Source of the DNA: Salisapilia sapeloensis CBS 127946
Lineage: Eukaryota > Protista > Oomycota
Direction: 5' to 3'
NCBI GenBank assembly: GCA_023334545.1
Contig: JAADVB010000087.1
Location: 2,103-66,102, forward strand
Length of the DNA stretch: 64,000 bases
Position 1 is the stretch's first letter. The number at the start of each line of letters is the position of its first letter. A model generated the notes under the pieces. That model was not told the origin of the DNA. It did no database searches and saw only the letters and a program-made list of their open reading frames with translations. Both the position numbers and the translations under genes were made by a program. This document shows, in pieces, positions 1-64,000 of this stretch.

Positions 1-118
1 GTCCGTTTCCAGGTAGGTGTCACAGGCCTCCATACCGAGATGTTCATGATGACTTATGCTCGACCGAGAGACTCGATCCAGTATATCCTTGGTACTCGGG
101 TTCACGAAGCGTAGCATG
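1..118 (-). CDS. Possible partial coding region running off the left edge (unidentified)
   Basis: A minus-strand frame MLRFVNPSTKDILDRVSRSSISHHEHLGMEACDTYLETD is open to position 1. No recognisable motif; the true start is uncertain. Confidence 0.25.
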
Positions 119-327
119 GGTGCGAAACGTGAAAAAGGGAAGTGAATAGAGTACTGATTATGAGGGATGCCAAATGCATGGCAGCTGAACCCATGAGATG
201 GGACCGACTTTGTCAGCAGCTACTCTAGTGACAACGCATACAATTTCCAAGTTTCTCTGAGTAGAACTTCGAGTATAGGATGTTCTATATTTCGTAATGA
301 ACCCGGCAATCGACGACTTGGTACGTT

Positions 328-1919
328 TTACACGAGTGGTACTAATCGTGGCAACGGTTGTTTAGTCACAGGAGCATCATCCGAGCGTTCGAGTTTGGCG
401 TAGTCTTGCATAAGCTGTTGGACGTTGGAATAAGCCTCGACAATGTCTTGTTCACCCATGAACTCGGTATAGTGGTGCAAATGAGCTCTTCGATCATACA
501 ATCGTTTGAAACGAGCGCACAGGGTACGGAACGTCTCGCGGATACAACAGTTGTTAGACAAACTCAATACAGACGCTGGCTGGTTGATCGGCGGTACGGA
601 GCACAAGCCGATTTTGAACCCATCTGGGTTCCAGCGTATCATCCGCACCTTGGACTGTAGTCGCTGGATGTTGCTGTTAATATCCGAGATTTCAACGTCG
701 CCACGCACGAGCAGCCCGCACGCCAAGTACATGCTCGACTGCGGATCCGCCTTGATCAGCTGGTGGTCACTGCATAAACGTTTATTAGCGTGGCGTATAC
801 AATATACAACTTGAATCTACTTTTGCATGACGTTCGTGAACATTTGCTGCAGTCGCCGAGGCTGCTTTCGGTTGTCGCTATTGGACAGCAGCGGACTCAT
901 GCTCGACAGCAAGAATTTAAGTCGTGGAAAAGGGACGAGGTTGGTGGAAATTTCGTTCAGATCGACGTTCAAGGACCCTTCGAAGCGCATGCTACTGGTG
1001 AGATTGGTCAATAGCTTCGCGACGATGGTGTTCATATCTTTGAAGGCAGTTGCATTGTCGTCTTTTCGAGCTGACTTAGCGCAAAGGTCGATGAGCGCTT
1101 CGTTTTCCACTGGGAGTACACAATCGGCATGCTCCGTGAGCTGGTGAAGAGCTAGCATGCTGTTATACGGAGAAGTAATCACGTCGTCGTTTGCGGATGG
1201 AAAGATGGCAGTGGTGAATCGATATACGTCTGGATAGTGATCTTCCAACAAGCTGAGGATATATGTACCCAAACCTGATCCTGTGTAGAAAAGAAAGATC
1301 AGACGCCGATACGTCAACAGTCAATAAGAAAAGATACCTGTCCCACCTCCCATGGAATGCAGGAGGAAGAAAGATTGAAGCGAGTCGCATAGCTCAGTGG
1401 CGTGCCGAATCTTATTTAGTAGCTGGTCTCTGTACTGCGGACCGTAGACGCAGTACCCATGTGCCCTTCGTAAAAGCACCGAGATTTTAGAACCCTATTC
1501 TTATCAGAAATGTAGTAGACGTGTACCAATTGTTGCCTGCTCCAGATACATCCGTTAGGAATTGACGTTGCTCAAACAATTCACCTAATGGCCCGGCCAT
1601 CGTCTGTGCTACCGGACCCTCCTCCATGTCCACGAGGATGGCACGAGCTTTTAGGTTTGTGATCGGCGTCTTGCCATGATTGAAAGGCAGGTCCATCGGC
1701 TCGGTGAAACGAGCGTCAACGTTCCTGAAAAAGGTACTCATACTTTCATCAAAGAGTCCATTCGCGGCGTACTACGGCCACACATCGTTAGTGACGAAAG
1801 GTGAAGGGGAACGCATTCGATCTTACGCGAGCATGCTCTTCTAGTGCCGTTTCCCAAAACTGCCGTCCGATCTGGTTGCCGCATTGGCCAATTTGCAGCG
1901 TGATCAGCTCGCGTGGCAT
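328..1919 (-). CDS. TUBE1: Epsilon-tubulin (multi-exon)
   Basis: ATG at 1919: [18 protein letters not shown]. Spliced exons give [22 protein letters not shown], the tubulin signature [23 protein letters not shown] and [21 protein letters not shown]. The C-terminus [11 protein letters not shown]...RRAHLHHY is epsilon-type. GT-AG introns include 1772-1826. Confidence 0.93.
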
Positions 1920-2324
1920 CGGCGTTGCATTCACGGGAAAGCGGTGTCGAAAGAAAGTGGTTTTTCTATGTCCTGTGGATACGAAGGGATGCAACCGGAC
2001 CTGCACCTGCTGGCTACAATCGGAAACGCGATTCGTTGATCACATGCCCGACTCGTCGCGAAGAGATACAGCATTTGGTACCCTCCGTACGATCTATCGC
2101 TCCCAGCCTCTGCGGCATACAAACACCAAGTACAGTTCCGTCATCGAGATATTACACTTCATGTCAAGCTGATCTGATAATGCAGCAGATGATCCGACCG
2201 TGGGACGTTCAGGCGCCCACGTTTATCCTGCGTGGTTGCTCGTTCAAGAGAAGGACGTTGCTCTCTTCTCCCTCAACTACGCTCTTCATTTACGAATTTG
2301 ACACTCGTCCCGAAACAAACGGCG

Positions 2325-2948
2325 ATGGGTTCGAGCAATGCGATGCGACGGCCTCTTCCGATTGAGCCGCTCGTCGAGCGCGAGCCCAAGATGCCACGCC
2401 TAGACCCACGCCATGTGAGCGCCCCTCTCACTCCTCGGCGTCGACCGAGCAAACCTCGTCCCACGACAAAAGCCCGAAGGTTTATCTGCACCGAGCCGGA
2501 CTGCGGACGTGGGTTCACTCGCAAGTTTACACTCAGCGAGCACATGAAGACGCATACAGGTGAAAAACCGTACCAATGCCCGACGACAGGCTGTGGAAAG
2601 CGATTCAGCACTTCAGGCAACCTCGCTCGCCACAAAAAGTTACACAATGGCAGTAAAAAAGCCAAATCTGTCTCCTCGACGGAACCTCACAAGCCGGAAG
2701 GCAAGGAGCTAAACTTTAATTCCTTGCTGACTGCCCCGCTAGACAAAATCGACGAGTGCTTCTTCATGGAGGCCCACAGTCCTGATACACCGTATGATGT
2801 CAGTGACATGTCTGGCGAATGGCTGTCGGACATTAACCTTCAGGAAGATTGGCTGAGTCTCCCAGAGATGCAGCATGTCGGAGAAGACGTCGCTGCTAGC
2901 CTCTTCGACGACATTGTGCAATTCCAACTCATGCAGTTACCTTGTTAG
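2325..2948 (+). CDS. C2H2 zinc-finger transcription factor (two fingers)
   Basis: FICTEPDCGRGFTRKFTLSEHMKTH-TGEKPY-QCPTTGCGKRFSTSGNLARHKKLH with the canonical TGEKPY linker, plus an acidic/hydrophobic C-terminal tail. First in-frame ATG at 2325. Confidence 0.88.
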   Translation: MGSSNAMRRPLPIEPLVEREPKMPRLDPRHVSAPLTPRRRPSKPRPTTKARRFICTEPDCGRGFTRKFTLSEHMKTHTGEKPYQCPTTGCGKRFSTSGNLARHKKLHNGSKKAKSVSSTEPHKPEGKELNFNSLLTAPLDKIDECFFMEAHSPDTPYDVSDMSGEWLSDINLQEDWLSLPEMQHVGEDVAASLFDDIVQFQLMQLPC

Positions 2949-3030
2949 TACGAACGCAGCGTATGTGTAGTGCAGTTTCGTGTAAACAAACATGAAGTAT
3001 CGAGAAATCAAACGAGTTCCATTCTCCTTC

Positions 3031-5742
3031 CTACATGCTCAATTGGACAGTCGTACTGCATCCTCGCTTCAGTAGCTCACTCACCATGTCCTCCCTCTTC
3101 ACGCTCACCTCTTCCTTGGCTTCCAACTCTCGCACCTTGACCTCTCCGCTCTTCACTTCGTCCTCTCCGACTGTCACCATGAACGGAATACCAGCGTCCA
3201 GAGCATACGTCCGCTGCTTTCCTAGCGACGGTTTCTCCTGCTGGACAATCTCCGCCGCAATGTTGTTGCTCCACAGTAGACGACAGAGCTCTAGTCGCGC
3301 TGTCATCAAGGATCCACCGGTGGATGCGACGAGCACCTGAGCAGGTGGAGCGCGCTTCTCCTTCTCTGCGTGGGACTGGAGGATACCAAAGATACGCTCG
3401 ATGCCCATGCTAATACCGACGCACGGGATCTGCGCACCAGTGGCGGAGAACATGCCGACAAGGTTGTCGTAGCGACCACCGGCACCGATAGATCCTAGGT
3501 TGTGCTCTGGACTGAGAAGTACGAACTCGTAGATGAGACCAGTGTAGTAGTCTAGTCCTCTCGCCAAGCTCAAATCAAACGAAATGAACTCTAGTACACC
3601 CATCGCCTCCAGGTAGTCGAACAGTCTTCCGAGTTGGTCCATGGCTTCCTTGGCGTCCTTGTTGTCGCCAAAGATGTTCTCCTTGAGCATCTGCGCATGC
3701 AGCTCCTTCGGACTACCGACTTTGCAGACAAAGGGTTCAATCCGGTCGGCAACTTCCGGAGGGAGGTTCTTGTCCTCCACCATTTCCCGGCGGACTTCGC
3801 TCCAAGGCTCCTTGTCAAGCTTGTCGATGGCACTGCATGTCGTACGAAGCTTGTCTTGCGGAACTCCACAGATAGCCAAGATCGCATCCAACAAGAGACG
3901 GTGGCTCAACTTGAGTTTAAAAGGTCCGACTTCCGGGAACTGCTGTAGGACTTCCACTCCAACGCTAATGGCCTCAGCGTCTGGAAGCATGCTGGCGTAG
4001 TTGCCGGCAATGTCAAAGTCGCACTGGTAGAACTCACGGAAACGACCTCGGGCCATCTGCGGATTGTCACGACGGTAGACGCGAGCCAAGTGGTAACGCT
4101 TGATGTTGCCTGGGTTGTGCATCGCCATGAATCGCGCGAACGGGACGGTCAGGTCATACCGGAGCGCCAGGAGTTCACCTCCTTGGTCCGCCAAGTCGTA
4201 GATGAGCTTACTGTCTTCGCCGTACTTGCCAGTGAGTGTCTCTTTGAGCTCAAACACAGGCGTTTCGATCTCGACACCTGCGTGACGCTTAAACACCGAC
4301 CGGATCTTGTTGAAGATCTTCTCTCGGAGCGCCATTTGATGCGGTAAAAAGTCCTGGGCGCCCTTGGCGATCTTGGGCTTGCGCCGCTGGCCACCGCTTC
4401 CGAGCTTGACGAACATGTCGTCGAGGAAGGCTGGGAGGCCATCACTGCGAAGGTCGAAGGCGTTCAAAGAAGACGACTGAGATTGCATGTGCGATCGGAA
4501 GGCGGTGGAGCCAGCGCCAAGACCGAGAGAAGCCTTGGAAGAAGGCTTGGCGTTCTGCTTCTCCATCTTCTTCCGTCGCTTTTCCATAACTTTCTCACGC
4601 TGAGCTTCCGACATGGAAGCGAGCTTTTCGTCCTCTTTCTTGGCGGCAGCTGCAGCTTTCGCAGCTGCTTCCTCCGCACGCTTCTCCTTCTCAGCGAGCT
4701 TTGCTTTCATCGCGGCTTCCTCCTCTTGGAAAGAAGCATTGGCAGTAGCGATTTCTTTCTCGAAAGAAGAACAGACGATCGAGACAAGTTCATGGGCGCT
4801 AGTAGACTCGTTCGTGGCAACTCCTTCCGTGTTGAGAGCTTGAAGACGTTCGCTGCTGGCCTTGAAAAGGACCTGAAGCGCTTCCAACGTGGTTGATAAA
4901 GCCATGTCGATCGGTTGAGTGCTCATGCATGCAGCGTCCGGTCGAGAAAGCAGCGTTTTCATTGGAATACCAGAGTTCATCTCGGTCTCGACCATGGAAA
5001 AGGCCGTGATGATGGCTTCACGAGCAGGGCCGTGCAGCTGCGGCACTGTCGCAGTGATATCGAACGTGTCGGTGGTAGCTTGTGGCGTGCAGAACTTGGA
5101 GCTTTCGACCATGAGTCGCAGGTTGGCTGCTGACGCTTGGATGCCGCGGTGAGGACGGCTGGCGTCGATGAACTCGGCGTCAATGGCAGTCGAGTTGGCA
5201 CGCAATGCTTCCAATGTCAAGCCAGAGACGGCGTCTGCAATGGGGAGGAGGCCCTTGGCACCTCCAACAGCGACAGAGGCAGCAGCGAGTCGTCCTAGAG
5301 CTACTTCATGGGTCAATGCGATCTGCTCGTTCTTCGACAGATGCGTCGATGGAAGTGTAACACTCGTCTTCTCATAGCTTCCAAAGGCGAGTGCTACGAG
5401 AGCTTTGCATTCGGCATAGGCGTCCTTCGAATCGGCAGATAAGGCAGGCACAGCGTCTTGGTTCAGAACGTCTGCTAAGAAATTGGCAAAAGCACTCGTC
5501 GATGCTGTAATGGGCAATCGAAGCGCCCGGTGCAATTGCAGGAGAACAATCGCTCGGGCAATGACTGTAGAGTGAGGCGTAGTCGCTATAGGAGCTTCCA
5601 CCACGAGCTCAGCACTGTTGTCAGAAGCGGATGTCGCTTGGATCGAGCTGTCAATGACGACGTGGGCGTTGCTAGCAGCGACTGCAAGCAAGTCGCTGAT
5701 AGATAGCTTCCCCGTAGACACTGTAATACGTGCAGATGCCAT
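3031..5742 (-). CDS. HARS: Histidyl-tRNA synthetase with an N-terminal histidine-ammonia-lyase-like domain
   Basis: Class II HisRS motifs LRYDLTVPFAR, RGRFREFYQCDFDIAG, ARGLDYYTG, GSIGAGGRYDNL and a C-terminal anticodon-binding domain. The N-terminal ~340 aa show HAL/PAL-like segments (RPHRGIQASAANLR, VPQLHGPAREA, EMNS). ATG at 5742, single exon. Confidence 0.95.
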   Translation of the reverse strand: MASARITVSTGKLSISDLLAVAASNAHVVIDSSIQATSASDNSAELVVEAPIATTPHSTVIARAIVLLQLHRALRLPITASTSAFANFLADVLNQDAVPALSADSKDAYAECKALVALAFGSYEKTSVTLPSTHLSKNEQIALTHEVALGRLAAASVAVGGAKGLLPIADAVSGLTLEALRANSTAIDAEFIDASRPHRGIQASAANLRLMVESSKFCTPQATTDTFDITATVPQLHGPAREAIITAFSMVETEMNSGIPMKTLLSRPDAACMSTQPIDMALSTTLEALQVLFKASSERLQALNTEGVATNESTSAHELVSIVCSSFEKEIATANASFQEEEAAMKAKLAEKEKRAEEAAAKAAAAAKKEDEKLASMSEAQREKVMEKRRKKMEKQNAKPSSKASLGLGAGSTAFRSHMQSQSSSLNAFDLRSDGLPAFLDDMFVKLGSGGQRRKPKIAKGAQDFLPHQMALREKIFNKIRSVFKRHAGVEIETPVFELKETLTGKYGEDSKLIYDLADQGGELLALRYDLTVPFARFMAMHNPGNIKRYHLARVYRRDNPQMARGRFREFYQCDFDIAGNYASMLPDAEAISVGVEVLQQFPEVGPFKLKLSHRLLLDAILAICGVPQDKLRTTCSAIDKLDKEPWSEVRREMVEDKNLPPEVADRIEPFVCKVGSPKELHAQMLKENIFGDNKDAKEAMDQLGRLFDYLEAMGVLEFISFDLSLARGLDYYTGLIYEFVLLSPEHNLGSIGAGGRYDNLVGMFSATGAQIPCVGISMGIERIFGILQSHAEKEKRAPPAQVLVASTGGSLMTARLELCRLLWSNNIAAEIVQQEKPSLGKQRTYALDAGIPFMVTVGEDEVKSGEVKVRELEAKEEVSVKREDMVSELLKRGCSTTVQLSM

Positions 5743-5993
5743 TGTTAAAGTAGGGAGAGATAACAAGTGAGTATGAACGGTGATCTAGGTTGATCAGCGA
5801 GAGAGAGATCTCCTGGTTCTGGAGCGACCGAGCTGTGAGTGGTGTTTTGATGGTACACAGTTTGAAAGTATAGTAAGCTCAAGGTTAATCTACGCTTACT
5901 TTGTGGATAACGTCATGCCAAATAGAATAGTGTGCCTCTGATGTGCCCTACAACAAATGGTGACATGAAATCACAAAAGGAAAATCGAGGACG

Positions 5994-7606
5994 ATGGCGA
6001 AAGAATTTCAGCTAAAAGTGCTCTATGTGATCTCGTTCTTGGATCTCATGGGCGTGTCGATGATCGTACCATCTTTGGCAACGTATGTCAAATCTTTGGA
6101 TGACGGTAGGAGATGCTCTTTTCGTTATATGTGAGCATCAGACCTTTTATATGATCTTTTATACGTTACAGATCCATTTATCTTCGGCGTTATCATGTCC
6201 ATGTATGGGTTCATTCAGTTCTTTTCTGCTCCAATTGCAGGAGCCTTGAGCGATGCTTTTGGACGGTATGTGCTGCATTAAGGTGTGTCTCGAATGATGC
6301 TCATGCATATCCTTGGATAGAAAACGAGTGCTCATCGGCTGTTTTTTGGGCGCATCCGTGGGATATGTGCTTTTAGCAGTGTCCTGGAATGTCTATATCG
6401 TCGTTCTATCTCGAGTGCCGGCGGCATTATTTAAGCACACTTTAGACATAATTAAGGTCGCCATCACAGACGCAGAAGAACCGTCAAAACGGTTCGTGCT
6501 ATACAGTTCTTCTTTTTTCAAGAAATAAATTTTAATGTTTTTCGCAGCTCTGGGGCAATTGGTCGGCTCAATGCTGCAGCCAATACAGGATTTATCATCG
6601 GCCCAGTCATTGGTGGGTACATCAGTGCCTATCCGAATGGCTTCAACTACACTGCGCTCGTCACGACTGCAATCTTCTTGTTCAATTCGTTCGTTGTGTC
6701 TGTCTTTTATGAAGATATTCCGTCATCACTTTCCTCCGCGCAAAAGCAAGATAAAACCACTGACCTCGTTCATGCTGTCAACTGGGGTCGTGTCCGGCGT
6801 GAATCAATCGAACGAGTTCTGGCGCTAAGACATGTCTTCAAAGAGTCGAAAGCGACACAGACGTTGCTGTTGGCAAAGGTGTTGATGTCAATGGGAGCCA
6901 TCTTGTACAGGACTCATTTTTCCGTTCTCTTGGAAGACAAATTTAAAGCAGACGCACAGATGAGAGGATGGGTATTAAGCTACATGGGTATGCTCGGCGC
7001 TATCGGCAGCTTTTCAGTCGGATTCGTTACAACGAATCCTAGAGCAGAATATAGAATGTTGCAGATAGGCAGTATTGTATATGTCGGTACCTTTATGGCG
7101 CTTTCCCACGCAACATCCCTATACGATATCTACGTGCTCCTCGTTCCACAAGTGCTTTCCATCAGGTCATCTATGGTTGTACCATTATAATGTACGGATC
7201 TATACTAAATGTGCTCTTTGTATAGCTTGATTCGAGCCTGCTCGACGGCATTGCAATCCTCCTTTGTGTCACAAGACCGAATGGGTGCGTTCATGGGACT
7301 CGCTTCTTCATTGACGGTAAAAAAATTTTTGAAAGTATTGAACTAAGCTCGTTAAACGCATATCGTGAATAGTCTGTTGCTAGAACCATATCTCCGAGTA
7401 AGTTTATTCATAGCACGTAGCTTTTGACTGAAATAGCTCATTACCATTCCTATGTAGTTATGTCTGGCTGGACGTATTTGCTATCAGTGGATGGACCTGC
7501 GTATGGGGCAGCGTTCTTGGCGAGCATTAGTGCATGCTTGTACATCTTTTCACCTCACTTTGCAAGTATCGGGCAAGCTCCGAAGCTGACAAAAGCGATG
7601 AAGTGA
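5994..7606 (+). CDS. MFS transporter (TetA/MFSD9-like), multi-exon
   Basis: Spliced translation: VISFLDLMGVSMIVPSLA...QFFSAPIAGALSDAFGRKRVL (MFS motif A), AIGRLNAAANTGFIIGPVIGG, multiple TM helices and several short GT-AG introns. The 3' exon boundaries are approximate. Confidence 0.85.
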
Positions 7607-8087
7607 AGTCAAATACTAGACAAGTCATTAATTTGCAATCGACATGTTTGATAGAGCACTCTACAAAGCATTCTAAATTCTATTTTACTGGAAGCGCATA
7701 TATTATTAGAGATCAAAAGCAGGTTGCTTTCCGTCGTTAGATATGAAGGCAAAGTTGGTCGCTGTCGATCGTCCAGTTTAGATTTCGGTAGGCGATCGCT
7801 CTTTAGAATCTGAACCGTTCAATCAGACTTTCCTTTGCATGTAATGAAAGTCGGGTAGCGAAACTTCCGATGACTGCATCCACGACTTGAAGCACAGGAG
7901 TAGGCAAACGTCGCCTTATTTTACCCACGTTTATCTGATTAGCGATTGAATCCTTCCTTTGAAGACCCGTCTACACTCATCAGACTTTTCCAGCTCATTC
8001 ATACCACGTATTACGATGTGGCAGCAATGGATCATTTAAATAGTACTGTCTTCACGCACAAAACAAACGTTATGAAAGAAACCATCT

Positions 8088-8756
8088 CTATTCATCACTG
8101 TCGCTATCCGTTTTGATATCTTTCAGGTTCTGATTCTTCCACTTGGTCTCTTCTCTGCCTTCTGACATCGCCGCGAATCGTGCTGCGACGAAAAGAAAGT
8201 CGCTCAGACGATTAACGTACCGCTGGACACTCTCATCTACGTGACCTTCGGACACGAGCGGTACAACTGATCGCTCAGCTCGTCGGCAAACAGCTCTCGC
8301 TACATGCAAATGCGTAGACGCTAATCCGCCTCCAGAAGGCAAAATGAAACTCGTGATAGGCTCTAATTTCTCGTCCATCTCATCAATCCAGGCTTCCAAC
8401 TGGTCTACATTGCGCCCATCGAACTGTCCAGAGCGCTTCTGTTTGCTTTTAGAAGCCGAAGATAGAGGAGTTGCGACGCATGCACCCAGGTCAAATAATC
8501 GAGATTGGATGTTTTCTAGTTTATCCGGTAGGTAGGCATTATTGGCAATACGAGCTTGCTCGATCGCGACACCAATCTGAGCATTTAGTTCGTCTGTGTC
8601 GCCTAGTGCTTGAAACGTCTGATCATCCTTTGGACGGCGCTCTCCCGAGAACAATTGGGACGTCCCTTTGTCGCCAGTCTTGGTATAGACTTTCATCGTG
8701 GCGAACCCTTCGAAACGTACAAGCGGGCAGAGACTCACAGCGCGTCTGGCAAACAT
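8088..8756 (-). CDS. MMAB: Cob(I)alamin adenosyltransferase (PduO/MMAB type), probably mitochondrial
   Basis: MKVYTKTGDKGTSQLFSGERRPKD, GDTDELNAQIG, IQSRLFDLG, FILPSGG, HVARAVCRRAERS, YVNRLSDFLFVAAR. Arg-rich presequence-like N-terminus from ATG 8756. Confidence 0.95.
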   Translation of the reverse strand: MFARRAVSLCPLVRFEGFATMKVYTKTGDKGTSQLFSGERRPKDDQTFQALGDTDELNAQIGVAIEQARIANNAYLPDKLENIQSRLFDLGACVATPLSSASKSKQKRSGQFDGRNVDQLEAWIDEMDEKLEPITSFILPSGGGLASTHLHVARAVCRRAERSVVPLVSEGHVDESVQRYVNRLSDFLFVAARFAAMSEGREETKWKNQNLKDIKTDSDSDE

Positions 8757-8971
8757 GCACAAGCCTTTTGGTCCTATCGGGTACACATGCGGTGCAACCG
8801 TTCGATTATATATTTATCCAATTAAGGATGCTTATCAGTTGAATCTAGCCAATAAAAAGATGAATTATCAATATTAATAGCCAATCACAACCTGCATGCA
8901 AATAAAAATACAAAAACACGAAAAATCATAAGCGGCAGATTCATTCGGATATTTTAAGCGGTAGGTGGAAG

Positions 8972-10654
8972 ATGGCGAGTTTCCAGTCGCCGAGTAAAGG
9001 AGAGGAAGACCTTCTCTTGCCTTTGAACACCATCAGCAAGGGAAACTACACTCACCCGGTCAATCTCGATGATCATAGTGGTACCAGCATCCGCAGCCAG
9101 AGCAGTGACGTGACGACCTATAACACGATGCTACAGCTCTCGTCTTCGCATAATCCATTGCGCTACAATATCGTGCGCAAATGTACGATTTTCCTAGCAG
9201 GTTCCTGTGTTCTGTTCCTAACGAACCAGCTCATGACATTACCTGTCGGCTTCTTTCCTTCCTACGCCCGAGATCGTCTCGGTTTCTCATCTACACAGCT
9301 AAGTCTCTTCTTTGCCTTGTATCCCGTCTGTATCATGGCTAGTAGTCCACTAGCAGCTCTTTGGACACCGGCGATTGGACGTCAAACAGTGCTGTGTCTA
9401 GGCCTCATCACAAGTGGCACTGCGACAGTCGCCTTCGCTTACAGCTCCTCGACGTTTCTTGTCTTCTGTCTTCGGATGCTTCAGGGCATTGGGGCTGGAG
9501 CAGCAGTTGTCGGGTCCGTGTCGATGCTCACAGAGGAGTTTCCGGACAGTGTAGGACATGCCATGGTACTACAAGAAGTAGTCGCAGCAGTAGCATTTAT
9601 CAGTGCTCCGCCCATGGGTAGCTTTCTCTATGACTACCAAGGCTTCCAGCTACCTTTTCTGGCATCAGGTGTGGCTCAGCTACTGACCGTTATGGTCATG
9701 CCACTTTTATTTGTGGAATATGCTCTTCCGGACGGAATGTACGATCAAGTCCCGATCTCTCCGTCCTGTTTACCCATGCTGCTCAACTCCCGCTTGAACG
9801 ATGCGTACGGCGACCACAGCGATGTGTCTACAACTGATATGTCGTTTCGAACAGTATTGACGCCAACGTGTGTGTTTTGTCTTCTCCTCACCTCTTTTGC
9901 CATGACAGCATTTGGTTTCATCGATCCATACCTTGGTGGTCACCTCAAGTCCGTGCTTGGAGTGGAGCATGTCACAGTCGGACTAGGCTTTGCTCTCTCT
10001 GCTCTTGTCTACTCTCTCGGGACGCTGATATACGCATGGGTAGCGTATTGCGTCGGACGGAAGCAAGTGATCGTCTTTGGCGTGTGCCAACTCGCTATTG
10101 GATTCTTCCTCCTCGGTCCTCCTCCATTCCTACGAAGCTTCTTTATACCAGGTGCTGATGACGAGACGCACAAGTTCCGGCTGCTTTGGGTCTCTCAGAT
10201 GACAGCATTGATATGCATTGGCTGTGGCGCAGCACTTAGCACTGCTCCAGCGCTTTCTGTGGCACTGCGAGACGTGAACAGCAGTCAGCCATCTGCGGCT
10301 AATAGCCCCAAGCTGACGCTTGTAGTCGGTCTCTTCTCTGCCGCCATCTACCTCGGTCAAGCTGTTGGTCCGATGCTTGCCTTGCTCTTCCAGTCGATCC
10401 TTCCGGCGACTACATCTCCAAGCTGTGATCCACTCGGTATGGCGGTCTGTGAGAAAGATTCCTTGCCTTGGTCCTTTACAGCCTACGCCTGCCTTGCAAT
10501 GGCATTGGCTGCATTGGTTGGCTGGAAACTTCCGGTGAATGACAATGTGGTGCACGACAAGGTTGTGAAACCTCCCGTTCGGAGGCGAATGAGCTTTAAC
10601 AGACAGCCGTCGATAGAGTACGGTCAATATGTGTTTCTTGATGATAGTGATTAA
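8972..10654 (+). CDS. MFS transporter (SLC18B1/vesicular amine transporter-like)
   Basis: 560-aa single ORF with about 12 hydrophobic helices: FFPSYARDRLG, AIGRQTVLCLG, RMLQGIGAG, FISAPPMGSFLYDYQGFQLPF, GFIDPYLGGHL. Confidence 0.85.
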   Translation: MASFQSPSKGEEDLLLPLNTISKGNYTHPVNLDDHSGTSIRSQSSDVTTYNTMLQLSSSHNPLRYNIVRKCTIFLAGSCVLFLTNQLMTLPVGFFPSYARDRLGFSSTQLSLFFALYPVCIMASSPLAALWTPAIGRQTVLCLGLITSGTATVAFAYSSSTFLVFCLRMLQGIGAGAAVVGSVSMLTEEFPDSVGHAMVLQEVVAAVAFISAPPMGSFLYDYQGFQLPFLASGVAQLLTVMVMPLLFVEYALPDGMYDQVPISPSCLPMLLNSRLNDAYGDHSDVSTTDMSFRTVLTPTCVFCLLLTSFAMTAFGFIDPYLGGHLKSVLGVEHVTVGLGFALSALVYSLGTLIYAWVAYCVGRKQVIVFGVCQLAIGFFLLGPPPFLRSFFIPGADDETHKFRLLWVSQMTALICIGCGAALSTAPALSVALRDVNSSQPSAANSPKLTLVVGLFSAAIYLGQAVGPMLALLFQSILPATTSPSCDPLGMAVCEKDSLPWSFTAYACLAMALAALVGWKLPVNDNVVHDKVVKPPVRRRMSFNRQPSIEYGQYVFLDDSD

Positions 10655-10725
10655 AGATGAGAATACGATATGCAAATGGTCAAGTGTCGAGACGTGTTTA
10701 TCGGAATCGAGGTGAGAATATGTGT

Positions 10726-11505
10726 TTATGGCTGTTCATAGTACATTTGCATTTGTAGAGGCAGTTGAGGGCCACTAGCTGACGAAATCGGCTGAATGGT
10801 TTTTCTTGCTGACTGCTTCTCCTCTTGAAGAGAGTTGGCGAGTACCCATGAGTTCGCGACGCTCTCTGAATTCACAACGGTACCGTTTGGATCCTGTCCG
10901 CCTTCTGTGGTATGTGAGAATAGCCTAAATGAATGTGGTGCATTGGTCTGCTCTGCTCTTGGCGGATAGGCAATGAGCTTTACGAGCATAGACCGAAAGG
11001 CTTCTTCGATGGCGAGAACTGGAAGTTCAAAAGGCTCGTCATTTTGTCCATTTTGCTGAGCAAGTAAAACGACTGTCCATTTCAATTGGATAACGAGCGA
11101 GGTCATGTCTTCGCCCTTGTCAGAGAATAGCACGATGCGGATTTTGTCGAGCGCATTCTCTTGAATCCATGCTTTGCACCCTTGGAGCATATCGTGAATG
11201 TACGAACAGAGCTGTGGATGCCGGCTCATGTGAACAGGGACATCATAGATGGTGCGAGACTCAAATGACTCTAAGTGATGCAATGATACATGAACAAACA
11301 ACTGCGTAGCTGAATTAAAGGTGGAGCATACCTCTTGGGTAGACATTGGAACAGTATCTAGTGTCAATATACGATTTTACTACATTTAGATTGTGGATTG
11401 TAAATGGAAAGATGCTGAGTTCACATACAGATACTCGTGGACAATTGCCTCCAAAAACTCAAGCATAAGACCACTAGCCACAGCTACATGCGTATTCTCA
11501 TCCAT
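10726..11505 (-). CDS. REV7: REV7/MAD2L2 HORMA-domain protein
   Basis: Two short introns join MDENTHVAVASGLMLEFLEAIVHEYL-YCSNVYPR-ESFESRTIYDVPVHMSRHPQLCSYIHDML. This matches the REV7 pattern EFLE..VH..LY.R.VYP...F.....Y.VPV..S.HP.L..YI. Confidence 0.88.
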
Positions 11506-11613
11506 CTTCGTTTAGTGTCGGTATTTATGTCCATGTTAGTGACGAGGCGTCAGTAAACGGAGGGTGGCATGACATAGACTTTGGACAAGGAATCAGGACA
11601 TGGAGTGGCGGGA

Positions 11614-13686
11614 ATGCCCAAGCAGAGGGTAGTGGACAAAGGAGCCGTGCAGGCAGCGTTTGTCGAAGCTATAAAGGCTGATTTTAATGACTTGATAGAT
11701 CTTTTTACGCAGAAGGTACGTCATGTTCACTTCTCATTCTACTTTTTAGAGAAAGCAACTCATTAAACTAATGACCAAGAGTACGAATACTAATACGCCA
11801 TCAATGGATAGGATGCGATCAATTTTTCTACTTGGAAAACGCTTTGGACTAGTAAACGGATGTCAACTGTCTTTCACGCTGATTTTCGAGGTAGTAATCC
11901 AACCAAAGTCCACGAAACAATTCTTCAGATAGCATTGGACATCCTATTAAATTGGCTGAAGGAGTACAATTTGGAGGCAAATGTCGTCGTGGACACTTCT
12001 AGTCTCATTGCACGCGTGTTTGTCTTATATACGGCATATATGACCCAGTTGTCTACGCCTCGGATTAAATTTCAAATTGATCTTCAGTCATGGGGATGCT
12101 TAATGCAAATATACAGCATCTTGCGTACGAACAGTCTGCATACAGGGGCAATAAAGGAAGTCATTGCAATGCTACGTAAGCTTGATGTCGAAGAAAATGC
12201 GTTCGTGAAGTGCCTTTATCCTCTATCTGCTCCATCCGACGTGTCCAAACAAGCGAGTTTAAACGACTATTTGAATCGTATCCATCATCCAATCTCAGAC
12301 GTGAACGACAGTTATGACGGCTCTACGACCGATGGAACAGACCTGTCTGTCTTTCGTACATTGGGAGAGTCGTACAAAACTTATACAGACGCTTTCAAGA
12401 AGGAATTGACGCAATCCGATACACGCCACCGAAATACCGCACGTATGAGCAGAGCGAAGCCGTTGATCCGTACAGGTCAGTTAAAGAAACTGACGGATGC
12501 AGTGGCGAGCCAGCATGAGAGCATGAAGTTATTTCATGATCAGCTTGATGCGATCATAAATGCTCCAGAGGAATCATTTGAACCGCCATCGAAGCCTCAG
12601 GTGAAAGAGGAGGTGGAGGAAGAAGACGATGGTGGTGGCTTGTCGGAGCTGGAGGATGCTTTGATGGAGGACATGGACACCCGTGACGATGGCGTAGAAA
12701 AAGATAAAACGGAAGAACTTGCAGAAAGTTGGCCAAGTGAATCGAACGATGAAGACAATATTCTGTTTGCGTTGGAGAATGAGCTGTTAGAAGGTTTGCA
12801 CCATTCAGAGACGGCTGTGTCCAAGTCTTCGAATAATGAGGTTGCGAAACCAGGGAACAATGCTGACATGAAGGTTGGGGCACGACAAGAAGCGATGTCA
12901 AGGAAGAGCTCAGGCGACAAACAGAAACAAAAGAGCAAAGAAAACCCACGGAAGAACTCTAGAAGCCGAGTATCACCCACTCGAACTGAACCAACGAATG
13001 TATCCGCTGATCATGTTACTCCAGCTCTGTCTGACGACGGATTGGACGAACTTGAACGAGAGTTGAGTGAATCTCCTACGAAGAAATCCGAAAAGTCGAA
13101 TGAAAAGACAAGAAATACAAAAAGAAAAGAAATGGAGAAGACTTCTGCTCAAACGGCAGAAGATGACGAGGTGGCTTCTTTGGTGAAAGAACTAGGTAGA
13201 CCACCACCAGGAGCTGCACCGAAGCGACAAAAGACGACAAAAGCAGCAGCCACTTTCACTGCAGATGATGCGTTATCAGAACTGGAGAAGGAACTGGAAG
13301 TAGGTGAGAAGACAACGACCATCTCAACAACGAAAAAGCTCAAGGCTACTGCTCCAAAGCAGACAAAAAGTGGTGGAAGCAGACGAGGTCGACAAAGTGA
13401 ACAGAAGAAGCCAGCTAAGCCACCGACCTGGAAGCAAAAGCCGAAGCCTGTACCTCCGAAAGTACCGTTGGAGATGAAGATAAAAAGTCATAGCATAGTA
13501 GAGGAAAGCGATGAGGATGCAGATCCACTGTCTGAACTGGAAAAGGAGATAAATCGGTCCATCGAGCCAATTGACCAAGGAGATCAAGTTACCAGAAACA
13601 TGGATTCTGGCGAGGAGACTGTCACAAACGATGGACTGGATGAGCTTGAGGCAGAACTTATGTCCGCCGATACAAACTTGTCCTAG
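11614..13686 (+). CDS. SNAPC1: SNAPc subunit 1 (SNAP43)-like protein with a long disordered acidic tail
   Basis: Exon 1 (KADFNDLIDLFTQK) splices to DAINFSTWKTLWTSKRMSTVF...ARVFVLYTAYMTQLSTPRIKFQIDLQSW...MLRKLDVEENAF. By eye this resembles the SNAPC1 domain (D...L...F......F..W....F..IF...LY.LY.TQ...P..KI.V.L..W...FRKL....AF). The C-terminal ~400 aa are low complexity. Confidence 0.7.
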
Positions 13687-13840
13687 ACAAAAGCTTCGAG
13701 TAGAGTAGACTGGCCGTGTCCTCTTCCTATGATTGAATAAACAACCGTACAGGATACTCTTTTAGTATTAAAAATTGTATACGATCTTCTATTTTGGACT
13801 ATATTAAGCCTCGGACATTTGAAAACTTTAGTCGAAAAAG

Positions 13841-15642
13841 ATGAGTGACATGGCGAATGTCGATCCGATGCAAGCAGTACTGTGACTATAATTGCTTCTA
13901 GCGCATCCTATGGTGTTTTTACTAATGCTTTTATATGTATTTAGGCACTGCTGAAGCAGATAAGCATTGTCAAGTCTCTCGGAGAAGAGCACGGCGACTG
14001 TACGCATTGACTAGGAGCTTCCCTTGGCATCTTCCGTACTAATACCATCTATTTCGAATCATACAGTCAGCTCTGAGCTTTCCCAAGACCTGTCTAAACT
14101 AGGTCTATTGTATATTATGAGTGGAGAGTACGACCAGGCTCTCCCAGTACTTCACAAGCGCCTTGTCATCCATGAAAAGTATGGACCAGGTACATCATCT
14201 CTTTCTTCGCACTAGGTCAAGAGAAATTTCATAATCGAGTAATATCGCATAGAAATCTCGATTGGAGAGACATTGCAGACACTAGGGACTGCATACCGAC
14301 TACATGGTCAGCCAGAGATCGCGCATAGTCACTTGACTCGGGCGCTCGAGATTTGGAAAAAGTGTCATGGCGAAAACAGCTTAAAAGTAGCAGAAACACT
14401 CAACAGCTTGTCTCTCTTAGATCTCAGGTACGCCTGCCTTGTACATCCACCTAGTCAATTCTTGGGCCTGACTATTCGTATAGCAGCACAACAGACGACG
14501 CAACACACGAAGATTATCAAGTCCAAAGCCTCCAATTGCTGTACGACATCTCGGAACCTGAAGACATGGACAGTGAAGACGTGCCATGGGAAGTGTTTAA
14601 GCGACTGAAGAAGCAGCAAGGACCAACGACAGCAGCGAATAGCTTAACTTTATTAAAAGCAAATCTGCGTAAATGTACCATGCAGGCAGTGAGTATGGCT
14701 CCAGTGGAAAGGCAGCTATCAGCCTCTCGACCATTAGTCGTCGAGAGGTCAGTTTCTCAGATGGGCCCTCCAACTACAATCAACACTGATATTGTGTCAC
14801 CGACACTACCGAACATGGGCATGCCGTCCAACTCCCAGCATTCTCTCACGGATGCCATTGCACTAGATACGAACGAAAGCATTGATAGGGAACTTGGGCC
14901 TGACCTCTCACAACTGCCAGACCTGTCTGCACTAGATCAGGCGTTGGAGCCGCATCCATTGGATCCGAATCCACTAGATACGACCCTCCCTCCTATCAGT
15001 GACGCTTTTGCCACTGCTACAGCGACAAGATCGGAAGACGTGGCATCGGAGATGGATGATCTTCAGAAACGAGTGGAAAAGATCAAAAGGCATGTACTCT
15101 CTGGCGCACCAACGGCAGACGATGAGATTGATGAGCTTCAGGCGCATATTGATAGCCTCGCAGGTATCGAGTTGAAAGCTGCAGGCCGTGCGATGATGTC
15201 GCTACTGAGGGAACTCGTTCGAATGGTCTCTGGACCGGATAAGCCTACTGCGAACGGTAGTTTGCCGACGCTGGAAGGAATTTTAGAAAAGAAGAGTGCG
15301 TCGATCTTTCGAGGGTGGGAGAAGCGGTGGTTCACGGTGGATCCGAGGACGTTCGTGCTGTCCTACTACTTCAGTCGAGACGACCAGATGCGAGGGTTTG
15401 CACCTCGAGGTGGCTTTTCACTGGCACGGGTGACGGATATTCAAGTAAAGGATAAAGTGCCTGGCACGAGTTTCCAATTTGATTTGTTGGTGGATTTGAG
15501 CACTCGACAAAATCCCAATTGGTCTCGTAAGTACGAACTACGATGCGAAACGGAGGATGAGTTGAGGTACTGGATGACGACGCTACATCGGTACAAGGCG
15601 AGTATGGGACAAGGCACGGCACCTCGACCTACCACGGCATAA
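13841..15642 (+). CDS. TPR-repeat plus C-terminal PH-domain protein (multi-exon)
   Basis: Spliced N-terminal kinesin-light-chain-like TPRs (LSKLGLLYIMSGEYDQALPVLHKRLVIHEK; LQTLGTAYRLHGQPEIAHSHLTRALEIWKK..GENSLKVAETLNSL). C-terminal PH domain LEGILEKK..SIFRGWEKRWF...YELRCETEDELRYWMTTL. Exon junctions are partly inferred. Confidence 0.8.
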
Positions 15643-15846
15643 TTGGTTTTGTGGATGGATGCCGGTAGAAAGTAGTGAATTGCCATTGTAGGCTCTTGCT
15701 AGGAAAATTCTAGGACGTGGTAATGATACATGCTATCTTTGGTGTTGACGCTCCTTTCATGTCTGGGATGTGCAGAGTAGTTACCTCTTCCTGAGTAGTC
15801 GCCTGGGTGCTCTCGGCATCCGTTATACTGACTTTTGAGCGGCAGG

Positions 15847-18800
15847 ATGGATGCTGGACAAGGAGACAGTATTGTACTCGAGGAAGAGATCGATCCGAAC
15901 TATGAGCCTTCCGAGAAAGAAGTGATAGAATATGCAACGTGGCTTGGAATGGACTTGGAAGCGGAGAAGGACCTTTTCTGGATCGCAAGGGAAGGTTTAA
16001 AGGTAAAAAGCGATGTGTCATAAGGAGCGAGCTAGTGACATATATGATGGCCTTAGGCACCACTTCCAGAAGATTGGAAACCTTGTAAGACGACGGATAC
16101 GGGCGAAATCTACTACTTTAACTTTACATCAGGGGAAAGCACGTGGGATCATCCTTGTGACGAGGTATTGTCCTATGCATTTGCTCACTTGATACGTTGG
16201 TTCTCAAGAGATGCATGCAAAGTTTTATCGGAATTTGTACGCCGAGCATAAGAAAAAACGAGTGCAGTCGACTATGTCTCCAGTATTGTCTCCTAGCATC
16301 AACTGTATGACGGTTCTCTTAACTGCATGAGTAGGATACTGACGACAGGAAACAAAAGGAGAAGGAGGATGTGGCAGAACTTTTGGGCAAGAAAAAATCT
16401 GGGAGCAAGAAGAAGAAACGGCAGGTACTCGCACCGGCCACTCAGCTCGCTCCTCCGACACTTGGAACATTGGAAAAGAAGCCGTTGCCTGGGTTATCCA
16501 ACGTTAGGTCGTTAAATTCGAGCTTGTCTGGACTAGCGGATACGAAATTGAGTCATTCGCTTGGCAAGATTGGAAATAACGATGAAGTAAAGGGGATAGA
16601 GAGAAAGGAATCGTTACCAGAACCGCTTGCACTTAATGCACTGGCAAAGCCGGTGTTGGGAAATGTTCGACAGACTCCCTCAGTAGGAGCTCTTCCATCT
16701 TCGACGCCAAGGACAAGCTTGGGTGACCAAACGACCATACAAAGTAGTTTTAACGACCAAAAGCAAGGACTGGAGGAAGATTTAACACGCCAGAAAGCAG
16801 AGTTGGAAGAGAAGCATCAAGAAGAGGTTGCCAAGATGCAAAAGAAATTTGAAGACGAACTGTTAGACTTGGAGCAAGAAGCAGACAATAAGCGAAAGTC
16901 AAAGAAGCGAGAGCTTGATAGAAAGTTAAACGACATTGAGGATGAATTTGATAAGAAGGAAAACAACTTGCGGCGGGAGTGGAAGGACAAGTTAAAGAAA
17001 TTGGAGGTGGAAATGAAATCTCAAATGGAGGAACGATCGCGTACTTTGGGTAAAGAGATGGCTCACGAAGTGGAGTTAGAGCAAAAGAGTCATGACAAAA
17101 AGCTCCAAGACATGCGAAATAAGTACGAAAAGGAAGAGAAGGAGCTCAAAGCATCGCTAGTCCAGAAGGTTGGTGAGATGAAATCAATGAATGAATTGGG
17201 GGACCAAGTTTCTCGCTTGAAGAATATTATTGAAAGTACGAAAGATGAACTGGAGCGGACGCAGCGAGTGAAAAGTAACGAAATGCAACTACTCCAGGAG
17301 AAATACGATGCTACTGTGGTGCAAGCAAAGGAGTTACAAAAACAATTGGATGGTATCAATATCAAGTCAGATGTGGACTCTGTACCAGTGACTTGCGGTA
17401 AGTGCGGCGAGCTACAAGAAGCTATGAATAAACTAAAGACGGAGTGGGAAGAAAAAGAATTAGCATTGAATGGTGAAGTGATAAAGCACAAGGAAAAAAT
17501 TGAAGAGGTGCGGCAGAATGCAGAACAGCAGATTGAAGAGATACGGCAAAATGCAGAAAAGCAGATTGAAGAAATGCAAGGATTAGAAACAAACCTTGTT
17601 GATACGAAAGCGAGAGAAGATGCTTTAACAGAGAAGCTTTTAGAAAGTGAAAAGCAAGTTGCTGAGTGCAAAACAGAGATAGAGGCATTACGCTTCCAAC
17701 TGAGTGAAGCAACGAACGCTGCAAGTGTAAATGCTGAAGCACTTAGTGATGCAGGCCAAAGCGACATAAATGATATGCAGGTTCAGATTCAGACCCAGCA
17801 AGCAACTATAAGGTCTCTAGAGGAACAAATTGTGTCTTTCAAGGAGGAACTGAGCACTCGAGAAGTTTCCATCGAGCAAAATAATTTGTCGAAGGCATCC
17901 CCAAGCGATCGTTCACTTGAAGAAGAAGCAATCCGCGCAGTAACCGTCGAGCGAGATGGTTTGCTTTCGCAGGTTGAGGATCTACGGGAAGAAAATTCTG
18001 TACTTGAGACAACGAATGAACAGATAAAGCAGCAGCTACTGAAGGAATCACGAGAGTGCGGTCGACTGCGCGATCTTTGTGATTCGAAGGAGGGAGAAAT
18101 GAGCAAAATAAATGCGCAAATGCAGGAGTTTCAGCAGAAGATTGCTCGGTTGGAGACCGAGGCAGCACGTAATAACAAACAAGAGGTAGAACAACAAGTT
18201 GAGAATGAAAATGAGAGTATAAAACGTCTCGAACAGGAGTGTGAAAAGCTAAAAAAGCAAATCACGGATCAACAGGTAGATTTAGAGAAAGCAAAGATCG
18301 AATTAGATACAGCAGAGCTACAAATGCAGGAGATGAAAGCGAAAATAGAGAAAGATGGAAGCAATACAACGCAGATGAAGATGGAGAAAGACGAATTGCA
18401 GATTAAAATAGACACTTTATCTACAGAGAATGATTCACTCACAAACTCAATGAGGGAGTTGGAAGATGTTATGCTAAAATTGAAAGAAAGCCACAGCCAA
18501 GTTACCACGCAAAATTCGATATTAGAGTCTAAATGTCAGGAACACGAGGAAGAAGTACAAAAGCAATTAGCCGAAGTCAGTCGATTAGTTCAAGAACTGG
18601 AGATACAGAAGAAGAATGGGAATGAAAAAGCGTTGGTAGTATCCAATTTACGAACAGATGTGGAAATGTTGGAAAAGCAACTTGATGAGTCGCAACGAAT
18701 GCTTCGTGAAGTACGCTCCCAGACATCTAAAGCGATGAAAGATGGTGAGTCTGTGCTTCGGTACGAAATGACGTCGTTGGAAACCAGATTGGAAGAGGCG

Positions 18801-21272
18801 CAAGACCAAATAAGCAGCTTGGCAAAAGAAAAAGCACGATTGGAACAACGGTGTTCCCTTCTGTCGGAAGAGCGGGATGGTGGCAGTAACCAGATCTTGC
18901 AGTTGGAGGTCGAGGTCGATCGGCTTAAGAAAATGGAGAAAGAATACGAGCACGCGTCTATTCGACTTAAGCAGGCCCAAGTTGATAAAGACGAACTTAT
19001 TATGCAACTAGATGCAGAGAAAGCTTCTGTAGTACGACTAGAAAACGAAAAAAGGAACATGGAGAAGACTGCGGTTACATTAAATGCAAAGCTAAAAGAG
19101 TTGCAGGCACAGAAAGATGATGCCGAGAGTAGTCAGAAGGACAAGGAGGAACAAGTTAGAAAGTTGACGAGTGAACTCAAGAGGCTGCAGGGTGGTACCT
19201 CGATGGTAGAATGGCAAGTTAAAATGCATGAAGAAGCAGAGCAAGAGTTGGAAAGTAAGGTGGCTGCATTGGAGCAAGCCAATTGGGATAAAAGTACTAG
19301 CATCAAAGCGTTGAAGCGTGAACTGGAAGAGTATAGAAACAAAGCAGAGCTAATAGAGTCGGATAAGGGGGATGTGGAGACAAAGGTGCAAATGCTCGAG
19401 AGTCATATCAAGTCCTTGAATTGGGAGATACAAGAACTTACACGCAAGAAAAGCGAAGTAGATGAGCAATTTTCAATACTGGAAGAAGAGAAGGAGCAGG
19501 TGAACAAAAAACTGGAGGATTTGGGTAAGAAACGAAGTGAAGACACTTCCAAGATTCAGCACAGCACAACAGAAGTTGAAAGACTGTCCGACTTGTTACG
19601 ACGAGAGAAAACAAAAACGAAGGAACTTGAATTGAATTTAAATGTGCTCGAAAAGAAACTGGTAGATGTCCGGAAACAAACGGCCATCGACGCTGTCATG
19701 CTTGAGTCGCAGAAACAATCGATTGGACACCATGGAGCATCAAATCAATCCGAGACATGGTCTTCCAATGCGTTTGGAAAGCGTGAGCTAGAGGAACAAT
19801 TCGAGAGCACGTCTTCACAGCTGGATGTATCGCTTCGGCGCATCGCGGCAATGGAGATGAAGTGCCGGGAACAAGCATTGGAAATCGATTCGCTTACAGC
19901 TGAATTAGCTTCTGTTCGACACGCTTGTGATAAGCTACACACCAGTGCGTTGGAAGCTCTACCTTTTATGGAAAGAGCAGAGTATGAACGTGAGAAGCAG
20001 GTGATACGAAGGGATCATGCCAAACAGCTTCGGTTCTTCCGAGATCGAGAAGAAAAAGCGTTTGAGAGGAACAAGAGCAGACTGCATGAGAATTTAGCAT
20101 CCAGCCTGGAGGATTTAACCTTAGATTTAGAGAAACGAAGGCGATCAAAAGAAATGGAGGAGGAGCGCCAGTTGTCTGAAAAGGTAGAAGACTTACGTAA
20201 AGAGTATATAAATCGGCTTCGAGACGAAGAAATGAAGTTATCGAGTGACTTTTTCACCAAGCAAAAGCAAATGCGTGACCGAAATAATGACGAACTCAAG
20301 GAAATGGAGAACAATATGGCAAGAAAGAGTTTAGAAGGCAAGAAAGAGAATGAAAGCAGACAAGCACATGCAAATGATACCCGTTTAAGTGATATGGATG
20401 ATCAAATGTCATTATCGGACGGAAGTGAAAGTTTAAAGAGCGAGGGCCTTTCGACACCGAAAGCCATAGCAAAGGGCCAGAAAAAACTTTTGAAACTATT
20501 AGACACGATGATTGTCCAGTGCCGACGGGAATTAAATGCAGAACGAAAAGAACTGAAAAAGCGCAAGTGCGAATGGGATCGAAATTGCCAGCGGACTGGA
20601 CGGTCAAGGATGGGTGCTGCGTTGTTAAAGGAGATGAAGGAGCAAATAGATCACGATACAAAGATTTGGCGTAGGAAAGTGAAGGATATTAAAGATCGAG
20701 AAGCTTGGTTAAAACGCACAAGTAATTCACCTGTAGAAGAAGGCTATTTTACAGACAATCAATCGTGCTCGGATGAAGATGACTGGATGGATAATAAGCG
20801 AGTAAACCACGAAAGGGACTCCTTTGGTTATCACGCTAGCCAACATAATCTGCCAGCGTATAACGTTCCAGATATCCATTCAACGCTCCGTAGCTACGTG
20901 GTCGATCCATTCCCTCGACCTATCCAATATGTAGTACCTTCCAACCAACTGAGCCCAGTGCAATACCAGTCTTCGTCTCCGGCTATGTACTCGAGTCCGA
21001 TGCCCGTGTTTAGTTCTCGGAGTACAAGCCAACCAATATTTTCAGGTGTGAACATTCAAAGCACTATGAGGAAACGAGAGACACCGTTCCGTTCCCAGAT
21101 TACCAAATGGGCAGATGACAGGAAGCGAGTACATGGCGCAGCATCTCAGCAGCTAGCTTGGCTCTCAAGGTTCCGAGACCAAGTTACCGAATACGAATCA
21201 AAATACAAGGGTGATCAGCAACATGAAGAGATCGAGTCGGAACTTATAAATAGCGCAGACAAAGAAATATAA
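15847..21272 (+). CDS. CEP164: CEP164-like centriolar distal-appendage protein (WW domain plus long coiled coil)
   Basis: The spliced N-terminus [30 protein letters not shown]...[53 protein letters not shown] is the characteristic CEP164 N-terminal/WW region. It is followed by a ~1600-aa E/K/Q-rich coiled-coil exon. Confidence 0.85.
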
Positions 21273-21490
21273 AATGTAAGTACTTGGCGTGTCGCTGTAG
21301 CCAGGAAAGAGAGCAGTATTTTGTATCGGAGTTCGTCCTATATGCATCGGAACAGACGAATCAGAGCTCGCCGTCGGAAATGAGGGTGGCAGAGCATCGA
21401 AAAACGCTAGGAAATCTACTTTCGAAGGTCAAAGTGCTCGATCATTTCCCTCCTATTCGTTAGCAAAAATCTTAATTCCCGTACGAAGTC

Positions 21491-22057
21491 ATGGGGAATT
21501 CCATCCCGAGCTATCTCTCGTATCCAATAGCATCACTATCGGCGTGCTGGAGTAATCACAAGTATCAAGTACTCATTTTCGGGCTCGATAGTGTTGGAAA
21601 GACCTCTCTTCTGTACCAGCTAAAGCTTGGCCAGGTTATTACGACGTTTCCGACAATCGGCTTTAACGTAGAAAATATTAGGTACAAAGGCGTGACCATC
21701 CAGGCATGGGATGTCGGCGTGCCGTGCCAAATTCGTCCAATGTGGCGACATTACGTGACGGAGCCAGGTGTCGTCGTCTTCATCGTCGATTCTACCGATC
21801 GTGAGCGACTGTCCGAAGCTGCGGCAGAATTGCACGATCTCTTTTCGTACGTCGAGTTGGAACCATTTAAGCTACTAGTTCTCGCTAATAAGCAAGATCA
21901 AGATGGATGCATCACCGTGTTGGAGATTGCCAAAGGTCTGCGTCTGGAAAACCTGGTGCATGGCAACGAGTACAAGGTACTAGGCACGTCGATCCTTACT
22001 GGTGATGGGATTACCGAAAGCCTCGAGTGGATTGCTTCGGTCATCCAACGACAATAG
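21491..22057 (+). CDS. Divergent ARF-family small GTPase, copy 1
   Basis: N-terminal MG (possible myristoylation site), GLDSVGKT, PTIGFNVE, WDVG, IRPMWRHY, VDSTDRER, NKQD. Intronless, 188 aa. Confidence 0.92.
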   Translation: MGNSIPSYLSYPIASLSACWSNHKYQVLIFGLDSVGKTSLLYQLKLGQVITTFPTIGFNVENIRYKGVTIQAWDVGVPCQIRPMWRHYVTEPGVVVFIVDSTDRERLSEAAAELHDLFSYVELEPFKLLVLANKQDQDGCITVLEIAKGLRLENLVHGNEYKVLGTSILTGDGITESLEWIASVIQRQ

Positions 22058-22145
22058 GCAGGATGCCAATGATCGAATATATATCATCAATACAACGTAA
22101 ATTTAAAAAAATCTTTTCCTTGCTTGCAACGCAAACCAACTAAGA

Positions 22146-22246
22146 GTCCGAAAACAGACTACCAAGTACGAGTCGCAATACAAGGCGATCAGCAGCATCA
22201 AGCGGTTGAGTTAGAATTTATAAATAGAGCAGATAAGGAAATGTAA
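22146..22246 (+). pseudogene. Relic copy of the CEP164-like 3' coding end
   Basis: cagactaccaagtacgagtcgcaatacaaggcgatcagcagcatcaagcggttgagttagaatttataaatagagcagataaggaaatgtaa aligns to the last ~30 codons of the CEP164-like gene ([30 protein letters not shown]) with a 1-bp deletion. Confidence 0.85.
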
Positions 22247-22465
22247 CGTTAAACTTTTCCGCATGTCGTCGTAGTTAGTAAGACGTACAGCATCTTACAT
22301 TAGCACTCGTGGTGCGTATATCGGGACAAGCGAATCAGAACTCGCCACCGGAATTTACGGTGGCAGAGCTTTAAACGGCGCGTAGTAACCTACTTTCGAA
22401 GGCAGCAATGCTTACTTATTACTCAATCAGAAGATAGCAAAGAACTTGAATCACCTGTCTAAGAC

Positions 22466-23035
22466 ATGGGGAATTCCATTTCGAGCTATTTATCTTCTCC
22501 ATTTGCATCGTTATCAGCGTGCTGGAGTAGTCACAAGCATCAAGTATTTATTTTCGGCCTCGATAATGCTGGGAAAACCACTCTTTTGTATCAACTCAAG
22601 CTCGGTGAAGCGGTCACGCCGATCCGGACCGTTGGCTTTAATGTGGAAGATATTCGATGTAATGGCATAGTCATTCAGGCATGGGATATCGGTATGACGT
22701 GTCAGATTCGTCCATTTTGGCAGCATTACATGATTGAACCAGGTGTAGCCGTCTTCGTTGTTGATTCCAACGATCGTGAGCGACTACACGAAGCTGCATC
22801 AAAACTGCACGATATCCTTTCATACGACAAGTTAAAGCATTTTCAGCTCCTGATCCTCGCTAACAAACAGGACCGAGATGGGTGTATGACCGTGCCGGAG
22901 GTTACCAAAGGTCTGCATCTGGAAGATCTAATGCACAACGAGTACAAGGTGCGAGGTGTATCCACACTTACTGGTGATGGTGTTACCGAAAGTCTCGAGT
23001 GGATTGTGTCTGCCCTCCAAGGACAAGAGGCATGA
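22466..23035 (+). CDS. Divergent ARF-family small GTPase, copy 2
   Basis: MGNSIS, GLDNAGKT, RTVGFNVE, WDIG, IRPFWQHY, VDSNDRER, NKQD. Intronless, 189 aa, colinear with copy 1. Confidence 0.92.
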   Translation: MGNSISSYLSSPFASLSACWSSHKHQVFIFGLDNAGKTTLLYQLKLGEAVTPIRTVGFNVEDIRCNGIVIQAWDIGMTCQIRPFWQHYMIEPGVAVFVVDSNDRERLHEAASKLHDILSYDKLKHFQLLILANKQDRDGCMTVPEVTKGLHLEDLMHNEYKVRGVSTLTGDGVTESLEWIVSALQGQEA

Positions 23036-23135
23036 GGCCAACGGTCAAATGCAACTTTATGAATGCAAAGTAAAGTTTAGACAAACAATTTTTCTTTTCC
23101 TTCTTCGCAATGCAGATCCACTTGAGCTAAAGCTG

Positions 23136-23978
23136 TCAGTAAGCCTCGTTGACATTGATCGTGGACTCACGGGATGGCATGGCCATACTGTCGCGAATCG
23201 CCATGGTAGAAATACTCTCCCGAGACTCGGCACTGCCCGTCCGCTTCTTCTTCCGCTTGTACACGCATGTCTCCTTATCTATTCTAATGCCCCACTGGAA
23301 GTCATCCGCTTTCGTCACGACATCCAGGAACTCATTCAGTTTTTCAATGCGGTCTAGAATCAACTGATCTGAGAAGAAGCCTGTCAAGGATTGTGTCTGG
23401 AGCTCTGGGATCTCATGTTCACGTGCTGGATTTTTTGCTTTCAATGTCGCTGCCAAATTACTATTGAGTCGTTAGTGATACAGATTTAGGAATAGATGGG
23501 TGCAGAGAGTCGTACAGAAAAGTGCTGTATCGATGCCAGAGGACCAGTGTGCCTCGAATGTCTGTTTCGATCTGGAGTTTGTACTCGACGTACTGCCGTC
23601 CTTGCTTTGTTTTGATGCGACTGGTAGCGTACATACTGTTAGGGTCTATCTATGATCTACGGCTAGTGGGATTGGATACCTGTCCACGACTTTGGCGGTG
23701 AGTAGTGAGATTTCCCTCATTTGATCAATTTTGCCCTGGTACGACTCGAGGGTCTGTCGTAGCTGCACGTGTTCCCGACGTAGATCCATGCTGGCGTTCT
23801 GCATGGCGTTGTTCAGAATACTTTGTCTTAGTCGTTCATTCTCTTCTTCCAACTCCTTTTTCTTCTCCAATGCCTCCGAGTGCTGAGACGTGTACATCTT
23901 GACGGCTTCCTGTGCCTTGGTGAGTTTGCTCTCGGCATCGGCCAAGACGCGCTCCGTGCGTTTCGTAGGAGTGCCCAT
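23136..23978 (-). CDS. Stand-alone coiled-coil plus PX-domain protein, paralogous to the tail of the myosin at 27730-31295
   Basis: Introns 23621-23679 and 23461-23515 join three exons into ...EISLLTAKVVDSRIKTKQGRQYVEYKLQIETDIRGTLVLWHRYSTFLNLAATLK...EIPEL...DRIEKLNEFL...QWGIRIDKETCVYKRK. Confidence 0.88.
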
Positions 23979-24264
23979 TGATATGCTGTATTGTTGCGAT
24001 AGGACGCTTCTGTGTGTAAAAGTCCTCTACCGTCCAAACAAGTCTTCTTTTCGCGTGCTTCGCGCTAGGAATCCCCAAAGTCGCGACTTTCGGAAGGAAA
24101 TGAAAAGGAAGAAAGCCGAGGAGGTTACTGTCGAATACGACGGACTTGCTGCTCGCGCTCGTATGGCTTGGTGGGTACTGTCGTGACAAGAGCGCTCGAA
24201 AGGTACAATCGAGCGAGCGTCCCAAATATGCCAAAGTCTGTCTCCCTCAGCTCAAAAAGTCAGT

Positions 24265-24845
24265 CTATGTGCGGCTGAAAGTTGAGCCAATTGGTGGTTT
24301 CTTTGCGGTACAAGCAACCAATGAGCAATCGATAAAGTGAAACCTACCCCCTGTACAAGGAGCACTTGGCTTGAGTATGCAATGAGACGATGGAGACACC
24401 TGCCAACTGGATAAACTCCTGCGATGTTCGACGACAAGGTGCTCGACGCGTTGTAAAGGATCTGGCGATGCGGAAACAGATCTGTTTATCACAAACTGGG
24501 ATGGACAAAGAGCGCTGTTAAAAAGACAAATAGGCAAAGGACGTATTGGCCAGAATTCTATTAACATGAGATATCTGGGTGTCCATTGGGTACGACCCTT
24601 GACATGCCTCTGCCGTTCGCCACAGATAAAGCATTTGTAGCGACGAATTGGTTTGTATACTATCCTACATTTAATCCTGCAATGCAAGCTTTATCTTCAG
24701 TTATCTCCGCGCTTTCCTCGCATGTAAACAGCGTAATGGCGCACAGTTGGAATATCGATTGATGATCTCCCTTTTGCGTGCATTTGTCACATGTTGTCGT
24801 CGTAGTTATCGTCTTGTCAGCGATTGACCTGTTGCATACTCCCAA
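24265..24845 (-). CDS. Hypothetical Cys-rich protein, possibly spliced (unresolved)
   Basis: Two overlapping minus-strand ORFs can be joined by a 59-nt GT-AG intron and contain GVCNRS...TCDKC. No clean start codon and no recognised family. Confidence 0.3.
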
Positions 24846-25304
24846 CTTGTCTACCGTGTCTTAATAACGAGCTTGTCGCAGGCATACAAGTAATTTTCGT
24901 GTCACCTAGAGAAGTGCCTGAGTCCAACTTCAATACCACTATGCACGTACGCGATCAGTTTTTCACTACCACTGCATCGATTATTGCACACGTAACGCTA
25001 GCAGCAAAACTGTAATGGAAGTAGAAATGTAGCTATCTGTCATTTGTGTCATGATCACTTCAAGTGAAGTTCAACGCGTCGTGAGGTACATATCCTACTA
25101 TACCATTCAGATCAAGACAAAAACTATCAAACGCGTGCCAATGCGTGGCAGTTTCCAATCAGTAGAAATGGAGCATGGCACCGGCCAATTCCAGAGCAGT
25201 TCCGAGACGATTACCTCTTGCTTCGGGCAACATACTCCTTTCGAACAACTTTCTCGCAACAATTCGACACAAAAACATGCCAAGATGCCTAACTTGTCAC
25301 CAGA

Positions 25305-27494
25305 ATGATGGCACAGGAGATCGAGATGGAGGCCATTCGGAAGCGTACGGGGGATGTTGATCCTCCATTACCAGAAGAGATGGATAGCGAAGAGTCGGTT
25401 CCTTTGACCACTACATTGCTTGACGATGAGGATGACGACGACATACATAAGAAGACTCAAGTCAAGCAGTCAAAAGGCATCTACCATCTCCTCGCAACGT
25501 CCATTCCTCGACTAGTCATTATTGGCTGCTTGTCCTCTATGGTGCTACTAGCATTCTTTATCCGATGGCCTCTGTATTACTCATCCGTCTTCCCGTCTTT
25601 GCTCGCTCTCCTTGGTGACGGCCAACGGGCAGAGGTCGAGCCACTTGCCGTCTCGGTTGCATTCATTCTACCTTTCGTCCTTGGTGGTCTAGTCTATTAT
25701 GCTCAAGAAAACTTTATCAGGGTGTCAAGACAGCACAAAGTAGTGCCATTGCATCACGGTCGCTGGCACGACATTCGCCAATTGACCAACTTTCCAACTT
25801 TGGACTCCATCGACCTGATCTGTGGTGCGAGCTTTATTTTGCTGCAACTCAATTGCGTTGCTGGCAAGGTTCTCTACGACCACTACAACGGAAAGCTAGC
25901 AAAGAAAGGGCTCATGAATCGCGTCGGTAAAGCTCTTGGCATGAATGGCCTCTTGTGCATCTGTCTCGCCATCTTGCTCGTCTCCCGCTCCTCTTTCCTC
26001 CACAAGTTTCTGTCATTCCCAGCCGAACGAGCTTCCAAATACCATGTTTGGAGCAGCAACTTTGGATTCGCATGTTTCAGTCTACATGGATTCATATACG
26101 CGATCGACTGGTATCAGAAGGGGGAGCTACAAAAACAGCTTATTCCGTGCTTTACTTGTGAATGGATTGATCAGTACCGTGCACTACGCAACTTTAGTGG
26201 CACATTATCCTACGTCCTTCTTGCCATTGTCTTTTTAGGCTCCTTAGAAGTTGTCCGACGTAAGCATTTTGGTCGATTCGCATTGATCCATTGCGTCAAT
26301 GTGCTCTTCGTCACCTTTGGATGCGTCCACTACTACCCACTCGTCTTCTGGCTTTCTCCTTGTGTCATTGCATACACATGCTATCGTCTGTTATCTTTTT
26401 TCCGTCGGCAGAAAGCAAGTGTCGTGTCCTGTGCATCCATCTCGAACGACGTGTTACAGCTAGAACTTCGACGAGAAGCCACTTCCGGTGACTTTAGACC
26501 AGGACAGTATGTGTATTTACGAGTAGCTTCCGTAGGCCGCTCGTGGCATCCGTTCTCGATTAGCTCCAGTCCTTTACGCAACCGTAGCTCGCTCCAAGTG
26601 GATGCCAAGGTCCAGGGCCCATTTACGACCAAGGTCTTGGAGCTCGTTCGTGCGAATCAACTACAGGCCGTGGATGTCGATGGATACTATGGTTCTGCGT
26701 TGTCTGTCTGTCCTCACTTGGTTCTCATCGGCGGAGGAAGTGGTATGACGCCATTCTTGAGTTTGTTGGAGCATCTTCAGTACGTTTCGGAAGGCAAGGT
26801 CGGAGATGTCGAGCTTCCCAAGACGATTTGGGTAATCTGGACGAGTCGAGATGACCAGTTCTTGGAAGCACATCACGAACTGCTTTATAAAGTGCAGCAG
26901 TCGAGCCACTGGCAAAGCAAAATGTGGCTGCATGTGACATCCGAGAGTGACGGTGGTATCGATCGCTATCGACCGAAAGCATCGGGTCGATATGCTTTTT
27001 CGCCAGCATTGAGTCAGAGTGCGTTGGGACTCTTCTTTGCTACGAGTTTGGGTGCAATGGCGTGTATGGCTGTTGCCTACTGGAACCACAGCATCAACGA
27101 ATTGTGGTATGTAAAGAGAGCATTCTTGTTTGTAGCTGTCGTGGTGGGAGCCGTGGTTTCTGGCAGTGTAGTGCTGTATTTCGTGGGTTCATCCAGTCCG
27201 AAACCCAGTCAAGAGAGAGTGGATGACTCCAAAGCACCCTTCGCTCCCTCTACGCCACAGAACTCCGCGAAAACCAGCTCCTTGCATCATCACTTCTCCG
27301 TTCAAGCGACTCGACCAGATTTCGCTTCGACTCTGCCACTCATCCATGCTGACATCCGCGAACTCTATGGACCCAAAGCAGACGTCCGCATCTACGTCTG
27401 CGGTCCTCACAGTCTTCAGCAGTCGGTTGTCCAGCACGCCAGCAAGCTGTCTGGGCCGCTCTTCCCCGTGCACAAGAAGAGCTTTGCCCTGTGA
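25305..27494 (+). CDS. Ferric reductase / NADPH-oxidase family flavocytochrome
   Basis: Two pairs of heme-ligating His (YHVWSSNFGFACFSLHG; IHCVNVLFVTFGCVHY), FAD motif WHPFSISSSP, VDGYYG, NADPH motifs LIGGGSGMTPF and IYVCGP. Confidence 0.92.
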   Translation: MMAQEIEMEAIRKRTGDVDPPLPEEMDSEESVPLTTTLLDDEDDDDIHKKTQVKQSKGIYHLLATSIPRLVIIGCLSSMVLLAFFIRWPLYYSSVFPSLLALLGDGQRAEVEPLAVSVAFILPFVLGGLVYYAQENFIRVSRQHKVVPLHHGRWHDIRQLTNFPTLDSIDLICGASFILLQLNCVAGKVLYDHYNGKLAKKGLMNRVGKALGMNGLLCICLAILLVSRSSFLHKFLSFPAERASKYHVWSSNFGFACFSLHGFIYAIDWYQKGELQKQLIPCFTCEWIDQYRALRNFSGTLSYVLLAIVFLGSLEVVRRKHFGRFALIHCVNVLFVTFGCVHYYPLVFWLSPCVIAYTCYRLLSFFRRQKASVVSCASISNDVLQLELRREATSGDFRPGQYVYLRVASVGRSWHPFSISSSPLRNRSSLQVDAKVQGPFTTKVLELVRANQLQAVDVDGYYGSALSVCPHLVLIGGGSGMTPFLSLLEHLQYVSEGKVGDVELPKTIWVIWTSRDDQFLEAHHELLYKVQQSSHWQSKMWLHVTSESDGGIDRYRPKASGRYAFSPALSQSALGLFFATSLGAMACMAVAYWNHSINELWYVKRAFLFVAVVVGAVVSGSVVLYFVGSSSPKPSQERVDDSKAPFAPSTPQNSAKTSSLHHHFSVQATRPDFASTLPLIHADIRELYGPKADVRIYVCGPHSLQQSVVQHASKLSGPLFPVHKKSFAL

Positions 27495-27620
27495 CGCTTC
27501 AAGATCCGCCTATCTGTACCCACACTGGAAAGTCATACATTGCCACTTTTATCCCGACCCCTATCGTTGCGTTGTGTTCGTCTCTTGGTGTTTGTATGTA
27601 CGAAGTGCTGTGCGATCGTA

Positions 27621-27631
27621 TCTGATTGGCT
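27621..27631 (+). promoter_or_regulatory. CCAAT-box-type element (TCTGATTGGCT) upstream of the myosin gene
   Basis: Reverse-oriented CCAAT in the TYTGATTGG context typical of oomycete promoters, ~100 bp upstream of ATG 27730. Confidence 0.5.
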
Positions 27632-27729
27632 CCTTTTCTGTCTCGAACGTGCACTCGACGAAGGGGAGCACCTCAGTTTTAGCGTCCTCGAGCGCCCTTC
27701 TCGACCGAGACACAAGTACAGTGCGAGCG

Positions 27730-30700
27730 ATGGCGGAAGACAGCATGCTCAGCGGCGGTGCCATGGTATGGGTGCCCCATGAAGACAAAGTTTGGAAGAG
27801 AGCAGTCGTGGTGAAGCGCCTGGACGACGGCGAGTCGGCCGAAGTCCGGCTCACTTCGACCAGCGAGGACGAGGCGCACCGGGACGATGGCGAGGTGCGC
27901 GTCGTGAACATCGCGAATGTGGCTCGCCTCGCCGGTGAAACCTCTGAAGAAGCCATGCCGATCTGCAACAGCTTCGACGCGAACGGCGTGGACGACATGA
28001 CGACTCTGAACCATTTGCATGAGCCGGCCGTCTTGAAGAACCTCGAGCTGCGCTTCGCCAAGCAGAAGCCGTACACGTACACCGGCCAGATCTGTATTGC
28101 TGTGAACCCGTACCAATGGCTCGACCTCTACGGCTCTGTATGTTTCCATCTATCTTCTATACCACCTTATCTTCCTCGTACTGACTATCTCTTCTCCAGG
28201 ACCTGTACGAGAAATTCCTAACACACAAGCGCGATGAGCTTGATCCCCACCCATTCGCACTCTCCGCGACAGCTTACAACGACATGAAGCGTACGGGTAT
28301 CGACCAATCGATCCTTGTCTCTGGCGAATCTGGCGCCGGCAAGACGGAGACGGTCAAGATCATGATGCACCACTTGGCCAGTGTATCTGGCGGTGGCGAC
28401 CAAGGCACAGTTGTCATTGAACAGGTGCTAAAGTCCAATCCATTGTTGGAGTCCTTTGGTAACGCCAAGACGAAACGTAATGACAACAGTAGTCGATTCG
28501 GCAAGTTCGCCCAGCTCCAGTTCGACTCATCTGGCGCTCTCGTCGGGGCGTTGTGTGAGACGTACCTTCTGGAAAAGTCTCGCGTCGTTGGCCAGGCCGA
28601 TGGCGAGCGCAACTACCATATCTTCTACCAGGTTTTCCGACTCGATGAAGAGAAGAAACAAGAACTCAAGATCCACGGTACAGCCGCCGACTACCGCTAC
28701 ACCCACACTGGCGCGGATGCGGATATCGTCGGTCTCGATGACGAGGAGAGCTTTAAGGAAACACAAGACGCCATGAACACGATCGGCATCTCTGCAGACG
28801 AGCAGCATGCGATCCTCCAGATCGTCGGAGCTATCCTCAACCTCGGAGAAGTCTCGTACAAGGAGCACGCGTCGGACGAAAACAAATGCCATATCAAGGA
28901 CGAGTCGCTCGTCCAGGCAGTGGCCGACCTACTCCAGATCAACATCGACAGCCTCACGTCGACGCTGCTGGAGCGTAGCATCACGGCCGGTAGCGAGTCG
29001 TACACGATCCCTCTGAACTCGGAGCAGGCGCAGGACCTTCGTGATGCTCTGGCGAAGGGTATCTACACTCAGCTCTTTGACTGGCTCGTCCACCGCGTCA
29101 ACCGAGCGATTTGCTCCACGAGGAACGCCGTGCGTCACATTGGACTGTTAGATATCTTTGGGTTCGAGTCGTTCGAGTCGAATGGATTTGAGCAGTTGTG
29201 TATCAACTACGCGAATGAAAAACTGCAGCAAAAGTTCAACAGTGACGTGTTCAAGGTCGTGCAGGAAGAGTATGTCGAAGAGGACATTCCTCTCGCTCTC
29301 GTCACGTTCGAAGACAACCAGCCGATCCTGGACCTTATCGAAGGACGCATGGGTATCGTCTCGCTGCTGAACGAAGAGGTGCTGCGGCCACAAGCTACGG
29401 ACACAACGTTTGTGCGCAAGATGCTGGACGCCTGTAATGACCACCCGAGTGTGGAAAAGTCTCGTTTCAGCCAGCTGCAATTCCTCATCAAGCACTACGC
29501 CGGAGACGTGACATACAATGGCGAAGGCTTCCTGGAGAAGAACAAGGACTCGATGCCGATGGACATGGCGCAGCTCCTGTCATCTTCTTCGAGCTCTGTG
29601 ATCTCTGGCATCTTTAACACCAAGTTGGAGGAAGACAAGAAGAAGCAGAAGAACAAGAAGGGAGGAAAGGGACGACAGCAAGGGTATCTTGTCGGAAACA
29701 CCGTCGCTGGTGCCTTCCGAAAGCAACTGCAGGAACTCATGGAGACCATCAGCAAGACCAACAGCCAGTACGTTCGCTGCATCAAACCGAACGCGAACAA
29801 GAGTCCGGTCGAGTTTGACAGGCAAATGATCGTCGAGCAGCTAAGGTGCGCCGGTGTCATTGCCGCCATCCGCATCAGTCGCGCCGCCTTCCCCAACAGG
29901 CTGGGTCTGAACGAGTTCCAAGAGCGCTTCCAGATCATCTGTCCGTCGTCTCTACGTGATGCCGCGCCGCAGGAGATGGTGATGGGACTGCTCAAGGAAC
30001 TTCTTCCAGAGAGCGGAGACGACATGAAGAACTCCAAGTTCGCTGTCGGTAAAACCAAGGTTTTCTTCTCCTCTGGTCTCCTCCAGCAGCTAGAGAACCG
30101 TAGGAACGCCATGTTGATGGAATATGCCATCATGGTCCAGAAGATCGTACGAGGCCACGTCCATCGTCAGCGATTCCTTCGCCAGCGAACTCTAGCACTC
30201 AAGTGCCAAGCGTTCGTGCGCTTCGCCACGCAGCGCCGCAAGTACATGACGATGAAGCGAGGTACGATCCAGCTCCAAGCGCTGGAGCGTGGACGCAAGC
30301 AGCGGATTGTGTATAAGGAGATGCTGGCGGAGAAGGAGCGCCAGCGTCTAGCAGAGCTCCAGCGTCAGCAAGAGCAGAGACGCCAGGAAGAGCTCCAGCG
30401 ACAAGAGGACGAGCGAAAGAGACGTGAGGACGAGCGACAGAGGCAGGAGGAAGAGCAACAGAGACTGTTGGAGAAGGAGCGGTCGGCTCCGGAGCCGGAG
30501 CCTGTAGAGGCGTCGGACAATGGCTACGACGACCTGAGCGACGAAAGTGACAACGAAGACAACGGCCCTGTCTCGCCTCGTACAATGCGCACGCTTACAG
30601 ACGCTGCGTCCAAGGTAGCAGAAGCAGAGGCTGCTGCACGAGACGCCAAGCAGGCGGCCGAGTCGGCGCTCCACATCAACCAGGACTTGGTCTCTCAGAA

Positions 30701-31295
30701 CGACCGTCTGCGCTCGACGCTTGCATCCAACGTTGCCGAGTATGCCGACGCGGAGCTTTTGCGTGAGAACGAGCGCCTGAAGCAGCAGGTGACGCAGCTC
30801 CAGGCGAAGCTTGTTCGATCGCAGGAAGTGTCTCTCATTAGCGCCAAGGTGGTGGACAGCCGCATCACGTATCGTGAAGGACGTCAGTTTGTCGAGTACA
30901 AGCTGCAGATCGAAACGAATACGCGTGGGACGTTGTACGTCTGGCATCGATACAGCACGTTCCGCAACTTGGCTGCGACGCTGCAGACCAAGAACGGGTA
31001 CAAGCGAAAGGAGATTCCGGAGCTGCCGAACAAGCAGCTCTTTGGCAACTTTTCGGAAAAGATCATCCAGGAGCGAGTGGAGAAGCTGAACCAGTTCTTG
31101 GAGGCTGCAACGAATGCAGAGCACTTACAGTGGGGTATTCGAGTCGACCAGGACACGTGCGTGTACAAGCGTCGCGTGAAGACTGCGAATCCGAGGGATA
31201 CCATATCGACCGCGTCGACGAGCTCTTCTCCGAGAGCTTCTTCCCGACTGTCGAAGGCCTTTAGCTTCCGCCGTGGCAGTACCGCTGGGAATTAG
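27730..31295 (+). CDS. Myosin heavy chain with IQ motifs, a charged helix, coiled coil and C-terminal PX domain
   Basis: N-terminal SH3-like region, DDMTTLNHLHEPAVL, YTYTGQICIAVNPY, one intron (~28138-28198), P-loop GESGAGKT, NDNSSRFGK, LLDIFGFE, YVRCIKPN, about three IQ-like motifs and the PX core WHRYSTF...IPELPNK...ERVEKLNQFL. Confidence 0.95.
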
Positions 31296-31397
31296 GAAAT
31301 GAACGAGGATTGTTTTTTGCTTTTGTATGTGCAGATTGGTTTGGCGGTTAAGGAAAAATAAAAGGAAAGAGCAAAACGGATTGCATTTGTCTTTCGA

Positions 31398-31907
31398 CTA
31401 GGCCGTGCGGAGGATGATGTGGACGCCACTGTCCGACTCGACGATGTCGCTCAGCTGGCCAGGCTCCAATGCAAACGCAGCTTCTTCAAAAGGCTTTTGC
31501 ATCATGCCACGGCCGAAGGGACCGAGGTCTCCGCCACGCGTTCCGCTGTGCATTTTTAGGTATGGCTAGAGCAGGATTATAGTAGGCAAGGTACCTGTTG
31601 CAGTCGCTGTACTGCGTGGCAAGGTCCTCGAATTTCGCTTGACCGGACACGATGGATTCACGCAAAGCTAGACAAGTTCATACAATCAGAATATGATGCT
31701 AACTTGATTAGCGATAAAGTGTACATTTGAGTTGCTCGATGGCCTCTTCCTTGGAGCGCGTGATGTTGTTGGACAAACGGGAGGCTATGGAGTAGATAGA
31801 GACATTAGAGCGAGAGATTCAGACTAGTGCCGAGGCTGGGTACCTGGACGACGAGAGCCGCTGTGCTTGATGAGCAGGTGGGAAGCGCGGATTTGGTCTA
31901 TAGACAT
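31398..31907 (-). CDS. PIN1: Pin1-type parvulin peptidyl-prolyl isomerase without a WW domain (4 exons)
   Basis: Spliced: [36 protein letters not shown]...[61 protein letters not shown]. Confidence 0.93.
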
Positions 31908-32420
31908 GAATGCATTCGTAGAAAGTGTAAGCACACGACCATGGCGTTCAATAGAGGTAAAGGAGTGACGGCGTGCAGGTACCTGACATGATCTCTTTTG
32001 ATTTTGATCGGTACCAAGATATGTTTCTCTTTTTGGCAATTTGACGCTTCTGCAGCACATCGTTAAATGCGCATAAAGTATTCTTCTATAAAACAGAAGT
32101 TTACTTTTATTTGTGCTTTAGCATTTGCCTTCCGCAGTACTGGATCTGACGGCATATAGAAATTAGCGTGCGATTTACGCAGAGGTTGAGCTTGCTAAAG
32201 ATGGACTACAAAGGCAGGCTTGGATGAAACTTTAGTTTAGTATAACTCCATGGACTAAAGTCTTTTCGTCTTAAATTGTATTTGTAGGGCATATCTAAGA
32301 CGAAAGTAGTGAAGTTATCTACCAATGTAGACGTTTAATACTACCAAATAATCGTCGAATCTTTTGTTAGGCTTGTAAAGTCAAAATACGCTCCGCCGGG
32401 AGCTTTGAAAAAGAATAGCT

Positions 32421-33425
32421 CTAGCGCGATAAGAACTGTTGCCTTTTAGCATCCTCTCTTATGACATGATCAATCCATGAATGTACATCCGATACACGGA
32501 GAAAAACGGCGGGGGCGACTCCGCACATATTGTCTGTACCTGACGCAATTCCAATCTGTCTTCCACCATACATTAATGGACCTCCTGAATCTCCTTTGCA
32601 TATTCCTTTTTGAGGTTTCTGTTGATGCTTTCCAAGGCCGCTACCGGCGCAAAAGTATTCAAAATGGACTGCGTTGTCAAACCACGACTGACAGGATTTC
32701 TTGGGCTGAAACTTTAGTCGCGTGTGCTGTAATAAATCTGGATACGTGTAGTACATTGGTTTGGCGCTTCCCTGCCACGTACTTTGAATTGCACCCCAAC
32801 CATATGCGTCCGTTTGAGATCCAAGCCAGCGTGGACGCTCCTCTGGATTATTACGTATTGTATCGTACTCGACAAAGTGATGATACTGTGCAGATACGCT
32901 ATGACGAAGCACCAAGATACCTGCATCGAAGGTAGGCATAGAGCTTAAACTCTTTCGGGAAAAGAGCCGATGTACCTTCACTTTGCTCACTTCAATCTGT
33001 TCACCAGAGTCAGCCCCACTTCGGAGGTTGGTCCCAATGGAAACATATTGTCCTTTTCTGGGCACATGCCCCACATACTCCCCATCTTTATTCCAGACGT
33101 ATCTAGTTACGCAATGTGCTGCTGTCAACACAAGTCGACTTGTTAAAAGCGTTCCACCACAGGCATTTATCCCTTGCCTTGTGGCGCGTATACCTACCAT
33201 GAAAGGGGCCGCTTCCCATCGGACAGTTTTTCCATCGAAAATGCGGTTTACATCGCCTTGTGTCGAGATAGGATCGACTTTGCTCATCATGTTTACATCA
33301 GAAAAATTTTGAAGTATCTCGCTGTTCATCATGTTCAAAAATTCTGCTGTACAGGCTCCGAAGCATAATGCGGGCAATACGATGACCAAAACGACAAGGT
33401 GGTGTACACGTCTGCTTTGTATCAT
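32421..33425 (-). CDS. Secreted chymotrypsin-fold (S1A) serine protease, copy 1
   Basis: Signal peptide, propeptide, activation-like site R|IFDG, CGGTLL, LTAAHC (His), FDAGIL (Asp), CKGDSGGP (Ser). The catalytic triad is intact. Confidence 0.93.
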   Translation of the reverse strand: MIQSRRVHHLVVLVIVLPALCFGACTAEFLNMMNSEILQNFSDVNMMSKVDPISTQGDVNRIFDGKTVRWEAAPFMVGIRATRQGINACGGTLLTSRLVLTAAHCVTRYVWNKDGEYVGHVPRKGQYVSIGTNLRSGADSGEQIEVSKVKVHRLFSRKSLSSMPTFDAGILVLRHSVSAQYHHFVEYDTIRNNPEERPRWLGSQTDAYGWGAIQSTWQGSAKPMYYTYPDLLQHTRLKFQPKKSCQSWFDNAVHFEYFCAGSGLGKHQQKPQKGICKGDSGGPLMYGGRQIGIASGTDNMCGVAPAVFLRVSDVHSWIDHVIREDAKRQQFLSR

Positions 33426-34192
33426 TTAGTCACTGCGTGTTTGCTTGATCTAATACGAAAATGAATATGGTTTCTGTATTAACTAGGCGTATGCGATATG
33501 CTATCCATCAATACAGTGACAATATTCAAGGATATGTCATCCCAATAAGTGGTAAAGTTGTCTTTTACAAAGTGGCCGGAGATTTTATCGCATACTCGTT
33601 TACTTGATTTGTTTTTCCCGCGACTGTCCACCATATGTGGTAGAGATCCAGCTTGCAGAAAACTAAACTAGTGGCCAATTTCAGTGCATTTATCATTAGT
33701 AAACAATAAACAAGTCATAGTCGGTATTTGTGTGATGGAGCATTAGATAAGAATTAAGGAGGCGGACGTTTCAGGTGAAAATAGGTCAGATCTCAGCTTT
33801 TGGCTTACTTGATGAGGAAATTGATCATTGTATTTCTTTAGTAGATGTATCCTCCAAAATGCTCGACCATAATATTTTGGCTTTAATGCTTGGAGTAAGC
33901 GCAGTGAAACCGAACTTGTCCATCTACAATTCAATTATAATGACATTTTGTCCATAGGGCCAATTACACAAATGATGGGCTCATCAATGGTACTGTGACT
34001 TGATCAAGTTTTGAACTGTATTAGACTACATCGTAGTTCTGCAACCGACCATTGCAGAAGGGATGATAAAATCCTTATGGACATGACTAGTAGGGGTTTC
34101 AAAGTTGTTAAAACTCACCTTCTGAGTTCATGTCTTGAGTACTGACATTCTGGTTGAACGCTTTCTTAACTTTTCATCCTATAATCCCAAAT

Positions 34193-34212
34193 AGCTACCT
34201 CTAGAGGTAGCT
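34193..34212. repeat. Perfect 20-bp palindrome AGCTACCTCTAGAGGTAGCT
   Basis: The sequence equals its own reverse complement; it lies in the non-coding gap between protease 1 and the kinase pseudogene. Confidence 0.8.
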
Positions 34213-34586
34213 GGTTTGAAAATACCGGATCTTGATGCTGTGAAAGGTCCAGTAAGTCTGCCGGCCAGTGAAGCTAATCATGAACACAGACTAATGATAA
34301 TTTCTGCGCGATCTTTAAACTTTGACTCTCCCTAATCTACGGATAACTTTTGCTTGATGTGCACACTTTGACTCACCCTAATGCCGGCCAAGTATTCGTT
34401 TACTGCCGCAGTCAACGATCCTACGACAAATTCGACGTACCAGAGGGGTATTTGCATGACAAGTACAAACTAGGTTTCCATGCATGAATGAAGCCAGTCT
34501 CGAACGGCATTGTGTAACATCGATAACGCTTTTAGGCATCGTATAGAAAATAGAGCTTTTCAATTCAATCTATGTCGTCTTCATTT

Positions 34587-37102
34587 TCATTCGAATGTAA
34601 TACTACTGTGGTACGATCCATTCTTCACCAATTCGTGGAAGTAGTATTGGATCTGTGCAGCAGTCGGACGGTCTTCCGGGAGATTTGACAGGCACTTCTC
34701 TGCCAACGAACGAATCGATTTAGGGCATGCTTTTGGCAATGACGGGCGAAGGCTGCCTGAGGACATCTTATTCGCAAGAGACAGCACACTTCCTGCATGG
34801 CTATCATCTCGGACAACGTCGTAATACGGAAGTTCATGCGTTGACAGTCCGTCAGTATGACACCCAACGAGTACACATCACAGGCCTGTGTGTAGTGCCC
34901 TTCTTCTCTTAATATCTCGGGAGCCAACCACCGGACTGTCCCCACGCCTTCGACCGCCATCGTATTAATATCATGCTCTCGAGCAGTTCCACAGTCGCTC
35001 AGCTGTGCTAACATCGATCCGCTCAGCAAGACGTTGAGAGACTTGAGGTCTCGATACAGCAGTGGAGGAATAAACGAGTGGACCTATGCGAGTGCCTTGA
35101 CGATGTCAAACGCAATATGAAACTTTTCATCATTCCATTCCGAACGACAGGAAGCTTTCTGGAGATAGTTTCTTGAATCTCCGTTCTCCATATACTCAAA
35201 TAGCGCCTGGAAGTCAGTGCGTTTGGTCCACGCAGCTCCAACGAGTCTCAAAACGTTCGGGTGCTCGAGCGATGCAACGAGTTTTATTTCTGCAATAATA
35301 TTTTAGATCTCGTTGGCACTCTTTTTCTCTTCACGGATCCGCTTGGAGGCGTATAACTCGCCGAGGTATTCGACCAACTAAACTACACCGAAAGCACCTC
35401 CGCCGAGTTTTTGAAGATCTCGAATGTCGCGGATATTCAGCTGGATATTGATCAGCTGCTGATCGCTCCAAATTGAGCTGTCTTCTTCCATCTTAACCCC
35501 TGCATTTGCTGCAAATGTCGGTGAGCTGGCCTCCGCGTAGTTTAAAGAGCGTGTCTGCAGCGATTTAACTTGATTTCGTCGCTTTACGAAAAAGTAGGCT
35601 AGAGCAGCGATGATGACTCCGACTATGACGGTGGTGACGATGATATAAACGACAGTGGATGAAGATGAACCATCTCATTCAATAGCTATGTTGGCTGAGG
35701 AAGAAGATAGTGCTGTGTCGTTGGTGTCATACTGGCTTGAGGCAGCTTTTTCACTTATGCAAACTGCGAAATCGGTAAAACGAACGTTTTTAGCCTCTCC
35801 ATCCGGACAGTCTGGCGTATCGTTTCCAATTTCATAAGGATTTGTGTAAATGGTTTTGCTTATCACTTCAAAAAGCGCGGGAGACACCGTTCGTTCGATT
35901 AATGGATTGCTACCCAAGTATCTACACGCAAACACTGTCTTAAATTTCTTATCGTCTCCAACTAAAAGAGGTAGGAATACAGCTCGCAAAGGTTGTGCAT
36001 GCTGGCGATGGCTTATGGAGTTTTCCCAATGAGTTATTAGGTAAATGCCTGTAAATACAGCATTAACATTGTGCCATGTCACTTGGTACATGGGAGTACT
36101 TACAGATATTGAAGGTTAGTAAATTCGCCTTCGAAAGGTCCCAGGTCGTTGAAATCTAATCTACTACGCATAGATCAGAATTGTCAGTTGGCTCGACGGT
36201 GAAATTGCATAACTATATACTTGCAGTTGGACAAGGCTGCCAAGTCCCATCTCGGCAGGATAGCTTTTGATATAATTACTCTGCAAATACCTATTAATTG
36301 ATTTCAGTTTTTATGATAACATTATAGATTAACCATGACGATGCACTTACAGAATTCTGATGTAAGTCGCTTGCGATACGTACGGCATTTCTTGGAGTTG
36401 ACAATTGTTCATGGTCAGTATTTTTAGCTCAGAAGGCAGGTCTACTAGCGATGGCGCGTCTTCAGAAAAGCCAATATAGCGGAACTTGACATTCACAACA
36501 GAATTTTCATGGGAAAGTGTTTCGTCTGAAAATTTTACACTAACACCCTTTTTCTTCACGCTATAATTGCATTCATATCCGCACAATATCCTATGTTGCC
36601 GAGCTTAGTGTCAGTTAGCGATGAAATTCATAGTGTCCTACCATCCCTCTACGCTGGAGCTAAAATGAAGATCAACTGCATCGAGATACTTGTCATCGAG
36701 ATGAGGGGAGTCTGGCTTGAAATCGTTTATGGTATCTTCGAAAGTGACAACGAAGGTGAAGGATTCAGATGAAGATGAACTCAAGAACAGGGTAAAACAT
36801 TGTTACTGGTAGTTTAAGTCTGTGTCTGCTTCCTGGCATTTGCTCCATGTGTCTTCGCTGTCCTTAATGTCTTCTGATATAACATTACGATTGCACGGGT
36901 TTTTATCGTTGATATTATAAATAACGCAAGCGTCATACCCCTCATATTCGCCGTGACAATCTGGTTGCATGAGTAGTGTGCTGGTGGCAACAAAATCGCT
37001 ACCATCATTGCTCAAGCCATCGATGCCCAGAATCCTCCCTGCAAGGAAATGTAATAGCAGGACAAATGCAGAAACCATTATTGGTTTTGTGCTGTTGTTC
37101 AT
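34587..37102 (-). pseudogene. LRR receptor-like tyrosine-kinase-like (TKL) kinase pseudogene
   Basis: Signal peptide (from ATG 37102), Cys-rich N-terminus, LRR-like exons, TM helix VVYIIVTTVIVGVIIAALAYFFVKRR and a kinase domain (LGGGAFGVV, LEHPNVL, RDLKSLNVLL, GTVRWLAPE, DVYSLGVIL). In-frame stops at 35378-80, 35303-05 and 35084-86, plus a 1-bp frameshift near 34848. Confidence 0.9.
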
Positions 37103-39136
37103 CGTCTCGCTTCGTTGTACGTAGTGAATACCAGCTCGCTCTTTATACTCTAAGTCCAAATGACTTTACAGATCCCACGGTAGATCGAATTATCGCAGGA
37201 GTTTCGAGAGAAGTGCTGATGTTTAATTTTAACTGTGCAGTGTCCATAACTGGACTTCACCTTCATTCCACAGTTACGCATTTGAGACATTTTGAAGTAT
37301 AATACTAGGCACGGGTTATTCAAGCACCAGGAGTCGTTTCTACAAACAATTCTTGTCAACAGACACATCGAGAAGAATCGCATGGACTCATAATCGCATA
37401 ATGAACCTAAAGCATACATTCAACTCACCTTAAGTTATCGGATAAATAAGACACTCACAGGCTGTCACTTACTTGCAAACATATACTATAATCGCTTGGT
37501 GTACAGCAATTAAAGCGAAACGTAGCCTATCTAATGTTTATCCACATGACGCTCCCTTCTTTACTAGACTTACTGGATTCTTCCATAGAGTGCCCTCTGG
37601 GCATTCGCGCGAGCTCATATAGCCTTATAACGATAACTTGAAATCTATTTAAAGATCACTTGCGGAAAGCTTATGCTGTGAGATGCCTTTATCAGAAAGC
37701 CAGTGTAGCTGGCCTTCCGAAGCTCAACGGATGAATAATCAGTAGATAGCAAAAAGTAGTAAATTTGCCATTCCGTAAAATCTTAGGTGACTGTAAGCAC
37801 ATCCTTTGGATGGCGCGAGCAAGACGAGTGCTCCTCACTTCCCAAGTAGCGGCAGTCAGAGCAAGAGGGCTTGGAACAAGAACTTAGTACAAAGTTACCA
37901 AACAAGACACTGTATATTTGTGTTCGGATATCAAGTTACTATTGCCTATCATCTATCCCTGATTGAAGCTCTTGTATGAAAAATCTTTTTATAAAAACCT
38001 GTGATGATGCCATATTTATACTTTTTCAAGTTCACAAATTATGAGAGCATCACCATCGGTTGGACCTATAAGAGGTCTTAACGCGGCCTTTTGGACCTCA
38101 AAAATAAAATAAAAGCACGAGCATGGTCATGCTTCCCACCGGCAGAGTTTCATATTTTTGTGGTGCTGGATATTAGTGATTGCTACTTAGTTTTAAATAA
38201 GACTTAACGCAATATGAAACATTTTTCTTCTGTAAGGAAAGAGCATGCAAGTTCCTCTATCTCCGCCACTGACCATTCCGTTCCTTTTCCCATTTTGCTT
38301 TCTTTAAATGAATTATCCTATTGCACTGCTATTTTGAAAGCATGCCTGGTTAAGTCCAGACATATCGAAGACTTTAGGTCGCAAACTCAGAAATTTAAGA
38401 CCTCCGCAGGTAAAAACCCCTCTTAAGACTGATGGGTGCACACGTACTTGGCTTTAAAACTGGCAATAGGCCTGACCGGTGATGATGCTCTGAACGATTG
38501 TAGAGCATTGCGCCTTCTCTTTATTTGCCAGCATTGTGTTTGGTAGTTATGTCGGCTATCGTGCGCTCAGTGCCACTACTGTGCGCAACGATAACTATAG
38601 AATGACAAGACGTATCCTACAATATAGCCCACTGTTTGTGGAATCCAGCTATAGGTTAGATGCCAACGGATCGTTTAGAACCATCATTGCTGTGACTTTA
38701 TTAAAAAAGACACTCTCGGATATGATGCGACTGAACTGCAGGTAAATATGTCTACAAAGCATGACTGAACTTCATCCGACTAAAGTGCTGAATGAAACTG
38801 CATAAAATTAGCAACTGGCAAGTCTGATGACTACTTTGCAAGCATGGGTGTCAATTGAGTATGATGCGGAAAGAATTTGTCAAACGGAGCAATTCTTTTA
38901 TGTATGAATTACGATGCCAAGCAAAGTGGAGGTTTTACGCAAAACTACCGCATTTCTGTATACGTTATTATCTATTCTACTTAAGCTTGAGTTGTATGAA
39001 TCGTGCCCAAAAAGCTGACAGAAACATATGTTACCAATTTAGATGTTTCCTGCAACCGAGTGACGGTGTAGTTTTTATTTCAACTTATCTGATACTCCTC
39101 TCTCCACCTTAAAGATTATAAAAAGGATGATACTAT

Positions 39137-40159
39137 TTAACCTGCTAAGAAATCTTGCCTCTTGGCATCTTCGTTTATCACATACTCAATCCATGCGTAT
39201 ATGTAAGATACACGAAGAAAAATACCAGGAGCCGTTCCGCACATTTCACCGGTCGCTACAGAGATCCCAATTTGTCTCCCATCATACATTAATGGACCAC
39301 CTGAATCCCCTTTGCATATCCCTTTTTGAGGTTTTTCATGAGACTTCCATGTACCTTTACCAGCGCACAAGTACTCGAAATGAATTGGACTAGTAAACCA
39401 GGACTGGCACGCTTTCTTTGGTTGAAACGTTAGCCGCGTGTGCTGCAGTTGGTTTGGGTAGGAGTGAGATATAAAGTCATCCGTTCCCCGCCATGAGCTT
39501 TCAACTGCGCCCCAGCCATACGCATCCGCCCGAGACATCCGCCAGAGTAAATGACTCTCTCGATAACTGCGTATTGTATCGTAATCGACAAAATGGCGAT
39601 ACCGCTGGGATACATTATGGCGAAGCACAATGATCCCTGCATCGTACTCACTTATAGAACGGCCATCGTTTTGCTCAAAGTATGGGTGCACCTTAACTCT
39701 GCTTACCTCAATCAGCTCACCAGAATCGGCGCCGGTCTTTTCACTGTTTCCAATGGAAACATACAGGCCTTTAATCGGTACAAATCCCGCATATTTTCCA
39801 TTTCGGATTCTGGCTTCAGCTACACAATGGCCTGCAGTCAATACAAGTCGGCTTGTTAGCAGCGTTCCACCACAGACGTTTGCTCCTTGCCTCGATTCAC
39901 GTATGCCGACCATGAAAGGGATGCTTTCCCATCCAATAGTTTTCCCGTTGAAAATTCTGTTTTCATCGTCTTGAGTCGAAACAGAGTGGAGTTTGACCAT
40001 CGCGTCCGCATCCGTTCCATCTCGGAGTGTCTTTCTTTTGATTCCGCTCAAACCTTCAACAGAAGATACTCTGAGGCATATTGCCATCAACAAGATGATC
40101 ATCAAGTTAAAGGGGAGAACACTTCGACTTTTCATCGATTTAGTGCTTTGCTTTCGCAA
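39137..40159 (-). CDS. Secreted chymotrypsin-fold (S1A) serine protease, copy 2
   Basis: Signal peptide, R|IFNG, CGGTLLTSRLVLTAGHC, YDAGII, CKGDSGGP. Colinear paralogue of 32421-33425. Confidence 0.93.
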   Translation of the reverse strand: MRKQSTKSMKSRSVLPFNLMIILLMAICLRVSSVEGLSGIKRKTLRDGTDADAMVKLHSVSTQDDENRIFNGKTIGWESIPFMVGIRESRQGANVCGGTLLTSRLVLTAGHCVAEARIRNGKYAGFVPIKGLYVSIGNSEKTGADSGELIEVSRVKVHPYFEQNDGRSISEYDAGIIVLRHNVSQRYRHFVDYDTIRSYRESHLLWRMSRADAYGWGAVESSWRGTDDFISHSYPNQLQHTRLTFQPKKACQSWFTSPIHFEYLCAGKGTWKSHEKPQKGICKGDSGGPLMYDGRQIGISVATGEMCGTAPGIFLRVSYIYAWIEYVINEDAKRQDFLAG

Positions 40160-40932
40160 ATATAATAGAGAACGGGATTAGCCTCTTAATCGCAACCACT
40201 ACACGATATATACCATCCACAAAAACAGCCACGATATCCAAGGACATAGCATCATAAATGAGTGGTAACCTTGCTTTTTATACCTGAACAGTGTCTTCGT
40301 CGTGTACTCGTATAATTCATTTATGTTTCCTTCGAGTGTCCATCATCGGTGGCCAAGCTTCAAGCTTCTAGAAAACTAAAGTAACGACCAAAGTCAGATG
40401 CACCATCCGTTTGTAGATAAGGAAAAAGTCAGAGCTGGCATTTGCGTCTACTAAAGCATTAGTCCTATATCTAAACTTGTTTTGAGTATTTTGCGTTATG
40501 CAGGTCCACACGAGTTCAGTCAACTGTATAGTCCAATAAAGGACTTCTCAGATCATGAAGATGACAAATAATATGTCCTGTTTTGATCCACGGTATCGAT
40601 CGGAAAACCCTGTCCATGAATATTTGTGGACTGTGAGAATGGAAACTTCTGCCATGTACGTCGGTGTACTTGATTCTAAATCAATAAATTGAGTTCCTAG
40701 ATACATTTGATGGGTTAAATCGACTATCAATCGAACTTAAGGTGTGATTCGAAAGCTGGCCTAAGCTCAACTTAATTTCACACATTCCTAATAATCAACC
40801 TTTCAAAAGATTCTACCTATCTAACCTATTCGTTCTTGTAAGCAAATTATGCTACTCTACGTCTCTATCTCTATGTAAATTGCAAATAGAAAGCAATTTC
40901 AATTGCAAATAATTGTATACACGTATATTTCT

Positions 40933-43900
40933 TTATGTGTCGAGATTGAGTAAGAAAGCTGTGCCGTTCATAATCCAATAATCTGGCTTCTTTCTAGTCG
41001 GAAGGTAGACTGCGATAACAAAGTTCGTCGAAATGCCCGTGGTTGACAACGTTCCTTGACGTACGGATGTCTTATAGACTGGACAAGCATAGTCAGCCTT
41101 GTTGCGCTGGACGTTCGTGGCTGGTAGAAAGTGGACAATTGCCATAGGAGAAAACATTTCACCATGCCGCGCATCTTGCAGCACAAACTGGTTTCGGTCC
41201 CAACGTGCACCTTGAAGCCACAAACCATCGATATATACACCATCATTCGGACTTTCAGTTAGCTCCTCAGCACTGTCGACTTGACATACGTTGAAGACGA
41301 ATGCGAGTGAGTCGATGGCTGTCTGATACTTTCGCGCAAAGTTCTGTAGCGTGCCAGTCATAAAGCCTTGTGGAAAGAAGAAGACGCTCAGGTCAAATAC
41401 AACTGGCTCTCCGTTCAATAACCAATTGCGGAAGAATACGACTCGATCCAACAGGTCCTTCGTCCAAGATCCCAGAGGCTTAAGCGACGCAAAACTCACT
41501 GCTGCCCACAGCTGAGGCACCTTTCCGTTCAAGAAGGCGGTATACATGTTATCCAGGTCAGACGACATGACAATAAGTCCATTGATAGCTCGTTGGATAT
41601 CGCCTAGCGAGCGCCTCATGCGATCCAACAAAGTATTAAACTTGACTAGCTCCTGACTTAGTACAGTCGCCAAGGAGTCCATGACCACCGTTCCTGCCAC
41701 CTCTCGTGTTTTGAAAGTAGTCGGTCCAGCTAGTTCCGGATCTAGATTCTCCGGCAAGTTTTCAAGTAGATTCGTGGCAATGTCCATCACTCGCTGATCA
41801 CTTGAGATGGCACTCGAGTCACCACCTCCGCCGTCTCGTGGCTCAAGTCCTAAGATAATCTTTGTCATATATGCACTCTCGTTGCGTTCGTACGTGACGT
41901 TCGCATTGTCGTGCATGCCGAAGAGCTCTGGGTTATCGAAAGCAGGAAGTTGTTGAAGGTACTCTAGCATTCCACTGTAGCTTTCTACCTGAGGCACACG
42001 GTACAGACCAGACTCGGAGAATTTATAATCCGGATCGAGGACGTCTGGTGTGTAGAAGTTTTCAAGCAAGCTCATGAGACACCTGCGATCCCAGTCGTCC
42101 GTGACACGGCCTCCATAGTTGATCTGACCTGTCACGTACTGCAATGCATCCCAAGGGACTAGAGGCTGTTCTTCCAGGAACTTTTTCAAACTAGCGATCG
42201 AAGTCTCAAGGTCCGTGTCGTTAAACTCGTACTTGATGTTCCAGCCAAGAGCTCCGAACTTGCGTCGCTCTTGAACGATAGCATGGAAGAAGGTGAGTGA
42301 GCACAGTAACGTTTTCCATCCTTTGGATTTAGTCAGTCCGTCATCGAAAGAGCCCAACTCACTGAAACCTTCGTACGTGTCATCTGACACGAGAGTTGTG
42401 AAAGAACGCACGAGGTTGGCTCGGATCCCTTTCGGCGGTTCATTCGTCAACTTGACTCCGTTCTGGAGGACAGTGACTGGGAAGTACGCCGCTGGGAAAC
42501 TCGTTAGATACAATCGGAACGAGTTATCACAATCTTCCTCTGAACACTGCGCTAGGTCCTCGACAATCTTCTCTAGCTTTGGCATCCAGCTCTTTGCTAG
42601 ATGACAGTTCTGCAAGAGAACCCAGTCACCTACTTTCTTACTTGAATTGATAAGCTGCTCTGCTCGTGGACCTTGGCCTTGACCTAGTGAGATGAGGTGC
42701 AAGCGGTCGTTGAACTGCATCTCCTTTGCAAATCGGAGTAGCATACCAGTAGGGTCAGCACCAGCAGACAGTACAAAGATGCATGGTGTCTTCCGATCAA
42801 TATCGGCGTAGATTTCGTCCATGGTAGTAGGAGCAAGGCGTCCAAACTCGTCCCCCATCTCGGTCGAAATCAAGTGCACGATGGCTGCAGGAACTTTCTC
42901 TTCTGCCAAAGCCTTTAGCAGCAAGAGAAGCTGGAAAGAGGTTAGTATTGTGGTGTATTCTTCTGGAGAAGGGGCTGTGAGCAAGTCTGGGCGCTTGAGC
43001 CATTCCGACCATGCACTCCATTTGAGTGAGAGGGAGGCAGCTAGTCCAGAGAAAGCATAGTGGTCTTCATACAGAGCGTCATCAGAGGCAGTTGCTTCAG
43101 ACTCATTTCCAGACAGGATAGTCCTGGAAGTGACAACGGATTCCAGCTCGTTTACTAGATCCCATTGCAGCTCCGACAGTCGGTCGGGTGCTGGGTTTGT
43201 TGGACGATCCGCAGCGTGTTCAGTGGAAGGTGGCGCTCCTCTCAAGTACAGCGACCACTCCCGAGGAGAAATGCGACCCGAGTGCATAAGAATCTTGCAG
43301 CAAATCAACATGGAGAAGAGCACTTTGTGTACTTCGAATAGACCTCGACAAATATTGACGTAAATGTATCTGGTCTGGAAGTCGATGAGGTTTTGTAGTC
43401 GCACTGGCAGATCGTTCGAGGGAGGTGCCTCGTCAAAGCAGATATTGAATAGACGCTGAAAGTATGGTAGTGAGTACTGGTACATTGGATCAATAAGTGC
43501 CAAGTCAGCCACGACAAAGTAGATGATAGAACCACGTGTCGCTACACCACGATACGCTTCTCGCGCTTTGTTGATTTCAATCTCAGTAGCTTCGGATTCG
43601 ACTACTCGCTCCTTGATTACTTTTGATGTCGCGTTAGAAGACTGCAGCGTGTCAATAAGATCCTGGTCGTCCAAAACGTTTCCGGACGACTCGGACAACT
43701 GCTTTAAAATACGGTCTTCAATGTCCTGAAGCTGCTTCTTATCCTGTGCCATCGTAACTACGAGTCTATTCTTCTTTTCCTCTATATCAGGACGCTCATG
43801 CTTCACAGCATCACCTAGTAGCTGGTTCTCCAGACCGTCCATGGTCACTGTAAAGTTGATGACAGTCACTTTGATATACACTTCTGGTAGGTAGTGTGGG

Positions 43901-46900
43901 TTTGGAAGCTTCGTCGTCAAGTATAGCTGGAAGGCAGGGTCATAGTCGACGTCTGAATCTCCGAGACGAATCAAGAGACGACCGCTTTGCTTGTAAATGG
44001 CTTTTTGAAGGACAGGTTCAAGTGAAGGTTCGAGAGACTCGTCAATGTCTTCAATGAGAAGCGCCTTGCCGTTTCGAATGCACGTTTCGAGAATGCGAAG
44101 TAAGTTCGGGTTCGTCATCTTCGTTACATCCAGCTTTTCACCACCGACCATCTTTTTAATCCACTTGTTCGCCTGGCCTTGCGGATCAATCATGAGTGGC
44201 CAGCGCTCTCCTCTCGTCACCAAAATGGCGTTATCTGTGGAAGTTGCGTCTGTCGGAAGACCGTTCAACTGCCAGTCTCGTGTTTCGACAGCGCTACCGA
44301 GCGTATTCGACAGAGAGTATCCAGCCGAGCACGGGATCTCTAGTCGCTGAACCTCAGACAGCCATGAGGAAACAATCCGGTCTCGAAATGAGCCAGTGAA
44401 TGGACCATAGTACGAAATACAAGCAGAGGCTAGGAAAGTATCACCGATAAGATCTAAAATGGAGTTGGAGAGCGACGAAACGCTTTCTTTCCATCGTGCA
44501 CCTTCGACAGATAGACCCGAAATGAGCTTCTCCGCACGTTCGAGTCGTTTTTCAGTCACACCAGCATCTTTCGCCAATCGATCCTTCTCATCTAGTGTTT
44601 CTTGACACTGTTTCTCCAACAGAGCTACCTTTTCGTTGACAACACGTAGCTCTTCTTGCTTTTCATGCAAGACAGCATTCGCGTCTGCGAGCTTCTTGTT
44701 CATCCGCTCCAGGTTCTCTCGCTTTGGACCAACTTCCTTTGCGACTTTCGAGTACACGTCCATGGCATGTACCCACATGCACAAGGAGGTAGCAGCCTTG
44801 GACACTTTCGAGACCACTTCAACAGCCATACCCGGGTTTTCTACGGATTTACTCAGCTTCTTTAGTGTCGCTGCTGGAATATTGTCTTTATCAAACGTCT
44901 TTAACTTGTCTAGGAACGCTACGTCGTTAAGTAGTTTCTTAGCTCCTTCCCACGTTTGTTTTTCGTTCAAGAGCAAGCAGACAGCACTCATGACTGTTTC
45001 CACAGCCTCTGGCGGCTTTGTAAAGGACTTTACTTCGGTAATATCGCTCTTGGATAAACTGTCGAGTGCCTTAATGGCATTGTTCAGGGCCGGCATCGCG
45101 ACGTCCAAGTCTTTCTGAGCGTCTGCTTGGACGACAGACACTTCCTCTGCCTGTTTGGCAACTACTGCTTCGTCCTGAGAGACTCGAACTCGCACGACGG
45201 CAGCAGCTTCTTGGTCTACCGAAACACGCTTGAGCAGGTCTTCCGCCTCGATCGCTTTCTGCTGCAAAATCGGCTGTAGCTGGATAAGCTCTGTCTTGAG
45301 CGAGTCGACAATGCTATTCGTATCCTCCAACTTACTGACGCCAACCTCCATCCGGCCCTTGATTGTATTTAAAGCGCCACGTTTTTCATGCAGCATCTTT
45401 ACATACAGTCCGATAAGATCCAAATAGCTTTTTGGAGTAGTGTACACATGTCGTTGTAGCTGTGCGAGGAACTCGTCTCCAAATGCATTGGAACTAGTGT
45501 GGACGATAGAGCACATTTCTACAAGAGATGTACGCAAGTCTTCAGACGGGAGGGATACATTTGCTAGCAGTCGGTCAGCAACGGATTGTAGCGCTTCTTT
45601 CGGCCAATTGTGATACCAATCGATTGTACAACAATTGATCAAAGAGGGAAATGCACGACAGCGCACTCGAAGGGCAGAGCCAACTGGTGACATTGCCAGC
45701 ACAATATGCAGATCGTTTCGTACGCGCTCTACAAACGTACTTAGACAATTGTCCCTCGTCTCCGGCAATCCCATCTCTTTGAGAACAGGTCTCATGTCTC
45801 CTACGATGCGATCTATTTCGTCTGGAGGAAACAGGTTCGGGACTTCACCACTGTTTAGGACATTGTTAATATCCTCTAGGAAACTCTCATCTACAATCTG
45901 ACTATCGGTGAAGAGAAAGACCGTTGGATTGCCCTGGACGCCAGCGCTGATCATCATCCGCTTGAGATCTTCGTGGAACTCATTCGAGCCATATCCTCTC
46001 GTTATCTCTATCTGCATGCACTTACTATCGACGATGAAAGACGCTAGTCTCGTAAGAGACTGCTTTCCACTTCCACCGACACCAATAAGCATGGCATTAC
46101 CTCTCGGCTGACGGAGGATGCGTGTGAGGCGACAGACATGCGCGACGGCATCTCTAAAGAAGACTAGGTTCATCTTGTTGGCAAAGGTCACATTGTAGCT
46201 TTCTAGAAAGTCGTCGAGGATCTTTGTCAGCTTAAACGCATCACCACAATTCTCATACAGTGGCGTCGGTGCGCCCGGCTTCAAGAAATCAACAAAGCTG
46301 AGTGGACATGCCGAGTGGAACAACGTTTCTGGCGTCCAATTGCATGCAAATACACGCGAAAGCAAGGAGCAAACGAGGTCTTCGTACCATGTCTGGTCTT
46401 TCGTATCATTTAGACGGTCCTCAAACACGCGAGAAACTTCGTGCACCCAAAGTTTATTCATCGTGTCTGTATCAGGACATCTGCCTGGTGTGATCATCAG
46501 TATACCTTGGAAGACTTTCGACACATCACGCAGGTTAAAAGTGTAGTGGAACTTGTTGGGCGTTGGCAATAGCTCCAAAGTGACTCGGTTGTAGATTTCA
46601 ATGACTGAGGAAATGATGGGATCTGTCATGGCGACGATTTTAGGTGGGAACTTTTGAAGGAAGCCGCCGAGAATGGATGAAAAGATGAGCTTCATCGACG
46701 CCTCGCTCGAAGGCATCATGCTCATGACGTGGAAGTGGCGTACAAACCGAGGCGTGCAGTGGGACCGCCCTCCACCTGCAGGTGCCGCAGATGTCAGCAG
46801 CATAGTATCGGCAATGTCCTTCCAGAACAGCTTATCTCGATCATAGAACCCACCAAAGTCAAGGAACTGTCGCAGCAGCTCAATTGGAGCTTGTGCACCG

Positions 46901-49900
46901 TACTCTTCCACCGTTGGCAAATTCACATCGTCCACATATATAATCATGCGCTTCCCTGCAACAGGACCAAGCAAGTTCTTCCTCTTCTTTTCCAATTTGT
47001 TTTCGATGGTAGTCTGGGTCACGAGAGACGACGTCTGCGCGGAAAAGTTGAGCACCATGGTCATGAATTTGGATATAGCCCCAGCATTCGCTGCACCTCC
47101 TTCCTCTCCACCTTCACTCGTTTCAGCTACACCACCGCCCTGTAGCTCTAGCAACAAGTCTTGGATCGTGACGGTCTTCCCGGTCCCTGTGACACCTGTA
47201 AGGTACGCTGGACGCTTTGCAGCGACCAGTGCACGCAGCACATATGTAAAGCGCACAGTGTCGGGTGTTGCAACTGTCATCTTAAAGTACGGAACATCCG
47301 GTCTGTACTGGAACTTTGGCACGATCTCCTGCCACGGTTGGAATCGAGAGTTGTCGAGATCGACGTAGTAGTCAAAGACAAAGCCAGAGTTTGGTAAGTT
47401 TAGCTTCGATTCAGCAAAGAGTTCTCGAATAAAGGCATCGAACAATTCGTGCGTGTCGGATGTCATGGACGCTCCAATGGACCAGAAGAGCGAAAAGGCG
47501 AATACTTTATCTAGGACCTCGAGCATCTCCTGCAGCTGATACCGAGTATACGGTGCAGGTGATGGCTCCTTACCCGACTCGTTGCTCTCTTGTGCCTGGG
47601 TGAAGAGTGCAGCGAACAAACGGCAGAGGCTCGTGACCAAGTTTATATCGACTGTCGGCACGAATTCATGACACTTGCGACGGACAAAGGTCAGACACTT
47701 GTCAACGTACGTTTGGATGTTATGCATGATACGTGCTTTTCCTTCCGCAGGGAACTCGGACGGAATCTCCTGTTCGATCCATGTCTGGACAAAAGGCATC
47801 CAGCCGAGGTCTGTGCCTGTCATATACACAACACCGATGCGACTGACCGTTGCGGGGGAAGCGACGGCGAGGTCCATCACTTCGAATAGCATTTTCATCT
47901 CCGTCTTTAGCTTTATACGCTCGCCATTCGCAAGACACAGAGTCATGTTGTCGTCCAACACTGTATTCATGTTTTCAATCCAAAGCGCGTCAATCGGTCC
48001 GTCGAACACTGTCCACTTCACATCCGAGGTCTCGTCTGCCACTGCTTCCCGCATGATTGTCGACGCGAGGCCATCGTGCCATTCTTGCGTCGCTTCATTA
48101 AACTCTCCGTACAGTTCACCCATTGTAATGCACTTGGGGTTCAGCACCGTAGCATGTACGGTCTGGTACACTGGGTTGGATGACCCTTGCTCTCTCAGCG
48201 TCGTCATGGTGCTTTGGAGTATACGATAGCAAGTCGTTTTGCCTGCACCTGTCGGACCGACAAGCGTGCCTCCGAAGCGTACGTTGAAGATATCAAAGAG
48301 CTGAATGACTTTTGTGATAAACGTCGGTACCGTTTGCAATCCTTTCTTTAAAATCTCACCTTCTAGGGCCGTCTGCAGCTCTCCATAGTCGTTTGGAGGA
48401 ATGATCGTTCCGGGAAACAAGTCCAAGACTATTGCGTGGAAGAGCGGAAGGTCGTCTGCAAGAAACTTGGGGATGTTACTGTCGCGAAGAGCGCGAATGA
48501 GCGTCACGTCCTCGTTCAAGTCAGGGTTTGCACGCTTGAGTGTTCCCGCCATCACGAGCACAGACTTGACGGCACGGAGTCCGTAGTCGTAATGCGGCTG
48601 CTGAGATAACTGTTCGCTGCACAAGATGTAAAGCTTACACATTTTGCGTGAGAGTGTGCGTGCATCCGAAAACCCTTCTGCAAAGAGCATGATCTCAGCA
48701 ATGAGAGCATAGTCCGGAACCATCATTGACACTGGGCGAAAGCACACTTTTAAATTATCTGGCAGTTCCGTACGACCAGCGTAGCCAGGGTTCATCGTGA
48801 CGATCACGTGATGGTCTTTCAAGGTGATCTCCACGCCCATAAAGTTCAAATGCTCTTTTCCCTGCACACGTCCTTCGCGTAGGATCAAGAGTTGCTGTGC
48901 GACAACCGACAGCACTTCAATATCAATACGATTGAACTCATCGAGGCATGTCCAGTTCCCAGCTTGTGCGAGTCCACGAAACAGCTTTCCCATCATTTTG
49001 TAATCGATCTGATCACTACAGTTGAATACGACGCACTGGATCGCCATGGCTTTCGCCAGATCCTTACTACTCTCTGTTTTGCCTGTACCTGCTGGACCAG
49101 CAGGAGCAGCTCCGAGTTTTAGACCGTACGCTCCCGTCAGCGTCATCCAGCAGCGATCTGTTAACGGCGTGATGACTAGACGAGACGTTGCGCCCATGTA
49201 CTCGTAACCATAGTCGATCACCGAGTCCGAGTGCCGGATTAACACATCGTCCACTTGGGGATCCCAGTAGTATCTCAGCTGCTGCTGCCATATAAAGTTA
49301 CCTACGTTATCTACTTGCTCTTTCCAAAGACACTCAACGATATCTCTCGCATGCACATCGGTCGTCACGAGCGCCACGATGACTTTGCGTTCCAGAGAAG
49401 TCAAATCGCCACGGATCTTGACAATCAATTCATTCAGTTCGTACACGACTCGTTCGTACCATACTTTCATCGCTGCCACAGGATCTGCATCACGCAATGC
49501 TTCCTCCGTACTACGAGCCCACGTCATCTGCGCAACCGTTGCAACAACTTGGCCGGGGTGATCACAAACCCATTCCGCCCTGGCTTTCGTGTCATAGTCC
49601 AGCAATCCAGCCTTCATCAGTTTGTACAGAGAGGCTTTCATGCTGCCTTCAAGCGCACGGAGCCAGTCTTCTACATTGCCTCTAGCCTTGAGGTTCTTCC
49701 CCAGTGGCACAACCTCGTTCTCGGATGAGATCATGGCCAGCATGTCGATGCTTCCAGGCACATCTCCAAAGTCAAGTCGAACGAGATTCTCAAAACACTT
49801 GCGCAGATGGGGCTGCACAGCCTGAGGATTCTTTGCCTGGGCTAAGATCTCAAGCAACTCGTCATTCGATAGAAAGTAAAAGCGGGGAAACGCCATGCGC

Positions 49901-52900
49901 TTCGTCTCGAGGTAGTCTTCCAAGTTCTTCTGGATCTTGTCCAAGTGTGCATTATGCTGCTGAAGAGTTTCTTTGATACCTGGATACGTCCCAGCCGTAA
50001 GTACATGCGGATTCTCATTTGTGCGACGCATGATGCTCTTCCATGATGTGTCGACGTGACTAAAGATCTTGGATGCGTCAGGCAGTTGCCGCTGGATGTC
50101 AGGCGCAGAGAAGATGTTTTCTAGATACATCCAGTTCTTCTGCACCAGTAGCCACTCTTCAATCGTCTCTTGGAGTGTCACCAGCTTCTTCCGCCAGCTC
50201 TCCACTTCTTCCTGGATCGCACCAACGAAGCGAGAGCCCATGATCGTGCTGATGGTAACGATACTGTCGTCCAGTTTCGCTGTAACTTCCTCCACACTGC
50301 CCAAGGCGAACACGTCCTTGGACTCTTTATACGGTTTCACCTCAAACTCAGTATGCACCCACGCGTCCCTCACCTTCTGAAGCATTTCTTCCAGCACTGC
50401 TTCCTGCTGTGCCGCGACTGAGATCGAGCTAATCGTTTCTCCATGCTGCATCACATCTCGCTCAATGAGCTGTCCAAGAGTCAAGGATGACTCCTTCTGG
50501 ATGTCAAAACCCAAGGTTTCTCGAATCAGGTCCCAATGACGAGACTTGAGCGCCGGCGAGCGAAGGTCACTCACAACAGGCAGCACGAGCTTGAATTTGT
50601 CCACTTCACGCTGCAATAGCTCTGCCACTTCGTTCCCAGTGAACGCCTTTTGCGCCTGGTATGCGACTTTCACATAGGACTGCACTTGCTTCGTGATGGC
50701 TGCCACGTCAATGTTGTCAAAGATAGTGTCCGAGTACTTGGCCGTGATGTCCTGCCAATCACGCAGTCCACTCCAGAGTTTCATCTTCAAGTCGAAATGC
50801 TGTGCGACGTCTTGTAGCTCTGGAAATTCGCTCACAGGCTGCTGCAGTTCAGCTTGATACTTTGCCAAACGATTGGAGTCTGCCGTCAGCCCATTCAAAG
50901 TGTTTTGCTGCAGCTCTAGGTACGACAGGACCTCTGGTAGTGGCGTTTTGATTGTATCGAGCTTCGGGTGCTCCAGTTTCTCTCGCAACGTCTCGACATT
51001 CCGATTTAGAGGCTCGATAGCATCTAGGATCATCTGCGAAAAACGAGCGGTGTCCGTGTCGACTTCTCCATCGAACTTTGTCGCTTGGCCTTCGAGACTC
51101 AAGACTCCTTCCTTCATGAGGACAATGTCTTCCTTGATATCGTCCGGGACGCGCCACTCGTGCGTGTCCATGAGCACAGCCATTTGGTACACGCGTCGAT
51201 AGCTACCCTTCATGTCCGGCAAAAGCGTGTTCACATTACCCATGTGCACCACCTTTTCTACAAACGCGTCTGGTGTAGACGGATTGGAGAAAGCGATGGG
51301 GGATAGCTTTGTAATCTGTTCCAGCAATGACGAACTCGTTTGCTTCATCAGCTGAGGAACGAGCGTCCGGATACCAGCAATGCACTTGTCTGGATTCGGC
51401 AACAAGTGTCCTTTAAACCCAGTGCTGTCTACTTTGAAGATGCCGATAACAGCCGCGTCCGGAATATCCGTGAACGACTGTCCTTGCGCTCGGTACTTTT
51501 CAATCGATTCCGCAAAGAACTCGACTGGCGCGTCTTCGTACGTCTCCACAAGGGTTTGTAGCTGTCCTTTATTCTCGTTAAAGGTCTGATGGTACGGAGA
51601 AAATACGTCTAAGTACTCTTCTACACTTTCAAACGCTTCGTCCAAAGCAACGAAAATGTCGTTTGTGAGTGTACTGAACGCAGCGTCTTCATTTAAAATG
51701 AGCGCGACGTTTAGCTGCTCGACACTCCACCCCGTCTTACCTTCATCCTCTGCACTGGCACTAGTGTACGGAGTCAGAGCTTCGTGTCCTAGATACCTGA
51801 CTGGAGTCTCGACAAGTCGCAAGGCTTCTTTCAACGATTGCTGGAGCGCTGCGTTCCAGGAATCGTGAGGTGGGAGGGCATTTGTAGATGTAGATTTAGC
51901 GTCCATCTCCACGGTGACGTAAAAGATGGCAGTGGATGGTGGCGGAGGTGCTTTTTTCCCCTTTGCTACCTTCTTCGCAGCAGCATTTTCGCCCTGTTGC
52001 TCTGCACTTTCACTTCCAATTCGTTTTGGAGCCGTCAAGGCTTCGTATAACTTTTGAAAGGAGCGTAGTGTCAACTGGATCGTGGCATCGATTGTCAAAA
52101 AGTCAGCCAGACGTAGGAAATTCGTGAGTTTGCTGCATTCTTTACGCAAGGCTGCTCGCTCCATAAACGTCATCTTATGATCTGCAGAAATCTTGTTCGT
52201 AGCAAGGAATGTATCCACGACGTTATCACAAGCAGAGATGCATAGTCGCAAGGCTTCATCTGAAAACGATTTTAGTAGCTGTGATACTTTCTCTCGCGTT
52301 TCTTCTTGCGCTTTGTCGAATTCAGGCAACGTGTACACTTTATTCGGTTCGAAAGAGACGAGCTCGAGTTTCGAAATGTCGAGACACATTGCCCGTAGTT
52401 GCAGAAGTGTCGGCTGAAGACTTGGAGCTAGTAAGAAGAGGCGCTCTTTTAGACGTTTTTTAGCGTGACGCATCTTGTTCAATCGAACCGATTGTTTCCA
52501 CACAGTATAGTTCTTCCAGAGCTTGTATTTTTGGAAAAATGGTATCGTTAGAAGCTGTGTGAAGCGCATATACTCTGTTTCCCATCGGTCGAGCGACCAG
52601 AACTCGGATCCTTCAGACGTGAAATGCGTGATGCCTTCTCGACTCATCGTAAAGTAGTTCTGTGAATCGACTTGATAATGATCCACGACTTCAAGAGCGT
52701 ACATGGCCAGATCTGTATTCCGTCGCTTACGAAGGTAGAGAAAGTTTCCTTGCTGAAACTCACGGAGGTATCGAGCATCTAGATTCAAGGAAGCGGTGAA
52801 GGAAACGTCAGGAGTACAACCTGGTCGATCCGAAGAATCTCTCGTCGGAAGGTTAGAAGCGCTTCCTTGGTTGACGTTCGAACATTCGACAGCTTCAACT

Positions 52901-53190
52901 GGTCTGTGCTCGTCCTTGTTGTCGACAGGTTTCTTCGACTTGGACAAGAGGCTTTGGACACCGTTCGAGACCTGCTGCAGTGACGGATGCAGTTCTCCAG
53001 ACGTGCTGCTCTTTGGAGCTCGACGAGGCATCCGTGCTCGCAATGGAGTATTTGCGCCGCTATGTTTTAAAGGTGAAGAGGATCCATTCGCATGACGCTG
53101 CGGTTCATACAGTCGATTGATAAGTTGGTTTTCAGCCGGCGGTTCCAGCATGTGCGGACGGCGTTTTTCGCCATCATGCTTGTCCGACAT
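40933..53190 (-). CDS. Axonemal inner-arm dynein heavy chain (DNAH6-like)
   Basis: A 4085-aa single ORF with four P-loops (GPAGTGKTE, GPTGAGKTT, GVTGTGKTV, GVGGSGKQS). FPRFYFLSNDELLEILAQ..NPQAVQPHLRKCF and AIQCVVFNCSD resemble single-headed inner-arm (DNAH6-type) chains. Stalk/MTBD and C-terminal CPVYKTSVRQGTLSTTGISTNFV are present. Confidence 0.95.
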   Translation of the reverse strand: MSDKHDGEKRRPHMLEPPAENQLINRLYEPQRHANGSSSPLKHSGANTPLRARMPRRAPKSSTSGELHPSLQQVSNGVQSLLSKSKKPVDNKDEHRPVEAVECSNVNQGSASNLPTRDSSDRPGCTPDVSFTASLNLDARYLREFQQGNFLYLRKRRNTDLAMYALEVVDHYQVDSQNYFTMSREGITHFTSEGSEFWSLDRWETEYMRFTQLLTIPFFQKYKLWKNYTVWKQSVRLNKMRHAKKRLKERLFLLAPSLQPTLLQLRAMCLDISKLELVSFEPNKVYTLPEFDKAQEETREKVSQLLKSFSDEALRLCISACDNVVDTFLATNKISADHKMTFMERAALRKECSKLTNFLRLADFLTIDATIQLTLRSFQKLYEALTAPKRIGSESAEQQGENAAAKKVAKGKKAPPPPSTAIFYVTVEMDAKSTSTNALPPHDSWNAALQQSLKEALRLVETPVRYLGHEALTPYTSASAEDEGKTGWSVEQLNVALILNEDAAFSTLTNDIFVALDEAFESVEEYLDVFSPYHQTFNENKGQLQTLVETYEDAPVEFFAESIEKYRAQGQSFTDIPDAAVIGIFKVDSTGFKGHLLPNPDKCIAGIRTLVPQLMKQTSSSLLEQITKLSPIAFSNPSTPDAFVEKVVHMGNVNTLLPDMKGSYRRVYQMAVLMDTHEWRVPDDIKEDIVLMKEGVLSLEGQATKFDGEVDTDTARFSQMILDAIEPLNRNVETLREKLEHPKLDTIKTPLPEVLSYLELQQNTLNGLTADSNRLAKYQAELQQPVSEFPELQDVAQHFDLKMKLWSGLRDWQDITAKYSDTIFDNIDVAAITKQVQSYVKVAYQAQKAFTGNEVAELLQREVDKFKLVLPVVSDLRSPALKSRHWDLIRETLGFDIQKESSLTLGQLIERDVMQHGETISSISVAAQQEAVLEEMLQKVRDAWVHTEFEVKPYKESKDVFALGSVEEVTAKLDDSIVTISTIMGSRFVGAIQEEVESWRKKLVTLQETIEEWLLVQKNWMYLENIFSAPDIQRQLPDASKIFSHVDTSWKSIMRRTNENPHVLTAGTYPGIKETLQQHNAHLDKIQKNLEDYLETKRMAFPRFYFLSNDELLEILAQAKNPQAVQPHLRKCFENLVRLDFGDVPGSIDMLAMISSENEVVPLGKNLKARGNVEDWLRALEGSMKASLYKLMKAGLLDYDTKARAEWVCDHPGQVVATVAQMTWARSTEEALRDADPVAAMKVWYERVVYELNELIVKIRGDLTSLERKVIVALVTTDVHARDIVECLWKEQVDNVGNFIWQQQLRYYWDPQVDDVLIRHSDSVIDYGYEYMGATSRLVITPLTDRCWMTLTGAYGLKLGAAPAGPAGTGKTESSKDLAKAMAIQCVVFNCSDQIDYKMMGKLFRGLAQAGNWTCLDEFNRIDIEVLSVVAQQLLILREGRVQGKEHLNFMGVEITLKDHHVIVTMNPGYAGRTELPDNLKVCFRPVSMMVPDYALIAEIMLFAEGFSDARTLSRKMCKLYILCSEQLSQQPHYDYGLRAVKSVLVMAGTLKRANPDLNEDVTLIRALRDSNIPKFLADDLPLFHAIVLDLFPGTIIPPNDYGELQTALEGEILKKGLQTVPTFITKVIQLFDIFNVRFGGTLVGPTGAGKTTCYRILQSTMTTLREQGSSNPVYQTVHATVLNPKCITMGELYGEFNEATQEWHDGLASTIMREAVADETSDVKWTVFDGPIDALWIENMNTVLDDNMTLCLANGERIKLKTEMKMLFEVMDLAVASPATVSRIGVVYMTGTDLGWMPFVQTWIEQEIPSEFPAEGKARIMHNIQTYVDKCLTFVRRKCHEFVPTVDINLVTSLCRLFAALFTQAQESNESGKEPSPAPYTRYQLQEMLEVLDKVFAFSLFWSIGASMTSDTHELFDAFIRELFAESKLNLPNSGFVFDYYVDLDNSRFQPWQEIVPKFQYRPDVPYFKMTVATPDTVRFTYVLRALVAAKRPAYLTGVTGTGKTVTIQDLLLELQGGGVAETSEGGEEGGAANAGAISKFMTMVLNFSAQTSSLVTQTTIENKLEKKRKNLLGPVAGKRMIIYVDDVNLPTVEEYGAQAPIELLRQFLDFGGFYDRDKLFWKDIADTMLLTSAAPAGGGRSHCTPRFVRHFHVMSMMPSSEASMKLIFSSILGGFLQKFPPKIVAMTDPIISSVIEIYNRVTLELLPTPNKFHYTFNLRDVSKVFQGILMITPGRCPDTDTMNKLWVHEVSRVFEDRLNDTKDQTWYEDLVCSLLSRVFACNWTPETLFHSACPLSFVDFLKPGAPTPLYENCGDAFKLTKILDDFLESYNVTFANKMNLVFFRDAVAHVCRLTRILRQPRGNAMLIGVGGSGKQSLTRLASFIVDSKCMQIEITRGYGSNEFHEDLKRMMISAGVQGNPTVFLFTDSQIVDESFLEDINNVLNSGEVPNLFPPDEIDRIVGDMRPVLKEMGLPETRDNCLSTFVERVRNDLHIVLAMSPVGSALRVRCRAFPSLINCCTIDWYHNWPKEALQSVADRLLANVSLPSEDLRTSLVEMCSIVHTSSNAFGDEFLAQLQRHVYTTPKSYLDLIGLYVKMLHEKRGALNTIKGRMEVGVSKLEDTNSIVDSLKTELIQLQPILQQKAIEAEDLLKRVSVDQEAAAVVRVRVSQDEAVVAKQAEEVSVVQADAQKDLDVAMPALNNAIKALDSLSKSDITEVKSFTKPPEAVETVMSAVCLLLNEKQTWEGAKKLLNDVAFLDKLKTFDKDNIPAATLKKLSKSVENPGMAVEVVSKVSKAATSLCMWVHAMDVYSKVAKEVGPKRENLERMNKKLADANAVLHEKQEELRVVNEKVALLEKQCQETLDEKDRLAKDAGVTEKRLERAEKLISGLSVEGARWKESVSSLSNSILDLIGDTFLASACISYYGPFTGSFRDRIVSSWLSEVQRLEIPCSAGYSLSNTLGSAVETRDWQLNGLPTDATSTDNAILVTRGERWPLMIDPQGQANKWIKKMVGGEKLDVTKMTNPNLLRILETCIRNGKALLIEDIDESLEPSLEPVLQKAIYKQSGRLLIRLGDSDVDYDPAFQLYLTTKLPNPHYLPEVYIKVTVINFTVTMDGLENQLLGDAVKHERPDIEEKKNRLVVTMAQDKKQLQDIEDRILKQLSESSGNVLDDQDLIDTLQSSNATSKVIKERVVESEATEIEINKAREAYRGVATRGSIIYFVVADLALIDPMYQYSLPYFQRLFNICFDEAPPSNDLPVRLQNLIDFQTRYIYVNICRGLFEVHKVLFSMLICCKILMHSGRISPREWSLYLRGAPPSTEHAADRPTNPAPDRLSELQWDLVNELESVVTSRTILSGNESEATASDDALYEDHYAFSGLAASLSLKWSAWSEWLKRPDLLTAPSPEEYTTILTSFQLLLLLKALAEEKVPAAIVHLISTEMGDEFGRLAPTTMDEIYADIDRKTPCIFVLSAGADPTGMLLRFAKEMQFNDRLHLISLGQGQGPRAEQLINSSKKVGDWVLLQNCHLAKSWMPKLEKIVEDLAQCSEEDCDNSFRLYLTSFPAAYFPVTVLQNGVKLTNEPPKGIRANLVRSFTTLVSDDTYEGFSELGSFDDGLTKSKGWKTLLCSLTFFHAIVQERRKFGALGWNIKYEFNDTDLETSIASLKKFLEEQPLVPWDALQYVTGQINYGGRVTDDWDRRCLMSLLENFYTPDVLDPDYKFSESGLYRVPQVESYSGMLEYLQQLPAFDNPELFGMHDNANVTYERNESAYMTKIILGLEPRDGGGGDSSAISSDQRVMDIATNLLENLPENLDPELAGPTTFKTREVAGTVVMDSLATVLSQELVKFNTLLDRMRRSLGDIQRAINGLIVMSSDLDNMYTAFLNGKVPQLWAAVSFASLKPLGSWTKDLLDRVVFFRNWLLNGEPVVFDLSVFFFPQGFMTGTLQNFARKYQTAIDSLAFVFNVCQVDSAEELTESPNDGVYIDGLWLQGARWDRNQFVLQDARHGEMFSPMAIVHFLPATNVQRNKADYACPVYKTSVRQGTLSTTGISTNFVIAVYLPTRKKPDYWIMNGTAFLLNLDT

Positions 53191-53560
53191 GCCGATGGGC
53201 AGGGACGAAAGCGTTAAGAAAGAACTTTGGATCTATTCTTGCAGCATGCCGGATGAAACGACCGACCAGGAAAACCGAAAGAAGATCATCATAGCAGTAA
53301 TCTATACAACTCCAGTGGATATGGAGGATCTATTTGCAATCATATTCGATGCAGATGCATGCATCGAGCCTCTAGTAGAGCAGCAGGCGATGCATCAATC
53401 CTTGCTTGGACCTTCACTCTGCAATGTGAGTTGTCTGTGGAGCCCTTCACTCACGATTGGATATCTTCTACCGGACAACAACTAATTTTGACACGAAAAG
53501 CTCATTTTGGAATTTGGATTCTTCCAAGGACATTCCGACCTAGACTTTGATATATTGACG

Positions 53561-54378
53561 ATGCTTGCTGGAATTGCAGATCTCCTGGCTACAAGACGCA
53601 TTATTCTTGCATCTCAGGTGCATTGGAGACCGAAGATTTTATGCTTTAATCAAATTTTATGCTTAGCTTCAGTACGTGAATAGAGCCCTCGTCGACGAGA
53701 ATTGCTGAGTGACTGTGTACGTATTGCTCTATATGACGAGAAATACACAAATGCTTAGGAATGTGTCGTATGTAGAATCTGGTGTTTGATGTCCTTCCGT
53801 CCAAGTTTGAGGAAAATCTTTCCAAGGACCAGTTTGCGTCGCCTGTAAGAATCATTCCATTCTCCTGATTCCATAGACCTGTAATTAAACCTCATGGTCC
53901 ACAGGATGAGTATGTCATTGCGACAGCAAAAGGAAAAGCGTTAGATGTTTTCCATGCATCCGATGCTACGGAGAAACCGACTATTGTAGTGGCCTGTGAC
54001 ACTGTCGTCGTGAACGACAACAAGATTATGGAAAAGCCCGAGGATGAAGAAGACGCCTTCCAGACAATACTTGGTCTGTCAAACAAGACACACGAAGTGT
54101 ACTCTGGTGTGGTCATCATGTCCACAACCATGGGTCCAAACGACCCTCATGTCTTCTTTGAAAAAACGATCGTCACTTTTGGCGACCTCCATCCATCGGA
54201 CATCAAGGCATACATCGCGACGGGTGAGCCGATGGACAAGGCTGGGTCGTATGGACTGCAAGGCAAAGCCCGTTGCTTTGCCTCCAGTGTCCATGGTTGC
54301 CACAACAACATCGTCGGCTTCCCATTACAGCGATTTTGCACGGAGATGAGAAAACTAGCCGAACAGAAGCAGCTATAA
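53561..54378 (+). CDS. Maf family (YhdE-type) dTTP/UTP pyrophosphatase, multi-exon
   Basis: Spliced IILASQ-SPRRRELL...SKFEENL...VVACDTVVV..IMEKP...DKAGSYGLQG...NIVGFPL. The Arg/Thr/Gln signature (SPRR, DT, GLQ) fits the YhdE subfamily. Confidence 0.9.
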
Positions 54379-54462
54379 AGCATTTTGTTAAACCAGGGGA
54401 CAGACAGCTAGCGAGATGAAAGAAATGGAACGACGTCTGTACTTGAGGTTTATGACTCCACT

Positions 54463-55950
54463 CTACTCTGTTTTCTTCTTTTCCTTCGGCACTGGCACAA
54501 GCGAGAAGAGGACGTACAGCACGACGCAAACGATGTGACCTGCAAAGTTGACGTTCTTCAGAGCCTGTAGCGAGTACTCGAAAGACATGACTTGGAACGG
54601 CATGACAAAGTAGTGCATGCCGAGAACAGTCGCGATGGTGCCGACAACATCGTACATTTTCTTCTTCAAACCTTCCGAGCCGTCCGCCTCGAGGAATCTT
54701 GGACGCAGACGTTTATGTGCGAGTCGGTTGACCATGGTCATGAGCGGCAGACTCAGGAAGAAGAAGTAGTAGCCAGGGTAGAAGCCGTGCCAGAAGGCAG
54801 ACGTAAAGTACGTCATGAAGAGCGAGTTACCCGTGCGCGTGTACACGTATCGCTCCAACCAGTTCTGCGTGCCCTTGTTCCACGCCTTGGACGCATCGCG
54901 TGTGCTCGCCGCCAGCTCAAAGCTTACAATGTCAATGTTGCTAACGCCATTCCATCCCTTGGCGGCTCCGTCCTTGTCAAAGCCTTCAAAGCCGAAGCCA
55001 CAGAGAACGGTTGATCCTTCTGCGATTTTCCAAGCGCCATAGTACTTGATCTTCACAAAGATGAGCGTGACGTACAGTTCCTTGACTTGCAGATACCACG
55101 GCAACGAAGCGACTGCGAAAGAGCGGAGTTTCTCGATGGGGAAGAAACCTCCGTAGAGCGCAAAGGCTGCCATGAGACCGCTGCCAACGAACAATTTCGA
55201 GCAGACGGCTAGAACGCCCGATGGGCGTTTGAATTCACCGTTGAGCATGAACTTGGTGCCTCGAGCAACGTCCAAGTACTCTCTGATCTCAAAGGCTGGG
55301 CCGGCAAGGAACGTTGTAAAGCTGTAGACGTAGCCGAAGAACTCGAGAGGGTTGGGCAGTGCTGTGATGAGGAAGCGTTCGCGACCCCTGTACAGACGAG
55401 CCATGGAAGGAGATAGCTCCTTGCCTTCCAACGCAGCTTGTTGAGCTGTCTTGTCAACGACACCGTCATAGTAGTTGAAAGCAAAGCTCGTGAGCTTGAT
55501 GACCAGCAGCATCTGCGGACCTGTGAAGTCGAGCGTCCAGCCCATGTAGTCCACGTAGAGGCGATAGATGTGGGACATAGACATGTAGGCCATGTTAAAG
55601 ACAAAGGCCAGGTAGGGTGCATACTTTGGCGGGCCGAATGAAACGAGGACGTAGGTCGTGATGGCTGCGAGGAAGGAGTGGATCCAAGCGGATCCGAGGA
55701 CGAACTGAGCCATGCTCAACCCGACGATAACATCGAATAGATGCTTCAATGTTGCAGAAGGGAGGAATCGATACACGAGCGCGAGTGGATAGGCTCCAAA
55801 GAGGCACAGGACATAACGAAGCTGGTCACCAGGGAGTCCAACGGTGTCTCCAAGATCCTCCACGAGGGTGCGTAGACCTTCGAACTTGAGAGGCGTTGCT
55901 AGCTCCGCATAGGGCTGTAATTGCGTGACGATATCCACCAAATGCTCCAT
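54463..55950 (-). CDS. MBOAT lysophospholipid acyltransferase (LPCAT/LPLAT-like), intronless
   Basis: YMGWTLDFTGPQMLLVIKLTSFAFNYYDG, FLAGPAFE, KAWNKGTQNWLERYVY, SAFWHGFYPGYY (catalytic His), C-terminal KKKTE. ATG 55950. Confidence 0.93.
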   Translation of the reverse strand: MEHLVDIVTQLQPYAELATPLKFEGLRTLVEDLGDTVGLPGDQLRYVLCLFGAYPLALVYRFLPSATLKHLFDVIVGLSMAQFVLGSAWIHSFLAAITTYVLVSFGPPKYAPYLAFVFNMAYMSMSHIYRLYVDYMGWTLDFTGPQMLLVIKLTSFAFNYYDGVVDKTAQQAALEGKELSPSMARLYRGRERFLITALPNPLEFFGYVYSFTTFLAGPAFEIREYLDVARGTKFMLNGEFKRPSGVLAVCSKLFVGSGLMAAFALYGGFFPIEKLRSFAVASLPWYLQVKELYVTLIFVKIKYYGAWKIAEGSTVLCGFGFEGFDKDGAAKGWNGVSNIDIVSFELAASTRDASKAWNKGTQNWLERYVYTRTGNSLFMTYFTSAFWHGFYPGYYFFFLSLPLMTMVNRLAHKRLRPRFLEADGSEGLKKKMYDVVGTIATVLGMHYFVMPFQVMSFEYSLQALKNVNFAGHIVCVVLYVLFSLVPVPKEKKKTE

Positions 55951-56172
55951 CTTGGCGTCTGTGGTTGGAGGGAGATGACTCACTTGGGTGGATGGCTTCC
56001 AAATCACGTCCTTTTCGACTGGCAGGGAAACTCGGTATTATCAGGTATACAAACTTGTAGTCATTCAGGTTGAAGTAGCCATGACGCAGAGGGGTAGGGT
56101 TGCCAACGTCATGTGACACCTGCCTCGCCCTTTGATGGGCATTCGACCGAAATCGACAGACAAGAATCTACC

Positions 56173-57804
56173 ATGGAAATGTTGATGCAGATGGCATCGG
56201 TTGTAGAGCAATTGGCAACGCCGTGGCAGTTCACATACGCCAACGAACAATTGAGGACGATTGGAGATGCCGTTGGCTTTCCAGTCGACCAACTACGATG
56301 CGTTGCATGTTTCTTGCTAGCATATCCTCTCGCAGCGATGCTGAATTTGCTTCGATCGCATAAATTAAAGCATTGGGCGAACTTTGGCGTTGGTCTGGCA
56401 ATGGCGCAATTCGTCTATGGTCAGGGATGGATCCACTCGTTCACGTCAGCGAGCGTCACATATGCGCTTTTGCACGTCCTGCCCATGCGCATCGCACCTT
56501 ACGTCATTTTCGTTGCGAATATGGCTTTCGTGGCCTCGCTGCACTTGTACCGAATGCACGTCGACTACATGGGCTGGAGTATGGACTCCACGGCGTCTCA
56601 AATGCTACTGCTTATCAAGCTCACGAGTTTCAGCTTTAACTATTACGACGGACACGTTCCATCGATGACCAACGTTCTACCAACTGACCCGCCCGTAAGT
56701 AGTATTAAAATCTACTATCCTAATAAGGTCTAATGTATATTTAAACAGAGAGTGGTCAAACAAAAGCAGCTGAGAGCTCGCTTATCCATCCAGGAGATGC
56801 CGACACTGCTTGAGTTCTTTGGGTTTGTCTACTGCTTCACAACGTTTTTAGCAGGTCCTGCGATCGAGTTTCAGGAATATATGGATGCCATTCGAGGCTC
56901 CAAGTTCAACGAAGCCAAACAAAAACGCCGGCCAGTGTCGTCTGTTGGTCCCGCCTTTTCGAAATTTGCAACCGGTGCACTCTTCATGGCGATGATGGCA
57001 TTCTTTGGTCACTTGTCTGACCTTCGTATCATCCTCAAGTCAAAAGACCATATTGCCGTTCGATGCGGAAGACTGATGGTTGCATTGTTCCTTACTCGAG
57101 CAAAGTATTATTGCGCATGGAAACTGTCTGAAGGCGCCACCGTCCTCTTCGGTGCTGGGTTTGAAGGCTTTGATGAAGATGGGAACCCGAAAGGATGGAA
57201 CGGTGTGTCCAATATCGATATTGCAGGGTTCGAATTCGGTGAAAGTACGCGAGACATCTCTCGTGCGTGGAATAAAGGCACGCAGCATTGGCTCGAGCGG
57301 TACGTTTACTCCCGCACCGCCAACTCCGTCATTGCAACGTACTTGTGCTCGGCGATTTGGCATGGATTTTACCCTGGCTACTACCTCTTCTTCCTATCCT
57401 GTACGAACTCCTCTTCTTATTGCGCAAATGTATGGCGATTAACGACGTGCTATGTTGAACAGTACCACTTGCTACTTCTGTGAATCGTTTGGCTTACAAG
57501 TACTTGCGTCCTCACTTTTTGACGAAAGAAGGTAAAACGACCACGTTTTACAACCTCATGAGTCTGCTGTGCACATGCTTGATCATCAACTACCTCGCCG
57601 TGTCATTTGTGGTATGGATAGATCAAGTAGCTACATTTCATGATTGCAGTACTAACTTACGATGTCTAGCTGCTATCATGGGAGGAATCTTTAGCTGCGT
57701 ACCAGTCAATGGGATTTATCGGTCACTTTGCGCTCATTGCCGCATATGGTGCGTTAACCTTGCTGGCAAATAACTCGAGTAAGAAGGCTGGGAAGCAGGC
57801 TTAA
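56173..57804 (+). CDS. MBOAT lysophospholipid acyltransferase paralogue, 3 introns
   Basis: YMGWSMDSTASQMLLLIKLTSFSFNYYDG, FLAGPAIE, RAWNKGTQHWLERYVY, SAIWHGFYPGYY. Introns near 56696-56749, 57401-57460 and 57612-57669. The last exon ends ...NNSSKKAGKQA* at 57804. Confidence 0.9.
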
Positions 57805-58543
57805 ACAGACGATCAACTGGAATAAATAGAATGGCCTGGTGATTTACATAAAACCGCATAGGATGATGGATCCCATCCTGTTAAATGACGACTGACTGCA
57901 CGTCGTCAACACCTCTGTTTGAGCTGGAGTGCTCGTACAATGGTTTTACCTGTTTGATGATCTTTATTTACATTAATAAGCACGTGCAGCAGATATTTAG
58001 AGGAAAGTCGAAGGTATCGAAACATACCTAGGTAGCACGGGAGTGCCTGACTCAATAACAAAAAATATGAACTCTGCGTATAGCAAAAAGGGTAAAGTCT
58101 ATGGAGGTTGCGACGAAAAGGAGGAATCGACAACTTCAAGGATGCAACTCTAGTATGCAGTGCCGCACATGAACTGCGAACCCTATGAAGCCATTCAGGA
58201 ATAAACATATACGGAATATCACTAGTACATGAAATGCAAAGTTCTAATAGGGGTCAAAGTTACAGATTTTGAGTTTGCTGTCCTCTGAGTGCTTCTAGAT
58301 GTCCTCTACTAAAATAGCTAGGTTATAAATATCTCGTTGCTGCGTAAGGGGCAACATGAAATCAGTTAGTCTTAAATTCGGCGAGAGTAACTCTTCGCCA
58401 AAAAGCTCTTCCACTAAGCAGTACGTTGGTTCATTCATCACAAGTCTCTTCTATATGTAATGAAATTCACGATTTTAAGCTCTATTTTCAAATGATTGAC
58501 TCCACCACCTTGCATAGAATCTGTCACTACGGACGGTGTGAGC

Positions 58544-58843
58544 ATGAACAAGCCTTTATTCATACTGCTGTTGATTGCATGCATTGTCGCCTGCTTCTTG
58601 TCACAAGTGCAAGCAGCTATAAAGGTCAATAAAAAGCCAAAGCAGTGCAGAGCACCCGTTCAGATCTACCAAGGGACTACCAAGTACCAGTCGACGATTC
58701 CAGGGTCCCAAGTGACTTATGAATGTAGGAGAGGGACGAAACTAGTTGGTCATCGGTCGCTCTTTTGCACTAAAGAAGGTCAATGGAGTCCTTCACCTCC
58801 AACTTGTAAACTCGATGTAAGCAAGAAGACCAAGACATTTTAA
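58544..58843 (+). CDS. Small secreted single Sushi/CCP-domain protein (PnCcp-like)
   Basis: Hydrophobic signal peptide followed by C..P....G......(PGSQVTYEC..G..LVG....C...GQWS..PPTC), the four-Cys Sushi pattern. 99 aa from ATG 58544. Confidence 0.88.
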   Translation: MNKPLFILLLIACIVACFLSQVQAAIKVNKKPKQCRAPVQIYQGTTKYQSTIPGSQVTYECRRGTKLVGHRSLFCTKEGQWSPSPPTCKLDVSKKTKTF

Positions 58844-59095
58844 ACGTCCATGCATAGATGCTTCTTTGAATGTAAAAGCTTGGCTTATTGCACCGGAATA
58901 AGTAAGTGCAGTGGAAAGAAGCATGATTTAGCGACATCGAGTCGTGATAGAAATAAGAGAAGCCAAGCAGAGATACTATACAGTAAAATACAGTAATTTG
59001 AGGTTTAATCGGATAGTTTGGTTTGGTTTGGATTGGTTACACAAGCGAAGAGTAGCTTTTGTCTACGTTGCCTATGTAATGAAATGTCGATCGGC

Positions 59096-59434
59096 TTAGG
59101 CGAATTGCAGCACCTCAATCTCAAACACAAGCGTCGAGTCCGGTTGGATGCCCCAGGCTGGGAAACCAGAAGATCCGTACGCATAGTCTGGCGTGCAGGT
59201 CAGGCGAGCCGTTTCCCCGAGTTTCATCGACATGACGCCTTCATCCCAACCTCGAATCACTTGATTCATGCCGACCTGGAACGTAAATGGCTGCTGGCCT
59301 GGATCCTTGGTACTCCAGAATTTTTGCGATAGGTCATTGTTCTTGCCATAGCCCGTGCAATTCACAGTAACGCTCTGTCCTTTGGTCGGTGTCGAGCCAT
59401 TGCCCTCTTGCAAGATCTCCTTCGTCACGCCCAT
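59096..59434 (-). CDS. FKBP12: FKBP12-type peptidyl-prolyl isomerase
   Basis: MGVTKEILQEGNGSTPTKGQSVTVNCTG...FTFQVGMNQVIRGWDEGV..MKLGETARLTCTPDYAYG..GFPAWGIQPDSTLVFEIEVL. Confidence 0.95.
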   Translation of the reverse strand: MGVTKEILQEGNGSTPTKGQSVTVNCTGYGKNNDLSQKFWSTKDPGQQPFTFQVGMNQVIRGWDEGVMSMKLGETARLTCTPDYAYGSSGFPAWGIQPDSTLVFEIEVLQFA

Positions 59435-59578
59435 TTCTTCCTACGACACTGTATCCTTGTCAAGGAACGCATACAAATTCACCGTAAAACTAATTCGTAG
59501 GTTATAGTTAATATGGCGTTAAATCGTACGAATCAGACGACAGATAAAAAACACTGGAGACGAACCAAACGTGAAGAG

Positions 59579-61276
59579 ATGCAGGACGTCGAGGAGTGGG
59601 CCAGGAAGCAGCTCGAGGCACTCGGTGTCGACGCTGTATTCGCTCCGTATGTAGTTGGGATTGCCAATTCGGAAGACGAGGATGAATTTAGCATTCGAGA
59701 GAGTGTACGCGAAGTGCTTTTGGGATCTCTACCACCGGAAAACGAGGTCTGGTCATTCGTCCGATTTTCCATTTGTATTGCACTCACGCTCTATCTAGGC
59801 AAAGGCAGAGACGTTTGTACAGGATCTGCTGAAATACACATCCAATCCATCTCTGCTAGAGCATATCACTCCTGTAGAGTCGCCAAGCGCAGCCAGTTCA
59901 TCTACTTGTGCGGATAATGATGCGGATAGTAGAGATGGTCATTTGGATGTGCAAAAGGAGAATGAGGTGCCTGCTGAAAGTAAGAAGCTAGAGGAGGCTC
60001 CGGTCGATGAAGAGCTAAAGCCCTCTGCTTCGACATTCGTACCTGGTGCTTGGGTACGCATCCTCCATCTCTTCCTTTGAATGAGTACTTAAAATGCGAT
60101 AGGAAGAAGCAGAGGTGGAAGAAGAAACAGAGGTAGAAGAGGAAACACCAGAAGACGAGAGCTCCTTCTTTTGGTCTGTTGCGTATGACGTGAGTAGATG
60201 TTTCGAATAGGAAAGACACGTAGGACTGATGAAAGAGATAGATGGTCAACCAACTACAGCTCAAGTTTCCAGATATACCTCCAGACCGTCTGTCCGACCT
60301 GCTGCGAGAGGTAGACCTCGATTCAGATCGAGCTCACGCTGTCATGAAAGCCACGTTGGAAAAGGAGTCGCAGCCAGGGTCGCAAGTCTGCCGCCACTTT
60401 CTGTCGGGAGACTGCCGACGTGCCGACTGCATGTTCCTCCACGAGACAAACGCCGTGGCATGTCGCTTCTGGCTCCGAGGCGCTTGTCTTCAGCCGAACG
60501 ACTGCCCCTTTGCTCATTTCTTTGTCGAAGCAGACCACATTCGTCCTGGCGACATGGACGACAGTGAGGACGAAAGTGAAGAGCCGCTGGATATCGCTCA
60601 AGAAGACCATTTTCCATCCCTCTCCTCCTCCTCTAGCTCTTCAAGTTCTCTGTCCATGAACTTTGCCAAGGCCGTGTCCCTCCACCCGGCTGCAACTCCC
60701 GTTCAATCTACCAACGTGTCGTTCAAGTCGAGCAAACGTCCTCCTGTTCCTCGCATGAACCCTTCGAGATGGGTCGAGACAGGTCAGGCTGTCGGCGATC
60801 AGTACAAAAAGCTTCGACAACAAGCGTACGAGTACGCATGTGCTCGAAACCAGTGCTTTATGAAAGCCACTGAAGCGTTTAAGATGAATAAAAAGTCCGA
60901 GGCGAGGAGTCTGTCCATCCAAGGACACGACTACAATGGCAAGATGAAGCACTACCACTATCTCGCTGCCTCGGCCATCTTCGATGCGAGGAACCCACAC
61001 CGACAGATTTACGATGAGAAGCTGCTGGACTTGCATGGTTTGCACGTCGCAGAGGCTGTCGAGTTGCTTTCGTACTTGCTTCCGAAGCTGACGGACGAAG
61101 GACTGGAAGCCATCTACCTCGTCACGGGCTCTGGACACCACTCGAAAGGTCCGCAGTCGACTGCGAGACTCCTTCCGGCCGTCCAGCAGTACCTACAGAC
61201 CGACGGGTACAACTATTCCAAGGTAAAAGACGCTCGAGGGTACATCGGTATGCTCCTCGTAGACCTACAATGGTAA
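59579..61276 (+). CDS. PAM2 + CUE-like + CCCH zinc fingers + DUF1771 + Smr endonuclease-domain protein (4 exons)
   Basis: Spliced ELKPSASTFVPG (PAM2-like); LQLKFPDIP...L...DLDSDRA (CUE-like); CRHFLSGDCRRADCMFLH and CRFWLRGACLQPNDCPFAH; helical DUF1771-like region; Smr LLDLHGLHVAEA...LVTGSGHHS. Confidence 0.88.
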
Positions 61277-61341
61277 AAAGAACAATGACAGCAAGCTTCT
61301 TACATTGTAGCGAGAATCCAAGTCTAAATGATGAAACGTTT

Positions 61342-61839
61342 TTATTCTTCTTCCGCTTGCGGCTGCTTAAGCGTAATGGCCATGGAGCCGACGCTGATGA
61401 CACCTGCTCCGGCAAAAATCGCCATGCTCATCTTGGGCGAGTCCGCGTTGTTAATGAACTCGGGCTTGTTGTCCCACACCTCCTGGCGAATCGCAGCTAG
61501 CGTGTGGTACGTCAAAGGGAAGGCCACGAAGAACTTGGAGATGGGCGCAAAGCCAGGGATGACCGTCTGGGCAGCGTGGATCGCCGACGTCACGTCTCCC
61601 CCGATGAGGGCGAAGGCGCTTCCGGCGGCGAAGCCGGCCGACATGCCCATGCCCGTGAATCGGTTTGAAATGGACGAGATGGCCGTGATCGGGAAGCTGT
61701 ATATTTCGACATGAGGAGACACAGGGCGGCCGAGCTTGGCTTGCTGCTCGGTGTACGTCTGGCTTGAGGCCGTCGCGACGGAACGCGAGGCCGTGGTCTT
61801 GGCGACGCTGACCACCTTCTTACTCGCCTGGAGACTCAT
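61342..61839 (-). CDS. SDH3: Succinate dehydrogenase cytochrome b subunit (SdhC)
   Basis: Presequence-like N-terminus, RPVSPHVEIY, SISNRFTG, YHTLAAIR (heme His) and three TM helices. Confidence 0.93.
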   Translation of the reverse strand: MSLQASKKVVSVAKTTASRSVATASSQTYTEQQAKLGRPVSPHVEIYSFPITAISSISNRFTGMGMSAGFAAGSAFALIGGDVTSAIHAAQTVIPGFAPISKFFVAFPLTYHTLAAIRQEVWDNKPEFINNADSPKMSMAIFAGAGVISVGSMAITLKQPQAEEE

Positions 61840-62037
61840 TTTTTACGTATTTGGACCGGCGGAATTTGCGGTTCAGAGCCATCGTACTTGTTCGAGAGCC
61901 GTCTTTTACGAGCGAATTGGATTGCGTTTCATCGTTTGAGATGGTGGAATGACTGGCATAAAGTATGGATTTCGAATCGAAAGAGTGGATTGGATGGAAT
62001 AGTACGAGCGGACAAGACCGCACAATACCAAAGAGGA

Positions 62038-62423
62038 ATGTTGGCGTCTGGAGCTCGCCGAGTCGTGGCACCCCGTGCGCTGGTGCACACGCAGAAGCGT
62101 TTCGGTGGATCGCTTTCGAAGAACAAGCATATTGAGGTATTAATTCTAAGGCTTGTTGGTGGCAAAATCGATTTTTACGTGATTTTGGTAGAACTGGAAC
62201 AACTGGCGGGGTGACTCGGAGCGTCGTTTTAGCTTTGACGCATACTTTTTCAAGAGTTTGTTTGCCTGGGGTGTCGTTCCGTTTGGTGCGTACTACATGC
62301 TGTCCACTCAGGAGCGAGTACGTATCATGTTTTAAATAAAGTCAATCAGACATCGTTCTAATCTGGCGAGTATAGATTCAGAAGAACCGCCGAGACAGTC
62401 TTCCGGACAACTACTTCCAGTAA
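62038..62423 (+). CDS. NDUFB4: Mitochondrial complex I accessory subunit NDUFB4/B15-like (3 exons, absent from the ORF track)
   Basis: Exons 62038-62136, 62192-62317 and 62376-62423 give MLASGARRVVAPRALVHTQKRFGGSLSKNKHIENWNNWRGDSERRFSFDAYFFKSLFAWGVVPFGAYYMLSTQERIQKNRRDSLPDNYFQ*. The GG...KNK.IE.W...R......F.. motif plus one TM resembles plant B15. Confidence 0.75.
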
Positions 62424-62520
62424 ATTGGTCTGAGAGAAACCATACGAGAGAGTTGTACTAACTCGATAATGCAATAACCTTCCGGTGAAGTTTGTCGATT
62501 GTCCAAGTTGAGTTGAACGA

Positions 62521-63340
62521 ATGGCTACATGTATCTCAGGCAGAGATGAAAGACTACCTTATGTAGAAACTGCATGTTGATCATTAGACCTACATACATC
62601 CTCTATTTCTACAGGAGACGTGTGTGATGAGCTTGCTTGTGGGCTATGGACTTGAACATTGGTTGCATACAAACGTCCAAGTTGACCAAGAAGCGTGCTG
62701 CTTAAACAAACGGTTGTTTATAAGGTGATCTTCATGGACAAGAACACAAAGAGGCAACTAGACAGAGTACAATAAATGAACCTTAGATTATTAGGACAGC
62801 CAAAGGAAGTGTGTATACAAACTGGTTTCTTAGGCTCAATTCCCGAACCAACGTTTAAAAGCGAAGATGTGAGACTATTCGAAGTACATGCAGTCTCGCA
62901 GGGATCCAAAATAGTAAAAAGGAATGCTGGGGATAGTAAGCAAAAAAGTTGTGTGGTATCTACGATATGCGTGCACGAGTCACAGTCAATTTTTTTGTTA
63001 CGTTGCCCACGTGAAACCTACATATCAATCAACTAACATATGCTCAGGTTGCTCCATTTGTATGCGAGTAGTGATGCTGATGCGATAGCTGGAAGCTGTA
63101 AACGCACTTTTTACAAATAACTGTCATGAATATAGATTACCGTGTTGCAGGACAATTAAATTTAAATCAAATGATTTTTCATCTTGGCTAAATGGTGAAT
63201 GGATAGAACGATCATACTAAACAATACTGCTTCTTGCAATAGAAACCTGTGTATTTAAACTACCAGCTGAGGATTATGATAAATGGTCATGTATGATACA
63301 GAGCGAAGTGGATTTACATGCCTGGTCAATTCATTTATAG
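62521..63340 (+). other. Probable small multi-exon gene or gene relic (unresolved)
   Basis: Several plus-strand donor, branch-point and acceptor signals (gtaagc 62936; ctaac...cag 63033-63047; ctaaac...tag ~63217-63242) and short open exons. I could not build one uninterrupted frame. Confidence 0.3.
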
Positions 63341-63895
63341 GCGTGAATAGAAGACCGACATTAACCATATCGTACAGCCAAACAAAGTGTGACCGTGCTC
63401 TACTTATCTCGACTCTTATTTATAATCCAAAGCTACACTTATAGGACTACGATGACATCTAGATAATGCGGTTGACACAAAAGCTACGATATCAAAGTAG
63501 TATCAGTAGTTGCTTTTGCGAAGCAGTCATTTGAGCAATCATCCGATCGATAATCAACTGCATGGCGCTCTTTCATGTAAAATTTTGGGTGCTATTATGA
63601 ATTCGTTATCATTGACTTTATTTTCCAGATTCATCTCGCTCCAAGTCTCTATCTGCGTTGTTAAAAGCATACAAACTCATCCGGATAAGATATCCGTACT
63701 ATCCATATCAGAGACCACAACTTCAACAACCAAATGGACACATCAAAAGTGTTTTTGTGAAGCGCACGACTTCTACCTACATACTCGAAATAAAGGTGCT
63801 CGCGATGCAAGACGGAGGACTAAAATCACACAGATAGCGTCAAGTACCCAAACTCCGACGCATAGCTCCGATCAACCGGTTCACTCGTCGCTCCT

Positions 63896-64000
63896 CTAGC
63901 ATCCTGTACCGCCAGCGATGACCAGACATCCCGTCTCGGGAAAGATGCCCATAAGGTTCGTGATGATGGACCAAAAGAGTGCGACCGTCATGTAACCCAG
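63896..64000 (-). CDS. 3' end of a membrane protein gene entering from the right edge
   Basis: The minus frame LGYMTVALFWSIITNLMGIFPETGCLVIAGGTGC* is hydrophobic and coding-like, with its stop at 63896-63898. Family not identified. Confidence 0.55.
   Translation of the reverse strand: MGYMTVALFWSIITNLMGIFPETGCLVIAGGTGC

Follow-up and report, generated by a model that had tools for sequence, protein, structure and literature searches.

Arabidopsis and Brachypodium have HDK, a headless form derived from myosin XI-K (PMC3935558, citing Peremyslov et al. 2011). Headless Myo10 has been proposed to dimerize with the full-length motor, to compete for cargo, and to mask phosphoinositides (Sousa 2006; Raines 2012; discussed in PMC6345916). 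Among PX-bearing motors, the class-XXX myosins combine an SH3-like N-terminus, a motor, a pair of IQ motifs, a coiled coil, and a PX domain (PMC2375034).

A locus comparable to these systems was investigated in a window of 64,000 nucleotides from Salisapilia sapeloensis CBS 127946 (contig JAADVB010000087.1). Here a stand-alone gene (SA; minus strand, 23136-23978) lies near a PX myosin. SA has three exons and a coding sequence of 729 nt including the stop, encoding 242 aa. The features of the locus, in window coordinates, are as follows:

23071..24246, minus strand: SA transcript from transcript contigs, with 3' UTR, three exons, and 5' UTR
23680..23978, minus strand: SA exon 1, ATG at 23978, Met1-Asp99 plus 2 nt, long helix/coiled coil
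23621..23679, minus strand: SA intron 1, 59 nt, GT..AG, spliced out in the X1, X2, X3, and X5 contigs
23516..23620, minus strand: SA exon 2 with 34 full codons, coding for PX strands beta1-beta3 plus the Arg-Tyr pair
23461..23515, minus strand: SA intron 2, 55 nt, GT..AG, removed in spliced transcript contigs
23136..23460, minus strand: SA exon 3, remaining PX domain, Ser-rich C-terminal tail, TGA at 23136-23138
23391..23411, minus strand: degenerate PPK-loop motif of SA, IPELQTQ (Lys to Gln, second Pro to Gln)
25305..27494, plus strand: ferric-reductase/NOX-like gene, 729 aa, between SA and the myosin
27730..28137, plus strand: myosin exon 1 with 136 codons, coding for the SH3-like N-terminus and the first part of the motor
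28138..28199, plus strand: myosin intron of 62 nt, GT..AG, absent from the spliced X1, X2, X3, and X5 contigs
28200..31295, plus strand: myosin exon 2, with the motor, a pair of IQ-like motifs, the coiled coil, PX, and a Ser-rich end
30564..31181, plus strand: myosin segment homologous to SA residues 2-207 (BLASTP), intron-free
31014..31034, plus strand: canonical PPK-loop motif of the myosin, IPELPNK (from the translation)

The whole myosin protein is 1167 aa long and starts at 27730, the first ATG in a transcript beginning at 27615. Pfam identified Myosin_head (675 bits) and PX (44 bits); a Myosin_N match scored 21.3 bits, under the cut-off of 27. The P-loop, switch I, and switch II are intact, two IQ patterns occur at ORF residues 618 and 664, and a helix (6-88) precedes PX in the tail, which is 84-91% identical to the tails of named oomycete myosins. 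The protein shows every architectural element of the class-XXX myosins of Phytophthora and Hyaloperonospora (PMC2375034, PMC3942036); class XXI also includes PX myosins, and the class-XXX name is applied here by architecture only.

Both predicted SA introns were removed in RNA contigs at exactly the predicted borders. The X1-X3 contigs span 23071/23081 to 24167/24213/24246, with their whole length mapping in the window; SA transcript contigs are 983-1052 nt long and are confined to 23071-24246, as expected from the 5' end near 23978 without upstream motor exons that the initial annotation had proposed. Orthologues begin at the same Met, and 12 of them align with SA from their own residue 1. 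By contig ends, the 5' UTR extends ~190-270 nt upstream of the ATG; reading its sequence revealed no upstream ATG, and no in-frame start codon was found upstream of 23978. Contig depth was zero at 24300-24499 and nearly nil up to 25290, SA was joined to no motor exon, and a Pfam scan of the SA exons and full-length orthologues detected no myosin head. SA and the myosin were expressed in the same three RNA assemblies, and contig depth over SA equalled or exceeded that over the myosin in all three runs. A sister organism carries the same spliced SA transcript, and 14 synonymous vs. 3 non-synonymous changes were counted among the 17 CDS differences listed for its SA. SA is a real, independently transcribed, motor-less gene under purifying selection. 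That it could be a pseudogene fragment, or the terminal exons of a larger motor gene, is extremely improbable given the many spliced contigs that stop shortly 5' of the ATG, their depth, the intact reading frame, the N-terminus conserved among orthologues, the synonymous excess, and the scarcity of coverage at 24300-25290. The transcript contigs likewise reject SA as an internal or terminal exon of a bigger gene.

SA is a paralogue of the tail of the neighbouring myosin specifically. Exon-wise BLASTP against the myosin ORF was gapless and collinear over ORF residues 761-966, with 35/98 residues identical for exon 1 (E 3e-12), 25/34 for exon 2 (E 1e-16), and 40/72 for exon 3 (E 5e-27). Overall identity was 49% (101/206, two split codons counted), ranging from 36% in the coiled coil to 56-74% in the PX domain. 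The initial annotation had described a match almost residue by residue; its gapless register and every string it quoted stand, but the degree of identity was overstated. Its other readings of the gene pair were borne out, namely the inverted position ~3.7 kb from the myosin ATG (ATGs at 23978 and 27730, 3,751 bp apart), and two introns in SA with none in the myosin tail (in agreement with the spliced contigs). Among non-orthologous matches of comparable length, the nearest come from the tails of the very PX-myosin family to which the neighbour belongs. Within the two families, 101 positions are conserved in both; 73 of these are still identical across SA and the myosin tails and 28 are fixed family-specific switches, including L135R, H150K, Q156P, and Q158K (SA residue, position, myosin residue).

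Orthologues of SA (237-316 aa) were found in at least 12 genera, with representatives in Albugo, Lagenidium, Pythium, Globisporangium, Phytophthora, and downy mildews, and are 66-91% identical among themselves. Exon 2 is identical at 34/34 residues in 17 orthologues, including those of Albugo candida, Pythium, Lagenidium, and Phytophthora. Both SA intron positions are common to all nine orthologous loci, and no introns were found in the myosin tails at the compared loci. In the tree, the SA orthologues formed a single clade (support 100/100) with short inner branches, separated from all myosin tails by a long stem of ~2.8 changes per site. The SA-myosin pair is neither recent nor specific to the S. 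sapeloensis genome, and SA is at least as old as the ancestor shared by Albugo, Lagenidium, Pythium, and Phytophthora. A local duplication of the myosin tail would have taken place no later than this ancestor, and SA would first have diverged rapidly and then stayed near-constant, usually a few kb from the myosin.

Linkage to the myosin, for which the initial annotation had suggested a check in relatives, has been kept across several genera of oomycetes, mostly at a distance of a few kb. Pythium insidiosum, P. oligandrum, Globisporangium splendens, and Lagenidium share the order myosin, ferric reductase, SA, dynein heavy chain. In Peronospora destructor the distance between SA and the myosin is 2.3 kb, and in Peronosclerospora sorghi and Pythium insidiosum the two genes carry neighbouring locus tags. 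A myosin within 10 kb of SA was not seen in P. infestans, Bremia, or Albugo candida. In the window, this four-gene block is inverted relative to other oomycetes, where the neighbour of SA on the ARF side is the dynein heavy chain. The adjacency to the ARFs is therefore lineage-specific, a product of the window's inversion, and the trafficking module proposed from it is not supported. The intervening gene (Pfam Ferric_reduct, FAD_binding_8, and NAD_binding_6; transcript contigs 25293/25346-27638) occupies the same position between the paralogues in Pythium, Globisporangium, and Lagenidium; the initial annotation was silent on it.

Gene order is often conserved in the core genomes of oomycetes, and the other neighbours here (ferric reductase, rotamase, dynein) are equally well conserved. 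Because synteny is common and the linkage is missing in some genomes, linkage alone is no argument for a functional pair. SA is transcribed divergently from the ferric reductase gene and shares no promoter region with the myosin. These observations, together with the long stem, the 28 fixed switches, and the changed pocket described below, would fit SA as a small protein with a coiled coil and a PX, resembling a sorting nexin or a tether, that has no functional tie to the myosin and whose proximity is a tandem-duplication relic kept by general synteny. We regard this as possible, though doubtful. The identical co-conserved positions speak against it, as they include the surface motifs QWGIR.D.DT.VYKR and VEYKLQIET outside the pocket, and this identity suggests a retained common partner. 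The pair has also stayed together where the order was rearranged, as in downy mildews and in the inversion seen in the window.

The PX domain of SA is split over all three exons, and scanning these separately with PF00787 (gathering threshold 21.6 bits) gave no match. Full-length SA orthologues scored just over the threshold (22.2-24.3 bits) and the myosin tails 44-46 bits. The fold was modelled with AlphaFold2 on the orthologue P0032, whose exons are each 75-100% identical to those of SA. The model starts with helices 4-60 and 64-88, followed by strands 92-105, 108-119, and 124-130; two further helices span 131-144 and 166-185, and pLDDT is 81-93 between residues 91 and 190. Foldseek matched it to the PX domains of SGK3/CISK, p40phox, and SNX proteins (E 3e-6, target TM 0.67-0.70), the PX matches as a whole having E 3e-6 to 1e-3 and target TM up to 0.70. 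SA is thereby predicted to have a PX fold with a three-stranded sheet followed by helices and a PPK loop that lies between alpha1 and alpha2.

The lipid pocket differs between the two families. The canonical criterion for PtdIns3P binding (groups II/IV) is the joint presence of the Arg-Tyr pair, the PsiPxxPxK Lys, and the alpha2 Arg; human PX domains missing any of these four residues do not bind PtdIns3P (Chandra et al. 2019, PMC6449406), the rule being derived from human domains. The myosin PX carries all four (R130, Y131, K158, R172), invariant in 21 tails, as are P153 and P156. The corresponding residues in SA are R130, Y131, Q158, and R172, and Q156, T157, and Q158 are invariant across 20 orthologues. 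The IPELQTQ of SA aligns to the P-x-K of SNX3, and the IPELPNK of the myosin to that of KIF16B. SA also lacks four other basic residues around the pocket that the myosin retains, and the net charge of segment 130-172 is −1 in SA vs. +5 in the myosin. With the PPK-loop lysine and these basic residues lost, SA most likely no longer binds PtdIns3P canonically. It could still bind some phosphate-containing ligand, as the Arg-Tyr pair and alpha2 Arg are invariant, and dimer avidity could offset a weak pocket.

These substitutions bear directly on the proposal in the initial annotation that SA and the myosin compete for the same membranes, with SA as a tail-only competitor or dominant negative displacing the motor from PtdIns3P. 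The two proteins have the same domain order, gapless tail homology, and expression in the same assemblies, and precedents exist in the competition and phosphoinositide masking proposed for headless Myo10 (PMC6345916) and in the inhibition of the full-length motor by over-expressed myosin XI tails (PMC3935558). Against this stand the Gln at the canonical Lys position in every orthologue, the further loss of basic residues, and the behaviour of human PX domains short of one of the four residues (PMC6449406). In addition, ~51% of aligned residues differ and the stem is long, which points away from a simple copy and toward a changed function of SA. On this evidence, SA is unlikely to vie with the myosin for the same PtdIns3P membranes and is probably no simple membrane competitor.

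The N-terminal part of SA is a roughly 85-residue coiled-coil-type helix with a heptad pattern. The SA and myosin coiled coils align without gaps, hydrophobic a/d positions are mostly shared (12, 19, 43, 50, 54, 66, 73, 77, 80, and 84), and Asn47 at an 'a' position is invariant and common to both. Together with the conserved linkage, these features would be consistent with SA as a dedicated light partner, heterodimerizing with the myosin through the coiled coil to give a motor with a single head, in which one PX is canonical and the other degenerate. However, several core positions are fixed differently in SA and the myosin (Y29/A29, K40/N40, H70/N70, M87/S87), and SA lacks the invariant Ala-rich core in the N-terminal half of the myosin coiled coil; such a partnership seems improbable. 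A stronger version, in which SA is the obligate second chain of the myosin and its remodelled PX reads a second signal, either a protein or something other than PtdIns3P, beside the PtdIns3P-competent PX of the single head, is quite remote. If true, the motor would be a coincidence detector and the linkage would be kept for balanced dosage.

On balance, we lean toward SA, an ancient, expressed tail paralogue, acting as a non-motile coiled-coil/PX adaptor in the myosin's cargo pathway, and not via the same lipid. Its PX has lost the PPK lysine and four other basic residues, and it retains the fold and most of the surfaces it has in common with the myosin. The adaptor would dimerize, and may reach the cargo pathway through the shared protein-binding surfaces or the homologous coiled coil.

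Major pathogens of crops and fish are found among the oomycetes, and the group has many unusual myosins. In databases, SA exists as annotation, with several orthologues named 'myosin-like protein' or "PX domain-containing protein", and it is undescribed in the papers searched. An unstudied "myosin-like protein" entry is here identified as a conserved, expressed headless paralogue of a class-XXX-type PX myosin, and the pair offers a natural comparison between two nearly identical PX folds, one of which has the canonical lysine and the other not. The discovery is modest, since headless myosin derivatives are already known in plants and animals; the points added are its identity as an expressed headless paralogue, its age, the usual adjacency to the parent gene, and the fixed remodelling of the PX pocket. 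Overall, we take SA for a "headless myosin" paralogue that is well conserved though of an ordinary kind.

The locus resembles KIF16B, SNX3, SGK3, and SNX16 in the PX fold alone (15-28% identity). Of the solved structures, the KIF16B PX gave the top sequence-profile match to the myosin PX (E 1.8e-6); KIF16B, a kinesin-3, is likewise a motor that carries a PX at its C-terminus. The P0032 model superposes on SGK3/CISK, p40phox, and SNX16 PX-coiled-coil structures, although SA lacks the PPK lysine present in aligned SNX3 and KIF16B. Like headless Myo10, SA is motor-less and has a coiled coil and a tail that is lipid-binding in Myo10, here a PX tail. Headless Myo10 is, however, an alternative transcript of the same gene with a tail identical to the full-length protein, whereas SA is a separate gene with a lipid pocket differing from the motor's. 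SA also resembles HDK, likewise a separate gene for only the tail of one particular myosin, from whose partial duplication it arose. HDK is a plant class-XI tail and a recent, narrowly distributed duplicate, whereas SA is a PX tail spread across many genera of oomycetes (peronosporomycetes), ~49% identical to its parent and with a remodelled pocket.

The stand-alone gene (SA) is an independent, expressed and selected gene that encodes an ancient motor-less paralogue of the neighbouring PX myosin's coiled-coil/PX tail, with a remodelled PX pocket, and it has mostly stayed near its parent gene. The features discussed here are as follows.

23136–23978, minus strand: SA coding sequence, from the ATG at 23978 to the TGA at 23136–23138, 242 aa in three exons
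23680–23978, 23516–23620 and 23136–23460, minus strand: the three SA exons, as read from the sequence
23621–23679 (59 nt) and 23461–23515 (55 nt), minus strand: the two SA introns, with GT..AG ends and absent from RNA contigs
25305–27494, plus strand: ferric-reductase/NOX-like gene, between SA and the myosin
27730–31295, plus strand: PX myosin gene, 1167 aa, whose start codon is the first ATG in a transcript with its 5′ end at 27615
28138–28199 (62 nt), plus strand: the single myosin intron
31380–31938: rotamase gene
about 40.9–54 kb, minus strand: dynein heavy chain gene

The SA gene model was compared with public RNA assemblies of the same organism (runs X1–X3). Contigs of 983–1052 nt omitted exactly 23461–23515 and 23621–23679 and mapped to the window end to end, with termini at 24167, 24213 or 24246. 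Contig depth in the RNA assemblies, which is unsuitable for ranking expression, was zero or near zero over 24300–25290. No in-frame start codon was found upstream of 23978, nor any ATG in the SA 5′ UTR. SA is therefore an independent gene that starts at 23978 and has no attached motor exon. The initial annotation had made its reading depend on SA being free of upstream motor exons, and this is borne out by the whole-length contigs and the empty depth upstream. The same spliced transcript was carried by run X5, from a related organism (~95% identical), and 14 of the 17 coding differences listed between SA and X5 were synonymous, indicating purifying selection. This organism (2025 runs) is closely related, as a sister species or strain, and lends itself to dN/dS estimates; its SA, ferric reductase and myosin transcripts are all ~95% identical to those of the window, with identical splice junctions (window 23100–28299). 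On the other side of SA lies the second ARF-like gene (plus strand), which is convergent with it (window 22388–23460). Transcript contigs of the two abut or overlap at 23071–23100, and X2 assembles them as one contig of 1662 nt.

Behind a weak SH3-like N-terminus, the myosin has a complete motor in which the P-loop and both switches (I and II) are intact. Two IQ-type motifs come next, then a long helix, the PX domain (44–46 bits) and a Ser-rich end. Class-XXX myosins of Phytophthora and Hyaloperonospora have been published with this same domain layout (PMC2375034, PMC3942036), the likeness being one of architecture. Homology searches, run exon by exon, placed the three SA exons collinear with residues 761–966 of the myosin long ORF with zero gaps (identities of 35/98, 25/34 and 40/72; E-values of 3e-12 to 5e-27). 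The matching strings quoted in the initial annotation were correct in this alignment. Its description of a residue-by-residue match holds for the gapless register but not for near-identity, as 101/206 positions (49%) are identical overall, a moderate value that points to an old duplication. Separate SA exons gave zero Pfam matches because the PX domain is divided among the three exons, and full-length orthologues were scanned instead. Both proteins end in Ser/Thr-rich, low-confidence tails (SA 23139–23249, minus strand; myosin 31182–31292, plus strand) with a common R-E/D-S-I-S-T motif; the myosin additionally has F-R-R-G-S. We take these motifs to be possible basophilic-kinase sites. N-myristoylation of the conserved Met-Gly start of SA was considered and rejected, since the PROSITE-type pattern expects a small residue at motif position 5, where SA (residue 6) has Lys/Arg.

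The myosin tail and an orthologue, used as queries in word-based searches, recovered SA orthologues of 237–316 aa in Phytophthora, Nothophytophthora, Bremia, Peronospora, Peronosclerospora, Hyaloperonospora, Globisporangium, Pythium, '[Pythium] brassicae', Lagenidium and Albugo. Databases name them 'myosin-like protein' (e.g., P. infestans T30-4, XP_002907997.1) or 'PX domain-containing protein'. Identities to window SA exons 1, 2 and 3 were 50–75%, 94–100% and 66–78%, respectively; against named genomes, the best SA exon identities were 75–78% and the best myosin-tail identity 91%. Trees of the tail region united the orthologues in a single clade (100/100), separated from all myosin tails by a branch of ~2.8 changes per site and with short branches inside, a history of rapid change followed by constraint. 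Both SA introns lie at identical codons in 9/9 orthologous loci examined, while the myosin tails have none. Given the spread over genera, the single clade and the common intron positions, the duplication is older than the common ancestor of Albugo, Lagenidium, Pythium and Phytophthora. SA branches off close to the base of the peronosporomycete myosin tails; support for this position was only 71/96, in a tree without an outgroup. No orthologue was seen in Saprolegniales or outside the oomycetes by word-based search alone.

Other motor-less derivatives of the tail were also observed. Those with two PX repeats adjoin the myosin in Pythium and Phytophthora, and those with three occur in Aphanomyces and Saprolegnia (loci L003:1-1937 and L008:405-2144; proteins P0012, P0013, P0016, P0024 (about 400 aa), P0049 and P0066); neither kind is present in the window. 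In Saprolegnia parasitica, two small PX proteins of 247 and 236 aa as annotated (P0046 and P0047; SPRG_08014 and SPRG_08017) lie on the same contig as two PX myosins and cluster with one Saprolegnia PX-myosin tail, outside the SA clade. This grouping suggests that they may be independent tail-only duplicates in Saprolegniales.

The gene order rotamase or PX gene, myosin (−), ferric reductase (−), SA (+), dynein heavy chain (−) is present in Pythium insidiosum, P. oligandrum, Globisporangium splendens and Lagenidium giganteum. In the window, the divergent partner of SA is the ferric reductase gene, not the myosin. In downy mildews SA and myosin are immediate neighbours: in Peronospora destructor the two share a strand, with SA 2.3 kb upstream of the myosin, and in Peronosclerospora sorghi their locus tags are 005621 and 005622. 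No myosin was found within 10 kb of SA in Phytophthora infestans, Bremia or Albugo candida, and in P. infestans and A. candida SA and the dynein gene are still convergent neighbours. A role of SA unrelated to the myosin is a serious rival to a shared function, because oomycete core genomes generally keep synteny well.

In the window, rotamase and SA are anti-collinear with Lagenidium and dynein is collinear; therefore, the four-gene block rotamase–myosin–ferric reductase–SA has been inverted. The inversion (window 23071–40925) is also seen relative to Pythium and Globisporangium. An AT-richer island of protease and dead-kinase genes (about 32–41 kb) lies at one breakpoint, between the block and dynein, and the tandem ARF pair lies at the other. 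The ARF pair adjoins SA because the block was inverted, which leaves the small ARF trafficking module proposed from this adjacency without comparative support. Within the block, the 3′ UTR of the ferric reductase gene runs into the myosin 5′ UTR, with 27615–27638 common to both (window 27494–27730). Runs X2 and X3 each give a single ~6.1 kb contig across both genes, and the Lagenidium and Pythium oligandrum annotations merge them into models of 1657 aa and 1704 aa (L007:3018-9738, L008:2486-9097). The merging reflects either genuine read-through transcription or close packing of the two genes, by which assemblers and gene callers are misled.

The PX fold was examined in an AlphaFold2 model of the SA orthologue P0032 (alignment of 20 orthologues) rather than of the window's own SA, and Pfam was likewise run on orthologues. 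The model (mean pLDDT 74.5; 81–93 across residues 91–190) has a long helix (4–60, 64–88), three strands and two helices. Foldseek matched it to the SGK3/CISK PX domain (E 3e-6, target TM 0.67–0.70) and also returned p40phox and the SNX16 PX-coiled coil. The myosin tail model has the same fold, and the myosin-tail profile aligns best to the PX domain of KIF16B, which, like the PX myosin, is a motor with a C-terminal PX. Four side chains are required for PtdIns3P binding, namely an Arg-Tyr pair, an alpha2 Arg and the PsiPxxPxK-loop Lys, and human PX domains without any one of them fail to bind it (PMC6449406). All 21 myosin tails carry R-Y, IPELPNK and R, whereas all 20 SA proteins carry R-Y, IPELQTQ and R, with Gln at the lysine position in an alignment to SNX3. 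Additional fixed switches from myosin to SA (residues in shared numbering), R135L, K150H, K167Q and the change of YKRK to SSEH, take away basic residues around the pocket; the net charge of the pocket-forming segment 130–172 is +5 in myosin and −1 in SA. Among the 101 positions with conservation of 90% or more in each of the two families, 73 are identical, including the post-alpha2 motif QWGIR.D.DT.VYKR and the sheet motif VEYKLQIET. On this pattern of residues, the simplest reading is that SA would have lost canonical PtdIns3P binding and kept other surfaces, which are probably protein-binding. Competition of SA for the myosin's membranes, as the initial annotation had it, is the variant we favour least.

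The SA and myosin helices both show heptad patterns with hydrophobic a/d positions in common and an invariant Asn47 at 'a'. Elsewhere in the core the two families have fixed different residues (Y29, K40, H70 and M87 in SA vs. A29, N40, N70 and S87 in myosin), and the first half of the myosin coiled coil has an invariant Ala-rich core. The comparison makes a mixed SA–myosin dimer neither more nor less likely. We infer that SA may be a dimerising, non-motile coiled-coil/PX adaptor. It would share with the PX myosin its protein partners, or perhaps a coiled-coil interface, and would lack the PtdIns3P binding of that motor.

Headless myosins are already known as a kind, and SA family members are already in public annotations; literature searches by accession (D0MV84, XP_002907997, EEY61080, PPTG_01652) and by PX/Phytophthora/myosin topic found no paper describing the family. 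HDK of Arabidopsis and Brachypodium, a product of partial duplication, is a separate gene for a headless myosin XI-K tail (PMC3935558), and SA is likewise a separate gene encoding a headless tail. For headless Myo10, dimerisation with and competition against full-length Myo10 have been proposed, as well as phosphoinositide masking (PMC6345916). The SA family differs from both in being very old, widespread and syntenic, and in its remodelled ligand pocket.
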